Source of the DNA: Candidatus Nomurabacteria bacterium
GTDB lineage: Bacteria > Patescibacteriota > Patescibacteriia > HK-STAS-PATE-3
Length of the DNA stretch: 64,000 bases
Direction of reading: 5' to 3'
NCBI GenBank assembly: GCA_023898465.1
Contig: CP060223.1
Span: forward strand, 640,001-704,000
Positions 1-64,000 of the stretch are shown in pieces (the stretch's first letter is position 1; every line of letters starts with the position of its first letter). The translations under genes and the position numbers were made by a program. The notes beneath the pieces were generated by a model that worked only from the letters and a program-made list of their open reading frames with translations, was not told the origin of the DNA and ran no database searches.

Positions 1-606
1 CGGATAGGCATTGGTGGTATTAAGGAAGTTGTTTTTGAAATGAACGGTACGAATGTATATCGCGACATGAAATATGAGGCTGGAGTACATCGAGTGCAGC
101 GTGTACCAGAAACGGAAAAGAGTGGAAGAGTGCATACCTCGACGATCACAGTAGCTGTCATGCCAGAAGCGGAGGAAAAAGATTTTGAAATTAAACCAGA
201 GGAAGTCCGTATTGAAGCAACTACAGCGGGCGGTCATGGCGGACAAAGCGTGAATACCACCTATTCAGCTATTCGATTGCATCATATCCCAACTGGATTA
301 ATAGTCGTTTGCCAAGACGAACGCTCACAAAAGCAGAATAAGGAAAAAGCCTTCCGCGTCTTGCGAGCACGCCTCTTTGCACTTGAGCAAGAACGCCGAC
401 AAAAAGAAGCTTCTGAGACTCGAAAAAGCCAGGTCGGCTCGGGTGATCGTTCAGAAAAAATTCGTACCTATAACTTCCCGCAAGATCGGGTGACTGACCA
501 TCGCATCAATCAAAACTTTTCCAACTTGAAAGTAATCATGGACGGTGGCTTTGACCCAATTATCCAAGCGATCCAAGCAAAAGCCCAGCAAGCAAACAAT
601 AGCTAA
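1..606 (+). CDS. prfA: Peptide chain release factor 1, C-terminal part; the 5' end lies outside the window. The frame is open back to nt 1.
   Basis: Translation shows the GGQ motif (AGGHGGQSVN), the RF1-type HRVQRVP segment and QDERSQ. Confidence 0.9.
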   Translation, partial: RIGIGGIKEVVFEMNGTNVYRDMKYEAGVHRVQRVPETEKSGRVHTSTITVAVMPEAEEKDFEIKPEEVRIEATTAGGHGGQSVNTTYSAIRLHHIPTGLIVVCQDERSQKQNKEKAFRVLRARLFALEQERRQKEASETRKSQVGSGDRSEKIRTYNFPQDRVTDHRINQNFSNLKVIMDGGFDPIIQAIQAKAQQANNS

Positions 607-1429
607 GCTACTAGTCCTGGGTGAGCAAAAATTATACAAAGTAGCCAAGCAGCATGCCAGACAAGATGCTGAAGCACTTTTACGCATAGTGCTGAAAAAA
701 GATGTGGCTTGGCTTTTTGTGCATAGTGAAAAAACACTGACCCAGAGACAATATCTAGCCTATCAACAAATCCTCAAGCGCCGGGCAAAAAACACCCCAC
801 TCGCCTATCTGCGTGGCTGGCAAGACTTTTACGGACGCAGATTTCATGTTGGTCCAGGCGTGCTGATTCCACGTCCAGAAACTGAAGCACTTATTGACTT
901 AGCGCTGCAGTATTTCCCAGCCGCGAAAAAACTGCAGGTGGCCGACCTAGGCAGCGGCTCCGGCTGTATAGCCCTTAGCTTAGCCTGCGAGCGACCAAGG
1001 TGGCAGATCTATGCAACCGAACTATCCTCATCAGCAATCCACTATGCCCGTAAGAATGCCAAGCATTGGCAGCATAAAAATCTCCACATCATGCAAGGAA
1101 ATATGCTTCAACCATTACGCACAACAGCGCTCGACCTTATCGTGGCAAATCTCCCCTACCTTAAACCAGGAGAGGCAAAAGACGACAGCGTGGCGAAAGA
1201 GCCGAGGAAAGCTCTCGTAGCAGGTCAGGATGGCCTAAACGCTTTTCGTGTGTTATTCCAGCAAGTACAAAAACGTCCTGATACACCTACACTGCTTTTG
1301 GAAATCGATCCGCGGCGTAAGAAGGATTTACAAAAACTCCATCGTCAACTCCTGCCACAGTATCGGGCCAAATGGAAAAAAGACCTCAGCGGCCATTGGC
1401 GAGTCCTGGTCCTCGAATCGAAAATTTAA
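545..1429 (+). CDS. prmC: Release-factor glutamine N5-methyltransferase (HemK/PrmC). The start is uncertain because the ORF overlaps the prfA 3' end.
   Basis: SAM-binding motif DLGSGSGCIAL and a substrate motif IVANLPY (NPPY variant). The position directly after prfA is conserved synteny. Confidence 0.75.
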   Translation: MALTQLSKRSKQKPSKQTIAKLLVLGEQKLYKVAKQHARQDAEALLRIVLKKDVAWLFVHSEKTLTQRQYLAYQQILKRRAKNTPLAYLRGWQDFYGRRFHVGPGVLIPRPETEALIDLALQYFPAAKKLQVADLGSGSGCIALSLACERPRWQIYATELSSSAIHYARKNAKHWQHKNLHIMQGNMLQPLRTTALDLIVANLPYLKPGEAKDDSVAKEPRKALVAGQDGLNAFRVLFQQVQKRPDTPTLLLEIDPRRKKDLQKLHRQLLPQYRAKWKKDLSGHWRVLVLESKI

Positions 1430-2571
1430 TGGTACGGGAAACCTCGTCCGTCAGGAATCACTTCAACCCAGCTTTGTCCTCGATTGAACTTCATTTCTGT
1501 CCCGTCATCAGCGTAAAAAACCGTGCGGTCAGTTCGGGTTGGTTTTTCCCAATGTCCTTCTATCACTAAACCGTCCCGGAAAAGCACGGCTTTACCCTGA
1601 CCGGTCACATTTAGGGTGAGACGTCCTTTTTCACCAATAGCAACGATTTCTGGAATCACTTGTACGACAACATTCTTTGGAGCTATTTGCACATTTTGTG
1701 CACGATCCATGTGGGGATCATTCGCATTGAAACGCAGGTACACATTACGTTCGCGATCATATTCATAGTGCGGATTATAGGTACCGCTGGAATATTGTAA
1801 GCTCAGTTCAGTAAAATTCCCTCGTGCCTCTATAGCATCCTCATCTTTAAAACGCCAGGAACGAAAATCAGGCTGCACATCTTCATATTGTAGGTCGCGC
1901 ATTGCAAAAGTGAGCTTTTCAGTATTTGTATAAAGATTATGCGGAGCATAGCCAGCGCCGCGATAACAGTATCGGGCAGCGTTTGTTAAACAATTCAAAT
2001 CACGCAAGCTAAACCCGGATAACTCTTGCAGAGCCTCGGGACTCCCTCCCGCGTGCATATACGCAGCATTATACTCTGACAACCACTCAATATAGACAGG
2101 ACGAGCACTACGTACCGGACCCAACTCTCCACTCACATTATCAGGACTAAAGACCGCCATGATACGAGTCGCTCCTCCTTCTACCAAAGTATTGTAAGCA
2201 ACTGAGGCTTTACTTAAGTTTGCATGAGGGCGGGCATCCGGATGATTATCAAACATGATGATCCACGGCAGTAGATTTGCCTTCTCTTTTGCTACCAAGA
2301 CTCCATCAAGCTGACGTGGCAATTCAGTCGCTTCAGTCTCCGGTAAATGATTTGCATCTTCGTTTGTGAAAGCAGCATTTACTGTAACAGCGTTTTCAAT
2401 TCCAATACCATTGTTAGCATCACTATTGCCAGTAAAGGCAACCGCAGCCCATAACAGGGATCCACTCAAGACCACTAAAACAGCTAAGCTAATACCAATC
2501 ACCCTGGGATTATTCCAGGGGTGGTTTTTTGGCTTAGCGTGATGTTCCTTTGTGTGTGCTTTCTCTTTCAC
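1426..2571 (-). CDS. DUF3048 (YerB-like) secreted or membrane-anchored protein, paralog 1.
   Basis: N-terminal TM anchor. Central block LVEGGATRIMAVFS...VRSARPVYIEW is paralogous to the next gene. Confidence 0.55.
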   Translation of the reverse strand: MKEKAHTKEHHAKPKNHPWNNPRVIGISLAVLVVLSGSLLWAAVAFTGNSDANNGIGIENAVTVNAAFTNEDANHLPETEATELPRQLDGVLVAKEKANLLPWIIMFDNHPDARPHANLSKASVAYNTLVEGGATRIMAVFSPDNVSGELGPVRSARPVYIEWLSEYNAAYMHAGGSPEALQELSGFSLRDLNCLTNAARYCYRGAGYAPHNLYTNTEKLTFAMRDLQYEDVQPDFRSWRFKDEDAIEARGNFTELSLQYSSGTYNPHYEYDRERNVYLRFNANDPHMDRAQNVQIAPKNVVVQVIPEIVAIGEKGRLTLNVTGQGKAVLFRDGLVIEGHWEKPTRTDRTVFYADDGTEMKFNRGQSWVEVIPDGRGFPYH

Positions 2572-2580
2572 TCAAATCCC

Positions 2581-3705
2581 CTAATAGGTGACCTGTCGAT
2601 CATCTGGAAAAACCTGTACCCAGGTTTGCCCGGCGTTAAAAATGAGTTGTTGGCCTTCTAAATCGGTAAAAATTGTGCGGGCGCTGGTGGAAGATTTTGA
2701 CCAGCGTGCCGGAATCGCCTCACCGTCGCGGAAAAGAATAGCATCACCGGATCCAACAACATCCATGCTTAAGCGGGTCGCATCAGCTAAACGTGTACCA
2801 ACATATTGCACCAGCACATTCTTTGGGCTAATTTGCTCACCAGTATTCTGATCCGTATGCGCCTCATCGCCCTGGAATCGCAGATAAGTATTTTCTTCAC
2901 GATTATAGGTGTACTTTACCTCATAACTCTTGCTCGAGTAATCAAGCACAATCGGATTTACTTCAAGTGGCCTATCTGCTAAAGCAGCTTCCTCTTTAAA
3001 CTTCCAACCTGTGTAATCCCCTGTCATTGTTGCCTCTTTATCCCGCAAAGCAAATTGCAGGAGCTCAGTGGAAGTGAAAAGTGTATGTTCGGTCGCTCGT
3101 GGAAGATTTTTTCTCCAGTAATACTGGGAGTTATAGAATTGATCAAGGTCAAACACATCTTTGGAGCGAATATCTGCCAAAGCGGTAGGACTACCACCAG
3201 CGTGAGCATATATCGCGCCTAGCTCGTTTGCCCAATCAACATAATATGGTCGAGCACTGCGTACTGGTCCTAACTCAGGAATATCATCGGTTAAGAGGTA
3301 GACTGCTAGGAATCGTGTAATGCCGCCTTCAACTAAGGCCTCGTATACCACATTTGCTTGGCCAAGACCGCTTTGGGGGCGGACAATTGAAAGATTCTCT
3401 ATCATCACGCCAACTGGTCGTGGATTTTTATTCGCAGCAACATCAAGCACGCCATCAAGCACTCGTCGAACTTTTTGCTCGCTAGGCTGATTTGTATTAG
3501 TGACAATTACTTGCCCGTCATCGCTATCATCCGTTCGAGTAAGCAAAAAACCTGCTAATGCAACGACCGCAAGCACGACAACAACAAGAGTGATCTGGAC
3601 CGGCCTTTTCTTTAACCAAAGCGTCATTTTACCCTGCGGTTTGGCTGGTACTGCTACCTGCTCTACCCCCTCTTTCATCTCTCCTTTGGTATCCCCCTTA
3701 GGCAT
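2581..3705 (-). CDS. DUF3048 (YerB-like) protein, paralog 2, arranged in tandem with paralog 1.
   Basis: TM anchor plus LVEGGITRFLAVY...VRSARPYYVDW, matching the same motifs as paralog 1. Confidence 0.55.
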   Translation of the reverse strand: MPKGDTKGEMKEGVEQVAVPAKPQGKMTLWLKKRPVQITLVVVVLAVVALAGFLLTRTDDSDDGQVIVTNTNQPSEQKVRRVLDGVLDVAANKNPRPVGVMIENLSIVRPQSGLGQANVVYEALVEGGITRFLAVYLLTDDIPELGPVRSARPYYVDWANELGAIYAHAGGSPTALADIRSKDVFDLDQFYNSQYYWRKNLPRATEHTLFTSTELLQFALRDKEATMTGDYTGWKFKEEAALADRPLEVNPIVLDYSSKSYEVKYTYNREENTYLRFQGDEAHTDQNTGEQISPKNVLVQYVGTRLADATRLSMDVVGSGDAILFRDGEAIPARWSKSSTSARTIFTDLEGQQLIFNAGQTWVQVFPDDRQVTY

Positions 3706-3726
3706 AGGTCCCCCTAGATAATTGTA

Positions 3727-4431
3727 TTATTCCTTAGCTTCTTTGGCGCCGGCATCAGGCTTGGCATCACCAGATGCTTCTTCGCCTTCTTCTTCAGCTT
3801 TCTTTGGCTTGGTAGATTCAACGCCACTCACATCTTCAACCACTTCGCTATCAAGTGCTTTCAATTCTTCTTCTGAACGTGGAGGTGTGACCACAGCGAC
3901 TACCGCGTCAGCCTTGTCGAGAATAGTAATGCCTTGCGGCGCTGGAATATCGCTAATATGAATCTGATCTTCAAAGGTCTTTAAGCTGCTCAAATCAACC
4001 TCGATTTCGTGTACCAAATCACCAGGCAAACAAGAAACTTCTACGCTCTCGATGCTGGTCACCAAAGTACCGCTCAATTCAGCCACCGCAGGAGCAGCGC
4101 CAACAAATTTGAGGTTAATCTCAGTTTCAATCTTCTGAGTCATATCAACCTGCAGCAAATCAGCGTGCAAGATACGATCAGTAACTGGATGATGCTGCAC
4201 ATCATGAATAAGCACCTTGACTGGCGCCTCATTCTCGACTGCTAAATCAATCAGCGTGGATTCTCCAGCCTCAATGAATACTTTAGTAAATTCGCGTGCA
4301 TTTAAACTTAGGGATTCTGTTTCACGCTTATTCCCATAAATAACTGCTGGAACAATATCGCTTTGTCGCAGCTTCTTTACTTGTTTACCGAGCGACGAAC
4401 GCCGCTGAGCTTGTAATACGTACGTTTTCAT
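3727..4431 (-). CDS. rplY: Ribosomal protein L25 / general stress protein Ctc, long form.
   Basis: N-terminus MKTYVLQAQRR...VPAVIYG matches the L25 family. It has an acidic or Lys-rich C-terminal tail. Confidence 0.8.
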   Translation of the reverse strand: MKTYVLQAQRRSSLGKQVKKLRQSDIVPAVIYGNKRETESLSLNAREFTKVFIEAGESTLIDLAVENEAPVKVLIHDVQHHPVTDRILHADLLQVDMTQKIETEINLKFVGAAPAVAELSGTLVTSIESVEVSCLPGDLVHEIEVDLSSLKTFEDQIHISDIPAPQGITILDKADAVVAVVTPPRSEEELKALDSEVVEDVSGVESTKPKKAEEEGEEASGDAKPDAGAKEAKE

Positions 4432-4444
4432 GAATTTCGAGAAA

Positions 4445-4798
4445 TTAACTGATCAATTCGCCTGATGCATCTTGAACCCATTCATGCACATCGAGGACAT
4501 CGTTCGCATCGATTTCCTTGCCTAGGCGGAATTTCATCACATCTTCAGCAGTTAAATCGGTTAATAGGCCGACTGAACTTACTCCCACCATACTTGCCAC
4601 AATAATGGCGAGTACTGAGGATCCACACCGAGTACATTCGAGGTGGATAAGATGCGCATCCTCACTTGTTACGAGAATTCGCGAGGTGCTTGGCTGATAA
4701 AAAGCCTGGCAAAGCGGACAATGCGAAAGAGCATGAGTGGTCCCCCTGAAACGACCGCCCGAAGCATTATTGAAAAATGACGGGGTTGCGTAGGCCAT
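4445..4798 (-). CDS. Small protein with two CxxC pairs, putative zinc-ribbon, function unknown.
   Basis: CPLC...CTRC spacing. A promoter-like TTGACC-16-TATACT element lies upstream on the minus strand (4853-4880). Confidence 0.4.
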   Translation of the reverse strand: MAYATPSFFNNASGGRFRGTTHALSHCPLCQAFYQPSTSRILVTSEDAHLIHLECTRCGSSVLAIIVASMVGVSSVGLLTDLTAEDVMKFRLGKEIDANDVLDVHEWVQDASGELIS

Positions 4799-4852
4799 AC
4801 CGACACTACGATATTAATTTTTGTCCGTCAAGTACTTGCATCTGACCGGTAT

Positions 4853-4880
4853 AGTATAGCATATTTTTGGCCTGGGTCAA
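4853..4880 (-). promoter_or_regulatory. Sigma70-like promoter (TTGACC, 16-nt spacer, TATACT) for the 4445-4798 gene.
   Basis: Read directly on the minus strand, immediately upstream of the ORF. Confidence 0.4.
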
Positions 4881-4883
4881 GTT

Positions 4884-5999
4884 TTAACTGTTCGCATTTG
4901 CCGGTTGGCGCATGCTAATACTCTGCAAAATACCCAGGATAAAGAAATTGGCGAGTAAAGCACTCCCACCTGAGCTTACAAAAGGTAAGGGAATACCAGT
5001 AACCGGTAGTAAGCCAAGATTCATGCCAATATTAATAAAGGTTTGCAGGAAAAGAAGGAGTAAGAGCCCGGTCAACAAATAGGTCGTATACATATCCCGC
5101 GAACGACGAATAATAGCCAAAATTCGGAAAAAGAGTATAGAGAAGGCGCCAATAACCAGCATTGCACCCACAAAACCAAGTTCCTCGGCAATTGCCGCGA
5201 AAATAAAGTCGGTAGCTTGTTCAGGCAAGAAGTTTAACTGACTCTGCGGTCCTAAGCCCAAACCGCGACCAAATAACTGGCCTGAACCTACTGCTACTAT
5301 CGATTGCGTCACATTATACCCATCCCCTAATTGATCCTGCTCAGGACTGAGGAAAGTAAGCACGCGAGCTTTTTGATAATCCTCCAAAACAAAAAACCAG
5401 CTAAATACCATTGCTGCCATAAAACCCAGGATCACTAGGGCGAATTGCCAACGAGGTATACGCTGGAAAAAAAGTAACACCAACCAAGCTCCCATCAGTA
5501 CGGCGGAATATCCAAATTCAGGTTCTAATGCCAACAAGCCCACATATAAGGCAACCATAAGTCCTGACCAGATGATCGTCTTCATTGTCCCCTGCCCTAT
5601 ATCTCGACTGGCAAAAAAGCGAGCCATAGCAAGGACAAGGAAGATACGCACAAACTCCACCGGCTGGAAGGTGCGACCAAAAATAACAAACCACCCGCGA
5701 GTCCCACGAATTGTTTCACCGAAGAAGAGTACCGCAAGCAAAAGGAGTATGCCAAGGATGTAAAGAGGCCAAGCGCTGTTCCACCATACTCGATAATCAA
5801 GAATCGCAATTGCTAACATGATGGCAATGCCTACAATAGCAAAAGTTGCCTGACTCAAAAATTGATCGTAGCTGGGATTCTCAACATTAATGGTCACACT
5901 ATAAAGCGCCGCCAAGCCAAAGGCGGTTAAAAGAATGGTTACCGCAAATAAAGACCAATCGAGGCGCCGGAGCGCCCCAAATCTACTCAATAAAGACAT
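4884..5999 (-). CDS. SEDS-family peptidoglycan glycosyltransferase (FtsW/RodA).
   Basis: About 10 TM helices with the typical SEDS loop motifs (RGTRGW..., GLGxG, PxxxTDFIF). Confidence 0.85.
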   Translation of the reverse strand: MSLLSRFGALRRLDWSLFAVTILLTAFGLAALYSVTINVENPSYDQFLSQATFAIVGIAIMLAIAILDYRVWWNSAWPLYILGILLLLAVLFFGETIRGTRGWFVIFGRTFQPVEFVRIFLVLAMARFFASRDIGQGTMKTIIWSGLMVALYVGLLALEPEFGYSAVLMGAWLVLLFFQRIPRWQFALVILGFMAAMVFSWFFVLEDYQKARVLTFLSPEQDQLGDGYNVTQSIVAVGSGQLFGRGLGLGPQSQLNFLPEQATDFIFAAIAEELGFVGAMLVIGAFSILFFRILAIIRRSRDMYTTYLLTGLLLLLFLQTFINIGMNLGLLPVTGIPLPFVSSGGSALLANFFILGILQSISMRQPANANS

Positions 6000-6011
6000 A
6001 CGTGCGCATCA

Positions 6012-6878
6012 TTACAGGTTCATATAATTCTGCTGGTCAAATATGTCAACCTCTGGCAACACCTCGACCGTCACGCTACTAGGCAGGGAGCGAAACCACT
6101 GCGCGTCAATCGACTTTGTTGTACCCGCCTCAAAAGACCGTAAAAGTACTGTGGTAAGCGCAATGGGGGTACTATTTTGCAATAGCACGACGGGAACCCG
6201 CACCGACCAGAATCCGTAGAGTGAATCGTTTTGAATATTTGCTGTGACTCGCGCAAAGGTCTGACCGGAATTTGGCACTGTCACAGTAGCAGTGTAACTC
6301 ACATCACTCACGGTAAAGCCAATATTCTCAAGGAGTTGAATATCACTTAGACGCTGCCACGTTAAGGAGATAACCTGAAACTGCACTTTTTTACTATCAC
6401 GACTGCCTTGCCAATCTTCTGCCAAGCGGTACACATAGCTTGACTGTCCTGGCGCCAAACGAGTGGTCTGAGTCGCAGTGCTAGAAACTCCATCGCTAAA
6501 AGTACTTGTAATACTGGCTACCCAGGTCGTGTTTGGATTCTCTATTTTGGTAACAAGGTCAACTCCGTCATTCGCGGCTGATAAGAGTGTGACATCATCA
6601 ATAACGAGAGTCTCTGGTGCCACATCACTCAAGGCGCTGGGAGCAGTTAAGGCTTGTGCGCGTTCCACAAAACCACGCTCTATCCCCCGCCCCTGTACCA
6701 AGTAGAGAAAAACTGAAGTAATGACAAAGGCAAAGAGTAAGGTGTCAGCCACAAGAATAGCTAAAACCCACCATTTACGAAGCTGAAAACGGTGGACCAA
6801 AAACCACTCGCGTAAACGCAAAGGCAAATCATTGAAACGAAAGCCGCTGCTTGGATAGTCTGATTGCTCGGAATCCAT
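6012..6878 (-). CDS. Membrane-anchored hypothetical protein, located directly downstream of the SEDS gene.
   Basis: One N-terminal TM helix and an extracytoplasmic Ser/Thr-rich domain. No motif recognised. Confidence 0.45.
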   Translation of the reverse strand: MDSEQSDYPSSGFRFNDLPLRLREWFLVHRFQLRKWWVLAILVADTLLFAFVITSVFLYLVQGRGIERGFVERAQALTAPSALSDVAPETLVIDDVTLLSAANDGVDLVTKIENPNTTWVASITSTFSDGVSSTATQTTRLAPGQSSYVYRLAEDWQGSRDSKKVQFQVISLTWQRLSDIQLLENIGFTVSDVSYTATVTVPNSGQTFARVTANIQNDSLYGFWSVRVPVVLLQNSTPIALTTVLLRSFEAGTTKSIDAQWFRSLPSSVTVEVLPEVDIFDQQNYMNL

Positions 6879-6919
6879 GCGTATATTGTAGCAGAGCCTG
6901 CCCAGACATGATAGCCGCT

Positions 6920-6947
6920 TTGCGATGAGACGCCTCTATGGTATAGT
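6920..6947 (+). promoter_or_regulatory. Promoter with an extended -10 (TTGCGA, 16-nt spacer, TGG-TATAGT) ahead of 7002..7331 and dnaE.
   Basis: Direct hexamer match. The same TGG-extended -10 architecture recurs at 49049-49076. Confidence 0.45.
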
Positions 6948-7001
6948 AAGCCTGTTTGAACGTCACTTTTTGAGGCTTACCCGCACTTCGGGCCACCTCA
7001 T

Positions 7002-7331
7002 TTGGAGAAAAGCGGTATGTACTTCTCAACCAGTCAAGATCTCTTCTTCTTTGTGCTCGCAGTTGCGATTGCGATTTTGACGGCCTTCATGGTATGGGCC
7101 TTGTTTTACATTATCATGATTCTCCGCAAGGGCTATAACGCGGTCAATGAAATTGAAGAAAAGCTTGCCTCACTTGATGCGCTCTTCACCACAGTGAAAG
7201 AACATCTCATACACTCTAGCTCTTCTCTGAAGGTGCTAGTAGGAGTGGTGACCAAGTTGATTGAGGTCATCCAAAAACGCAAACAGAAAAAAACTACTAA
7301 GGGGGACAAAAAATCCACTGACAGCGCTTGA
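7002..7331 (+). CDS. Small membrane protein, function unknown.
   Basis: One TM helix and a coiled-coil tail. GGAG lies 9 nt upstream. Confidence 0.4.
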   Translation: MEKSGMYFSTSQDLFFFVLAVAIAILTAFMVWALFYIIMILRKGYNAVNEIEEKLASLDALFTTVKEHLIHSSSSLKVLVGVVTKLIEVIQKRKQKKTTKGDKKSTDSA

Positions 7332-7337
7332 TAACAC

Positions 7338-10300
7338 ATGCGCTTCGCCCACCTTCACGTCCATAGTCACTATAGTCTGCTTGACGGTCTACCAAAAATA
7401 GACGAGCTTGTTGCACGTGCAGTCGAATTGGATATGCCAGCAGTCGCCCTCACCGATCACGGCGTCTTATATGGAGCGGTAGAGTTTTATCAAAAAGCCA
7501 CTGCCGCTGGAATCAAACCCATCATAGGTATTGAGGCCTATTTAGCACGCAACAGTCGTCACTCAAAACAAGCAAAGGTTGATGAGCGCCCTTACCACCT
7601 CATCCTCCTAGCTGAGAATAATACGGGATATAAAAACCTAATTGCCCTAACTACCCGAGCGCATCTGGAAGGTTACTATTATCGCCCGCGCATAGACTGG
7701 GAGTTGCTTGAGCAGTACTCAGAAGGGCTTATTGCTATGACCGCCTGCATTGGCGGACATATCCCCTCCCTTATCCTAAGTGGTGAAGAAGAGGAACTGA
7801 AGCGAACTATTGAGCGATATAAAAAAGTATTTGGCCCTGATCACTTTTACTTTGAATTACAAAGCAATCCTAGTCTACCGCAGCAACAAACTGTGAATAC
7901 TCGACTGATTGAGTTGAGTCGGGAATATGACGTGCCATTGGTAGTCACAAATGACTGTCACTATCTAAGCACCGAGGATGCAGACGCACAGGATATCCTG
8001 CTCTGCCTCCAAACCAAATCAAAGAAGAATGATAAGGATCGCATGAGCTACCTGGGGGAAAATTTTGCCCTGCGTTCTACCGAAGAAATGGCCTCCCTCT
8101 TCCCTGACCTTCCCGAAGCGATTGCCAATACTGCCGCAATTGCTGAACGCTGTAATGTCACTCTCGAGCTCGGCAAAATTCACTTGCCGCACTACGAGGT
8201 ACCACAGGGAAAAACTGCGAACGCCTACCTGCGGGAACTCTGCATGCGCGGACTGCGCGACCGTTACGATACCAAGCCTGATAAAGAAGTCCTAGATCGA
8301 CTCGACTACGAGCTTTCGGTTATTGAAAAAACTGGTTTTGCAACTTACCTGCTCATCGTGCAAGACTTCATTACCTGGGCAAAGGAAAATCGTATCGTTG
8401 TCGGACCTGGTCGTGGATCAGCTGCTTCCAGTCTTGTTTGCTATCTACTCAACATCACTGACATCGACCCCTTACGCTACGATCTCCTGTTTGAGCGTTT
8501 CTTGAATCCGGAGCGTATCTCCATGCCTGATATTGATACCGACTTTTCTGACGTCCGGCGTGATGAGGTGATCCGCTATGTGGAATCAAAATACGGTAAA
8601 GATCATGTGGCGCAGATTATTACCTTTGGAACAATGGCTGCACGAGCTGCTATTCGCGATGTTGGCCGGGTGCTCGATCTGCCCTATATGTATTGCGATC
8701 GAGTAGCTAAACTCATTCCTATGGGCATGACCATTGATGAAGCGGTCAGCTCGGTTCCGGAATTGCGCGAGATTAATGATAACGATCCACAAGCAAAAGA
8801 GTTGCTCGACAATGCTCGGAAGCTTGAAGGTGTTGCGCGTCATGCTTCTACGCACGCCTGTGGTGTGGTGATTACCAAAGAGCCGCTGGAAGAGTATGTG
8901 CCAGTGCAGTTTGCTTCAGCCAGCGACCAAACTGTTATCACACAATACTCACTCCATCCGATCGAGGACCTCGGTCTCTTGAAAATGGACTTCCTTGGTT
9001 TGTCCAACCTCACCATTATTGAAACGACTTTAAAGATTGTTGAAAAGACTCGAGGCGAACATATCGTACTGCAGGATTTACCGCTCGATGATAAAAAAGC
9101 CTATTCCCTACTCCAGCGCGGTAACACCATTGGCGTGTTCCAACTTGAATCTTCGGGCATGCGACGTTATCTCATCAGCTTGAAGCCGAACGAATTAGAA
9201 GACCTCATCGCTATGGTGGCACTCTATCGTCCTGGTCCAATGGAACTTATCCCGGAATTCATTGACGGCAAACATGGACGTCGTCAGGCGCAATATCTCC
9301 ATCCGAAACTGAAGCCTATCCTCGACAAAACATATGGCGTAGCAGTCTACCAAGAACAGGTGCTGCAAATGGCTCGCGACCTGGCCGGCTTTAGCATGGG
9401 TGAAGCAGATGTGCTGCGTAAAGCTGTAGGTAAAAAAATTGGGAAGTTGCTGCAAGAGCAAAAAGAAAAGTTTGTCGAGGGATGTGTGAAAAACGATATT
9501 AAAGAAGCCACGGCTAAGAAGATTTTTGATTTCATCGAGCCTTTTGCCCGCTATGGTTTTAACCGTGCACACGCGGCCTGCTATGGCCTGATCGCCTACC
9601 AAACCGCCTTCCTGAAAGCAAACTATACTGCTGAATTCATGGCTGCATTAATGACTTCGGATCATGGCTCAACTGATCGCATTGCTTTAGAGATTGAAGA
9701 ATGCCGGCACCTTGGTATAGAGGTATTACCGCCTGACATTAATGAAAGTTTTGCCACCTTTACTGTGGTTACTCAGAAAGATCAAGATGCTGAGCCAAAT
9801 CGCATTCGCTTTGGACTTAATGCTATCAAGAATGTTGGTGAAGGTGTCGTCGAGGCAATAATTGCTGAGCGTAAACAAAACGGTTCCTTTGCGAATCTCG
9901 AGGATTTCCTAGAACGAGTACAAAGCAAAGACGTGAACAAAAAATCTCTGGAGGCCCTTATCAAGGCGGGAGCTTTAGACTGCGTTGGTGGGCGAAGCGC
10001 GCTGCTCCATAACTTGGAAACGATCCTCTCCTTTGCCAAGCAAGTGGGGCAAGAAAAAGATCAGCGACAAACCAACCTTTTTGGCATGCTTCCAAATACA
10101 CACGCACGTAAATTAACATTGATGGAGGCTGAACCTCTAGATAAAATGCAGCGACTCTCCTGGGAACGAGAATTGCTAGGGCTCTACTTATCCGATCATC
10201 CGCTTTCTCAATATCGTGAGGCTCTGGCAAAAATTTCCACACCTATCCTCGGCTTGGATCAAGCACCTCGCAGTCGCATGATCAGCATCGCAGGGATAGT

Positions 10301-10784
10301 CACCCAAGTGCAAAGGATCACCACGCGTAAAGGCGATGCAATGCTCTTTGTGCGGATAGAAGACATGTCAGGTTCTGTTGAAGTGCTGGTTTTTCCGAAG
10401 CTCTACCTCGACACCTCTCATGAATGGATTGAGGAATCACTTGTCCTGGTAAAAGGAAAGGTCAGCGACAAGGACGGCATACCAAAAATTCTAGCTGACT
10501 CGGTCAAAGCGCTTGACCCGAATAAGCTGCAAGCAGCGTCCCCTGCTCTTCCGAGAAACACTGACTCACCAATGCAGGAATACGTGATTCGCTTACCAAA
10601 GAACATTAGTCCTGCTACACTTGATGCATTGAAACAAGTACTGCAAGCGCATGAGGGTGACGCTCGAGTCCGTCTCACTATGGAGGGAACGAACGGTCAG
10701 AGTAAAGAGACAAATTACTACGTGCGTGACTCAGAAGCCTTACGTAATGAGGTAGCAGCAACCTTGGCCAGTCTACAAGACTAA
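7338..10784 (+). CDS. dnaE: DNA polymerase III alpha subunit.
   Basis: PHP domain HLHVHSHYSLLDG, polymerase core motifs and an OB-fold C-terminus. At 1148 aa there is no intein-sized insertion. Confidence 0.95.
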   Translation: MRFAHLHVHSHYSLLDGLPKIDELVARAVELDMPAVALTDHGVLYGAVEFYQKATAAGIKPIIGIEAYLARNSRHSKQAKVDERPYHLILLAENNTGYKNLIALTTRAHLEGYYYRPRIDWELLEQYSEGLIAMTACIGGHIPSLILSGEEEELKRTIERYKKVFGPDHFYFELQSNPSLPQQQTVNTRLIELSREYDVPLVVTNDCHYLSTEDADAQDILLCLQTKSKKNDKDRMSYLGENFALRSTEEMASLFPDLPEAIANTAAIAERCNVTLELGKIHLPHYEVPQGKTANAYLRELCMRGLRDRYDTKPDKEVLDRLDYELSVIEKTGFATYLLIVQDFITWAKENRIVVGPGRGSAASSLVCYLLNITDIDPLRYDLLFERFLNPERISMPDIDTDFSDVRRDEVIRYVESKYGKDHVAQIITFGTMAARAAIRDVGRVLDLPYMYCDRVAKLIPMGMTIDEAVSSVPELREINDNDPQAKELLDNARKLEGVARHASTHACGVVITKEPLEEYVPVQFASASDQTVITQYSLHPIEDLGLLKMDFLGLSNLTIIETTLKIVEKTRGEHIVLQDLPLDDKKAYSLLQRGNTIGVFQLESSGMRRYLISLKPNELEDLIAMVALYRPGPMELIPEFIDGKHGRRQAQYLHPKLKPILDKTYGVAVYQEQVLQMARDLAGFSMGEADVLRKAVGKKIGKLLQEQKEKFVEGCVKNDIKEATAKKIFDFIEPFARYGFNRAHAACYGLIAYQTAFLKANYTAEFMAALMTSDHGSTDRIALEIEECRHLGIEVLPPDINESFATFTVVTQKDQDAEPNRIRFGLNAIKNVGEGVVEAIIAERKQNGSFANLEDFLERVQSKDVNKKSLEALIKAGALDCVGGRSALLHNLETILSFAKQVGQEKDQRQTNLFGMLPNTHARKLTLMEAEPLDKMQRLSWERELLGLYLSDHPLSQYREALAKISTPILGLDQAPRSRMISIAGIVTQVQRITTRKGDAMLFVRIEDMSGSVEVLVFPKLYLDTSHEWIEESLVLVKGKVSDKDGIPKILADSVKALDPNKLQAASPALPRNTDSPMQEYVIRLPKNISPATLDALKQVLQAHEGDARVRLTMEGTNGQSKETNYYVRDSEALRNEVAATLASLQD

Positions 10785-10786
10785 GT

Positions 10787-11968
10787 ATGGAAAAACGTCA
10801 TTCAACTCAAGGTCAGCTTCCAAAGTCTTATGCTCGAGCAGCAATCATTTTTATTTTTATTGTACTCATCGCTGGCGGCGGCGTACTTTATCTCTCCTTA
10901 TCGCGTACGATTGTCACAATCACCCCTCGCCAACAAGAATACTCAGTAACTGTGCCCGTGGCAGTGAGGGAAGATGAAATCGCAGAAGGTGGCGAACGAA
11001 GCGACAACTCAACTATCCAAGGCATGATCCTCACAGCTACTCGCACTCGACAAGGCACCTTCACGAGTTTAGGTGAAGGAAGCAGCGTGGCTGATACCGC
11101 CACCGGTCGAGTAACTATTTATAATAACTGGAACCAAACGCAGCCCTTGGCAGCTACCACTCGCTTCTTAACTGAAGATGGCGTGCTTTTTAGACTCAAA
11201 GAACGAGTTGATGTACCGGCTGCTTCATCGATTGAGGCGGAGGTATACGCTGATGAAAAAGGAGCCATCGGAAACATTGGACCAAGTCGCTTCACGCTGC
11301 CTGGTCTCTGGCCCGGCCTGCAGGAAAAAATCTATGCGGAGAGCACTACAGCAATGACAGGAGGATTAAAAGAAGTGAAGAGCGTCTCAGCAGAAGATTT
11401 ACGACAAGCTGAAAACACCCTACGATCGCAAATCGTTGAAGATGTACGCAGCTTTTTTCAAGACAGCTTAGCTGGTGAAGAAACCAAGTGGCAACTTCTC
11501 GATGACGCGCTTATCGGAACTATTACGGAAAAGGATTTCAGCGCCGAGGTTGGCGACCAAGTAGAAGACTTCACGGGCAGTCTCACGCTTAAGGTGGACG
11601 GCGTTGCTATACTTCCTAGCGATATCGCTGCCCTGGCTGCCACGCGACTCACTGAAGAAATTCCAGACAACACCATTCCCCTCTCCTCTGATGCCGAGGA
11701 AATTGAAACCACGGTTACAAAAATTAACACTGATACACAAACGGCTGAGTTAAGCATCACCGGAACTATCGACGCGAGCACGACCCTTGCGAATCCAATT
11801 TTTTCACGAAGCAATCTGGTCAGCCGTAGCCGACAAGAGATTCTCGAATACTTCTCTTCCTTCCCAGAGGTTGCTGCTGTCTCTATTCGCTTCTCCCCCT
11901 TTTGGGCCACTCAGGCTGCATCGCTTGAGGATCATATTGAAATTCGTTTTAATCAGCCTGAGCAATAA
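10787..11968 (+). CDS. Membrane-anchored hypothetical protein.
   Basis: N-terminal TM helix. Coding potential is continuous with and co-directional to dnaE. Confidence 0.5.
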   Translation: MEKRHSTQGQLPKSYARAAIIFIFIVLIAGGGVLYLSLSRTIVTITPRQQEYSVTVPVAVREDEIAEGGERSDNSTIQGMILTATRTRQGTFTSLGEGSSVADTATGRVTIYNNWNQTQPLAATTRFLTEDGVLFRLKERVDVPAASSIEAEVYADEKGAIGNIGPSRFTLPGLWPGLQEKIYAESTTAMTGGLKEVKSVSAEDLRQAENTLRSQIVEDVRSFFQDSLAGEETKWQLLDDALIGTITEKDFSAEVGDQVEDFTGSLTLKVDGVAILPSDIAALAATRLTEEIPDNTIPLSSDAEEIETTVTKINTDTQTAELSITGTIDASTTLANPIFSRSNLVSRSRQEILEYFSSFPEVAAVSIRFSPFWATQAASLEDHIEIRFNQPEQ

Positions 11969-12188
11969 TTTATTGACAAGAAGGCTGGTCCAGATATAGG
12001 ATGAGAGTGTTGTGATTGGCTGAGCTACCAACTCAGCGCTCCCTCGGGAGTCCAATAAGCTAAGCAACAAGACAATATATAGAGTGTTCTCCCTAGCCTT
12101 GGCGAAGGAGGAAATCTGGGTGGAACCGTCCTAAACCCTGTCGAAGGACCCCAACGTTCATAACGATGGGATTAATTTATTTACACCT
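11969..12188 (+). promoter_or_regulatory. Candidate T-box leader (tRNA-sensing riboswitch) for thrS.
   Basis: AAATCTGGGTGGAACCGTCC at 12112-12131 matches the T-box consensus AAUUAGGGUGGNACCGCG. An upstream hairpin (GCTGAG-ctaccaa-CTCAGC) carries a Thr ACC codon. TTGACA at 11973 is promoter-like. The whole region is a 220-nt non-coding leader. Confidence 0.4.
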
Positions 12189-13940
12189 ATGAAAGAACAA
12201 GCAGAAAAACTCCAACATATTCGTCACTCCTTTGCTCACCTACTCGCAGCTGCCGTACTACGTTTATGGCCTGATACAAAGCCTACTATTGGACCAGCCA
12301 TCGAAAACGGCTTCTATTATGATTTCGAATTTAAGTCACCAATCTCTGATAAGGATTTGCCAAAAATAGAAAAAATGATGCGCAAAACTTTGCAGGATTG
12401 GAAAGGCTTCGAGCGTTTTGAAGTATCTGCCAATGAAGCAAAGAAAGAATTTAAAACAAACGACTTTAAGCTCGAGTTGATTAAGGATCTGGAAAAAGAA
12501 AAACAAGCCATAACCATTTATCAATCTGGACACTTCAGAGATCTCTGCCGTGGTGGCCATGTTGAAGATATGAAAGAAATGAATCCTGAAGCATTTGGCT
12601 TGGCAAAGACCGCTGGAGCTTATTGGCGTGGCGATGAAAAGAAGCCAATGCTGACCCGCATTTACGGCTATGCCTTTGCTACAAAAGATGAGCTGGAAGC
12701 ATACAAAAAAATGCTTGAAGAAGCTGAGAAACGTGATCACCGTAAACTGGGTCAAGAGCTCGATCTCTTCACCTTCTCGGAATACGTTGGTGCGGGACTC
12801 CCCCTCTACACTCCCCGAGGTACTGTGCTCATCCGTGAAATTAGCGCGTACTTAAATGAACTAAAAGCCTCCAAGGGTTATGACTTCGTTGATATTCCTC
12901 ATATTGCGAAATCTGAACTCTATAAGACCTCCGGGCACTGGGACAAATTCAAGGATGGCATTTTTAAAGTGCAGGGACAGTCTGAGGAATTTGTGCTGAA
13001 GCCAATGAACTGCCCACACCATACGCAGATCTATGCCTCGCAGTTACGCAGCTACCGCGACCTGCCACTCCGCTATGCTGAGATTACCAAGCAATATCGC
13101 GATGAACAAAGCGGTGAGCTGCATGGATTATCCCGAGTGCGTTCAATTACTATCGACGATACGCATATCTTCTGCCGGCAGGATCAAATGCTGGAGGAAG
13201 CAAAAAACGCCTTTGCCATTATTGCTGAATTTAGTAAAACCCTAGGTTTACATTATCGAGTTACCCTGTCCGTTCGCGATCCGAAGCGCAAAAAAGATTA
13301 TCTCGGCAGCGACGAGGTATGGGAAAAAGCTGAGCAGGCCCTCGCACAGGTACTGAAAGATGAAGGTCAGGAATTTACCGTTGAGGAAGGTGAGGCAGCC
13401 TTCTATGGCCCAAAGATTGACTTCCATCAACTGGACGCTATTGGTCGTACTTGGCAGCTCTCCACTATTCAACTTGATTTTAACCAACCTGAACGCTTCA
13501 AGCTTGAATACACTGATACAAAAGGAGAGAAGGTGCGTCCGGTCATGCTTCATATTGCGGTCGCTGGATCACTGGAACGCTTCCTTTCAATTGCGATTGA
13601 ACACTTTGCCGGCGCCTTCCCGCTCTGGCTCTCACCAAGTCAGGTGCAGTTAATTCCAGTTACCAGTAAGCATGAAGAGTTTGTGCTTCAAATGGCGGAT
13701 GAATTTCGTACGCAAGGCATCCGCGTCGATGTGGACCTGATGAACGAAACCGTAGGGAATAAAATTCGCAAAGCAATTAAACGCAAAGTCCCCTACCTGC
13801 TTGTCATCGGTGATAAAGAACTTGCTTCGCCAAAACTGCATGTACGGAAACGCGGCAGTGAAGAGGTGCATGAATATACCAAGAAGAAATTCTTTGAAGA
13901 TATTCAAGAAAAGATCGCCCAACGCTCGCTCGAGCTGTAA
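12189..13940 (+). CDS. thrS: Threonyl-tRNA synthetase, short form lacking the N-terminal TGS/N1 domain.
   Basis: Class II motifs and an anticodon-binding domain. HSFAHLLAAAV marks the editing (SAD) domain. An in-frame stop at 12132-12134 rules out a longer N-terminus. Confidence 0.95.
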   Translation: MKEQAEKLQHIRHSFAHLLAAAVLRLWPDTKPTIGPAIENGFYYDFEFKSPISDKDLPKIEKMMRKTLQDWKGFERFEVSANEAKKEFKTNDFKLELIKDLEKEKQAITIYQSGHFRDLCRGGHVEDMKEMNPEAFGLAKTAGAYWRGDEKKPMLTRIYGYAFATKDELEAYKKMLEEAEKRDHRKLGQELDLFTFSEYVGAGLPLYTPRGTVLIREISAYLNELKASKGYDFVDIPHIAKSELYKTSGHWDKFKDGIFKVQGQSEEFVLKPMNCPHHTQIYASQLRSYRDLPLRYAEITKQYRDEQSGELHGLSRVRSITIDDTHIFCRQDQMLEEAKNAFAIIAEFSKTLGLHYRVTLSVRDPKRKKDYLGSDEVWEKAEQALAQVLKDEGQEFTVEEGEAAFYGPKIDFHQLDAIGRTWQLSTIQLDFNQPERFKLEYTDTKGEKVRPVMLHIAVAGSLERFLSIAIEHFAGAFPLWLSPSQVQLIPVTSKHEEFVLQMADEFRTQGIRVDVDLMNETVGNKIRKAIKRKVPYLLVIGDKELASPKLHVRKRGSEEVHEYTKKKFFEDIQEKIAQRSLEL

Positions 13941-14091
13941 AAATTGCTGCAGGTAACGCAGGTAATTAAATGTTTACTCGTCTGCGTCTACTCAATCCAT
14001 CTTGACAGAAAGTGGGACTGCTCGTATCTTCACCTTATCCGACCTCGGTTGGATATTGCACATCATAATACACCCACTGCCCGGGAGGTCA

Positions 14092-14501
14092 GTATGTCCC
14101 CGCAGAACGATCGAACAACTGGAGTGCCCCATCCGGCGTTTTGGTATCGACAAACCCTCATGGCGCGTCTCGCCTGCTTTGGTGTAACGCCTGATCGTTT
14201 GGCTCAGCTACGCACGCTCATCTCGCCGGATGACGAAATCACTCTCTACGGACTGATGAATAGCAAGCTCTTTGCTCTGCCGAGCACCTTGTATGATGGG
14301 GGCTTCCCTGCCGACAAGGTAGCACAGGCAACCCAAAGCGCTGAGGAAGAGCTTCGTCACGTCACTGATTGGATTGTCACGCTGCATCGGCAACATGCCG
14401 TACCATTGACCATCGTGCCGGCAACGGACACGAGCACCGAGCACACTGATACAGGACAAGGGGTTGGAGATGGCGGTAACGACGTGGACCTGGCGGTGTA
14501 A
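14092..14501 (+). CDS. Hypothetical 136-aa protein.
   Basis: ATG is preceded by GGGAGG at 5 nt. TTGACA lies upstream at 13994. The intrinsic terminator at 14507-14547 follows. The longer ORF-track start at 13944 has no RBS. Confidence 0.3.
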
Positions 14502-14506
14502 CTCTC

Positions 14507-14547
14507 AAAAACCCTTCGGCGTTGCATAAACAAAGAAGGGTTTTTCC
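14507..14547 (+). terminator. Rho-independent terminator (AAAAACCCTTC, loop, GAAGGGTTTTT).
   Basis: 11-bp stem with flanking A and T tracts, read directly from the sequence. Confidence 0.5.
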
Positions 14548-14594
14548 ATTGACGCAAAATACTTTTTTCCCTAGACTCACTTTGGAGGTGAGTC

Positions 14595-14765
14595 ATGCCC
14601 TTTTCGAAAGACGACATTGCCCATATCCTTCGTGGCATCTGCTTTTCCCTTGGTCACCGAGGCTCTGTAGCAGAGGATCTCATGATGCTTCGTGATGACC
14701 GTAGGAGGACGAAGGAGAAGATGCGGAACAAGGCAGCAACCGCACCTGAATCAAGGGAAAAATAA
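14595..14765 (+). CDS. Possible 56-codon small ORF, speculative.
   Basis: GGAGGTG lies 5 nt before the ATG. A 9-bp perfect hairpin at 14777-14801 sits between it and miaA. It is too short for the ORF track. Confidence 0.2.
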   Translation: MPFSKDDIAHILRGICFSLGHRGSVAEDLMMLRDDRRRTKEKMRNKAATAPESREK

Positions 14766-14811
14766 TCTACACCTACAAGCTTCTGGCTCGCTCAGAAGCT
14801 TCTTCCTAGCT

Positions 14812-15717
14812 ATGTCCCTCACACAAGTTATAATCATCCTGGGCCCCACCGCCTCTGGTAAATCATCTCTGGCTATTGCTCTGGCTAAGCGCTTCAAAGG
14901 GGAAATTATTTCCGCTGACTCTCGCCAGGTCTATCGTGGTCTTGATATTGGGACAGGCAAAGTGACAAAGAGAGAGATGCAAAGTATCCCCCATTATCTC
15001 TTGGATATTGCTAGTCCAACACGACAATACACTGTAGCGCAATTTCAAAAAGAGACTCAAAAGACTATTCGCAAGATTACTCGAAATAATAATTTGCCTA
15101 TCATCTGCGGTGGCACTGGTTTTTATATTGATGCAGTTGTTTCTGGTACAACACTTCCAGAGGTAAGGCCGAATAAAAAACTGCGAAAGCAACTGGTCAA
15201 AAAAACACCTGCGCAACTATTTCATATGCTGCAAAAGCTTGATCCTATTCGAGCGAAAAGTATTGACCCTCAAAATCCCGTGCGTCTGATTCGAGCAATT
15301 GAAATTGCCCAAAGCCTTGGCCGCGTACCTCAACTTCACGTAAAATCTCAATACGACGCATTGAAAATTGGTATCACTCTATCAAAAGAAAAACTGCACG
15401 ATAACATCCATCGTCGTTTACACGCTCGGATGCGGCAAGGCATGCTGGCCGAAGCAAAACGTTTGCATCGTCAGGGTCTAAGCTATCGTCGCATGGAAGC
15501 ACTTGGTTTGGAGTATCGCTATCTTGCCTATCACCTGCAGGGTAAATTAACAAAAAGTGAGATGCTGCAGCAGCTGGAGAAAGCTATCCAGCACTATGCC
15601 AAACGACAGATGACCTGGTTCAAGCGGGATAAAAATATACATTGGGTGAAAAGCGCCAAAGAGGCACAGGTGCTTACCAGGCAGTTTCTCAAAAAAGAAA
15701 ACTCTCCCCAGTCCTAG
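14812..15717 (+). CDS. miaA: tRNA dimethylallyltransferase.
   Basis: P-loop GPTASGKS, DSRQVYRGLDIGTGK and LIRAIE motifs. The start is taken at MSLTQV (14812); the ORF-track start at 14692 has no support. Confidence 0.9.
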   Translation: MSLTQVIIILGPTASGKSSLAIALAKRFKGEIISADSRQVYRGLDIGTGKVTKREMQSIPHYLLDIASPTRQYTVAQFQKETQKTIRKITRNNNLPIICGGTGFYIDAVVSGTTLPEVRPNKKLRKQLVKKTPAQLFHMLQKLDPIRAKSIDPQNPVRLIRAIEIAQSLGRVPQLHVKSQYDALKIGITLSKEKLHDNIHRRLHARMRQGMLAEAKRLHRQGLSYRRMEALGLEYRYLAYHLQGKLTKSEMLQQLEKAIQHYAKRQMTWFKRDKNIHWVKSAKEAQVLTRQFLKKENSPQS

Positions 15718-15735
15718 ACCAGGGAGAGCACATGT

Positions 15736-17205
15736 TCAGTCAACCAGCACTTCCCTCCTATCAAAGTGCTGTTCGCAGTAGTGGCAGGCCAGGACTTCCC
15801 GCCCTTCTCCGTTCACATGAAAGTGAGGATAGAGCGCTGCCTCCGCATCACACCTGGTCACGCAAGCCGGGTTGGGACAAGATCCGATACCGGTGATCTC
15901 ACGCACGGTCGCCACCCGCCGCTTCGTTAGCACACCATCACGAATTTCGTTGATGGTCACTTGAGGCACCAAGATGCCGATGGCAGAGAGCTCCCTTGCA
16001 TTCAAGAAAACATCTTCCAGCCGGAGCGTATCCTTCTTGCCGCCCTGACCATTAGACCGCAGTCCCTGATCAAGTCCCACGTAGTGCGCATTTGGATCCA
16101 GACCGAGCACCGACTGAATCCTCCTGCCAAAACCTACAGGCAAATGATCAAGTACCGTCCCGTTACTGATGGGCAAGAAGCGCTGCTGCGCCAACTGCTT
16201 GCGAGCAATCGCTTCATCAGCCGACCCACTTCGCACATCCTCGATCTCCGGCCCAATCACCTCAAGAGGTGTCTCCGCACAGCGACTATGGAGCGCCTCA
16301 TTCAAAAGGGCCATCCTGATCGGCACGCCGTTCGCTGCCTGAGCGTCGATGATGACTCGTGGGTCACCGAGGACAGAAGGATGAATCTCATTGTCACCGA
16401 TCGGCAGGGGGTGCATCACCAAGACCTTAGACCCAAGCATGTCTAGGGCCGCCTGGTCAATCGTGAAACGACCGGCAACCCTGTGGTATTCGTACTCGCT
16501 CGGGAAACGCTCTCGTTGCACCCGAGTCGCATAGACCAAGTGGCACCCTGCCAGCGTCTCCAAATCACTCGCCACGGTGACATTGTACATGCCTCTCGTA
16601 TACCACCACTGCAACTGTGCTTCCGGTGCTGAGACTAGTACAATCTCCACACCCTCTAGCAGGCGCAGTGCGCGAATCAAGGAATGCACCGTGCGAGAAT
16701 ACTTGAAATCACCCACGAAACCAATCTTGAAACCATTCAGTCGACCCAAATGGCGCCGAATGGTGTAGAGATCAAGAAGGGTCTGGCTGGGATGCTCATT
16801 CGCACCGTCGCCAGCATTGAGTACGCAGAGTTGCATACCTCGCCGTGCAGCCATCTCAGCCACCCAACGAGGAGCACCCTCCACTTTTGTCCGCATCACC
16901 AGGGCTGACCCATTGTAGCCGCAGAACATTCGTGCGGTTGCCCCGAGTGTCTCCCCCTTTACCAAGGAAGTTCCCTCGGCCCCTGAGGTCAGCACATGCG
17001 GCAGACCCAGCAGACGCGCTGCCTCCTCGAATGATCCGGCGGTCCTAGTGCTCGGCTCTCCAAAGAGAAGCCGCACAACACCTTGATCGCTAACACTCGG
17101 CAAAGGCTCGCCCTTCTCCCAAGTCATTCGATAGGACTCAGCACTTGCCAAAACCCCATCGATGAAAGGAAGATCGAAATCACCAACCGAGATCACATGC
17201 TTCAC
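15736..17205 (-). CDS. pyrB: Aspartate carbamoyltransferase with the catalytic (PyrB) and regulatory (PyrI, Zn-binding Cx4C...Cx2C) chains fused in one polypeptide.
   Basis: STRT and HPSQ carbamoyltransferase motifs in the N-terminal part, and a C-terminal PyrI zinc domain (CPNPAC...CHYCE). The GTG start at 17205 is preceded by AAGGAGG; the ORF-track start at 17262 lacks an RBS. Confidence 0.8.
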   Translation of the reverse strand: MKHVISVGDFDLPFIDGVLASAESYRMTWEKGEPLPSVSDQGVVRLLFGEPSTRTAGSFEEAARLLGLPHVLTSGAEGTSLVKGETLGATARMFCGYNGSALVMRTKVEGAPRWVAEMAARRGMQLCVLNAGDGANEHPSQTLLDLYTIRRHLGRLNGFKIGFVGDFKYSRTVHSLIRALRLLEGVEIVLVSAPEAQLQWWYTRGMYNVTVASDLETLAGCHLVYATRVQRERFPSEYEYHRVAGRFTIDQAALDMLGSKVLVMHPLPIGDNEIHPSVLGDPRVIIDAQAANGVPIRMALLNEALHSRCAETPLEVIGPEIEDVRSGSADEAIARKQLAQQRFLPISNGTVLDHLPVGFGRRIQSVLGLDPNAHYVGLDQGLRSNGQGGKKDTLRLEDVFLNARELSAIGILVPQVTINEIRDGVLTKRRVATVREITGIGSCPNPACVTRCDAEAALYPHFHVNGEGREVLACHYCEQHFDRREVLVD

Positions 17206-17391
17206 TGCTTGCCTCCTTGTCAACCCAAGCAACAACTTCGATGTTAAACACAGAAGGTTCACTCCTGTGCCCTCTAGAAGAACTGAGTCCCGCGTACCGA
17301 AGCATCAAGAATGCTCCCGGGTACGAAATCTATTTAACCCACATGAACCCATATGCGACTCACTGGGTTATGCGGAGGTATGTCAACGAGC

Positions 17392-17416
17392 ACAAAAAAT
17401 CCGCCACTGGGCGGAT
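17392..17416 (-). terminator. Intrinsic terminator inside the pyrBI 5' leader, a candidate attenuator.
   Basis: ATCCGCC-actg-GGCGGAT followed by U6 on the minus strand, 187 nt upstream of the pyrBI start and about 50 nt downstream of the minus-strand promoter TTGACG-17-TACACT (17473-17501). Confidence 0.45.
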
Positions 17417-17472
17417 CAAATCAGCCTTATTGCCTCCGAAATATCTGGTACAGAGTATTTCATTCCTACGAG

Positions 17473-17501
17473 AGTGTAAACCGGACAACCTACAGCGTCA
17501 A
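17473..17501 (-). promoter_or_regulatory. Sigma70-like promoter for the pyrBI leader (TTGACG, 17-nt spacer, TACACT).
   Basis: Hexamers read on the minus strand. It sits back-to-back with the nhaA promoter. Confidence 0.4.
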
Positions 17502-17518
17502 GTGGAAAAAGTAAATGA

Positions 17519-17547
17519 TTGACATTTCCGCAAAAATGCCCTAAAAT
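17519..17547 (+). promoter_or_regulatory. Near-consensus sigma70 promoter (TTGACA, 17-nt spacer, TAAAAT) for nhaA.
   Basis: Direct match. GGGAGGG RBS lies 6 nt before the nhaA ATG. Confidence 0.55.
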
Positions 17548-17598
17548 GCGCCCGAACTTGAGCTATACGAGGCTCCGCAACACCGAGGGAGGGTTTGT

Positions 17599-18738
17599 AT
17601 GCGGCAACTCAGCCGTGGTATTGATTTCTTGTTCGAGAACTCGATCTTTCTCATTCTATCGGCCGTGATTGCCCTAATCTGGGCCAATCACGACTACGAG
17701 GCCTACGAGAACTTTGTCTACCCGGTGCACTTCTGGATCAACGACGTCGCCATGTGCTTCTTCTTTGGCATGGCGGCCAAGGAAATCTGGGAGTCTTTTC
17801 TCCCGGGAGGCGCGCTGTCATCACCCAAACAAGCATCCCTTCCGATTATCGCCACACTCGGCGGTATGACTGGACCTGCAGTGCTCTACCTCATCTCCTG
17901 CAGTCTCTTCAAGTTGGAAGTGCTGCAGGTTGGGTGGGCAATTCCTTGCGCCACCGACATCGCCTTCTCCTACCTCTTCGCACGGATGATCTTTGGCAAA
18001 GGACATCCGGCAATCCCCTTCCTGCTCCTCCTCGCTATCGCCGACGACGCGCTCGGACTCATTGTCTTGGCAGTCTTTTACCCCAACGGCGATGTCTCTC
18101 TGCTGCACTTCCTCGGCTGGGTAGCTCCTGCCATGGGAATCGCCTATGTCATGCGTCGCAAGCGCGTGCTCAGCTTCTGGCCCTATCTACTGATCCCGGG
18201 AGTCATGAGCTGGTACGGCTTCTTCCGCGGCGGCATCCATCCGGCTCTGGCCCTAGTGGTCATCGTCCCGCTGATGCCAAGCGCCAAAGCTGACCTGGGA
18301 CTCTTTGCGGAGAACGAGGAAAATCGCCAAGACACCCTGGACCGCTTCGAGCACTGGTGGAAGAAACCTGTCGAGCTGATTCTTGGTCTCTTCGGTCTCG
18401 TGAATGCTGGAGTACTCTTTGGCAACGCTGGCATCGCTACTGGCATCGTGATGGTCTCATTGCTGCTGGGCAAACCACTGGGCATTACCATCTTTACGCT
18501 GATCGGCATGGGCTTCGGCCTGAGTCTACCGCGCAGGATGTCGATGCGAGACGTCATCGTCCTTGGCTCTGTTGCTGGCGTAGGATTCACCGTTGCGCTC
18601 TTTGTAGCCACGGTGGCTCTGCCAGCCGGACCTCTGCTCGATGCGGCCAAGCTGGGAGCCCTTGCCTCCATGCTAGCCGCTGTACTTTCTCTCATCTTGG
18701 CAAAAATGCTGGGCGTCCGGCGTATCAGCCAAGCCTAA
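17599..18738 (+). CDS. nhaA: Na+/H+ antiporter NhaA.
   Basis: About 12 TM helices and the NhaA-family blocks (FFFGMAAKEIW, the ATDIAFS discontinuous-helix motif). Confidence 0.85.
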   Translation: MRQLSRGIDFLFENSIFLILSAVIALIWANHDYEAYENFVYPVHFWINDVAMCFFFGMAAKEIWESFLPGGALSSPKQASLPIIATLGGMTGPAVLYLISCSLFKLEVLQVGWAIPCATDIAFSYLFARMIFGKGHPAIPFLLLLAIADDALGLIVLAVFYPNGDVSLLHFLGWVAPAMGIAYVMRRKRVLSFWPYLLIPGVMSWYGFFRGGIHPALALVVIVPLMPSAKADLGLFAENEENRQDTLDRFEHWWKKPVELILGLFGLVNAGVLFGNAGIATGIVMVSLLLGKPLGITIFTLIGMGFGLSLPRRMSMRDVIVLGSVAGVGFTVALFVATVALPAGPLLDAAKLGALASMLAAVLSLILAKMLGVRRISQA

Positions 18739-18748
18739 ATCTCAACCC

Positions 18749-18780
18749 GAAGCCACGGACACTCGTTCGTGGCTTCTTTC
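18749..18780. terminator. Bidirectional intrinsic terminator between the convergent nhaA and M23 peptidase genes.
   Basis: GAAGCCACGGA-cactcg-TTCGTGGCTTC followed by TTTC. Confidence 0.5.
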
Positions 18781-18782
18781 TA

Positions 18783-19958
18783 CTACAATGCTAAGGGATT
18801 AACCCAAGGAGTGAGAGCGGCCTCACTCTGTACATAGCCAGCAATATCAGTCACAGACCCTAGGTGAATACCAAAGTGCAAATGCTTTCGCTCACCATCA
18901 GTTTCGCTTGTTCCACCTTTCCCTAAATATCCGAGCTCTTGTCCAGCCAGCACCTGCGCACCAAGCCTTGGTAAACTGTCTGGCGCAATATGTCCATAGA
19001 CTGCGGTGTAGGTCTCGCTCTGCCATTGAAAGCGTAAAACAAAAACACCGCCGTATCCTGAGGCAGTGCGTGAGAGGATGATTTCCCCGGGCCCAATTGC
19101 CCGCACTGGTATAGGAATATCATCGGTGTCACCAAACTCAACATCAACAGCAGTATGAAAACCACTGAATCGTTCGGGTTGAACTGGAGAGTTTTGCGCA
19201 GTGATGTACTGACCAAAATGTTTCAAGGTTATACGATCACGAAACTGCTCAATTGGTTCAAGGAGATGCGCAGTCGGAAGTGCTGCAGTGTCAACGACAA
19301 GTGACTCTAAAAAACGATCATACACGGACTGATCTAAATCTGGGTGTTTGGCAATGACATAAAAAACCGAGGGGCTATCATCACTCACTCGCACATCAGT
19401 TACCATATGTCGTTGATTACGCCAAGCTGGTTGGGCAGGAAAATTTCCCACCCCGGCCTTTTTCTCAATGTCATAGCGCACTGCTGGACGCCCAACAACC
19501 GTTAATTCTTCACGTGAGTGAATAGTCACTGTGGAAAGCGTAAGAAAATCGTTGGCAGTGAAGCTGCGTAAAAAGATTTGTGATTGCGCCAACGTGTTCT
19601 CACCCGCTGCGGCTGGGTCGTAAATATTGAGTGCGGCAATTTCCTTGACGGCCTCAGCTTGCCAAGTTGGAGGAATCTCTGCGCTAAACTGAAAATCAGC
19701 GCTGCTATCACTTAGCTCCTGGGCAAGTAAGACTTTAGTGCTTGGTCGGGTTGTAGGATCAGTGATCTCAGTATTTATATCAGCCACATCCTCATCCACA
19801 TTCACTGACTCTTCAGCATTTGGTAAACCAGTTAACCCTACCACTACAACGATAACTGCAACTATAGCAACAACGGTCCAGATGGTAGAAAACCCTCTAG
19901 GCGATTCGGCTCTATGCTGCGTAAATAACCAAAATCGACGTAGCATTGACTTTAGCAT
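18783..19958 (-). CDS. M23-family metallopeptidase, membrane-anchored.
   Basis: N-terminal TM helix. The C-terminus carries HTAVD and HLHFGIH (HxH) motifs of the LytM/M23 domain. Confidence 0.7.
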   Translation of the reverse strand: MLKSMLRRFWLFTQHRAESPRGFSTIWTVVAIVAVIVVVVGLTGLPNAEESVNVDEDVADINTEITDPTTRPSTKVLLAQELSDSSADFQFSAEIPPTWQAEAVKEIAALNIYDPAAAGENTLAQSQIFLRSFTANDFLTLSTVTIHSREELTVVGRPAVRYDIEKKAGVGNFPAQPAWRNQRHMVTDVRVSDDSPSVFYVIAKHPDLDQSVYDRFLESLVVDTAALPTAHLLEPIEQFRDRITLKHFGQYITAQNSPVQPERFSGFHTAVDVEFGDTDDIPIPVRAIGPGEIILSRTASGYGGVFVLRFQWQSETYTAVYGHIAPDSLPRLGAQVLAGQELGYLGKGGTSETDGERKHLHFGIHLGSVTDIAGYVQSEAALTPWVNPLAL

Positions 19959-19978
19959 AGCATAGGAATGAAGAAACT

Positions 19979-21469
19979 CTAAGCGCTTGTCAAGCGTTCT
20001 TCAAGAAGCTTTTCTAAGACTTTAGGGTCAGCTCTCCCCTGTGTCTCTCGCATAGCCTGGCCCAGGAAGAACTTGAGTAAAGCGATTTTACCTTTGCGAT
20101 ACTCTTCAGCTTTCTCTGGATGCGCATCGAGCACTTTTTGCACCACGTCTCGTAAAGCACCCTCATCGCTCACCTGCCCTAAACCTTTCTGCGCGACAAT
20201 ATCAGAAGGATCGCCACCAATTTTTACCATTTCCTCGAGAAGTTGTTGAGCAGCCGGCGCATTGACCGCACCTGATTGCACAATCTTCACATACTCAGCG
20301 AAATTCTCTGGTGTGATATCTTTAGCATTCGACACTTCATTGCGAAGTTTTTCATAGCGATGCACAAGCAGATTGGCAACTTGCTTGGCATACTTTCCTT
20401 TTTCCTGCTCCCAAACCAGCCCCGGCTCGTTCTCTGCTTCCATCCAAGCGCGCAGCTCTGAAACAACCTCTTCAGCAAATTTCCCTAAATGCTGGTCAGT
20501 CACTAAACGCTCTATCACTTCGACCGGGAAGCCTAATTCTGACTGATAACGCTGACGACGTGCAGCCGGAAGCTCGGGCATAGCAGCAGCAATTTTTTCG
20601 AGATACTCAGCGCTAAAATGTAGAGGTGGAATATCCGGCTCAGGGAAATAGCGGTAGTCGGCTGCTTCTTCTTTCGTACGCTGCTCGACTGTTTCATTCT
20701 TTGTCTCTTCCCAACCGCGAGTGGCTAACTGCATCGGCGGCATGCCTGCCTCCCATAATTTTGTCTGACGCTCGACTTCAAAAGTTAACGCGCGCTCGAC
20801 TGAACGGAAGGAATTCAGGTTTTTAATCTCGGTTTTGGGATAGAGCTCAGTATCACCCTCTGGACGCAATGAAATGTTTGCATCAACACGCAGTTGACCT
20901 TTTTCCATATCAGCATTCGATACGCCAAGGTAACGCATGAGTAAGCGTAATTCAGTTAAGAAGATGCGCGCTTGAGCTGGGGTCTGAATATCCGGCTTGG
21001 TGACAATCTCAGCTAAGGGGGTGCCTGCTCTATTAAAATCGATTTGCGTCATCTCCTGACCCGGTTCGTGTAAAAGCTTGGCTGAATCCTCTTCTAAATG
21101 CAGACGCTCAATCCGCACCCGATGCGCTTGCTCGCCCTCAACCACATCCAGGTAACCATTCTCCCCAATCGGCTGATCCAACTGAGAGATTTGATAACCT
21201 TTCGAGAGATCGGGGTAAAAATAGTGTTTACGGTCAAACTTTGACTCAGTGTTTATTTTGCAGTTGAGGCCGAGGGCAGCCAAAACTGACCAGTCAATCG
21301 CTTGCTGATTAGGCACAGGGAGAGTACCTGGCTGCGCAGTACAAATCTCACAGATAGTAGTGTTGGGGGCTTGTCCTTCACCGGTATTATCACAAGCGCA
21401 AAAGAGTTTGCTCTTCGTTTTTAGCTGTACGTGAATTTCTAATCCAATAATTGTTTCGTAGGTAGCCAT
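19979..21469 (-). CDS. gatB: Asp/Glu-tRNA(Asn/Gln) amidotransferase subunit B.
   Basis: MATYETIIGLEIHVQL N-terminus and GatB/YqeY C-terminus. Confidence 0.9.
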   Translation of the reverse strand: MATYETIIGLEIHVQLKTKSKLFCACDNTGEGQAPNTTICEICTAQPGTLPVPNQQAIDWSVLAALGLNCKINTESKFDRKHYFYPDLSKGYQISQLDQPIGENGYLDVVEGEQAHRVRIERLHLEEDSAKLLHEPGQEMTQIDFNRAGTPLAEIVTKPDIQTPAQARIFLTELRLLMRYLGVSNADMEKGQLRVDANISLRPEGDTELYPKTEIKNLNSFRSVERALTFEVERQTKLWEAGMPPMQLATRGWEETKNETVEQRTKEEAADYRYFPEPDIPPLHFSAEYLEKIAAAMPELPAARRQRYQSELGFPVEVIERLVTDQHLGKFAEEVVSELRAWMEAENEPGLVWEQEKGKYAKQVANLLVHRYEKLRNEVSNAKDITPENFAEYVKIVQSGAVNAPAAQQLLEEMVKIGGDPSDIVAQKGLGQVSDEGALRDVVQKVLDAHPEKAEEYRKGKIALLKFFLGQAMRETQGRADPKVLEKLLEERLTSA

Positions 21470-21473
21470 GAGA

Positions 21474-22163
21474 TTATTTTAGCACTTCTTGTACAGTCTT
21501 CCAGACTTGCTCAGCAATATGTTCGCGATCCTGCATCACGCCATTTTTGGTACACGTTATCACCTTCCAGGAAAAACGTGCTGATAAGCGATGCGCCATT
21601 TCCCAACTCGTCTGCTGATGACGTTTATTCTTTTCCAGACTATCGACAGCCTTTCCGCCCAGGTAATTACGATGACCTTTTGCTCGTACGAGCTTACGTC
21701 CTATGGTATGCGGCACGGAGAGAAAAACAGTCAGATCAGGCTTGAGCACTCCAAGTATGTGATACTCCATTTCTTCTAACCAATGGAGATACTCCTTCTG
21801 CTCCAAAGCTGTTTGAAACTTGGCCGCCTGATGCATCATGCTTGAGGAAGTATAGCGATTACAGACAACTACTTTCCCTTGCGCTAACCATTTATTCAAC
21901 TGATCCTTTGCCTGCCAACGATCAAGTGCATACAAGAGTGAGGCAAGATAAGGATTCACTTTTAGTGTCGGTCCAAATTTGCCCTGAATGAATTGACCGA
22001 CCATGGCCCCAAAGAAACTTTCATCATAACGAGGAAAATCAGCTAAGGCAGTCTGATACCCCTGCTTTTTTAGACGCTGAATAAGGAGACCAGCTTGCGT
22101 TGCCTTGCCAGATCCATCCACCCCGTCGAGTACGATCAGTTTTCCGCTTTGCTTCTTTTTCAC
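21474..22163 (-). CDS. tmk: Thymidylate kinase.
   Basis: GKLIVLDGVDGSGKATQ P-loop and DRY motif. Confidence 0.85.
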   Translation of the reverse strand: MKKKQSGKLIVLDGVDGSGKATQAGLLIQRLKKQGYQTALADFPRYDESFFGAMVGQFIQGKFGPTLKVNPYLASLLYALDRWQAKDQLNKWLAQGKVVVCNRYTSSSMMHQAAKFQTALEQKEYLHWLEEMEYHILGVLKPDLTVFLSVPHTIGRKLVRAKGHRNYLGGKAVDSLEKNKRHQQTSWEMAHRLSARFSWKVITCTKNGVMQDREHIAEQVWKTVQEVLK

Positions 22164-22223
22164 AGGCCAAGTTTAGCATACGCAAGAGCCAAATTCCAAG
22201 TTTTTTATCCAATGATGCATCAC

Positions 22224-22252
22224 TTGAAAAAAGCTGTAAAAACACCTACAAT
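22224..22252 (+). promoter_or_regulatory. Sigma70-like promoter (TTGAAA, 17-nt spacer, TACAAT) in the divergent tmk/thyX intergenic region.
   Basis: Direct hexamer match. The ATG at 22271 follows about 12 nt after the predicted start site. Confidence 0.45.
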
Positions 22253-22270
22253 CCCCATGCTTTTCCGCTA

Positions 22271-23974
22271 ATGATTCCACCCATGCCTACATTCACACCC
22301 GAAGAAATCGAAGTGCTCAAAAAGTATATCACCGACCCCACGGGTGATGTTTTTTGTATTAAAAACATGCCTGGTCTGGTTGGAGCAGCCTATGCCCGCT
22401 ACAGCCGTGCCCGTGGCGGATTTCGAGAAGTACTACTCAAAGAATTTATTAGCGAAGGGGTGGTAGACGCCGAGCATGCGGAAGATCTTATCGAGCGTGT
22501 CTTAATTGCCTATGGCGATGATTCAGTTGGCGAATTAGAAGGCGCTCACATCTCTTTTGAAAATATCTCCATACTTGCCACGAAAGAAATTGAAGAATGT
22601 CGCATTGGTGGCTCCCCCATCGAGCAATCCACTCGTTATGTTTTCTACGACCAAAAAGATGCGCAGGGAAAATATAAATACATTGTCCCGCCTGAACTAG
22701 AAGGAAGCGATTTAGCAAATGAATATACCGAGGCCATGGACTTCCTCTTTGACACCTACTGCCGCCTCATCGAACCCATGAAGGAATTTTATAAGAAGCG
22801 ATTGCCCCTGAAGCAAGCTGAATATGATGTGCTAGGAAATGGCAATAAGCAGCACTATGAAGAGCTGGAAAATGAAAAAGACCAAAAAGCCTTTAAGACA
22901 ACTTATAACATGGATATTCGCACAAAGGCCTGCGACACTTTGCGCTATATCCTCCCACTAGCAACGACCACCAACGTCGGTATTTTTGGCAATGGCCGAT
23001 TCCATCAAAGCATGATCTCTGCTCTACTCTCCAGTCATTTTCGAGAAACCCAAAGGCTGGGCGATGCGGCTTTGCGAGAGCTGAGTAAAATAATTCCGGT
23101 CTATGTGCGGCGCGCCAAGCGAGATGAATATCGCACCACGATTGAACATGACATGGAACGCTTAGTAAGCGACTTACTCGCCAATGTGGAGGCAGAAACC
23201 CCGACTGAAGAAATACACCTTATGGACGAAGGCGAGGCGTATATTGCGAAACATTTGAACGGCCAAAGCGACCCTGCGGCGCTTCGTCAAGCTATAGCCC
23301 GATATCGTGATACTTCCCTCCTGGCCCACATCCTCTATGCCTACGCCCAGCATCCTTTGTCACAGCTAATGGATTTTGTTGAGCAACTTTCAGAAGAAAA
23401 ACGTAAAGAGATTATTGATACCTACATTGGTCAGCGCCGCACCCGTCGTGACCGCCCTTATCGTGCTTTTGAAAGCGGCTACCCCTACACCTTTGACCTG
23501 GTTACCGACTTTGGCAGCTACAAAGATCTCATGCGCCATCGCATGACCACGCAGCTACGTCAGCGCTTCTCGCCTGAGCTGGGCTTTGCCATGCCGCAAG
23601 ATATTATTGAGGCAGGCTTCAGCGAAGAGATTCAGGCTTGTCATGAGCGCTCACAAGAACTTTATCGCAAGCTAGCCAAGCAACTTCCTCAGATTGCTCA
23701 ATATGCTGCCCTGCACGGCTCTAAAGTGCGCTGGGTGATTGGGATGAACGAACGAGAGGCCTATCACCTACTTGAACTCCGCACCACTCCACAGGGCCAT
23801 CCTGCCTATCGTAAAGTCGGCCAGGAGATGCACAAACGTATTCAGGAGCGTTCAGCTTGGCGCGCCGCCCGTATGAGCTTTGTTGACCACAACAGCTACA
23901 CCTCTGCTCGCGGCGACTCAGAGGCAAAGCAGCGAGTCAAAGAACGCAAATACGAAGAAACGCACGGCGCCTAA
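22271..23974 (+). CDS. thyX: ThyX-like flavin-dependent thymidylate synthase, unusually long (about 567 aa, possibly a duplicated domain).
   Basis: RHR...S-type motif (MRHRMTTQLRQRFS) in the C-terminal half and a ThyX-like N-terminal half. The ORF-track start at 22100 would overlap the tmk start, so the in-frame ATG at 22271 is taken instead. Confidence 0.5.
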   Translation: MIPPMPTFTPEEIEVLKKYITDPTGDVFCIKNMPGLVGAAYARYSRARGGFREVLLKEFISEGVVDAEHAEDLIERVLIAYGDDSVGELEGAHISFENISILATKEIEECRIGGSPIEQSTRYVFYDQKDAQGKYKYIVPPELEGSDLANEYTEAMDFLFDTYCRLIEPMKEFYKKRLPLKQAEYDVLGNGNKQHYEELENEKDQKAFKTTYNMDIRTKACDTLRYILPLATTTNVGIFGNGRFHQSMISALLSSHFRETQRLGDAALRELSKIIPVYVRRAKRDEYRTTIEHDMERLVSDLLANVEAETPTEEIHLMDEGEAYIAKHLNGQSDPAALRQAIARYRDTSLLAHILYAYAQHPLSQLMDFVEQLSEEKRKEIIDTYIGQRRTRRDRPYRAFESGYPYTFDLVTDFGSYKDLMRHRMTTQLRQRFSPELGFAMPQDIIEAGFSEEIQACHERSQELYRKLAKQLPQIAQYAALHGSKVRWVIGMNEREAYHLLELRTTPQGHPAYRKVGQEMHKRIQERSAWRAARMSFVDHNSYTSARGDSEAKQRVKERKYEETHGA

Positions 23975-24075
23975 CTAAAAGCGCTGAACCGAGCAAAGGC
24001 TTGCCCTTCAAGAAAAGAACTGCTAGGGTGGTTTTGTTCTTTCCGGTGTTGTGGATGAAGTCTGGCGAAGTCTTA

Positions 24076-24110
24076 GGACTCGCTGGATATACGTAGAGTC
24101 CCTTTTTCCC
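24076..24110 (+). terminator. Candidate thyX terminator.
   Basis: GGACTC-14 nt-GAGTCC followed by CTTTTTCC. Confidence 0.35.
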
Positions 24111-24302
24111 TCTCATTCGGGGTATCTCGTATCCGAGCTTAGGATCTGTCCGATGGACTAGGGAAATACCCTCCTTACGCGGGACAGCGCGGTTTCCTGA
24201 TGTGAGCCCATTGTCTGATTGTCTCCCCCACTCTCACAAGGTCGGAGAGGAGCGATCACGCAAGTAACTCACAAGATCGGCACACCAGGCCCTCGGCATT
24301 CA

Positions 24303-24338
24303 CAACAAACCACCCCTTGCTCTGTCCAAGCAGGGGGT
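24303..24338. terminator. Bidirectional terminator hairpin at the 3' end of the kinase gene and of the 370-bp non-coding gap.
   Basis: CACCCCTTGCT-ctgtcca-AGCAGGGGGTG (one G.U pair), followed by TTTTC on the plus strand and U-rich sequence on the minus strand. Confidence 0.45.
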
Positions 24339-24343
24339 GTTTT

Positions 24344-24943
24344 CTATCCTTCGAGCTTCTTCAACACTGTATCAACTTTTTGATAAAGCTCATCCTGCCC
24401 TCCATTATTCTCAATCCGATAATCTGCCATTGCAACACAGCGATGAATGTTCTGTTTATGCGGATCATCGCTTCGCATCTCCCGCTCCTCCTCAGCTACA
24501 AACTCCGCAAAGGTGACGTTATCGGTATCAGTTAATCCCCGCTTATACAAGCGCTCATAACGCAGCTTTTGATCAGCATCTAAAGCAATAACCACGCCGC
24601 CCATTTTTTGCACTGCCTCCACTTCAGCTGGCACGCGGATGCTCTCCACAATCACCCGGTCAGATTCAGCTAAACCCCTTCGGGCCATAGTGGCGATAAC
24701 ATAGTCAGGACCAAACTGCCGCCGCAAATCATTTCCTACCTGCACCAACATATCACGGTTTTCTGCTAAGCCGCGCTTTTGAATTTCGGCGCGAATAAAT
24801 TCACGTGCTGAGTAATGTTGATACCCTTTTTGAATGAGATACTCCGAAACAGCACCTTTACCAGCTGCCAGCGTGCCGGTCAAACCAATGAGTTTTGGAG
24901 CCGGTTTAGGGATTTCTGCCGGACGAGTTGAGATGCATACCAT
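24344..24943 (-). CDS. P-loop (deoxy)nucleoside monophosphate kinase, dNMP-kinase-like or adenylate-kinase superfamily.
   Basis: GLTGTLAAGKG P-loop and a small size of about 200 aa. It sits between thyX and dut, inside the dTTP-pathway cluster. Confidence 0.45.
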   Translation of the reverse strand: MVCISTRPAEIPKPAPKLIGLTGTLAAGKGAVSEYLIQKGYQHYSAREFIRAEIQKRGLAENRDMLVQVGNDLRRQFGPDYVIATMARRGLAESDRVIVESIRVPAEVEAVQKMGGVVIALDADQKLRYERLYKRGLTDTDNVTFAEFVAEEEREMRSDDPHKQNIHRCVAMADYRIENNGGQDELYQKVDTVLKKLEG

Positions 24944-24945
24944 AC

Positions 24946-25554
24946 TTAATCGGTATTATGGTCAACCAGGCAGAATGGGGGGTTGCCTCCACTTCGCTCA
25001 AAATAGAGTGGCGCAGTACCGCTATCCCCTTCGGCATACTCTAAGCTCTTTTCAATACGACAGTGCATTAAATATGACTGCACGTTATTCACATCTCGCT
25101 CAGATTGCTGCACCACATAGCGGCAATTATATGGCGTGTCTTGTACCTCTTGGCCAAGCGGATCAAAAAAGCCCGTGATGTTGATGTAGTCTGGATAGAG
25201 AATATCGAGGAAACCGTCTGAGGCAGAATTCTCAAACTTCAGGTTTGGATAATTGCCAGTGCAACTGCCATCCAGCTGTGTGTAACCATAGTGGAAGTGA
25301 AAATAGTTGTTCCCGGCTGGAAAGGTATAGGTTGCACCGCCCACTCCGAGTCTTTGACCCGGATAACGCTGATTGTCGTCATAGTACAAAACTAAAGCAT
25401 CAGCAAAATCATTGAGCCAAGATACCCGCTCAGTATCCCTGGTCTTGGCCCGAACCGTTTCGTAATTAAGTGCAATGACAATACTCGAGAGGATGCCAAT
25501 AATAGCGATAACAATGAGGAGCTCAATTAAGGTAAATCCAGAAGTGTTTTTCAT
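24946..25554 (-). CDS. Type IV pilin or pseudopilin.
   Basis: Class III signal MKNTSGFTLIELLIVIAIIGIL (prepilin cleavage/methylation motif) followed by a beta-rich globular domain. Confidence 0.7.
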   Translation of the reverse strand: MKNTSGFTLIELLIVIAIIGILSSIVIALNYETVRAKTRDTERVSWLNDFADALVLYYDDNQRYPGQRLGVGGATYTFPAGNNYFHFHYGYTQLDGSCTGNYPNLKFENSASDGFLDILYPDYINITGFFDPLGQEVQDTPYNCRYVVQQSERDVNNVQSYLMHCRIEKSLEYAEGDSGTAPLYFERSGGNPPFCLVDHNTD

Positions 25555-25609
25555 ACGCTAAAGTACACTCAGTATATCATGAGTTACTCTACTTGTAAGA
25601 AAGGCCAGG

Positions 25610-26038
25610 TTAACTACGACCAGTGCTTCCGAAACCACCCTCACCACGGGCGGTAGCTGAGAGCTCGGCTGCTTCCTCAATTTCTACATGACCGGACTGG
25701 AATATGAGGAACTGCGCGATACGCTCACCCTTTTCTACAGTGTAATCCTCACCACTAGTATTCAGCAGCATCACTTTAATTTCACCGCGATAGCCAGGAT
25801 CAATCATGCCGCCAAGGATGGTAATGCCGTGCTTGAATGCCAATCCAGAACGATCCCAGACAAGACCGACATGACCTAAGGGAATTTCAAAAGCCAGCCC
25901 GGTGCCAAAACCGCGCGCTTGTCCAGCAGGAATCACACCTGCCTCGGTTGTGCAGAGATCAATCGCCGCATCTTCTTCACCATGTGCATACTCTGGTAAC
26001 TTCGCATCCTCGTGCAGTTTCTGAACTCGTACTTTCAT
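25610..26038 (-). CDS. dut: dUTP diphosphatase.
   Basis: GLVWDRSGLA...GGMIDPGYRGEI dUTPase motifs. Confidence 0.9.
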   Translation of the reverse strand: MKVRVQKLHEDAKLPEYAHGEEDAAIDLCTTEAGVIPAGQARGFGTGLAFEIPLGHVGLVWDRSGLAFKHGITILGGMIDPGYRGEIKVMLLNTSGEDYTVEKGERIAQFLIFQSGHVEIEEAAELSATARGEGGFGSTGRS

Positions 26039-26039
26039 A

Positions 26040-26516
26040 TTATTTTTCCTCTTTAGCTAATTGACTACGATACTGTCTATATTTCACTCCAGCAGCATCA
26101 AGTATGCGGCGAGAAGCAACCCAAACCGGCCGGTCGTGATTGCGATCGCTCTCAAATACCACTTCCTTAATTCCTGTTTGCACTATTGTTTTAGCGCATT
26201 CATTGCATGGGAAAAGTAAGCAGTAGAGAATTCCACCCTTGGTGCTCTGATTTGCGTTGTAGATAGCGTTCTCCTCAGCGTGGACCACATAGGTATTTTT
26301 CACGTTGAGAAAATCACCTTCGCTATCCCAAGGGAAATCGTGCTCAGTCCCCCGCGGCCAGCCATTATAGCCCATACCGACGATGACGTTGTCTTGATTT
26401 ACAATCACCGCTCCGGTCTGGGTAGACGGATCCTTGGAGCGCTGGCTAATCACATGCGCCATCTGCATCAGGCATTCGTCCCAGGAAAGATAGTTTTCTC
26501 GTGGAGGACGCGCCAT
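26040..26516 (-). CDS. dCMP deaminase (ComEB-type).
   Basis: HAEENAI and PCNECAK zinc-binding motifs. Confidence 0.8.
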   Translation of the reverse strand: MARPPRENYLSWDECLMQMAHVISQRSKDPSTQTGAVIVNQDNVIVGMGYNGWPRGTEHDFPWDSEGDFLNVKNTYVVHAEENAIYNANQSTKGGILYCLLFPCNECAKTIVQTGIKEVVFESDRNHDRPVWVASRRILDAAGVKYRQYRSQLAKEEK

Positions 26517-26521
26517 CGGGT

Positions 26522-27208
26522 TTAATCCAGGCTTACTTTGATGCCCGGCCCCATTGAGGAGCTCAGGGTCACTGACTTCATGAATGTGCCCTTAGCCTCG
26601 CTTGGCTTTGCTCGACGTACTGCGTCAACAAAAGCGTCAATATTCTCGCGCAGTTGTGCGTCAGCGAAAGAAACGCGACCAACTAGTTGATGCACATTCC
26701 CAGTGGTGTCAGAGCGGAAAGTAGCTTTACCTTTTTTCAAGGCCTTCACTGCTTCAGCAGGGTTTGCAGTAACTGTTTCGTTGCGTGGGTTTGGCATGAG
26801 ACCTTTTTGTCCAAGCGTCTTCGCAATTGGACCAAGTGCTTTCATTAAGGTTGGATGCGCAACTGCGACATCAAAGTTTGTCTTATTGGTGGTCTTAATT
26901 TCCTTTACCAGCTCTTCACCGCCAACCACATCCGCACCAGCTGCTTTTACCTCTTCTACCATATTCGCAGGCACAAAGGCGGCCACTTTTAAGGTCTTGC
27001 CAGTGCCGTGGGGCAACTGCACTGTACCACGGACAATTTGATCGGCCTTTTTAGCATCAATGCCGAGACGGAAATGCAGCTCAACACCTTCATCAAATTT
27101 TGTAGATGCTTGGCTTTTAATAAGTTGCAGCGCCTCATCAATAGTGTAAAGCTTGGCTGCTTCAATTTTTTCATTATTAGCGTTATAGCGCTTTGATCGA
27201 CTGCTCAT
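26522..27208 (-). CDS. rplA: Ribosomal protein L1.
   Basis: L1 family blocks. It is adjacent to rplK. Confidence 0.9.
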   Translation of the reverse strand: MSSRSKRYNANNEKIEAAKLYTIDEALQLIKSQASTKFDEGVELHFRLGIDAKKADQIVRGTVQLPHGTGKTLKVAAFVPANMVEEVKAAGADVVGGEELVKEIKTTNKTNFDVAVAHPTLMKALGPIAKTLGQKGLMPNPRNETVTANPAEAVKALKKGKATFRSDTTGNVHQLVGRVSFADAQLRENIDAFVDAVRRAKPSEAKGTFMKSVTLSSSMGPGIKVSLD

Positions 27209-27231
27209 ACAATACTTTCAGGATTCAAGAA

Positions 27232-28200
27232 TTAAGAAGTAACTGACGGGTTCGATGCGTCTGGACTTAGGTCATCCTCATCTTTGCGCACCCGCATCCA
27301 ATGATAGAGGAAGAGTGGCAAACCAACTAAAAGGAATGGAATGCTCACGGAAAGCTCGTTCTGTATCCGGCTCGGTCGAGCGTTTTCTTCAACCTGAGCA
27401 TAAGCGGCATCGTAATCAAGCAACCACTGCTTAGCTAGCTGCACATCAGCTTCGCTAAACTCACAAGCCTCAGCACAATCAATCACTGACTGTACGCCCT
27501 GCGACTCGAGAGAGTCTGGCCGCGCAACAACTGCCACTGATTGATTCTCATAGCTTTCTGGATAGATCCAGGCCCGTAAAGCGGTATTAATGAGGAATCC
27601 GCTTGAAATCACGATTGCCAAGAGTCCAACGAGAGAGAAAGACCAGTAATAAATCGCTCGGGTGACATGCGGCGAATCAGTCTGCTTTTGCTCATTCTTC
27701 CGCACCATGCGCCAGTGCAAGAAGTAGGTTATTCCGGCAACGATCAAGAGAGAAATTGCCGTAACCAATGCCATTGGATTCTGAGTCGTGGAATTATCCT
27801 GAGACTCTTGCCATTGCACGTAGCTTGATTTCCATTCGGTAAATGCGGTTGCATTATCGCCTTCAAAAGCGCAATTCTCACTGCAGTCCAAAGTAGCACT
27901 ACCAAGCTTTGTTTCAGGCAAATACATGCCAGGAGGAACATTCGCACCGTACTCTACGCCGTCGGCCTCAGGCAAAAAAGTTGCCTTGGCACCAAGATTG
28001 AGCAGCGTAGCTACCGAGAAGGTAATAATCAACAAAGTGACAAAAGATACCAAATACAGGTAGATGTGCTTCACAATTGAAGCCTTTTTGCCACTGCTTT
28101 TTGTGTCTTGTCCAGCGCCAATGAAAAAAGCAATCGCCGTTATGGCCGTGAGAGCTCCACCAATTGGAATGAGCATAATGAGGATCGCTTCGCTTGGCAT
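27232..28200 (-). CDS. Polytopic membrane protein of unknown function.
   Basis: Several TM helices plus a Cys-containing extracytoplasmic segment. No family recognised. Confidence 0.45.
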   Translation of the reverse strand: MPSEAILIMLIPIGGALTAITAIAFFIGAGQDTKSSGKKASIVKHIYLYLVSFVTLLIITFSVATLLNLGAKATFLPEADGVEYGANVPPGMYLPETKLGSATLDCSENCAFEGDNATAFTEWKSSYVQWQESQDNSTTQNPMALVTAISLLIVAGITYFLHWRMVRKNEQKQTDSPHVTRAIYYWSFSLVGLLAIVISSGFLINTALRAWIYPESYENQSVAVVARPDSLESQGVQSVIDCAEACEFSEADVQLAKQWLLDYDAAYAQVEENARPSRIQNELSVSIPFLLVGLPLFLYHWMRVRKDEDDLSPDASNPSVTS

Positions 28201-28204
28201 ATGG

Positions 28205-28630
28205 TTATCCTTCTATGGTAATACCCATGTTACGGGCAGTACCCTCAATGATTTTCATAGCTGCTTCGATATCGCGGGCATTCAGGTCAGGCATTTTCTT
28301 TTCGGCGATTTCTCGCACCTGTGCTTTGGTAATTTTGCCCACTTTATTTTTTAACTGATCACCGGAACCTTTTGGCACGCCAGCTGCTTTGATAATTAAG
28401 ACAGAGGCCGGTGGAGTCTTTAATACAAAGTCAAAGGTGCGGTCTTCGTAGATGGAAATGACTACCGGGGTAGTCTCCCCCATCCGATCGCGAGTCGCAT
28501 CATTGAATTGCTTCACAAAGTCGCCAATGTTGACGCCATGTGGTCCGAGCGCGGTACCGACTGGTGGCGCTGGTGTAGCTTGTCCCCCAGGGATCTGTAC
28601 CTTTACTTGTGTCTTCAGTTTCTTTGCCAT
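28205..28630 (-). CDS. rplK: Ribosomal protein L11.
   Basis: [29 protein letters not shown]. Confidence 0.9.
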
Positions 28631-28632
28631 AG

Positions 28633-29178
28633 TTATAATTTCTTAATCTGGAGAAAGTCGAGTTCAACGGGAGTTTCACGGCCGAACATTGAGACGAGGA
28701 CCTTTACCTTACCTCGTGCTTCATCGACCTCAGAAACTTTACCTTCAAATTCCTTAAACGGACCATCAACGATCCGGACCGGACTACCCACACCCACGTC
28801 AATCTTATACTTCGGTTCTTCAACACCCATACGGCGTTGCAATTCCTTCACTTCATTTTCAGAAATTGGGGTCGGGGTCGTACCAGTACCTACGAATCCA
28901 GTTACATTCGGTGTGTTACGCACCACGTACCAGGAATCGTCAGTCACAATCATCTCCACCAAGACATATCCTGGGAAGATTTTTTCTGTCACTACTTTAC
29001 GTTTACCGTTTTTAATACGGATTTTGTTCTCGGTCGGAATCAAGACGCTAAAAATCTTGTCTTCCATATCCATGGATTCGATACGTTGTCGCAGGTTGCG
29101 AGCTACGTTTTCTTCGTATCCGGAGTAAGTGTGGAGCACATACCAACGGCGCCCCATTTGCAGTGTCTGCTTTGGCAT
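28633..29178 (-). CDS. nusG: Transcription antiterminator NusG.
   Basis: [14 protein letters not shown] domain and a KOW C-terminus. Order is secE-nusG-rplK-rplA. Confidence 0.9.
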
Positions 29179-29182
29179 ATCC

Positions 29183-29368
29183 TTATGTTAGGAAAGTTTC
29201 CAATAGAAAGTTTAAAGTATAGTCGACAATCCCTAAAAATGCAGCCACGCCTAGACTGACAGCAATAACCATCAGGGTATGGCGGGTAGTTTCACCGCGA
29301 GTCGGCCAGACGACCTTTTTTAGCTCGTCACGCGATTCACGGATGTAATTTACTAGGTGAAATGCCAC
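29183..29368 (-). CDS. secE: Preprotein translocase SecE (GTG start).
   Basis: 61-aa single-TM protein directly upstream of nusG, with the KVVWPTR motif. Confidence 0.7.
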   Translation of the reverse strand: MAFHLVNYIRESRDELKKVVWPTRGETTRHTLMVIAVSLGVAAFLGIVDYTLNFLLETFLT

Positions 29369-29391
29369 TATTGAAGCTCTTAAAAACCGCC

Positions 29392-29413
29392 CAATCCGGG
29401 CAGATGTCCACAG
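29392..29413 (-). terminator. Intrinsic terminator between the lipid-synthesis fusion gene and secE.
   Basis: CTGCCC-ggatt-GGGCGG followed by UUUUU on the minus strand, 24 nt before the secE GTG. Confidence 0.4.
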
Positions 29414-29545
29414 GATACGATATTTTTACCAAGTCGTCAAGTAGTCTCGGTAAACCATAGTAAAAAGAAAATCTGGATATATACACCTTCCCGTTTCACT
29501 GAGTCCCTGCCCGCCAAAGTCCAGCAAAACCGGACGAGGGCGTGG

Positions 29546-30538
29546 TCAAGTAGCCCTCTCTCGTATGCCAGTCCCTTCCCCTATCCATGTCACGAGCAGG
29601 TGTAAGGCAAAACCTAAGGCCAGCATAGTAAACATGTGCGAGAGTGAAGGAAGATACACAAAAGCGCCAAAGGCTATGCCTCCCACGATGTAATCAATCT
29701 GATCAAAGGGAAACCAGGACTGACCTGGGGCAATGTTCACTCGACGCTTAAAAAAGCTCTTAAGCAGATCGCCAGCTAGAGCCCCGAAGCCGAGTAAAGC
29801 TCCAAAGGAGAGACTCTGCGAGGTATAAGAAAAAAGGCTAATATCCTGCACCCAAGTATACTTGAGGTAAAGAAAGCGCTGCAGCCAAAATGTCAGCACA
29901 GCTCCAAGCACGCCGGCCAATATCCCTCGGTAGGTTTTATGGCTGCCGAACAAAGGCTGGCCATGAAAGTAGGCGCCAAAATCAACTGGCCAATTAGAAC
30001 GTGGGAAAAGCTTGACCGCAAAGATGGGAAACATATTTGCCACACCCATGGGTAAAAGCAACCAAAAACTGCTGAGTATGAGCGTGAGTGGATTTGCCTC
30101 AACATGCAGGAGTAGGGCGAGTAAAAAGATGAACCTGCCAGGCAAGGCAATGCTTTTGTGAAAGAAAATACCTACCAAAGAAAGAAGGGTGTTCACACAC
30201 CAGAGTGCAGCCCAAAATACGCCGAGTGGTAAGAAGATAACTGCCTCGGAAAAACGATCAAGGCCAATATCCACCAGCCAGCCATGTTGACTCCCCCGTT
30301 GATACTGTCGAGCCACAGCTCCGTCCAGCCAATCGAGAAAGAGGATAAAGATGAGCAGAGCGATAGTCCAAGCTCGACTGATGCTAAAGACTGGTATAAC
30401 AAACAAGCTTAAGCAGAAACCTACTAAGCTGATAGCATCGGGCGAAACATTTGGTAAGCGAAAAATCCAGAGCCGGCGAATCCAGGCACGGTATGTCTGC
30501 ACCCAAGTAAATCGCTGTGGGGCAGTCTGACTCTCCAT
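29546..30538 (-). CDS. Fusion protein with an N-terminal CDP-alcohol phosphatidyltransferase and a C-terminal CarS-like (DUF46) CTP-dependent cytidylyltransferase.
   Basis: N-terminal half has the exact D-G-x2-A-R-x8-G-x3-D-x3-D motif (DGAVARQYQRGSQHGWLVDIGLD). C-terminal half has GSHKTYRG and DLLKSFFKRRVNI...FDQID, which match CDP-archaeol synthase family motifs. Confidence 0.65.
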   Translation of the reverse strand: MESQTAPQRFTWVQTYRAWIRRLWIFRLPNVSPDAISLVGFCLSLFVIPVFSISRAWTIALLIFILFLDWLDGAVARQYQRGSQHGWLVDIGLDRFSEAVIFLPLGVFWAALWCVNTLLSLVGIFFHKSIALPGRFIFLLALLLHVEANPLTLILSSFWLLLPMGVANMFPIFAVKLFPRSNWPVDFGAYFHGQPLFGSHKTYRGILAGVLGAVLTFWLQRFLYLKYTWVQDISLFSYTSQSLSFGALLGFGALAGDLLKSFFKRRVNIAPGQSWFPFDQIDYIVGGIAFGAFVYLPSLSHMFTMLALGFALHLLVTWIGEGTGIRERAT

Positions 30539-30547
30539 CGACCTCGC

Positions 30548-34893
<4,346 letters not shown>

Positions 34894-34894
34894 A

Positions 34895-35887
34895 TTAGAA
34901 TTGCGACAAGAAACGAAGATCGCCCTGATATGACATACGCACATCAGGCACTTGATAGTAATACATCATGAGGCGATCAATCCCCATGCCAAAAGCAAAG
35001 CCAGAGTACTCCCGAGGATCAACGCGCATATTCCGCAGCACCTCTGGATGAATCATGCCGCAGCCCAGCATCTCCATCCAACCTTTGCCGCCGTTCATCA
35101 GGATTTCCGCGCCTGGCTCCACAAATGGGAAAAAGCTTGGCTGCGCTCGGATTTCTACGTGTTCGCCAAAAAGTGTTTTGAAAAAAGTTTCCAAAGTACC
35201 GAGAAGGTCGCCAAAGGTCAGCCCTTTGGCAATCGCCATACCTTCGCAGTAATGATAGTTCGCCTCATGCGACGCATCAGTTGCCTCGTGACGGAACACA
35301 CGCCCAGGTGAAATGAAACGGATCGGCGGCTGGCGCTCCTCCATCACCCGCACCTGCATCGGAGAAATGTGCGTGCGCAGTAAAGGCTGGTTGGGTCCGC
35401 TCTTCAGCGCACCGTCAATGTAAAAAGTATCCCACTCATCCCGGGCTGGATGATCCTCAGGGATGCGGAGGAAGTCGAAGTTGTACTTGGCCAGCTCAAT
35501 CTCCGGGCCATGCAGCACCTCATAACCCATGCCCATGAAGACCTCCTGAATCCGCCGCTGCATATGACGGAGAGGATGAATTGAACCAAGAGGCAGTTCC
35601 GGCCCCATTAGGGTGAGATCAGCTGCTGCTTTCACGTTCCCCTGCTGCAAAAGCTGCTGCTGTTTCTGCAGCGCTTGTTCCAGCTCTTGCTTCACGCTAT
35701 TCCAAAGTTTGCCCAGCTGCGCGCGGTCGCTCTGCGGCTGGCTGGCAATCGCGGTTGATGCCTGAGCTAAAGCGCCTTTGCGGCCAAGCCAGGTATTGCG
35801 CCACTGCTCCAGTGACTTCGCATCACTCACCTGCTGCAGAGCAGCCATGGCATCACTACGTAGCTTATTGAGTTCGGATTCCATCAT
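34895..35887 (-). CDS. pheS: Phenylalanyl-tRNA synthetase alpha subunit. The start is uncertain (35923 in the ORF track, more probably 35887 or 35884).
   Basis: Class II motifs (FRHEATDASH, GMGIDRL). Confidence 0.9.
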   Translation of the reverse strand: MMESELNKLRSDAMAALQQVSDAKSLEQWRNTWLGRKGALAQASTAIASQPQSDRAQLGKLWNSVKQELEQALQKQQQLLQQGNVKAAADLTLMGPELPLGSIHPLRHMQRRIQEVFMGMGYEVLHGPEIELAKYNFDFLRIPEDHPARDEWDTFYIDGALKSGPNQPLLRTHISPMQVRVMEERQPPIRFISPGRVFRHEATDASHEANYHYCEGMAIAKGLTFGDLLGTLETFFKTLFGEHVEIRAQPSFFPFVEPGAEILMNGGKGWMEMLGCGMIHPEVLRNMRVDPREYSGFAFGMGIDRLMMYYYQVPDVRMSYQGDLRFLSQF

Positions 35888-36266
35888 GCGGCTTTTGTTC
35901 ACGGGCCAGAGCAAAGAATTCAATCAAAGAAAGGAGGATGAGATAGGCAGCCAGGTTCCACCAACGCAGGAATTCAGACACCTGCATAATGAGCGCGCCG
36001 CTCACCAGGAGACTGAAGAGCGTGCCCTGGCGAAAAGAAATCGCCACCTGCCGGTAGGCCACTGGTTCGCGCACAAAGCGCATCCGCAGACCAAAACCCA
36101 GCAAGGAGAAGCTGCCAATCAAGGCAAAAAACAAGGTTAAAAAAAACGCGGCATGCCCGATGAAGCCCGACACCTCCGGATCAATCGAGAAAAGGACCAG
36201 CGCCCAGAGCGCCCAACTCAGCACCGTGGCCACAGTCATAAGGAGCAGGTAACGTCGAATGCTCAC
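35865..36266 (-). CDS. Small four-TM membrane protein of unknown function (GTG start, no SD).
   Basis: Hydrophobic profile only. It overlaps the pheS 5' end by about 20 nt. Confidence 0.35.
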   Translation of the reverse strand: MSIRRYLLLMTVATVLSWALWALVLFSIDPEVSGFIGHAAFFLTLFFALIGSFSLLGFGLRMRFVREPVAYRQVAISFRQGTLFSLLVSGALIMQVSEFLRWWNLAAYLILLSLIEFFALAREQKPHDGIRTQ

Positions 36267-36491
36267 AAGGCAAAAATTCGGGAGTAATTAGCTAAAACAG
36301 CAGCCTGATTGTACCAGAAATCAGGTGCTGGGGCAAGATAGGATATTTAATTACTTTTTGTTTGGATAACGGGAAAAAAGGAAAATGAATGAATGTTCGT
36401 CGATCAAAATATCTTAGCACTCTTTCTTCAATCCATTCATTTATACCTAATATTTATTTTAGACACATATTATTGACCATACTTAACTCTT

Positions 36492-38819
36492 TCAGTCTTT
36501 CGTCGCATCATTGATAATTTGATAGTGATTTGGTGCGATTTTTTCCATCATCTCAAATAATTCATTCACAATCTTTTTTGTCTCTGGGACGAGCGCTGGA
36601 TTAAAACCGGATCCAGTAATATGTGATTGATCATTTGTAAATTTGTATATGGCGTCTAACTTTTGTTCATCATACCCATTTTGTTTTAACTCCTCTATCT
36701 TTTTATATGATTTTTTTCCATTTGGAACACTGAACATTAAAAACGTATCCCAAACCTTCCTTGCTATATTAGGAATAGGATATGCCTTGGCGATAGAATC
36801 ATCTTGTTCATCGCGAAGATATTTAAGTAATTTAAAGAGATAGTGGTATTCACTTTCATATTCACAAAGCTCTTTATCCATTCTATCAATGTAGGCACAA
36901 CGAATGTTCGAGGGAAAATAATTTTTTATCATAAAGTACCCGGTATTATCTCTCCCGGCACCCCTCCGCCAATTGATCAAAAGTTTCAAGAAATCAAAAC
37001 TATGAGTAAAAATAAACACTTGCCCGCCGTCTTTTACTGCACCCTTCAAAAAACTAAAGGCTTGATAAAGAGAATTTGAATCGAGGCTAGATACAGGATC
37101 GTCAATGAGGATGATTCCATTTTGAAGATCAAAACTCTGATCTTCAAGATGCACCACAAAATATATAAAGGCAATAGCGGTCTTTTCACCTTCGCTTAAA
37201 TATTTTGCAGCAGAGTCATCGCGCATGATATTGTACCCCGAAACAACCTCTTTTTCATCACCATTCTCGCTAATAACCGTTTCGATGCGCGGAACAAATT
37301 TTAGCTCTCTGTGCCCCAAATAAGTTGCTATTTTTTCATTGATGACTTCACAGGCCTTATGTTTCGATGAGATTTTCGCTGTATTTTCTTCAATTCTTTT
37401 ATTTATCTCCTCAATTTCTTTTGTTAATGTGTCTATGTTTTTTGTTAGATTAGAAATATCTGATTCTATTTTTTTTATATCGTCAAAAATTGTACTCAGA
37501 TAGTGGAATTTTATTTTTTCCGCAGCCCTCTGTTTAACGGTATCAAAATCCGCAGTTCGTTTTTTGTGTTCATCAATAATGGCATTTACGCTATCAACAA
37601 CTTTATATAGACCGATACTGCTCAATTTTTTATCATGCTCTACCCTTTCGGTCGTCTTACTTTTCTTACTTTTAATTTTATCCGCAAGATTTGTAATATC
37701 GTTGACAAATTGTTGTTTAGCTAGTTCAAAATTAACTTTTTCTGTCTCTAGGTTTGTTTGTAGGTCTTTATAGAATCTCGTTTTCTCGGGAATTGTTATA
37801 TTTTGAATAACGGAGTAAAGCTTCCTTAATTTTTCAACAAGACTATCCAGGTCTTCTTTTAATTTTTTGTCTGCATTATTAAAATAAAGTGCCAATTGCT
37901 CTACTCTATCATTTGGAATATTTTGTAAACAGTATTCGCAAACATCTGAAGAATGTCTTTTGTGTAATTTTACCCCCTCTTCTACCCATTCTGAAATATC
38001 ATTATTTTCTGCAAGTCGATTAATAATCTCGGACTCAACTTTTTTGTTTAATACGTTTTCTGCCTCGGTATTAATGGAATTTACAATTTCAGAAATTTCG
38101 TAATTGTTTTGATCTATTTCGACTTTCGGAATAAATATTCTATCCAAAAATGGTAGAGATTCCTGCTTTAAAGAGATTAATATATTATTGAGCTCTACTT
38201 CTTCTAGCTCCACCTTCCTATTAATTTTAGAAAAATCACTTTCTGCCTGCGGCCTACGATAATCTCTTAATGCATTTCCTCCGATCGCAGCTCCTATGGT
38301 TTTTGCAATTTCGGTGAATTGACCATCGCGACTTGCTTTAAGCCGCTTATGGTCTTTTTTATAATCTGCCAATCTTGCAATTTTTCCTCTTTGCTTCGGA
38401 TCAGATGAATCGCCGTTGAGTAAAGTTCTATCTTTTTTAATTTGAACAGCGAGATCTTTATTTTCTTCACCGAGTAAAATTGAAATTGAATTTGCACGGC
38501 CTTCTATAAGCTCAATATTTCTTTCTATATAGTCTCTGTTGAAAACTCTGACTTTTGGAGGGAATGTGTCGTTTTGATCGTACCTATTTCCATTCTCGTC
38601 TTCAATTTCATACTCCAGATTTTCAATACTCACCCCGCTTAAAGCATCAAATAAACGGGAGAGTGTTGTTTTGCCGCTTCCATTCCAACCATACACTAAA
38701 TTAAGTTGCTTGAAATTTGGCAAGGTTGATCTAGATCGTATTCCTGAACCCCAGACATAATTAGAAAAAACAAGTCCGAGATTTTTTATTTTATTGATTC
38801 TTTGGATAGCATTACCCAT
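36492..38819 (-). CDS. PrrC/RloC-like (AAA_13) Rad50-type ATPase with a coiled-coil CxxC zinc hook; candidate anticodon nuclease or abortive-infection defence protein.
   Basis: N-terminus NLGLVFSNYVWGS...LNLVYGWNGSGKTTLSRLF (Walker A). A 500-aa coiled-coil insert carries CEYC. The C-terminal head has the signature LSEGEK, Walker B IILIDDP, D-loop SSLD, H-loop FTHS and a roughly 150-aa C-terminal domain. The gene sits in a 25-30% GC island. Confidence 0.65.
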   Translation of the reverse strand: MGNAIQRINKIKNLGLVFSNYVWGSGIRSRSTLPNFKQLNLVYGWNGSGKTTLSRLFDALSGVSIENLEYEIEDENGNRYDQNDTFPPKVRVFNRDYIERNIELIEGRANSISILLGEENKDLAVQIKKDRTLLNGDSSDPKQRGKIARLADYKKDHKRLKASRDGQFTEIAKTIGAAIGGNALRDYRRPQAESDFSKINRKVELEEVELNNILISLKQESLPFLDRIFIPKVEIDQNNYEISEIVNSINTEAENVLNKKVESEIINRLAENNDISEWVEEGVKLHKRHSSDVCEYCLQNIPNDRVEQLALYFNNADKKLKEDLDSLVEKLRKLYSVIQNITIPEKTRFYKDLQTNLETEKVNFELAKQQFVNDITNLADKIKSKKSKTTERVEHDKKLSSIGLYKVVDSVNAIIDEHKKRTADFDTVKQRAAEKIKFHYLSTIFDDIKKIESDISNLTKNIDTLTKEIEEINKRIEENTAKISSKHKACEVINEKIATYLGHRELKFVPRIETVISENGDEKEVVSGYNIMRDDSAAKYLSEGEKTAIAFIYFVVHLEDQSFDLQNGIILIDDPVSSLDSNSLYQAFSFLKGAVKDGGQVFIFTHSFDFLKLLINWRRGAGRDNTGYFMIKNYFPSNIRCAYIDRMDKELCEYESEYHYLFKLLKYLRDEQDDSIAKAYPIPNIARKVWDTFLMFSVPNGKKSYKKIEELKQNGYDEQKLDAIYKFTNDQSHITGSGFNPALVPETKKIVNELFEMMEKIAPNHYQIINDATKD

Positions 38820-38919
38820 GACGGTAAAAAATTATATTATTGGCAAGTTCACCCCCACCATAAATCACATAGTAACCGATTACACCTTACACCCCTCCTT
38901 AACCTCTTACACCATTCAT

Positions 38920-38937
38920 CTCAAGAAAATATTAAGA
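38920..38937 (+). repeat. Copy 1 of the 18-bp tandem half-site motif (cTCAAGA-AAAT-ATTAAGA).
   Basis: Located 101-118 nt upstream of the RloC-like start. Confidence 0.6.
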
Positions 38938-39021
38938 CCACCCTCCCCTGCCAATAGCAAAAGCGGGTAGCCAACGGCACCCGCTCATTACTCCCTCCAT
39001 AGGGTATTTCACCAGAAACAG

Positions 39022-39039
39022 ATTAAGAAAATATTAAGA
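39022..39039 (+). repeat. Copy 2 of the motif (ATTAAGA-AAAT-ATTAAGA, perfect tandem half-sites).
   Basis: Located 3 nt beyond the stop of the 39042-39590 gene and 102 bp from copy 1. Confidence 0.6.
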
Positions 39040-39041
39040 GG

Positions 39042-39590
39042 CTAAATTGCCTGATAGGTATTTACAATCTGAGTTGCCTCTTGAAGCATATTATCAGCTC
39101 CCTGGCTCCTCGCCGGGATCGTCCATAGCAACATAGCATCACCACTTACCATGTAGTAATGATCAAAACCACCGTCAAAGCTATAATACGCAGTGCTTCC
39201 GTTTGAGAGTGTTATCGCCTGCCAAGTATCCGCTATTTCAGTGTTCGAGCTGATAGTCAGAGATAGTGCTGGCACTTCGCTTGCCTGCTCTGTAGATGTA
39301 GGGGTCGGTACGTTCTTTTCAGTATTCACTGACCAACCCTGAGGGTAACGCACTGAGAAATGATACTCGGGATTTTCTACTACCTTCCAAGCAGAAATAT
39401 CTACATTGCCTGACGACGGTGGTAATACTGACTGAGTGAAATTTTGTTGCACCGCCATGGATGACTCTAGTTCGTTAACCTGAGCACTTAACTCTTGCGC
39501 ATCATTTCGAGCAAGGCTATACATCCACGCTAAACTCACCGTGATAACAACAAGGACAATAAAGGCTATATTCTGGAATTTCTTGGACAT
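39042..39590 (-). CDS. Membrane-anchored secreted protein of unknown function.
   Basis: N-terminal TM anchor and an extracytoplasmic domain. The gene is flanked by inverted copies of the 18-bp motif. Confidence 0.5.
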   Translation of the reverse strand: MSKKFQNIAFIVLVVITVSLAWMYSLARNDAQELSAQVNELESSMAVQQNFTQSVLPPSSGNVDISAWKVVENPEYHFSVRYPQGWSVNTEKNVPTPTSTEQASEVPALSLTISSNTEIADTWQAITLSNGSTAYYSFDGGFDHYYMVSGDAMLLWTIPARSQGADNMLQEATQIVNTYQAI

Positions 39591-39656
39591 AGTTGTCTCC
39601 TGCTAATTAATAACAGGGCTATCTTAGCCCAGTAATATCTAATAAGCAAGTCCTAT

Positions 39657-39674
39657 TCTTAATATTTTCTTTAA
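39657..39674 (-). repeat. Copy 3 of the motif in inverted orientation (TTAAAGA-AAAT-ATTAAGA on the minus strand).
   Basis: Lies in the divergent intergenic region between 39590 (-) and 39755 (+). Confidence 0.6.
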
Positions 39675-39754
39675 CTACCATATGTAAATTGTCCCTGGGT
39701 GATAACCAGCCTGATTATCACATCTGTGAAGTTCTTTGAAGAAAAGGAAGCAAA

Positions 39755-40108
39755 ATGAGGTATCTTCTCTTCCTGATTGTCGCACTGGTGGCGCTTTCAG
39801 TTGCTAGCCCCGGAGTGAGCCTTGCGACGGACACAACGGTGGAGTACTCCTTCTACGGTCCGTCCGGAGACTACAAGATCGAACTCTTCGAGGTGGGGGC
39901 ACCCTATCCATCTCGACAAGACTACGTCTACGGCTATAGTGGCACTTTCACGTATCGCCGTACTTGGTCATCGATCGTCGCCTACCGATCCTACTTCATC
40001 CGCATCACTGACCTTAACTCGGGAGTCGCAAAGCAGACTGGATCCGTCTACGTTACCTACAATGGTGGGTACTATGCGTGGTCGACCTGCTACTGGAGCT
40101 CAATGTAA
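39755..40108 (+). CDS. Small secreted Tyr/Ser/Thr-rich protein with a signal peptide (117 aa).
   Basis: Sec signal peptide MRYLLFLIVALVALSVASPGVSLA. A strong terminator follows at 40135-40172. Confidence 0.5.
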   Translation: MRYLLFLIVALVALSVASPGVSLATDTTVEYSFYGPSGDYKIELFEVGAPYPSRQDYVYGYSGTFTYRRTWSSIVAYRSYFIRITDLNSGVAKQTGSVYVTYNGGYYAWSTCYWSSM

Positions 40109-40134
40109 AGACTTCGACTTCCTGAAGGGTTCTC

Positions 40135-40172
40135 AACTGCGTCATTTCCTCTAGGGAATGGCGCAGTTTTTT
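40135..40172 (+). terminator. Rho-independent terminator.
   Basis: AACTGCG...CGCAGTT with a nested CATTTCC/GGGAATG pairing, followed by T6. Confidence 0.55.
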
Positions 40173-40255
40173 ACTAGCAGCTCAAGTAGTGTTTTTTAAA
40201 TAGCAAAGCTAATTATTTCATATTTGCATACCACTGCATTACCCACAAATAAACG

Positions 40256-40284
40256 TTGACAAAAACGCCTCATAGGTTTATATT
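40256..40284 (+). promoter_or_regulatory. Near-consensus promoter (TTGACA, 17-nt spacer, TATATT).
   Basis: Direct match. It drives the 40343 ORF. Confidence 0.5.
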
Positions 40285-40342
40285 GCGGTGTTCTCTAGTG
40301 GCTCTTTTCACACGTGCAAATCAGACAGAGACGGAGGCCTCT

Positions 40343-40618
40343 ATGTTGAGATCAGCTGAGGAAGTCAGCGCCGGAATCCTCGAACGAATACCGGAGTCTG
40401 CTCCGGAACGAGAAATCCTGCGACAACGCTTCGATGAAATCATGCGCGAGATCGGACCCGATCAGAACAGCCTACCCTTCACCTCACCTGAGATGCTGCA
40501 GGGTTACGACGGCTTGAGAATTCAAGGCTTCTGCAACGCTTGCACAGAAACGATCGGCGATCCCAGCGGAAGCGAATGGAAACTCGCGGTAGCAAGCTAC
40601 CTCAGTTCTGGATCCTGA
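40343..40618 (+). CDS. Acidic 92-aa hypothetical protein.
   Basis: ATG with GGAGG at 5 nt. The promoter lies upstream. The TTG start at 40256 given by the ORF track coincides with the -35 element and is rejected. Confidence 0.35.
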   Translation: MLRSAEEVSAGILERIPESAPEREILRQRFDEIMREIGPDQNSLPFTSPEMLQGYDGLRIQGFCNACTETIGDPSGSEWKLAVASYLSSGS

Positions 40619-40645
40619 CCCCCAAACCCTTTCCTCGAGGTCGAC

Positions 40646-40840
40646 ATGACAACAAGGACCAGAGGACGGAGTCAGGTCAAAAGGCTCCTCACCCTCATAC
40701 AAGGTTCCTCATGCAGGGACCTAACCCCAGAAGATGATGGCTTCAATGCCCAAGTCCGGAGCCAGATGATGGAGCTCTGGGCAAAGGACCCCAAGCGTGC
40801 CAGACGACACATCATTCGGAGCAGGCCTGTCCGCTCTTGA
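40646..40840 (+). CDS. Basic 64-aa hypothetical protein, weak call.
   Basis: It follows the acidic ORF in the same transcript, bounded by the terminator at 40854-40890. No SD, and competing overlapping frames exist. Confidence 0.2.
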   Translation: MTTRTRGRSQVKRLLTLIQGSSCRDLTPEDDGFNAQVRSQMMELWAKDPKRARRHIIRSRPVRS

Positions 40841-40853
40841 ACCCATCCCTAAA

Positions 40854-40890
40854 GACTGTTGGATACGCTCCAGCAGTCTTTTTCTTTATT
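40854..40890. terminator. Terminator shared by the small-ORF unit and the convergent mgtE-like gene.
   Basis: GACTGTTGG-atacgct-CCAGCAGTC followed by TTTTTCTTTATT. Confidence 0.45.
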
Positions 40891-40906
40891 CAACTTTCTA
40901 AAAATC

Positions 40907-41461
40907 CTACAAAATAATTAGACTCGCCACTACTCCGTAAATGACCACGCTAAGCATGTCCTGCAACACCGTAGCGATCGGTCCGGTGCTCGCTGCTGGA
41001 TCTCGATGAGCTGATTGGAAGAGGTAGGCAATGATGAGTGCTACTACTGGGGCTGTGGTAATAGCAACACATGAAGCAATCGCCACGCTCAATGACAATT
41101 GCGCATCTCCCAACCAAAACCAAGTGATGAGTCCGGAGATAAGACCAAACACGATGCCAATAATTACACCGAGAGAAAACTCTTTGCGGAGATAAACCTT
41201 GAACTTGGCTTTCCCAGTTTTTAAATCACGGGAATAAATAGCCTCGGTTTGCGTCCCCACTGCATCAGAAATATACACAATGAAGGGCATGAAAAAGGCC
41301 ACCTGCACGCTATGGGCCAGCACTTCTTCAAAACGCGAAGTAACAAAAGAAATACCAATGCCTAACATGAGACCAAAAATAAGAGCTGGGGCTCGCAGGT
41401 TTAATAAAGTACCAATGCTCTCATGACCATCATCTGCGTATCGTATTTTTGGCGTTTGCAT
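40907..41461 (-). CDS. MgtE-family divalent-cation transporter, TM domain only (no N-terminal MgtE_N/CBS domains).
   Basis: FFMPFIVYISDAVGTQTEAIYSRDL and five TM helices typical of the MgtE C-terminal domain, at 184 aa. Confidence 0.65.
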   Translation of the reverse strand: MQTPKIRYADDGHESIGTLLNLRAPALIFGLMLGIGISFVTSRFEEVLAHSVQVAFFMPFIVYISDAVGTQTEAIYSRDLKTGKAKFKVYLRKEFSLGVIIGIVFGLISGLITWFWLGDAQLSLSVAIASCVAITTAPVVALIIAYLFQSAHRDPAASTGPIATVLQDMLSVVIYGVVASLIIL

Positions 41462-41792
41462 ATATTTTTTAAGAAATAGAGGGGGCGCTTTTTTCAGCTA
41501 CGTGAAACATGGAAGTTTACCTGTCAGAATAATACTCCTCTGCCACGCAAAAACAATATTGGACTGATCAAAATAATTGCTTTTCAATCAGGCTTCGACA
41601 AGTATCGAACAGGGTTGAGATGAGGACTTGAGAAGCTGATTGAATGCTATTCAGGTTCTCAACTTCGCCATCTCGACAAAGCCTCGATGACTGCGTTCGA
41701 ACACTGAATCACCTTTCAGTCTTCGAGCAAGGTCGAGAAGCTGATGTTAATTATATAACTCGGTTCCAACTACGCACGAACACTGAATAACG

Positions 41793-44700
41793 TTATACCG
41801 CCTTGAATGGACAAATCTGTTTGAACTCGCAGCCGCCGCACTTGATGGGATTTGGATCAGCCGTGAAGTCTGCTTCCCGGATTTGTCCAATCTGCTCCAG
41901 CACCCATTCACGAGCCGCTTCCAGGTCTTTCTCCTTTGGCACAAATGAGACCTGACTGTTATCGTCAATATACCAGAAGGTTAACTTCCCTACCTTGCGA
42001 TGCAGCAGATCGCTATCCTGCACGGCTAATGCATAGAGGATGAGCTGGTACTTCGCTTCCTTGCTCGGCTTCTCTTTCGCTGTGCCGGTTTTGTAATCAA
42101 TGATTTCCACTTCCTCGCTATCCTCAATCTGATCAATGCGGTCAATCTTACCGGTCAAGCGAAACTCTTCTGAGAGTTGAATAGTGAAAGGCTGCTCGAG
42201 CGCCAAAGGCACAGGCAGGTCGCCGCTATAGGATGCGTAAAAAGCTTTCAGCGACTCCCAGCCTTTTTGCTTACTCTTCTCCATGTCGCGTTCGCCGTCA
42301 TACCATTCACGAATCCAGTTACGCTCGTACAACTCTTTTAACTCAGCCAGAGAAACGCTCTTAGCTCCAGCCTCCAATATCCCCTCATTTACTTTCGGCG
42401 CTTCAGCGAAAAGAGTGACTTGCCGCTTCTTGCTGCGCTCTTGCACGAGGCGGAAGAAATCGTACAAGGTAGCGTGGACAGATTGCCCATAGGAGAAGCG
42501 CTTGTTCCCAGGCTCTGGCACTTCCAAGGCATAGCGGTAGCGGAATTTCCATGGACAGAGATCATAGGTGCTGATGCGGGAATAGTCATAGCGCGTTTCT
42601 TCGGCCACTTTGCGTAAGATGCTCTCCGGCTCTGATTGCACAGCACTTCGCACACGAGCGTTGAGTAAAGTCGACTGCTGTTTTTTCTCCTCCGCTGCCT
42701 GCTCCTTGGTCACCAATCCCATTTCGATTAAGAAAGGAGAAGGACGCTTCACAGTTGCGCCGCCGTAATCCAAGGCACGGGTTAAGGTGAGTGAATCCTT
42801 TGCGCGAGTGAGGGCAACATAGAAGAGGCGGCGCTCTTCTTGAATATGCACATTCCCCTCTGGCAAACGTTCGTGTACCAAACCATCGGGCAAACTAATC
42901 GCATCACCGCGATCAGAGGATGGGAAACGCCGCTCAACCATATTCACGACAAAGACATGACGGAATTCCAAACCCTTGGCCGCGTGCACGGTCATCAGCT
43001 TCACGCTATCTGGACCTTCTTGCGCCACCGCATCCAACTGCCCCTCTTCCCCGGCATCCATGGAGGCCTGCATAAGAAGGAGGAAGTTTTTCACGCTCGG
43101 TTCGGTGTTGCCGCGCTCAAAGTCAGTCACTTCGCGATAGTACTGTGATAAGTAATGGAGCTGCGCTTGCTTGACCGGATCATCATCATCGCTTAAGTAA
43201 CGCAGATAGCCGGAGTCCTCGAGGAAAGCATAGAGCACGCGGCTGACGTTGCGCCGCTCTTGCAGGGCTAGAGCCGTGTGCGACTCAATCAAACCTAGCA
43301 GACGATCAGCTTCTTGATGTGTTTTTTGACTCAGAGTGGAAATGAGTCCGTGCTCTTTCAATGACTGATAGACTGAGCGGCTTTGGCGACGAGCATCTTG
43401 ATTTAGGGTAATGATATCCTGCGTAGAAAAAGAAAAAATCGGCATGGTCAGCACCCGATGCAAGGCAATGTCCTCGTGATAATTATCCAACATGCGCAGA
43501 TAAGCCAGCACGTCGAGTACGACTGCCTGACGATACAGCCCGCGAGCGGCCACATACTGGTATGGGACGCCTGAGCGTTCGGCAGCGTTCAGAAAAGATT
43601 CCAAGTGCGCGTTTGCTCGAGCCAGAATAGCGAAATCGCTCCACTGCAAATCCTTATCCGCATTCTTCTGAGCCAGGATTTGCTCTACTACTTTTTCCGC
43701 CTCGTCATCTTCAGTCGAGGTGACCAGCTCCTGAATTTTTGCCTCACCCTGACGAGCGGCTTGTAAGCGTTTATTTAAACCCTTGCCGTCATCCTGCAAC
43801 TGCACTTCTAAACGGTTTGGGTTATTGAGTTGAATAAAGTTGTAGGCCGTATCCAGGATGCGTTGATACGAGCGATAGTTTTGGGTCAATACCACGCTGG
43901 TGCAGTCTTTGTAATCTTCGCGGAACTGCATAATGTTAGCAACCGACGCACCACGGAATTTATAAATCGATTGGTCGTCATCACCCACCACGGTTAAATT
44001 GTTTTCCGGTGCAGCTAGGAGCTTCACTAATTCATACTGCGCCCAGTTGGTGTCCTGGAATTCATCAACCAGAATCGCTTTGAATTGATTGCGATAACGC
44101 TGCAGCAATGTCGAGCGAGTTTGAAAAAGCTTGAGTGTCTCCACAATCAGATCACCGAAGTCGACAAAGCCGCGCTCGCGTAGTAAACGATTATAAAGAT
44201 GGAAAGATGAAGCAAGCTCTTGTAAGCGTTGCACATCCTCGCCGGCTGCATCCTTATCCTCTTTTTTAGTAAACTCGCTTTGATCCAGATTAAGTCGCTT
44301 CTCCTCGACAAAGGCAAGGTAACGCTCCGGGCTCACCACTTCATCTTTTAATCGCGAGAAGTGTTTGATAAGTGATTGGAGAAACTTGGTCGGGCGACCG
44401 TGCGGACGATAGTAATCTAGAGAAAGTGCGTCCAAGTGCTGACGCAAAAACATCCACTGCTGCCGCTCGGATAACACTTGGAAGTCACCAGGTAAACCAA
44501 CGTCAATCGCATTCTCCCGCAGCACGCGCTCACCAAATCCGTGAAAGGTTGATACCCAAAGGTCGACATAGCCAGTTGGCAAGCGGCGGTCAATGCGATC
44601 AAGCATTTCATTGGCTGCTTTGTCGGTAAAAGTGAGACAAAGCACCTCGTCAGGCCGCAGTCCCTTCTCAGTAATCAACCAGGCCAGTCGCTCAACAATC

Positions 44701-44858
44701 ACTGTGGTCTTACCCGTGCCTGCGCCAGCCACGATAAGGAGTGGTCCCTGAGCATGCTCAACAGCCTGACGCTGCTCAGCGTTCAATTGCACGTCGAAGG
44801 AATTGGACGCGGCCTTGGCCTCCCCTTTTGCTGCTGCTTTCTTCGCGGTCATAGCCAT
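41793..44858 (-). CDS. UvrD/PcrA-type SF1 helicase fused to a C-terminal PD-(D/E)xK nuclease with an Fe-S Cys cluster (AddA/AddB-like or Cas4-like).
   Basis: GAGTGKT Walker A and helicase motifs. The C-terminus has a nuclease domain ending ...CGGCEFKQICPF. The start is taken at MAMTAKK (44858); the upstream extension is Cys-rich and unsupported. Confidence 0.8.
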   Translation of the reverse strand: MAMTAKKAAAKGEAKAASNSFDVQLNAEQRQAVEHAQGPLLIVAGAGTGKTTVIVERLAWLITEKGLRPDEVLCLTFTDKAANEMLDRIDRRLPTGYVDLWVSTFHGFGERVLRENAIDVGLPGDFQVLSERQQWMFLRQHLDALSLDYYRPHGRPTKFLQSLIKHFSRLKDEVVSPERYLAFVEEKRLNLDQSEFTKKEDKDAAGEDVQRLQELASSFHLYNRLLRERGFVDFGDLIVETLKLFQTRSTLLQRYRNQFKAILVDEFQDTNWAQYELVKLLAAPENNLTVVGDDDQSIYKFRGASVANIMQFREDYKDCTSVVLTQNYRSYQRILDTAYNFIQLNNPNRLEVQLQDDGKGLNKRLQAARQGEAKIQELVTSTEDDEAEKVVEQILAQKNADKDLQWSDFAILARANAHLESFLNAAERSGVPYQYVAARGLYRQAVVLDVLAYLRMLDNYHEDIALHRVLTMPIFSFSTQDIITLNQDARRQSRSVYQSLKEHGLISTLSQKTHQEADRLLGLIESHTALALQERRNVSRVLYAFLEDSGYLRYLSDDDDPVKQAQLHYLSQYYREVTDFERGNTEPSVKNFLLLMQASMDAGEEGQLDAVAQEGPDSVKLMTVHAAKGLEFRHVFVVNMVERRFPSSDRGDAISLPDGLVHERLPEGNVHIQEERRLFYVALTRAKDSLTLTRALDYGGATVKRPSPFLIEMGLVTKEQAAEEKKQQSTLLNARVRSAVQSEPESILRKVAEETRYDYSRISTYDLCPWKFRYRYALEVPEPGNKRFSYGQSVHATLYDFFRLVQERSKKRQVTLFAEAPKVNEGILEAGAKSVSLAELKELYERNWIREWYDGERDMEKSKQKGWESLKAFYASYSGDLPVPLALEQPFTIQLSEEFRLTGKIDRIDQIEDSEEVEIIDYKTGTAKEKPSKEAKYQLILYALAVQDSDLLHRKVGKLTFWYIDDNSQVSFVPKEKDLEAAREWVLEQIGQIREADFTADPNPIKCGGCEFKQICPFKAV

Positions 44859-45028
44859 AGGATAGCACAAACAGCATGTCAACACACACTTCCCCCAGCG
44901 TAGGTTTTTAACCTGCGCTGGGAATAAATGCCACACAGCGCAGGCTCTCCTGCCTGCGCTCTTTATAAACCAAAAACCAGCGCGGGTTTGAGAGCCCGCG
45001 CTGGTGTGTTTATCTTATTCCTTTAAGT

Positions 45029-48000
45029 CTAGCGATTCAGCGGCATGCTGAAGCGTCGCTTATCGAACAACACAACGAATCCGCTGATTATAGCCATCAT
45101 GCCGAGGCCAAAGGCCGCCACATCACCCCAACCAGATCCAGTATCAGCCAAGGTTGATGCACCAAGGACCTGACCGCGCTTCACTACCACATTCTGGCTG
45201 GCGCGAACTTCGCCGTAATTATCTGCTACGGCTTTTGCTACGTTGAGGTAATTCCCAGACGCAGCATTATCAGCCACCTTCACCTCATAAGTGATAGTGC
45301 GAGTATCGTCAGTAAACATGCTGCCGAGAGTCCAGACACGTTCGGTCAAACCTGAATCAGCAAAGGTAAAGCCCTCAGGTAAGATATCTGTTACGCGCAC
45401 GTTTAAGGCAATGCCATCACCAGCGTTTGTTACCTTCAAGGTGTAGGTCAGATAATCACCTGGCTTTGCCTCGTTGGTGTTCACGCTCTTAGTAAGGAGT
45501 AAGAGCGGCTCAGTGCTGACACCCAGGACAGACCCAAGGCGTACCTCAACGGTTGCTTCATCAGCCACTGGATCGGTGTTATCTGCATCAGCTGTTGCTA
45601 CGTTGTCGTAGAAACCGGCCGCTTGGCTGGTGCTCACAATGACATCATAGGTGACTGTCATGCTTTCATTCGCTGCGAGATCACCGAGTGGGAAGCTGCG
45701 AACTGACAAGCCAGTGTCTACAAAGATGAAACCAGCTGGCAATTGATCAGTCATGACTACATTCACTGCAGTGGATTGGCCAATGTTCTTCACGACCACG
45801 GTGTAGGTTACTGTTGCACCCGGATTCACAAAGGTGTCGACATTGACCGACTTCACAATGCTCAGCTCAGGACTGAGAAGCTTGTTACCAAAGTTATTCG
45901 CATTGGAGACTAAGCCTGAAGTCATCACAATCGGACCAAGGGTGATAGGGCTGGAAGTCTGCTCCCAACCATCTTGCAATGTTTCGCTTAACCAGTAGGT
46001 ACCAGGACCAAGATCAGTGAAGCTGTAATTACCATCAGCGTCAGTTAAGGTATCAGCAATAATTGCACCCGGCTGACCATCCTCATCTTCCCAAAGGTTA
46101 ATCTGCCAATTGGCTAAGCCGCTTTCATCCTCATCCCAGGTGCCGTTGCCATTCACATCATGCCATTTTGCACCGTTGATTGATCCGAGTTGAAAGTTAC
46201 CAAAGTCATTCCCGGTCAAGGTAGTGTTTTCACCCAGCTCGAGCGGACCAATAACTACTGGCTCAGAAGTTTGCATCCAACCATCCACTAATGCCTCGTT
46301 CACCCAGTAGGTACCTGGCTCAAGATCAGTGAAGGCGTAGCTGCCATCGGCTGCAGTCTGCGTCGTGGCAATGATATTGCCCGGGCCGTCTTCACCATCA
46401 TCCCAGAGATTAATAGTCCAGCCCTGGATGCCTGGCTCGCCAACTTGTCGCACGCCATCGCCGTTCAAGTCATTCCACTTGGTACCGGCAATAGTAAGTG
46501 AGCGGGTGTTGCCAAACTCCACATAGGCTGGTTCGCCTTGCACTACTTCAACTTCTACACTGAGTGGCGTGGTGTTCATCCAAGCATCTGGCAGGACTTC
46601 ATTCACTTCGTAGGTACCAGTTGGCAAATTCGCAAAGGAGAAACTGCCATCGCTGGCACTCACTTTGCTTTGCCCATTGCTTAGCTGGATAGTGACACCT
46701 TCGATGCCTTCATCGCCGTCGTCACGTACACCATTCGCATTGTGGTCATAATATTTTACTCCGGTGATTTCTCCGGTGTTGCGGGTATTCTCGAGCACAC
46801 AAGTACCACCCTGGCGACCGGTGTCTAAAGTGATAACACCATTTGCATAACTACAGATTCCACTCGCGTTAGTTAAGGTGTAGAGGTTATCGTAGCTACC
46901 TGAAGTTTCAGTCACCATGTACTGCGTCATTGTCGGCACTGACACTGGAGCGCTTGCTTCAGTGAAATCACCCAAGCCTTCAACATGGAAGGTCCAATCC
47001 TGATCGGTCGATGGTCCGCCGCCTACGACTACTTTATCAAAGTCGATAGTAGTGAAGTCGCGCGCATTACAGAGCGTGATGGATGTTTCCTGATCTTCAA
47101 ATACTTCTACCGGCACAGGCAGGGTCGTGCCTTGCGGATTTGTACATGAGTAATCGGAGATATTTTTGTCATCATACCAACCAACAAAATGCCACCCAGG
47201 CAATTGCGTTTCAGTGATTTGATGAGGGCCAACACCGGTCTCGTTGGGCGTGCCCATATCTCGCATCTTTGTTTCAGTGATATCACTCCACTGGAAACCA
47301 AGTTCATTTGCTCGGACATTACCGCCCTCAAATATACCATCACCGTTTTCATCGACTTTCTTATTCACCGTCAGATCACCAGTCGGGCAATCAAGCGGAG
47401 CGGTCAATGAAGATGCGAAGAGAATAAAGCTCTCACCATTATCATCTTCTGGTGATTCGATTTGATAAGCAAAGTAGGTCGCGTTGGCTGGAATAGTTAC
47501 CGTGACTGTTGGATGATCCCACTCTGGACCTTCGTGCGAAGTGAGCAAGTTATGCAGCAGCTCTGTTGCGCCAGCTTGATCAACCAGGTTTGTTGGAACT
47601 GCACCAGTGGCACTCTTTACCCAGAGCGCATCACCGCGATTAGGGTTCGTGTGATCGCCGCCGCCCACACTCAAGGTAAGTGTTGCTTGTCGATCATAAT
47701 CTACTGGAGCAAAAGAATAACTGTACACTTCAGTGTCTGGACCTTTGGGGAAGTAGGGTCGATTCCAATATGCGGTATCCACTCCTCCCAACCAAGTCAC
47801 CAGAGAGGCATCAACATCTTCAGATGCATATACCACGTAAAGACTCGCTCCTAACATTGTGTAAGGACTGGAGTTCTCTACTGTATATGAATGCGTGCCG
47901 GTACTCACATAGCTGCTTACATTTGCGACGTACGCTACTGCATCCAGCGCCTCGCGATACTCAGTACCATTCACTGCATGTCCGTTAAACACAAAACTTG

Positions 48001-48736
48001 GATCGCTCTCTTCTTCATAGGCGCCCCAAATAAGATAGGCCGCTGCAATAGTACCTGGTACGTCGAGATTGCTTATCACACCACTTCCGTCATCTTCTAA
48101 TCCAACTCCTGCGCTGGCAACCGCATAGCCGGCAGTTTGACCCTGCGAACAAGCTGTTTGAATCGAGAAAAGGTTTTCTAAACCACCGGTAGTACGCCAG
48201 TTACCAAAATCAATCTCCGTGGTCTGACCCGCCGTAACATGTACGTTTTCTGTCACATTACCGGTTGTCACTTCCCAATCAGGAAGCTGGGTTTCTGTGA
48301 CGGTATAGTCTCCGGCATGCAGGTGAGGTACATAAAAACCGGATTCTCCACTCGTATCACCCTCGGCCACAATCTGGTCCTGCATATCACGCACCACAAA
48401 GTGCCAATCGCTCAGCCATGGGTCAGTGTCATGGGCGGTATTACGGATACCGTTACCATTATCGTCATAAAACTTCCGAATGCGGAGGTTGCCAAAGGTA
48501 AGCGCTGAATCGTCTACATTTGTACCCAGGCTAAGGCTTGTACCGCCCTCCTGAGAGTTATCCACAGCTTGAACTGGCAGCTCAGCTGCTTGGGCAGCCA
48601 GCACCGTTCCTAGGCCGGTAGTCTGGAGCACCAAACTAAAGACTGCCACGACGCTCAATAGATTGAATAAGCGCCGACGGACTCCCTTGCTAAGACCCCC
48701 CTGATATTCCCCCCTGAATAGTGATAACGTAGGCAT
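45029..48736 (-). CDS. Large (1235-aa) cell-surface protein with SdrD-B-like/Cna-B-type repeats and DUF11 repeats, and a C-terminal LAxTG sortase-type anchor.
   Basis: Signal peptide. Repeated DxDxDG calcium-type motifs (DLNGDGVRQVGE..., DVNGNGTWDEDE...). Two DUF11-like repeats. C-terminus LADTG, hydrophobic helix, KRR tail. AGAGGAG RBS. Confidence 0.8.
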   Translation of the reverse strand: MPTLSLFRGEYQGGLSKGVRRRLFNLLSVVAVFSLVLQTTGLGTVLAAQAAELPVQAVDNSQEGGTSLSLGTNVDDSALTFGNLRIRKFYDDNGNGIRNTAHDTDPWLSDWHFVVRDMQDQIVAEGDTSGESGFYVPHLHAGDYTVTETQLPDWEVTTGNVTENVHVTAGQTTEIDFGNWRTTGGLENLFSIQTACSQGQTAGYAVASAGVGLEDDGSGVISNLDVPGTIAAAYLIWGAYEEESDPSFVFNGHAVNGTEYREALDAVAYVANVSSYVSTGTHSYTVENSSPYTMLGASLYVVYASEDVDASLVTWLGGVDTAYWNRPYFPKGPDTEVYSYSFAPVDYDRQATLTLSVGGGDHTNPNRGDALWVKSATGAVPTNLVDQAGATELLHNLLTSHEGPEWDHPTVTVTIPANATYFAYQIESPEDDNGESFILFASSLTAPLDCPTGDLTVNKKVDENGDGIFEGGNVRANELGFQWSDITETKMRDMGTPNETGVGPHQITETQLPGWHFVGWYDDKNISDYSCTNPQGTTLPVPVEVFEDQETSITLCNARDFTTIDFDKVVVGGGPSTDQDWTFHVEGLGDFTEASAPVSVPTMTQYMVTETSGSYDNLYTLTNASGICSYANGVITLDTGRQGGTCVLENTRNTGEITGVKYYDHNANGVRDDGDEGIEGVTIQLSNGQSKVSASDGSFSFANLPTGTYEVNEVLPDAWMNTTPLSVEVEVVQGEPAYVEFGNTRSLTIAGTKWNDLNGDGVRQVGEPGIQGWTINLWDDGEDGPGNIIATTQTAADGSYAFTDLEPGTYWVNEALVDGWMQTSEPVVIGPLELGENTTLTGNDFGNFQLGSINGAKWHDVNGNGTWDEDESGLANWQINLWEDEDGQPGAIIADTLTDADGNYSFTDLGPGTYWLSETLQDGWEQTSSPITLGPIVMTSGLVSNANNFGNKLLSPELSIVKSVNVDTFVNPGATVTYTVVVKNIGQSTAVNVVMTDQLPAGFIFVDTGLSVRSFPLGDLAANESMTVTYDVIVSTSQAAGFYDNVATADADNTDPVADEATVEVRLGSVLGVSTEPLLLLTKSVNTNEAKPGDYLTYTLKVTNAGDGIALNVRVTDILPEGFTFADSGLTERVWTLGSMFTDDTRTITYEVKVADNAASGNYLNVAKAVADNYGEVRASQNVVVKRGQVLGASTLADTGSGWGDVAAFGLGMMAIISGFVVLFDKRRFSMPLNR

Positions 48737-49048
48737 AACTCCTCTGGTTAATGAACTCGTTTATTTGATACAAAAAGCCAACAGCAAGCTATAAAACGAA
48801 AATTCCGCTTTCTAACTTTTTGTTGGCTTTCCTAACTTCCTCCGAAGTTGTAGGGAATGTGCAGTGTTTGAGACGAAAGAACGATACTGAAAGTGTCCGA
48901 CAAGGTGCGATATTTTGGGTTTTTATTTCGGAAAAGATCGATTTTGTCTGTGCTTCACCTTAATGGTTCAGGGCCAATTTGTCAAGCTGAAAAATGTGCC
49001 TCTCCTCAGCGCTTTTTGACCCTATTCCCCACCCAAAGTGGCCAGCTC

Positions 49049-49076
49049 TTCACATTTTTTTCATATATGGTAGTAT
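49049..49076 (+). promoter_or_regulatory. Promoter (TTCACA, 16-nt spacer, TGG-TAGTAT) for the RRM protein gene, with a 95-nt 5' UTR.
   Basis: Direct match. It has the same TGG-extended -10 style as 6920-6947. Confidence 0.4.
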
Positions 49077-49172
49077 GGCCTCGCAAGTCTTTTCGGGATA
49101 TCTCGCCGTAGGGCGTAGAGGTGAAAGGTCTACCGAAACAGATACGCACCTCTTAGTAGTAAGTGGAAGTAA

Positions 49173-49451
49173 ATGGCGAAGAAACTCTACGTCGGAAACC
49201 TTCCGTTCAGCGTCACCGAGGACAGCCTTAAGGAGCATTTCTCCCAGGTTGGACCGGTTGAATCGACTCAGGTCATCCTAGACCGAGCGACCGGACGCTC
49301 ACGCGGATTCGGTTTCGTCGAGATGTCCAACGATGAGGACGCGGCAAAGGCAGTTGAAACCTTCAACGGCCAAGAAATGGAAGGCCGCGCGCTCGTTGTC
49401 AACGAAGCTCGACCAATGACAGATCGTCCAAAGCGAAGCTTTGATAACTAA
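49173..49451 (+). CDS. RRM-type RNA-binding protein (92 aa).
   Basis: RNP2 LYVGNL and RNP1 RGFGFVEM. Confidence 0.85.
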   Translation: MAKKLYVGNLPFSVTEDSLKEHFSQVGPVESTQVILDRATGRSRGFGFVEMSNDEDAAKAVETFNGQEMEGRALVVNEARPMTDRPKRSFDN

Positions 49452-49467
49452 AGCAACGTGATGGAAT

Positions 49468-49501
49468 CAAAAACTCGGCTGCCTAGGCAGACCGAGTTTT
49501 T
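49468..49501. terminator. Bidirectional terminator between the RRM gene and the ATPase D-subunit gene.
   Basis: AAAAACTCGG-CTGCCTAGGCAG-ACCGAGTTTTT palindrome. Confidence 0.6.
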
Positions 49502-49523
49502 GATTATATTCGAATTCGTGCTC

Positions 49524-50138
49524 TTACTGCATCGCTTCCTTTAATCGCATGATGCTGACCAGGGCGCCTCGCTCCTGCTCATCCAATTTGCTGGAAATGT
49601 ATTTCACATTCCGCTCAATCTCGGGAACAAAGACAAACTCAAGTGCATTCACACGACGACGCGTCTTCTCAATCTCAGCTGAGAGTAAACGAGCTGAGTG
49701 CTCGGTCTGAGCTAACTCCACGATCTTTGGCAGCGCATCTGAGAATGTTTTCAGAGAAGTATCAAGTCCAGAGGAAGTAGTTGCCAAAGAGTAGCTCAGG
49801 AAATCACCTGACTCGGCATACTGAAACTGTGGCACCTGCACACTCATGACGTTCTTGGTTGCCACCTGCAATTGAATTTGCTTCGTGGTGACTGCCAGCG
49901 CTTCCTCGGTTACTTCCGGACGCATATCAGCTGAAGCGATAATGAAACTCTGGAACGCTTGACCGAGCTGAGCCTCTACTTCTTGTCGTAAGCTGCGAGT
50001 CTTTTTGATGATACCTAAGAACTCCTGCATCAAGCCTTCGAGTTTTTCCTCGAGTAAAGAATGACCGCGCTTGGCCATCTTGAGCTTACCCTTGAGTCGG
50101 ATAAGCTCCATGCGTGTTGGGTTAATCGTTTGCGCCAT
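49524..50138 (-). CDS. ntpD: A/V-type ATPase subunit D.
   Basis: MAQTINPTRMELIRLKGKL and coiled-coil central stalk. Confidence 0.85.
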   Translation of the reverse strand: MAQTINPTRMELIRLKGKLKMAKRGHSLLEEKLEGLMQEFLGIIKKTRSLRQEVEAQLGQAFQSFIIASADMRPEVTEEALAVTTKQIQLQVATKNVMSVQVPQFQYAESGDFLSYSLATTSSGLDTSLKTFSDALPKIVELAQTEHSARLLSAEIEKTRRRVNALEFVFVPEIERNVKYISSKLDEQERGALVSIMRLKEAMQ

Positions 50139-50221
50139 AGGGTAATGAGTGTTCGAGCGTATCCGCCCAGAGCGGAGAAGTCGAGAACCGAGCTTAGCTT
50201 CTCGACAAGCTCGAAGACTAA

Positions 50222-51628
50222 TTAGGAGTCAGATTTGGGTAAATACTTCTCAATATATTCTTCTTTCACACGCTTCAGTTCAGACTTCGGCAAGATGGAG
50301 AAGAGTTCCCAACCGAGATTCAAGGTCGTGAGAATATCGCGATCCTCATACTCACCTTGGTTGATGTAGCGTGACTCAAACTGCGTGGCAAATTCCACGT
50401 ACTTCTTATCAACGTCGGACAGAGCAGCTTCACCGAGGATAGCGGCTAATTCCTTTGCCTCAGTGCCACGAGCGTAGGCAGCATAGAGCTGGTTAAAGAC
50501 TCCGGAGTGATCCTCACGAGTCTTCTCTTCTCCGATACCCTTCGGCATCAGACGAGAGAGACATGGCAGCACATCAACTGGAGGACGAATACCGCGCTTG
50601 TGCAAGCCGCGGCTTAACATGATTTGTCCTTCGGTAATGTAGCCGGTCAAGTCAGGAATTGGATGTGTCTTATCATCTTCCGGCATGGTAAGAATCGGGA
50701 TCTGGGTAATTGAACCCTTCTTACCCTTGATCATACCAGCGCGCTCGTACAGGGTAGCTAAGTCAGTGTAGAGGTAACCTGGGTAGCCACGGCGACCTGG
50801 GACTTCTTTACGAGCTGCCGCAACTTCACGCAAGGCTTCACAGTAGTTAGTCATGTCGGTCAGGATAACCAAGACGTGCATGTCCTTTTCAAAAGCCAGA
50901 TACTCGGCAGTGGTCAGAGCCAAGCGAGGTAGAGTGATACGTTCAACCACCGGGTCATTTGCCTGGTTCAAGAAGAGTACCGCGCGGCTGATAGCACCGG
51001 TCTTGCGGAATTCATTTACGAAGTATTCTGCTTCTTCAAAGGTGATACCCATAGCGCCAAAGACTACAGCGAATTGGGAATCCTCTGCTTCCACTTTACC
51101 CTGCGGGGAAACGCGAACCACTTTTGCCTGACGAGCGATTTGGGCGGCCATGGCATTGTGTGGCAAACCAGCGCCGGAGAAAATCGGTAGCTTTTGTCCA
51201 CGCACTAAAGTATTCAATCCATCAATCGTGGAAATACCGGTTTGGATAAAGTCATTTGGGAAGTTACGGGAGTATGGGTTAATCGGATTACCGTTCACGT
51301 TCAAACGTGCTTCGGCAATGATTTCGGCTCCACCGTCTTTTGGCTTACCTGAGCCGTCAAAGACGCGACCAAGCATGTCGGTGGAAACTGGCAATTCCAT
51401 AACGCGGCCGAGGAAGCGGGCGGAAGCATCCTGCACGCTAATACCGCGAGTGTCTTCAAACATCTGTACCACTGCCCGATCATTGTCGATTTCGAGCACG
51501 CGGCCGCGGCGAATCTTGCCATCAGGCAATTTCACATCGACCAGCTCTTCGTATTTGACGCCTTCCACTCCCTCAACAATGAGGAGAGGACCAGCGACTT
51601 CACGTAGTGTCTTGTATTCTCGTTCCAT
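50222..51628 (-). CDS. ntpB: A/V-type ATPase subunit B.
   Basis: Non-catalytic nucleotide-binding subunit motifs. Confidence 0.9.
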
Positions 51629-51639
51629 ATGCGTGCTCC

Positions 51640-53385
51640 TTAGTTAGCGGCAGCTACGGCGGACGGAATCTCCGTCACCAGCTGCTCCAGCTCCTTAATC
51701 TTCTCTGTCGGCACTTCTTTCATGCGGCCGATGCGCTCTTTGATTGGCAGGTTGACCATCTGCTTCAAGTTCACTCCCCGCTCCAGCGCCTCTTGGGCGG
51801 CGTGGTGGAAGGCCAGGATACCCTTTAACATGTAGTATTGCTTCTGCAGACTGGTGTAGGTATCAACGTCATCGAAGGCGTTTTGCATCAGGAAGTCTTC
51901 GCGTAATGCTCGAGCGGTTTCTAATACTAATTGCTCCTTAGCCGACAAAGCGTCCTGTCCGACCAAGCGAACGATTTCTTCTAGCTCAGACTCTTGCTGC
52001 AGTAAGCGCATAGCTTCACCGCGCAATTCGCCGAAATCACTGCCGGTTTCTTTGCTGAAGAAGCTTTGTAAATCATCTGAGTAGAGTGAGTAGCTGGTTA
52101 ACCAGTTAATTGATGGGAAGTGACGGCGATAGGCCAGCTTCGCTTCGAGTGACCAGAACACTTTTGTCACACGTAAGGTGTTTTGCGTTACTGGCTCAGA
52201 CAAGTCACCGCCAGGAGGAGAAACAGCTCCTACCACAGTGAGTGAACCTTGGCGACCTTCGCTACCGAGTGTTTCCACGATTCCAGCTCGCTCATAAAAG
52301 GCGGCGGTACGGGAACCAAGATAGGCTGGGTAACCTTCTTCACCTGGCATTTCTTCCAGACGACCAGAAATTTCACGCATAGCCTCGGCCCAGCGGGAAG
52401 TTGAGTCAGCCATCAAGGCAACGCTGTAACCCATGTCACGGAAATATTCCGCAATAGTGATACCGGTATACACCGATGCTTCACGAGCTGCCACCGGCAT
52501 ATTGGAGGTGTTGGCAATCAACACTGTGCGTTCCATCAAAGGCTTACCAGTCTTAGGATCTTTTAACTCAGGGAATTCCAGCAACACGTCAGTCATTTCA
52601 TTGCCGCGCTCACCGCAGCCGATGAAGATAACAATGTCCGCATCAGCCCACTTCGCCAGCTGGTGCTGAATCACGGTCTTACCAGCGCCGAAAGGACCAG
52701 GGATACACGCGGCACCGCCCTTCGCAACTGGGAAGAAGGTATCAATAATGCGCTGTCCGGTAATCAGAGGACGCATTGGAGGTAATTTTTGCTTGACCGG
52801 TCGTGGATCGCGAATTGGCCAGCGCTGCAACATGGTGATTTCTTCTTTATCAACCACTGCTACAACTTCGGTAATGTTGTGTTCACCTGTCGCAATTTTT
52901 TTCACAGTACCTTCTTGAATATGTGGAGGTACGAGAATTTTGTGGGTGATCAGGCTGGTTTCTTGCACCTCACCCAGGACATCACCAGCGTGCACGACAT
53001 CACCCTCTTTTACCTTTGGCTGAAAATCCCACTTCTTTTCTTCATCAAGTGGAGCTACATCCAAACCGCGACCGATGAAAGCGCCTGAGCGCTCTTCCAG
53101 CTTCACGAGCGGTCGCTGAATACCATCATAGAACGAGGTCAGCAAACCCGGACCCAGAGTCACGGCCAGAGGGAGCTCAGTGCGGTACACTGGCTCGCCT
53201 GGTCCTAAACCTCCGGTGTCTTCATACACCTGGATATAGGCTTGATCGCCGTCCAGACGGATGATTTCTCCGACCAATTTCTGTTCGGATACTTTCACCA
53301 CTTCATACATTTTCGCTCCTTGCATGCCTTTCGCAACCACGAGAGGGCCGGAGACTTTGGTGATAATTCCTGTGTGTTCTTTCAT
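51640..53385 (-). CDS. ntpA: A/V-type ATPase catalytic subunit A.
   Basis: P-loop GPFGAGKT. At 581 aa there is no intein. Confidence 0.9.
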
Positions 53386-53450
53386 ATAATTCTCAAGTAT
53401 TCAAGTTGCAAATATCAAGCTACAAATTACTACTTGTCATTTGATACTTG

Positions 53451-53777
53451 CTACTTGTCGTTTTTAAAAAGTATATCGCTACCTACTGCGCGCTCGACAA
53501 TACGACGCAGCTCTCGATCCCCCGCTCCAGTCGAACCAGTTGGCCCAGGGACCACGGTGACTGCTGGCAAAGCTCGAGTACGTAATTCATCTAACTCTGG
53601 ACGCAATTGATCAGCCCAATCCTCGGTGATGAGGAGGATGGCGCATTCTGAAGCAGCGATTTGCTGCAGCACCTCACGACCTTGCTCAGCTGTGGCTACT
53701 GGCCAAGCCCGCACGCCTAGCGCTTTGAAGCCGCCGATGGCATTTGGTGAACCAAGAATAGCGATTGGATGATCCAT
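53451..53777 (-). CDS. A/V-type ATPase subunit F. The start is taken at MDHPIAILG.
   Basis: Subunit F family pattern. The ORF-track start overlaps subunit C. Confidence 0.7.
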   Translation of the reverse strand: MDHPIAILGSPNAIGGFKALGVRAWPVATAEQGREVLQQIAASECAILLITEDWADQLRPELDELRTRALPAVTVVPGPTGSTGAGDRELRRIVERAVGSDILFKNDK

Positions 53778-53778
53778 G

Positions 53779-54774
53779 TTAGTAGAGCTCCCGGATGTAA
53801 GGTTTAATAGCGTCGCCTGGCAAACCATTTAACTTGCCTGACATGATTAAACGCACGTTACGAATAGCATTCTTCTTTGCGTAATAATATGCCAAAGGTA
53901 ATTCAGGACCGTAATCAATGAATTGAGCTTCCCGCACATGTGCCAGCTCAGCATTCTCCAGATCACGCTCTAATGTTTCCAGTGAATCAGTTTCGCGGAA
54001 TCGTTCCAGAGCCGGCTGCAGAGATGAGGGCACCAGCGTGGTTAAGCGCTGCAAGGCTTCTTCATTACTTAAGCCCAAGAGTGACTCGTAGTCATCCAAG
54101 GTGACGTTTCCATTCATTAACACTTCCGCGAGGAGGTAACGATCATCGAGCTGGAAGCGACGTCCTCGAATCCAGGTTTTCAGATTAGCCATGTCAATCT
54201 GTAGCACCACTAAATCCATAATCCACTGACTATCGATTTCCTGGGCGATCTGAACGCGTTCAGCAAAGTATTGTCGATCTAGCCAGCGATCAATATAGGC
54301 TGACTGCACTTCCACTGTAGCGGCTTTTTCCTCAACCAGATCAATCCCCCGCTGGATATAGTCAGGCAATTCATGCTGAGCTTCCTGCATCAGGTTTTCT
54401 TGCAAAGTAGCAAATGGGACGGTACTGAGCGGTGAGGCCCAGGCAGTCGCGTCCTGATGAAAGTACTTCTGCTTCATCAACAACTTCAAGTTGTGATAGT
54501 CATGGCGCATAAAGACAAGCGCCACGAGCTTCTCATCAGGACACATTTCAATAATGCGCTCTTTTGCTTGCAATAAATCTGCTTCGAGTGACTGATTAAA
54601 CTCAGCCGGTGCGATATCGCCTACGTTGTCGAAGTAATCGGTGTCATGAAACACGCGAAAAGCTGACTCCATATCTGGAGCATCAACCATGCGTTCCACA
54701 TCGGTCGGATTCAAAAGATTCGACTCAAGGTGTCGTACAACTCCGGCTGCGTAGAGATAATCGTCTCGGCTCAT
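53779..54774 (-). CDS. A/V-type ATPase subunit C (d).
   Basis: Size and helical repeats of the C/d subunit. Position in the operon. Confidence 0.7.
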   Translation of the reverse strand: MSRDDYLYAAGVVRHLESNLLNPTDVERMVDAPDMESAFRVFHDTDYFDNVGDIAPAEFNQSLEADLLQAKERIIEMCPDEKLVALVFMRHDYHNLKLLMKQKYFHQDATAWASPLSTVPFATLQENLMQEAQHELPDYIQRGIDLVEEKAATVEVQSAYIDRWLDRQYFAERVQIAQEIDSQWIMDLVVLQIDMANLKTWIRGRRFQLDDRYLLAEVLMNGNVTLDDYESLLGLSNEEALQRLTTLVPSSLQPALERFRETDSLETLERDLENAELAHVREAQFIDYGPELPLAYYYAKKNAIRNVRLIMSGKLNGLPGDAIKPYIRELY

Positions 54775-54777
54775 AGT

Positions 54778-55341
54778 TTAGACAAAAAGTTGGGCAGCTA
54801 CCGCCGCTTCAGTTTGCGTGCGGATGTTAGCTAAGAGTGTGGCAAAGCGACAATCGACTTCAATCGCTTCTGAGCGCCAGATAAATCCACCTTCGGCGTC
54901 AACTGACTCTTTGGCTATGGTCCAGTCGCGCTTGAGGCCATGGAGCGCCTTCTTGGTCTGCGCTTCTTTACCCTTGGCTGGGATTATCTCCCCTTTTTCA
55001 TTAGGTAGCTGGGTAAAGAGTTGCTGCAAGAATGCTTCGTAGTCGGCGTCACTTAATTGGCTAAGCTTTTGCAAAGCCTTTTCGTACACCGAAGCTAAAA
55101 CGCGACGCTTCTCAGTTAACACTGATTGACGCAAACGCGATTCAGCGGCGAATCGCTCCATATCACTTTCCTGACGCACAGCCCGATCGGCCTGAGTCAA
55201 CGCTTGGTCACGGGCTTTACTCATACGCCCTTCCCACTCGCTGAGCAGAGCATCGCGCTCTTTGGCATGAGCAGCCTGAATTTGCGCGAGCTCTTTGTCG
55301 GCTTCAGCCTGCACACTCTGGAGAAGTTGATTGAGTGCCAT
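54778..55341 (-). CDS. A/V-type ATPase subunit E (peripheral stalk).
   Basis: Long N-terminal coiled coil plus a globular C-terminus. Position in the operon. Confidence 0.65.
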   Translation of the reverse strand: MALNQLLQSVQAEADKELAQIQAAHAKERDALLSEWEGRMSKARDQALTQADRAVRQESDMERFAAESRLRQSVLTEKRRVLASVYEKALQKLSQLSDADYEAFLQQLFTQLPNEKGEIIPAKGKEAQTKKALHGLKRDWTIAKESVDAEGGFIWRSEAIEVDCRFATLLANIRTQTEAAVAAQLFV

Positions 55342-55347
55342 GGATGC

Positions 55348-55815
55348 TTAGACGGTGATGCCGTTTAAGAGCAAAATGGTAGCGAGCAATCCAAGTACGG
55401 CGTAGGTTTCTACTACCGCAGCGAAGATAATACCCTTACCGGATTCTGACGGTTTCTTTGCCACGATACCGACGCCAGCCGCAGCTACTCGACCCTGGTA
55501 CAAACCAGAGAGTAAGCCGGTGAAGGCAATTGGTAAACAAGCAAAGAAGATTTCCCAACCGGTGTTGACGGAAATCGTTGCTACTTCTCCGCCGAGTAAA
55601 CCGATTTTCTGCAGCGCCATGATAGCACCGAGGAATCCGTAAATACCCTGCGTACCAGGAAGCGCTTGGAGCAAAAGTACGCGTCCAAACTTTTCCGGGT
55701 CAACTGATACGAGGCCAGAGGCAGCTCGACCCACTGTGGCAGTACCGAGAATCGAACCGATTCCGGCGAGGCTGACCGCAGTGATGGCTCCAGCAATTGC
55801 GAATGCGAGTCCCAT
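55348..55815 (-). CDS. A/V-type ATPase proteolipid subunit K (c).
   Basis: Four-TM proteolipid with Gly-rich helices. Confidence 0.8.
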   Translation of the reverse strand: MGLAFAIAGAITAVSLAGIGSILGTATVGRAASGLVSVDPEKFGRVLLLQALPGTQGIYGFLGAIMALQKIGLLGGEVATISVNTGWEIFFACLPIAFTGLLSGLYQGRVAAAGVGIVAKKPSESGKGIIFAAVVETYAVLGLLATILLLNGITV

Positions 55816-55831
55816 ATGGTTCTCCTGTTAA

Positions 55832-57871
55832 TTATGCAGATGTCGACTTTGGACCAGAGGCGTCCTGATCGGCATCCATCTTGTTATGAATAAGATCTGA
55901 CTGAGTTAAGGTGTCCACATCAACGTACTTTGCCTGACGAGCAAAGGACTTAAAGCGACTACCGCCGCCTTCCATAAACTTCGGGAAAAATTCCACGTAT
56001 TGCAAACGGCCTGAGTGGATAAAAGAGCCGAGTGCGTTTATAGCAAGATTGAAAAGGTGTCCCCCAACCAAAATTCCGATAGCTACCACCCATCCGAAAA
56101 TCGGGATCATGTCTTTGAAAAGTAAGGCAACCATATTCACCACTACGGCAATGATGCCAGTGGAGAGTCCAAGTGCGAGCAAGCGAGAATATGACATGAC
56201 ATCAGAAAAATAACCGACAATGTTGTACAGACTGAGGATGCCCATTGGAATCTTCAGGAAAATATTTTTTTGGCGACGGCCCTGCGTCAAAACCAAAGTA
56301 GCAAGACCAGCGTACACCCAATACACACCAATTTGCCCTAAGATATCGCTCTGTATCGCCTGCCCGGCAACCAGCCAGAAAACTACACCGATTAAGAGGA
56401 AGAGCCAAGCGCCAGCATCAAAAGCTGCGTCCCAGGACTTCTGGCGAATTTGGTAATACAAATTAATACTCACACCAACAATTACCTGCACCACGCCAAT
56501 AGCGAGGGAGAAAACGAGTAGAGTGAGTGGATTGCTGACCGGATCGATAATCTTCAGGCTGAGTAAAAAGGATGTGATGGCATTCTTTGGTAGATCTTCC
56601 AAAACTAGTCCAAACCAACCACCAAAAGCTGCACCTACTACAAAGGTGGCAATACCAGCGTAGATAAGGAGTCGATAAAAGCCTTGCTTAGCTCGTGGCA
56701 ACTTAAAAAGTTTAATAGCGAGGAAAGAAAAACCAGCCAAAATAATGCCATAGCCGGCGTCTGACAAACACATGGCAAAATAGAAAATGAAAAACGGTGC
56801 CAGATAAGGTGTCGGGTCTAGTTCATTTGGCTTAGGTGCACCATAAATACTAGTAACTGATTCAAAAGGCTGCACTAAATTAGTATTTGTAAGCAGTACT
56901 GGAGGCTCTTCATCCTCTGCTAAAGCCAGCTCAAGGAGGGTAGCGCTCGTGCTCACCTTATGTAGAGCTTCTTCTAGCTCAACAAAACGAGAAGCTGGAA
57001 TGTATCCGCTCAACGCAAAGGTACGCTCTTGCGAAGCTGCGTTTAAAGAGGCGGCAACTTTATCACGTTGCCAAGTCAGGCCGTCAAAAATAATCTGTAG
57101 GTCGTGTACGTGCTGAGAAAGCTTTGTCGCTTCTGCTTGGGCAGTTTCCAATAAAGCAGCTAAGCGCAACATTTCCTTTTCTCGCTCAGTAATCGCCTCT
57201 TGGACAGTGCCCTGATGCTCAGGCAAGTTTACTTCTTGGAAATGATATTCCGTCAGCGCATTCTGCAACCAAGCCTCAGCTGAACGATGACTGACAATAT
57301 ATACCTTTACCTGCTTATCTGTACCAGGTAAGCGTTGTAGCTCAATTGCTTGATGCTCTTTGGTAATAGCTGCTTCAAGAAGCATGAGCTGCTCTTCAGT
57401 GAAAGTGCCGATGCGTACCTGTGCGCTCTCTAGTTTTTGATCTAAGCGCAGCGATAAATCTGACCAATGAGCGAGTAATAGCTGTTCTGCGCGCATCCGA
57501 TTGATATCAGACTGGTAGCTATTCATATCAGCTTCCAGTTTTTCTACCTGCTGGATGAAAGGCGCCAAATCAAATTCCTGCAATAACTTGGCCACTTCTT
57601 CATGTGAAACCGTAATTCCCTGGCTACCCATCGCAGCCAAACGCTCTCGAAAGCTCTGTTTTTGCTTCGGGGTATAGCGAGCAAGGAAATCCAAAGCAAA
57701 CTTTACACCAGCCAAGCGATACTCAATCTGGGATAATGCTTCATTTTGTTCCTCAGCTCCATCCATATGGATAAGCTGCATTTGGCCAAAATCATAGAGC
57801 AGTTCGAGCATTTTCTGCCGATCTGCCTGGAGACCGAGGACAAGGATTTTCTTTACCGGAGCTACTGCCAT
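55832..57871 (-). CDS. A/V-type ATPase subunit I (a).
   Basis: N-terminal soluble coiled-coil domain and a C-terminal seven-to-eight-TM domain. Confidence 0.85.
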   Translation of the reverse strand: MAVAPVKKILVLGLQADRQKMLELLYDFGQMQLIHMDGAEEQNEALSQIEYRLAGVKFALDFLARYTPKQKQSFRERLAAMGSQGITVSHEEVAKLLQEFDLAPFIQQVEKLEADMNSYQSDINRMRAEQLLLAHWSDLSLRLDQKLESAQVRIGTFTEEQLMLLEAAITKEHQAIELQRLPGTDKQVKVYIVSHRSAEAWLQNALTEYHFQEVNLPEHQGTVQEAITEREKEMLRLAALLETAQAEATKLSQHVHDLQIIFDGLTWQRDKVAASLNAASQERTFALSGYIPASRFVELEEALHKVSTSATLLELALAEDEEPPVLLTNTNLVQPFESVTSIYGAPKPNELDPTPYLAPFFIFYFAMCLSDAGYGIILAGFSFLAIKLFKLPRAKQGFYRLLIYAGIATFVVGAAFGGWFGLVLEDLPKNAITSFLLSLKIIDPVSNPLTLLVFSLAIGVVQVIVGVSINLYYQIRQKSWDAAFDAGAWLFLLIGVVFWLVAGQAIQSDILGQIGVYWVYAGLATLVLTQGRRQKNIFLKIPMGILSLYNIVGYFSDVMSYSRLLALGLSTGIIAVVVNMVALLFKDMIPIFGWVVAIGILVGGHLFNLAINALGSFIHSGRLQYVEFFPKFMEGGGSRFKSFARQAKYVDVDTLTQSDLIHNKMDADQDASGPKSTSA

Positions 57872-58201
57872 TTATGCGTTCTCCGTCCCCTCTTGTAATA
57901 GCTCTTTGATCACTGTATCGGCAGCACTTTCCATGCGCGCACCATCAATAGACTGCAAGGCGGCAATCCGATCAGCATAGGTTTTTTCTAAATCAGCAAT
58001 GACTTTCTTAGTCTCAGCTTGGATTTTGGCCTTTGTTTCCTCTACTTCTGGGGCTATTTCGGCCTGAATCTTACTCAAACGCTCTTCTTGCTGTTGTTGA
58101 ATCTGGCTTAATTCCTGCTGAGCTTTCGATTTTGCCTGGGCAATCTTGCTATCTAGCTCTTCTTCCAGGGCTTTGATCTGTTGAAGTGGATCCTGCGACA
58201 T
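57872..58201 (-). CDS. A/V-type ATPase stator stalk subunit (G/H-like).
   Basis: 109-aa Gln/Glu/Lys-rich coiled coil. It is the first gene of the operon. Confidence 0.6.
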   Translation of the reverse strand: MSQDPLQQIKALEEELDSKIAQAKSKAQQELSQIQQQQEERLSKIQAEIAPEVEETKAKIQAETKKVIADLEKTYADRIAALQSIDGARMESAADTVIKELLQEGTENA

Positions 58202-58502
58202 GGTTTTTTCCTAAATTTCGCCAAAAAATGAAAAAATCTCTATTTGAAACGCGTATAGGATACAGATTTCCTGAAAAACCGTCAACGGTGCCAAAAAAAT
58301 ACCCCTCTTGACTTTTCAACCAATTTCCCCATGCCCTGTAAATTGGAAATTTTACCCATGCTTTGCTCTTGCCGAAATAAAAAATCTGTGGCCCAATGTA
58401 AGAAGAAATACCAAACACTAAACGCTAAATCCTAAATATCCTGTATATTTATATATGTCATTATTTAGTATTTAGCTATTCAAATTTAGAACTTACTTCA
58501 CT

Positions 58503-59501
58503 ATGGAAATCCTTATCCTCGTTATCCTTGGCCTCCTCGTTATTACCGTTATTGCTGGAATTGCCCTTTTTACCCAGAGAATGCGGCAATTTGCCCAACC
58601 AAAAGATGAGCAATCCATGGCCATGCTGCATCAGTCTATCCAGGGCATGCAGAATCGTTTAGATGCACAAATCGGTGAAAGTACTCGGATTATCCAAAAT
58701 GTAACTGAGCGCCTGACACGTTTGGATGAAACAAATAAGCAGGTTATGGGCTTTGCGGACCAGCTCCAGCAACTGCAGGATATCCTAAAAAATCCGAAGC
58801 AACGCGGCGTCCTGGGTGAGTATTACCTCGAAACGGTATTGAAGAATGTGCTGCCACCTTCGGCTTTTAAACTGCAGTATGGATTTAAAAATGGTGAAAT
58901 TGTTGATGCTGCCGTGTTTGTGCAGGACAAAATCATTCCGATTGATGCGAAATTCTCGCTAGAAAATTACAATCGCATCGCGCAAGAGTCTGACCCGAAT
59001 CGAAAAGCTGACTTAGAAAAGCAATTTAAGCAGGATTTGAAGCTACGAATCGATGAAACCTCTAAGTATATTCGACCAAGCGAGAATACAATGGACTTTG
59101 CTTTCATGTTTATTCCGTCTGAGGGCATTTACTATGACTTGTTGGTCAATTCAGTTGGAACAGTAAAAGTATCGGCCCGCGATCTCATTGAATACGCTTT
59201 TAAAGAAAAGCACGTTATCATCGTCTCCCCCACCTCCTTCTTTGCCTACCTACAAACAGTGCTGCAGGGTTTGCGCGCGTTGCAGATTGAGGAATCAGCA
59301 AAAGAGATTCGCAAAAATGTTGAAAAGCTCGGTCGTCATCTCATGAACTACGAGGAATACTTACGAAAACTAGGCGGACATCTCAACACCACAGTGAATG
59401 CGTATAAATCTGCGTATAGCGAATTCCAAAAGGTAGATAAGGATGTCATGAAGATTGCGCCGGAAGTAGAGGCGGAGAAGTTGGAACAGACAGAAGAGTA
59501 A
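58503..59501 (+). CDS. rmuC: DNA recombination protein RmuC.
   Basis: N-terminal TM helix, coiled coil and RmuC domain (FAFMFIPSEGIYYDLL). Confidence 0.8.
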   Translation: MEILILVILGLLVITVIAGIALFTQRMRQFAQPKDEQSMAMLHQSIQGMQNRLDAQIGESTRIIQNVTERLTRLDETNKQVMGFADQLQQLQDILKNPKQRGVLGEYYLETVLKNVLPPSAFKLQYGFKNGEIVDAAVFVQDKIIPIDAKFSLENYNRIAQESDPNRKADLEKQFKQDLKLRIDETSKYIRPSENTMDFAFMFIPSEGIYYDLLVNSVGTVKVSARDLIEYAFKEKHVIIVSPTSFFAYLQTVLQGLRALQIEESAKEIRKNVEKLGRHLMNYEEYLRKLGGHLNTTVNAYKSAYSEFQKVDKDVMKIAPEVEAEKLEQTEE

Positions 59502-59510
59502 AATATACAC

Positions 59511-59560
59511 AAAACCCCCATAGTGCACCTTGGGGGACCTTTGTGTTTGTGTTGTTTTTT
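59511..59560. terminator. Bidirectional terminator after rmuC.
   Basis: CCCCCA-10 nt-TGGGGG followed by a T-rich run. The reverse strand also shows a U tract. Confidence 0.5.
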
Positions 59561-59841
59561 GCGCGCGCTGACTTGTTAACGATCACTCCGGAGTGCGGAG
59601 TCTAACTCATGCAGCATATCGCGGAGACTCGAGAGTACGCCACCAGGATCATGACTTTGGTGCGCCGATTTTGACTGGCGCCGTTTTCCTGGATGAGAAC
59701 CTTCTGCCTCGTGCAATGTAGTGGAATCAGTCGAGAGAGAAATCGGTCGACTTTCCTCCTTTCCTTGCCTTTAAAGAACGAAATGTTCCGACACATGTAT
59801 CGGAACCATCACTAGTATAGCGTATTTTGACCTTCTCGTAA

Positions 59842-59876
59842 AGACAAAATGTATGAACTTGTCATACATTTTGTCT
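59842..59876. repeat. Perfect 15-bp inverted repeat (AGACAAAATGTATGA-acttg-TCATACATTTTGTCT).
   Basis: Located 25 nt downstream of the stop of the 59901-61598 gene. No flanking U tract. Confidence 0.6.
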
Positions 59877-59900
59877 AACTTAAATTATGCTTAAACGCTA

Positions 59901-61598
59901 CTAATGAAGCACGCCGCCCCATTCAACAACAGTAAATCCTTTCCTCTCTGGTGTGCGAATATGATATGACGAAACATTGATAGGCTCGTCTAACTCTTGG
60001 TAATCCATGAGAACACGAATTACCGTGTCGGGCTTCGGGGTAATATCAAGTGGAGCAAGTTGATTCATAACCGGATTACCCATAAAGGTTATAAAATAAT
60101 ACGGTGCAGATTGCATTTTTGGTTCCCAGAATTCTTGAAAATCTGCGGTCTCCTGCGAATTGAGCCCCAGCTTCGCTAGTGTGGTATTGAGAAAATCGTG
60201 CACACGATCCTTCTTAATTACCCAGCCTTGCTTTGGTGTCTCATATATACTTGTGCTACGACCTTCCCAGAACAAATATGGATATTGCTTACCTGATGCC
60301 AGCTCGGTCAAGTCTCCATTGGGCTGAGCAAATACCTTCCAACCATTGCCGTACTCAGGTACTGTCTTACTGAAACCTCCGCTTGGTGCAACCTTAACCT
60401 CTACCTCAGTACTCTGCTCAGGGTAAAGATAAATAACTGGCTTGCCACACTCTGCCAAGGGTTTATACAAATCATTTTGTCCTTTTAAGAGACGGTCAAA
60501 GGGATCCTTATAGAAAATGATCGGGCGCTGGGTAATAAACTCCGCATATGAGGTAACATATGATCCATCGGAATGATACCCTGCATACGTTTCATACAGG
60601 TCTTTCAGCATCTTACTCTCAGAGTCCTTAAAACCGTAAATGATATCACCCTTGCTACTAGTACCAATTTGTTCCAACTCACTCATACTGACATCATCAC
60701 TACTTACCACTTCGGCATAGTTTGTCGCACCGCAGCCTCCGTATCCAACGAAGGTATATTGTTGATAGTTTTTTTTGCCATCCGTCCAAGTTATGCTCGG
60801 CGTATTTTCACTACCAGCAAAATCTACTAAGAGTCGATAGGCACGCACTGTCCCGTCAGCTGCTTTCATATAAAACCCATTTCGTCCGTAAAATTTCAAG
60901 TCATTCGACTCAGCACTTGTATACACCGTGCCATACTTTGGGTCTTGATAAGCTGTTACTAAACCATCTTCAGAGAAAAAAGCATTCACATACGTATCAC
61001 GCTCAAATAGATATCGCGCATTCGCACTGCTAGTGAAAATGCTTGGATAATCAAGTGTCGGAACAATCGTCTCGGAATCTGTGCTGAACTTTGTATCATC
61101 AAGTTGCCAAGTACCATCATCAGAATAAAGCGACAAAAATACCAGCGAGTCATCACTTTGCTGCACAAAGCGAAAATAAAGAGGATAACGATATGGACCC
61201 TCGGGTCGAACAGAAAGGAGAAGCATATGACTTCCGGCATATTTTGTACCCTGCAACGCTGCTGTGCCGGTGTCATAGGACTCTACGTAGTTATTCACGA
61301 GACCTGAAACAAAAACAAGCGGCGTGTCTATCTCTTGCACAGTAGTTGGCACAACGGTTGGAGTATTTACAGGCAATTCATCAACAACCGTTTCATTTGT
61401 ATTACTCACACTCTCATTTACTGCGAGATTCGCATTCTCTAAAGTAGTAAAGTTCGTATTTGCTACAACGTTATTTGTATTGAGATTGGATTCTGGAGCT
61501 TCTTCTTGCGACTGGAAAAGCCAAAAGCCTAAGGCAACCCCAACGCATAAGGCGGCACAACCAATGAGTAGAGTGAGCCACAAACGAGTATTTTGCAT
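59901..61598 (-). CDS. Secreted or membrane-anchored 565-aa protein of unknown function with an Asn-rich linker.
   Basis: N-terminal signal anchor. The globular domain was not recognised. Confidence 0.5.
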   Translation of the reverse strand: MQNTRLWLTLLIGCAALCVGVALGFWLFQSQEEAPESNLNTNNVVANTNFTTLENANLAVNESVSNTNETVVDELPVNTPTVVPTTVQEIDTPLVFVSGLVNNYVESYDTGTAALQGTKYAGSHMLLLSVRPEGPYRYPLYFRFVQQSDDSLVFLSLYSDDGTWQLDDTKFSTDSETIVPTLDYPSIFTSSANARYLFERDTYVNAFFSEDGLVTAYQDPKYGTVYTSAESNDLKFYGRNGFYMKAADGTVRAYRLLVDFAGSENTPSITWTDGKKNYQQYTFVGYGGCGATNYAEVVSSDDVSMSELEQIGTSSKGDIIYGFKDSESKMLKDLYETYAGYHSDGSYVTSYAEFITQRPIIFYKDPFDRLLKGQNDLYKPLAECGKPVIYLYPEQSTEVEVKVAPSGGFSKTVPEYGNGWKVFAQPNGDLTELASGKQYPYLFWEGRSTSIYETPKQGWVIKKDRVHDFLNTTLAKLGLNSQETADFQEFWEPKMQSAPYYFITFMGNPVMNQLAPLDITPKPDTVIRVLMDYQELDEPINVSSYHIRTPERKGFTVVEWGGVLH

Positions 61599-61645
61599 AT
61601 TCGTATAATAAGAAATTAACTATCTAAATAAAGTATATCATTCTC

Positions 61646-62509
61646 TTAACGGGAAAAGAAGCCAACAATATAGCTGGTATTTTCCTCTGCTGCAGCGCTT
61701 GGGAAACGTTGTGCAGAGCTATCACGATCTATCAAATGGAATCTGCCAGCGCCCCTAAGTCGACTTAATTCTAGAAATAATGCAATCCCCGCTTGTGAAT
61801 CAACAGTCACCTCGCTCGCCTTTGTGCTATCCAATGCCTGAAGTACTTTCAAGCTTCTTGCATCCTTTTCCTGCGCTTCTGACTCTGAAATGTAGTGGGA
61901 GAAATCAAAGGAACCAATTACCAAGGTGTTGGGCAGGGTACGACGGTCTATCATTTTTGCCATCTCCCGTGCTACCTCAATTGGCACATTATCTTTCACA
62001 ATAATAGGGATCACTGGAACCCCCGGGTAAGTAGCGGCAATGAAGGGCATGATGTTGTACACCCCGTGTTCGGTATAAAACGGTCCCTCATCATCTGCAA
62101 AATACTGAAGGGTAGCGAGGGCTTGGACATGCACGCTATCGCTTCGGACGGGGCCGAAGCTTGTTTGCCAATTTTTTGATGTAGTTAGGAAGGGTTTGCT
62201 ACCATTTTGAAAATGATTAGGGCTAACGAGAATAATTGCATCAGGCATTTGACTTGATGCTGTTTGGAAAGTTCGGGCAATAAGATCGTCAGCTAAAAGG
62301 TGGTGATTAACTAGGATAGCTTGCACATCTTCGTTCACGACAGGCTGCTTTTTTGCCTTGTCCAACACACCCTCTTCATGCAAGCGCGTAAAAGGAAAGG
62401 CCGACAAACTTTTATGATTTTTCCTCTCTCCTTGAAGGTCGTGGACAATTATTGTTCCAAAAAAACCGACGCAGATACATACGACGGTTAAAACAAGAAG
62501 ACGCTTCAT
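61646..62509 (-). CDS. Memo-like protein (AmmeMemoRadiSam system protein B-like, extradiol-dioxygenase-B fold) with an N-terminal signal anchor.
   Basis: ILVNHH, ILVSPNHF and FDFSHY resemble the His-containing Memo motifs. The match is tentative. Confidence 0.35.
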   Translation of the reverse strand: MKRLLVLTVVCICVGFFGTIIVHDLQGERKNHKSLSAFPFTRLHEEGVLDKAKKQPVVNEDVQAILVNHHLLADDLIARTFQTASSQMPDAIILVSPNHFQNGSKPFLTTSKNWQTSFGPVRSDSVHVQALATLQYFADDEGPFYTEHGVYNIMPFIAATYPGVPVIPIIVKDNVPIEVAREMAKMIDRRTLPNTLVIGSFDFSHYISESEAQEKDARSLKVLQALDSTKASEVTVDSQAGIALFLELSRLRGAGRFHLIDRDSSAQRFPSAAAEENTSYIVGFFSR

Positions 62510-62513
62510 ACGT

Positions 62514-63212
62514 TTAGCATACTGCTGTCGCTTGTTCTTTGTCTAATACCTGCACGTGCACCTCTCCCCCGCAGTGCTCCTGGATAAGTTTCGTGCATTC
62601 ATCTAGCGCTGCTTGTAAACGTGTTGCATCATAACCGCCTAAGGTTTCGATTTCCAAAATCGCGTTACGAGTCGATTCAGTCAGCTTTGTACGATCAGCT
62701 TCCCGCCAATTCCATCGTCGACACAGCACACCCAGCTCGTCTTTATATACCACCTCACCAGGATCAGGCGGCTCGTTTTCTTCACCACCTAAACGAATGA
62801 AAGGCTCATCACCTTTTGCCTGATCTAATACAATAGCACCTTGCACCGCATCTAAATCCTCGCCACCGATTGGCACGACATACTTTAGCGAAATGTAATT
62901 ATAAATATCTACTAGCGCATTAATATGCATGGGCGGCTCGCCTTTTAAGGTGCGGCGAACCAGCGCTTCTACTGAGCAACGATATTTTTGCGGATCAGTG
63001 CCAAAAGTTTTGTACGCCTGCCGCCAGGCCAAAATATGCGGATGTCGTGACGGCGCTTCATAGCTATCGAAGTGTTTTACTAATTCCTGCTGCATCGCAT
63101 CCCAAGGTAGATCAATTTTTTCTTTTGTGTTCTCAATACCCTTTGCCACAATAACGCCGCAACGAAAATCCGGATAGGTATGAAAAATGCTTGGCTGAAT
63201 GTGTAGTGGCAT
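62514..63212 (-). CDS. B3/4-domain protein (tRNA-binding domain of the PheT type).
   Basis: About 230 aa. The PDFRCGVIVAKGI...PIGGEDLD pattern is typical of stand-alone B3_4 proteins. Confidence 0.5.
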   Translation of the reverse strand: MPLHIQPSIFHTYPDFRCGVIVAKGIENTKEKIDLPWDAMQQELVKHFDSYEAPSRHPHILAWRQAYKTFGTDPQKYRCSVEALVRRTLKGEPPMHINALVDIYNYISLKYVVPIGGEDLDAVQGAIVLDQAKGDEPFIRLGGEENEPPDPGEVVYKDELGVLCRRWNWREADRTKLTESTRNAILEIETLGGYDATRLQAALDECTKLIQEHCGGEVHVQVLDKEQATAVC

Positions 63213-63256
63213 AGTGAAACCTTATTGCCGATGCATCTTTGCCTCGGTGAAGTGTG

Positions 63257-64000
63257 TTATTCTTTTATTCCAAAAACTGTGTGCGCGTTTTCCCAGGTTG
63301 CTTCCACTACTTCCTCATAACGTAAACCTTTGAGCTCCGCAATTTTACGGGCAACAAACTCAACGTACAGGGGTTCATTACGCTTCCCGCGATGTGGGAC
63401 CGGGGTGAGATACGGCGCATCAGTCTCAAGCAATATACGATCAAGCGGCACTTCTTTCACCACTTCCAATAATTCTGGTGTGGCATTTTTGAATGTGATG
63501 ACACCGGTAAAGCCCATGTAGGAACCAAAAGCCATGAAGCGCTTTGCCTGCGCTCGATTCCCCATGAAGCAATGAATAAGATGGCGCCCTTGAATGCCTC
63601 GCTCTTCTATCACATCAAGCAACTGATCATACGCATCACGACAATGCATGATAACAGTTTTCTTCGCCTGCTCAGCAATTGCCAGCTGTTGCAAAAAGAC
63701 TTTCTTCTGCTTGATAAAAATTTGCTCTTCCTCCTCCGGTGTTTCTGCCCAAATGCGATACTTATCTAAACCGATTTCACCCACCCCCACAGTATGCTCG
63801 TCCTGGGCCAGTCGCAAATATTCAGCCTCATCTAATTCTTCATCTACCACGTGAATAGGATGCAGACCAACACCTGCGTAGATGTCAGGATATTTGGTAG
63901 CAAAAGCAACAGCCTTCTGACTGGTGTCCAGCTGTGAGCTCGGCATAACCATTTTCATACCTGCCTCGAAACAACGAGCGATCACTGCATCGTGATCCTC
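63257..64000 (-). CDS. TatD-family metal-dependent hydrolase. The 5' end (N-terminus) lies beyond the window.
   Basis: C-terminal TatD motifs (HCRDA, LLETDAPYL). Confidence 0.8.
   Translation of the reverse strand, partial: EDHDAVIARCFEAGMKMVMPSSQLDTSQKAVAFATKYPDIYAGVGLHPIHVVDEELDEAEYLRLAQDEHTVGVGEIGLDKYRIWAETPEEEEQIFIKQKKVFLQQLAIAEQAKKTVIMHCRDAYDQLLDVIEERGIQGRHLIHCFMGNRAQAKRFMAFGSYMGFTGVITFKNATPELLEVVKEVPLDRILLETDAPYLTPVPHRGKRNEPLYVEFVARKIAELKGLRYEEVVEATWENAHTVFGIKE

Follow-up and report, generated by a model that had tools for sequence, protein, structure and literature searches.

What are three identical short sequences doing beside an RloC-like gene in Candidatus Nomurabacteria? They span less than 750 bp of the 64,000-nt stretch of DNA analyzed here (the window), surrounding a small gene for a 182-aa protein and lying upstream of the RloC-like gene. 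The initial annotation of this DNA read them as tandem binding sites for a regulator of the OmpR/PhoB family or, instead, as the ends of a small inserted element. We tentatively favor a broader form of the first idea, in which the three sites are operator-type sites for one regulator encoded elsewhere and overlap the core promoters of a strain-specific gene cluster.

The repeated sequence

An exact scan placed the three copies at the positions and in the orientations reported earlier, and the coordinates confirmed the 102-bp spacing (about 10 helical turns) between the first two. The unit itself had been described as an 18-bp motif, ATTAAGA-N4-ATTAAGA. This holds for the copy at 39022-39039 (+), which is a perfect ATTAAGANNNNATTAAGA, but not for the other two. 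The copies at 38920-38937 (+), reading CTCAAGAAAATATTAAGA, and at 39657-39674 (-), reading TTAAAGAAAATATTAAGA, each have two mismatches to ATTAAGANNNNATTAAGA, all of them in the 5' half-site. The strictly common unit is the 15-mer AAGAAAATATTAAGA, exact in 3/3 copies of the 64-kb window (M1 to M3; Table 1). Similarly, the direct repeat of a 7-mer that had been assigned to every copy is perfect in copy 2, and only AAGA-N7-AAGA is conserved across the three. The N4 spacer AAAT is invariant, and half-site 1 varies. Distances from the motif to the ends of the 39042-39590 gene had been given as 3 and 67 nt; by our count, 2 nt separate M2 from the stop codon and 66 nt separate the ATG from M3. On its other side, M3 lies 84-98 nt upstream of the ATG of the 117-aa gene.

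Table 1. Features of the locus, numbered from the first nucleotide of the window
Feature	Position	Strand	Description
RloC-like / AAA_13 ATPase gene	36492..38819	-	PADLOC PDC-S06; 34% GC vs about 50% in the surrounding genome; no Shine-Dalgarno
-35-like CTTACA	38906..38911	+	16 nt upstream of AATATT in M1; 4/6 match to TTGACA
M1	38923..38937	+	Exact 15-mer AAGAAAATATTAAGA; 23 nt past the terminator of the 182-aa gene; 104-118 nt upstream of the RloC-like ATG
Candidate RloC-like promoter	38926..38954	-	TTGGCA (38954-38949), 17-nt spacer, TATTTT (38931-38926); predicted start near 38919
Intrinsic terminator, 182-aa gene	38961..38986	-	G+C-rich hairpin followed by TTTTGCTATT; M2 and M1 on either side
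-35-like TTCACC	39008..39013	+	16 nt upstream of AATATT in M2; 4/6 match
M2	39025..39039	+	Exact 15-mer; between the stop codon (39042) and the terminator of the 182-aa gene; 102 bp from M1
182-aa gene	39042..39590	-	N-terminal hydrophobic anchor; no Pfam family; small CPR (Candidate Phyla Radiation) protein family
M3	39657..39671	-	Exact 15-mer, inverted; in the 164-bp gap between the divergent 182-aa (-) and 117-aa (+) genes
Candidate 182-aa promoter	39661..39688	-	TTTACA (39688-39683), 16-nt spacer, AATATT (39666-39661); predicted start near 39654
117-aa orphan gene	39755..40108	+	Signal-peptide-like N-terminus; divergent from the 182-aa gene

In a k-mer census of the 64-kb window, AAGAAAATATTAAGA is the sole k-mer of at least 14 nt with three copies. 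Hairpins and palindromes aside, it is also the sole repeated 15-mer with copies less than 1 kb apart. Allowing up to two mismatches gives four matches in the window against 0.19 expected from shuffles; the fourth, at 50248, has two mismatches and lies within a V-ATPase gene. The 64-kb scan found no exact copy beyond the three, in agreement with the initial annotation. In IMG/VR, each of the more than 80 listed loci, out of at least 120 that match, has exactly one copy of the 15-mer. Since the repeat is in excess in the window and occurs only singly in these IMG/VR loci, its clustering here is not due to chance. The similarity stops at the edges of the 15-mer: 11 of 100 flank columns are identical, compared with 6.3 ± 2.5 expected, and the copies therefore lack real homology in their flanks. 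All three are non-coding, and non-coding DNA makes up 8% of the window.

A possible fourth copy 3' of the RloC-like gene (36442-36461; candidate at 36445) was rejected because it has four mismatches to the 15-mer; the window contains 38 matches of this quality, many in the AT-rich RloC-like gene. A repeated element of the MITE or REP type was rejected, since the window contains a single copy each of the 87-bp segment between M1 and M2, the leader of the RloC-like gene and the divergent intergenic region. Xer/dif-type sites, integron attC sites, IHF and CodY sites and the C-box were compared by eye with the 15-mer through their consensus sequences, and none fits. Literature searches with the motif string returned only incidental primer or gene sequences, and we found nothing comparable in the searchable literature.

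Neighboring genes

The RloC-like protein matches PF13166 at 7e-118 and PADLOC PDC-S06 at 6e-224, and its residues 495-760 match PrrC at 1e-10. By these matches, it joins an ATPase of the AAA_13 type to a PrrC-like nuclease region at its C-terminus. Its homologues carry the source labels "wobble nucleotide-excising tRNase" or "RloC", and a CxxC (CEYC) is present in its translation; characterized RloC proteins have a zinc hook, a catalytic Arg/Glu/His triad and tRNA cleavage activity. The gene appears to have been acquired horizontally. Its closest homologues (73% and 64% identity) end HpaII/Vsr and AlwI restriction-modification operons, in which the gene comes last and overlaps the preceding one. 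Because of this position in its closest relatives, the RloC-like gene must have gained a new promoter here. The motif was not carried along with it: the closest homologue loci do not have the motif, and homology to them ends at the reading frame.

Conservation of the motif with the 182-aa gene family is also unsupported. The single homologue locus that could be retrieved, with 35% identity and next to YceG, does not contain the 15-mer. A search of viral contigs returned nothing related to the 182-aa protein.

Domain searches of the ORFs of at least 100 aa, together with the small ORFs tested, found no transcription factor, response regulator, Response_reg or Trans_reg_C domain in the 64-kb window. 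The same searches recognized no integrase, invertase, recombinase or transposase. Two neighboring orphan proteins of 64 and 91 aa have no Pfam match even at E = 1. Their single-sequence AlphaFold models are helical and of low confidence (pLDDT 70 and 66), and a Foldseek search of the 64-aa model against the PDB gave no match below E = 1.9 and no DNA-binding fold. Rfam found no RNA family in 36000-41000, and the window has no tRNA gene usable as an attachment site.

Candidate promoters and terminator

Sigma-70-like promoters were sought by a simple scan that scores consensus matches only, with a threshold of 9/12. A scan of 36000-41000 and a scan of the whole window by the same rule were concordant. 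Across the window, intergenic DNA has a 3.7-fold higher density of matches (4.5 vs 1.2 per kb), and most operons are preceded by one correctly oriented match of the TTGACx type. This enrichment and this orientation indicate that the scan has predictive value here. The sole match in the gap 38820-39041 has its -10 hexamer inside M1 and points at the RloC-like gene. In the gap 39591-39754, the sole match has its -10 hexamer inside M3 and points at the 182-aa gene. These two matches use opposite strands of the motif and different registers. No promoter match was found at M2 at the 9/12 threshold.

Weaker -35-like hexamers precede M1 and M2 on the plus strand (Table 1). With a base rate of 0.041-0.047 per position for 4/6 -35-like hexamers, the chance of both, given the geometry at M3, is about 0.002. 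At its center, the motif presents AATATT on one strand and TAATAT on the opposite strand, with -11A and -7T reciprocally paired. Reciprocal pairing of -11A and -7T is a feature of bacterial bidirectional promoters (Warman et al. 2021, as summarized in PMC10268837). The predicted divergent starts are 18 bp apart, and M3 lies between divergent genes, which resembles the bidirectional promoters described there; the starts here are predicted from sequence. Bidirectional promoters are not known to be exact repeated 15-mers.

The 75-nt RNA that contains the terminator between M2 and M1 (39024-38950) folds at -29.5 kcal/mol, with z = -3.65.

Proposed operator sites for one regulator

Taken broadly, the proposal of a regulatory site bound by a protein accounts best for these results, as the copies are non-coding and two of them fall on predicted -10 elements. 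The same identical site is repeated upstream of the RloC-like and 182-aa genes, overlapping the predicted -10 of each. If the promoter matches are real, which we think probable, M1 would cover the -10 of the promoter of the RloC-like defense gene. M3 would cover that of the 182-aa gene and would sit centrally in the divergent region that is common to the 117-aa gene. A protein bound at M1 and M3 would occlude RNA polymerase, and the proposed effect is repression and co-regulation of these genes. M2, about 10 helical turns from M1, may serve as an auxiliary operator, through which proteins could bind cooperatively or loop the DNA across the RloC-like promoter.

Several observations speak against operators. 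No DNA-binding protein was recognized in the 64-kb window, and the models of the 64-aa and 91-aa neighbors are uninformative. There is no fourth copy in the remaining 63 kb. Evolutionary support is missing, as the locus of the distant 182-aa homologue and the closest RloC-like loci are without the motif. Finally, binding sites seldom agree at 15/15 positions in three copies with such sharp edges, a pattern closer to that of copied DNA.

Repression through several operators, one of them auxiliary, is known from lac O1/O3 and gal OE/OI. Like those systems, this locus has several copies of a site, with one on a core promoter and another at a distance of about 100 bp (here 102 bp) that roughly keeps helical phase. 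Unlike them, the sites here are asymmetric instead of palindromic, are 15/15 identical and have no adjacent repressor gene, and binding is a prediction.

The narrower proposal, that the sites belong to the OmpR/PhoB family, has two winged-helix monomers binding tandem (A/T)T(T/A)AAGA half-sites 11 bp apart. PhoB pho boxes and ArcA sites have this tandem half-site geometry of 11-bp periodicity, and copy 2 resembles them as a perfect direct repeat of a 7-mer with an A/T-rich 4-bp spacer. In copies 1 and 3, the upstream half-site keeps 5/7 positions. However, selection on half-sites predicts the opposite of an invariant spacer beside a variable half-site 1, and the conserved part is only AAGA-N7-AAGA. 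The heptamer ATTAAGA is not enriched elsewhere, with 13 found compared with 9.6 expected and 4/13 inside the three copies. The sites also sit on predicted -10 elements, where pho and ArcA boxes would replace or precede the -35. Winged-helix response regulators usually come with a kinase and are often encoded near their sites; the 64-kb window encodes neither protein. The assignment is thus not supported, and we regard it as improbable.

Alternative explanations

A different origin for the 15-mers would be recombination or insertion, with the copies acting as a recombination core (att-type, inverton or shufflon) or as the ends, or duplicated target sites, of inserted DNA. They would then mark the joints of the separately acquired RloC-like gene, 87-bp terminator segment, 182-aa gene and 117-aa gene. 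The exact identity, the sharp edges and the absence of flank homology are what a crossover core would show, and the copies divide segments that differ in G+C (34%, 54%, 45% and 54%). The common core of lambda att is 15 bp, and invertons and shufflons use inverted repeats; the copies here are likewise short and exact, both direct and inverted, and border a variable region. This variability is seen in a relative 88% identical in DNA, in which the DNA right of 36361 is absent or non-collinear. The 182-aa gene is flanked by M2 and M3 in inverted orientation, a pair exact over 15 nt and extendable to 43 nt at 72%, as the ends of an inserted element would be. In a second sample, a 1328-nt contig breaks off at 38920, where the 18-nt copy 1 has its outer edge, 3 nt beyond the M1 core, as it might at an assembly-graph branch over a junction; this contig has low coverage, and an end so close to M1 may be chance (about 2%). 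Unlike known recombination cores, the locus has no recombinase within 64 kb, its direct pair M1/M2 encloses only 87 bp, and no alternative arrangement was observed. The M3 arrangement is identical in 3/3 independent assemblies that cover it, and the two assemblies that span all three copies agree throughout. Along all of their overlap with the window, the two contigs from other samples keep this arrangement; one of them is chimeric further on. The proposed element termini keep in their favor the inverted pair, the strain-variable region and the contig end at 38920. Against them, the flanks ...AACAG(ATT) and (TTA)ACTACC... are not direct repeats and give no target-site duplication, and the window holds neither a transposase nor a second copy of any inter-copy segment. 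Also against these readings, homology to other RloC-like loci, which are without the motif, ends at the reading frame, and the 182-aa protein belongs to a small CPR family with one member beside a housekeeping gene. On balance, recombination or insertion is unlikely. To a more specific version we give a slim chance: that the 15-mers are crossover sites of a CPR cassette-shuffling or inversion system, whose recombinase, encoded elsewhere, moves promoter-bearing cassettes that include a defense gene beside pheST. If so, the break in the second-sample contig 3 nt outside M1 would be its first trace.

Copying could also account for the identity of the sites if the 15-mer were a promoter core with no dedicated binding protein, an AT-rich, near-symmetric -10 module that spread locally as a "mobile promoter". 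Newly acquired genes lacking promoters of their own would draw sigma-70 promoters, perhaps bidirectional ones, from this module. The RloC-like gene needed a new promoter after leaving its restriction-modification operon, and the -10s of the only promoter-like matches in both gaps do fall inside M1 and M3. The reciprocal -11A/-7T pairing and the -35-like hexamers 16 nt upstream of 3/3 copies are also consistent with such a module. Ordinary promoters, however, need not share 15 identical bases, and positions beside the hexamer normally vary. M2 would face the terminator or run antisense into the 182-aa gene, and copying of only 15 bp has no known mechanism. Since the two best promoters lie on opposite strands of the motif, and in different registers, occlusion by a bound protein fits better than a copied promoter, and we consider the latter quite unlikely. 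A neutral leftover of local duplication, or of microhomology-mediated rearrangement while the variable region formed, would agree with a young and variable region, with no conservation of the motif outside the strain and with no other copies in the window. It would also require several coincidences at once, namely three exact copies, their placement in scarce non-coding DNA and the position of two of them on predicted -10s, which makes it very unlikely.

Implications and related sequences

How transcription is controlled in CPR/Patescibacteria is, to our knowledge, almost entirely unexplored. If the operator explanation is confirmed, this locus would provide a defined 15-bp operator on the promoters of an acquired defense gene of the anticodon-nuclease type and of two envelope protein genes. 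It would offer a practical entry point to a CPR regulator and the genes it controls, and would show host control of a potentially toxic defense gene torn from its restriction-modification operon. If the 15-mers are recombination joints instead, they would be a record of how variable islands assemble in reduced genomes. The scope is local under either explanation: three sites in one strain.

A search of the GTDB species set with PheS and the RloC-like protein found no relatives. A metagenome scan for two copies of the 15-mer 75-100 nt apart returned only unrelated 11-bp tandem satellites. In contigs Ga0105053_10079655 and Ga0209425_10010953, the satellite is (AAGAAAATATT)n, and the 15-mer equals 1.4 of its units. 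There, the units run head to tail in long arrays, in DNA that is unrelated and very AT-rich, whereas the copies here are three and isolated, with no array.

Results

The initial annotation had described three 18-bp copies of a tandem half-site, ATTAAGA-N4-ATTAAGA. An exact scan found that only copy 2 is a perfect tandem; copies 1 and 3 each differ at two positions, both in the 5' half-site. The three copies are real and non-random, and the unit they share is a 15-mer, M. The tandem structure was overstated, since the first half-site varies while the 4-nt "spacer" AAAT is invariant, and the conserved direct repeat in M is limited to AAGA-N7-AAGA. The features discussed here are listed in the table.

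Features of the M region and other elements of the window (window positions)
Feature	Position	Strand	Detail
M1	38923-38937	+	exact 15-mer AAGAAAATATTAAGA
M2	39025-39039	+	exact 15-mer AAGAAAATATTAAGA
M3	39657-39671	-	exact 15-mer AAGAAAATATTAAGA
18-bp copy 1	38920-38937	+	CTCAAGAAAATATTAAGA
18-bp copy 2	39022-39039	+	perfect ATTAAGA-N4-ATTAAGA
18-bp copy 3	39657-39674	-	TTAAAGAAAATATTAAGA
RloC-like gene	36492-38819	-	
182-aa gene	39042-39590	-	N-terminal hydrophobic anchor
117-aa gene	39755-40108	+	
Intrinsic terminator	38986-38961	-	strong; 75-nt RNA fold z = -3.65
18-codon ORF	38988-38932	-	MSGCRWLPAFAIGRGGWS
GGTGTAA repeats	38875-38915		x3 within ~40 nt; TTACACC on + strand
133-aa membrane-protein gene	35865-36266	-	conserved in L015
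Promoter of 133-aa gene	36336-36308		TTGCCC-17-(TG)TACAAT, conserved
84-aa ORF	35886-36140	+	in public gene calls
Compact unit	40256-40881	+	near-consensus TTGACA-17-TATATT at 40256
64-aa basic ORF	40646-40840		uncalled
Terminator of compact unit	40851-40881		strong
GTATAGCGTATTT(T/C)	32806-32822		
GTATAGCGTATTT(T/C)	32876-32891		
GTATAGCGTATTT(T/C)	59814-59830		
Perfect hairpin	59842-59876		
PyrB-PyrI fusion (apparent)	15736-17262	-	508 aa
ThyX-containing protein	22100-23974	+	624 aa; two Thy1 stretches
MgtE membrane domain only	40907-41461	-	184 aa

The triple repeat is statistically solid and local. Allowing up to two mismatches, four matches to M were found in the window compared to 0.19 predicted by shuffles; the fourth, with two mismatches, lies inside a V-ATPase gene. 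In a census of all k-mers, no other word of at least 14 nt occurred three times in the 64 kb, and, with hairpins and palindromes excluded, M was the sole repeated 15-mer with copies less than 1 kb apart. At least 120 IMG/VR loci contain the 15-mer, and each of the more than 80 listed has exactly one copy. Together, the census, these single copies and the excess over shuffles indicate that the clustering of M is not due to chance. As had been claimed, there are no further copies in the 64 kb. Outside the core, 11 of 100 columns are identical across the three copies, compared to 6.3 +/- 2.5 expected, so real flank homology is absent. The M region has no Rfam match, and the searchable literature holds no account of the M string.

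All three copies are non-coding, as is only 8% of the window. On the minus strand, M3 is followed by a leader with AGGAG, the 182-aa gene and its stop codon, 2 nt, M2, 38 nt, the intrinsic terminator, 23 nt, M1, and a 103-nt leader that ends at the RloC-like ATG. M1 and M2 are 102 bp apart, and M3 is located 84-98 nt before the ATG of the divergently oriented 117-aa gene. The 18-codon ORF has a good GGAGG ribosome-binding site, begins inside the terminator hairpin and terminates at a TAA within M1; ahead of the RloC-like gene this may represent a leader-peptide or attenuation arrangement, or chance. The RloC-like leader holds the GGTGTAA repeats and several mini-ORFs of 2-9 codons.

The RloC-like protein matches PF13166 (AAA_13) at 7e-118 and the PADLOC defence model PDC-S06 at 6e-224, and its C-terminal region resembles PrrC. 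Its gene has 34% G+C compared to ~50% in the surrounding genome. The closest homologues (73% and 64% identical) are the last genes of HpaII/Vsr and AlwI restriction-modification operons and overlap or adjoin the preceding gene (loci L009-L011); the gene in the window is solitary and has no Shine-Dalgarno sequence. It seems to be a low-GC insertion torn from an HpaII+Vsr- or AlwI-type operon. The 182-aa protein has no Pfam family; its own family is small, with 8 representatives at E < 1e-10, and the one retrievable locus adjoins YceG and lacks M.

USN53193.1 and USN53192.1, from a 'Candidatus Nomurabacteria bacterium' MAG of one 1,082,586-bp contig, have the same sequences as the 182-aa and RloC-like proteins, respectively. 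Independent assembly of the same sequence from other samples excludes an assembly artefact. The window genes are housekeeping genes (RF, PrmC, DnaE, ThrRS, GatB, L11/L1/NusG, GyrB, PheST, V-type ATPase and AddA-like helicase-nuclease). A close relative, L015 (PheS 94%, DNA 88% identical), is collinear with the window only at 34600-36361, which contains the 133-aa gene and its promoter. Past 36361 it carries a different gene, which shows that the region with M varies between strains. The minus-strand 133-aa ORF overlaps the opposite 84-aa ORF and is more likely the real gene. A second sample gave a 1328-nt contig (L002; SRR14234116_295391) that ends at window 38920 and ~40247, 9 nt upstream of the strong promoter at 40256; these ends may be assembly-graph branch points (strain variation) or low coverage.

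Sigma-70 promoter scans of 36000-41000, and then of the whole window by the same rule, were concordant. The window has 79 matches, 21 of them in intergenic gaps that total 4.66 kb (4.5 per kb compared to 1.2 per kb overall). Since most operons have one TTGACx-17-TAxxxT match upstream in the correct orientation, canonical promoters seem to be in use in this organism, which makes the scan informative. The sole match in the gap 38820-39041, TTGGCA-17-TATTTT (-), has its -10 inside M1 and is directed at the RloC-like gene; the sole match in 39591-39754, TTTACA-16-AATATT (-), has its -10 inside M3 and is directed at the 182-aa gene. These candidate promoters read M from opposite strands. With the geometry of M3 as the working hypothesis, 4/6 -35-like hexamers (CTTACA, TTCACC) also lie exactly 16 nt 5' of AATATT at M1 and M2; the per-position chance is 0.041-0.047, thus ~0.002 for both. 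At its centre, M carries AATATT in one strand and TAATAT in the opposite one, and positions -11A and -7T pair reciprocally, as has been described for bidirectional promoters of bacteria (PMC10268837).

Discussion

We favor, at somewhat under an even chance, a model in which M is an operator-type site recognized by a single sequence-specific DNA-binding protein whose gene lies elsewhere in the genome. M1 and M3 overlap the -10 elements of the candidate RloC-like and 182-aa promoters, where the protein, once bound, would keep RNA polymerase out and regulate the genes of the cluster jointly. M3 also sits upstream of the divergent 117-aa gene, and M2 would provide a further, auxiliary site that allows cooperative binding or looping. 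The copies, where they lie and how they overlap promoter-like matches are observed; genuine promoter activity, binding by a protein and repression are inferred. In its working, the arrangement comes closest to the lac and gal type of multi-operator repression, which includes an auxiliary operator, or to response-regulator boxes; because the binding protein is only hypothetical, M cannot be assigned to any family. The operator reading is weakened in that no transcription factor or response regulator is recognizable in the 64-kb window, no evidence of conservation was found and the window has no more copies. In addition, a 15/15 identity with abrupt borders looks less like the outcome of selection than of copying.

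Such exact, sharply bounded cores would also fit recombination or insertion scars, as would the different G+C content of the inter-copy segments, the strain variability, the inverted M2/M3 pair (43 nt at 72%) and the contig end 3 nt outside M1. This is unlikely, however: no recombinase, integrase or transposase is recognizable in the window, the M1/M2 direct pair spans only 87 bp, no target-site duplication was found, the segments between copies are unique, and the arrangement is identical in all assemblies that overlap the region. A promoter core that was propagated with no dedicated protein to bind it fits the overlaps with promoter-like matches but leaves the 15 invariant bases and the opposite-strand usage unexplained, and is quite unlikely; that M serves two promoters on opposite strands favors an operator on a promoter over a copied promoter. 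Of the two earlier ideas, the regulatory one is the better, and its OmpR/PhoB label is unsupported. As a special case of the operator model, an OmpR/PhoB-type site has the right geometry in copy 2 but is very unlikely, given the invariant spacer beside a variable half-site, the heptamer not being enriched elsewhere (13 found compared to 9.6 expected), the placement on -10 elements and no response regulator in the 64-kb window. It is also very improbable that the copies are a neutral leftover. M would be an uncharacterised cis-regulatory operator/promoter element, with a recombination joint as a minority possibility.

Other repeats were seen. Long tandem arrays of an 11-bp unit, AAGAAAATATT, occur in the unrelated, very AT-rich metagenome contigs L013 (7720-7970) and L014 (1-1080); M corresponds to 1.4 of these satellite units. 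The window has three copies of GTATAGCGTATTT(T/C), two in the 3' part of pheT, 70 nt apart, and one in an intergenic position ahead of the perfect hairpin. The unit at 40256-40881 appears to be a compact transcription unit with a 91-aa and the 64-aa ORF; both proteins are orphans, predicted as helical by low-confidence single-sequence models. The PyrB-PyrI, ThyX and MgtE proteins appear to have unusual architectures.
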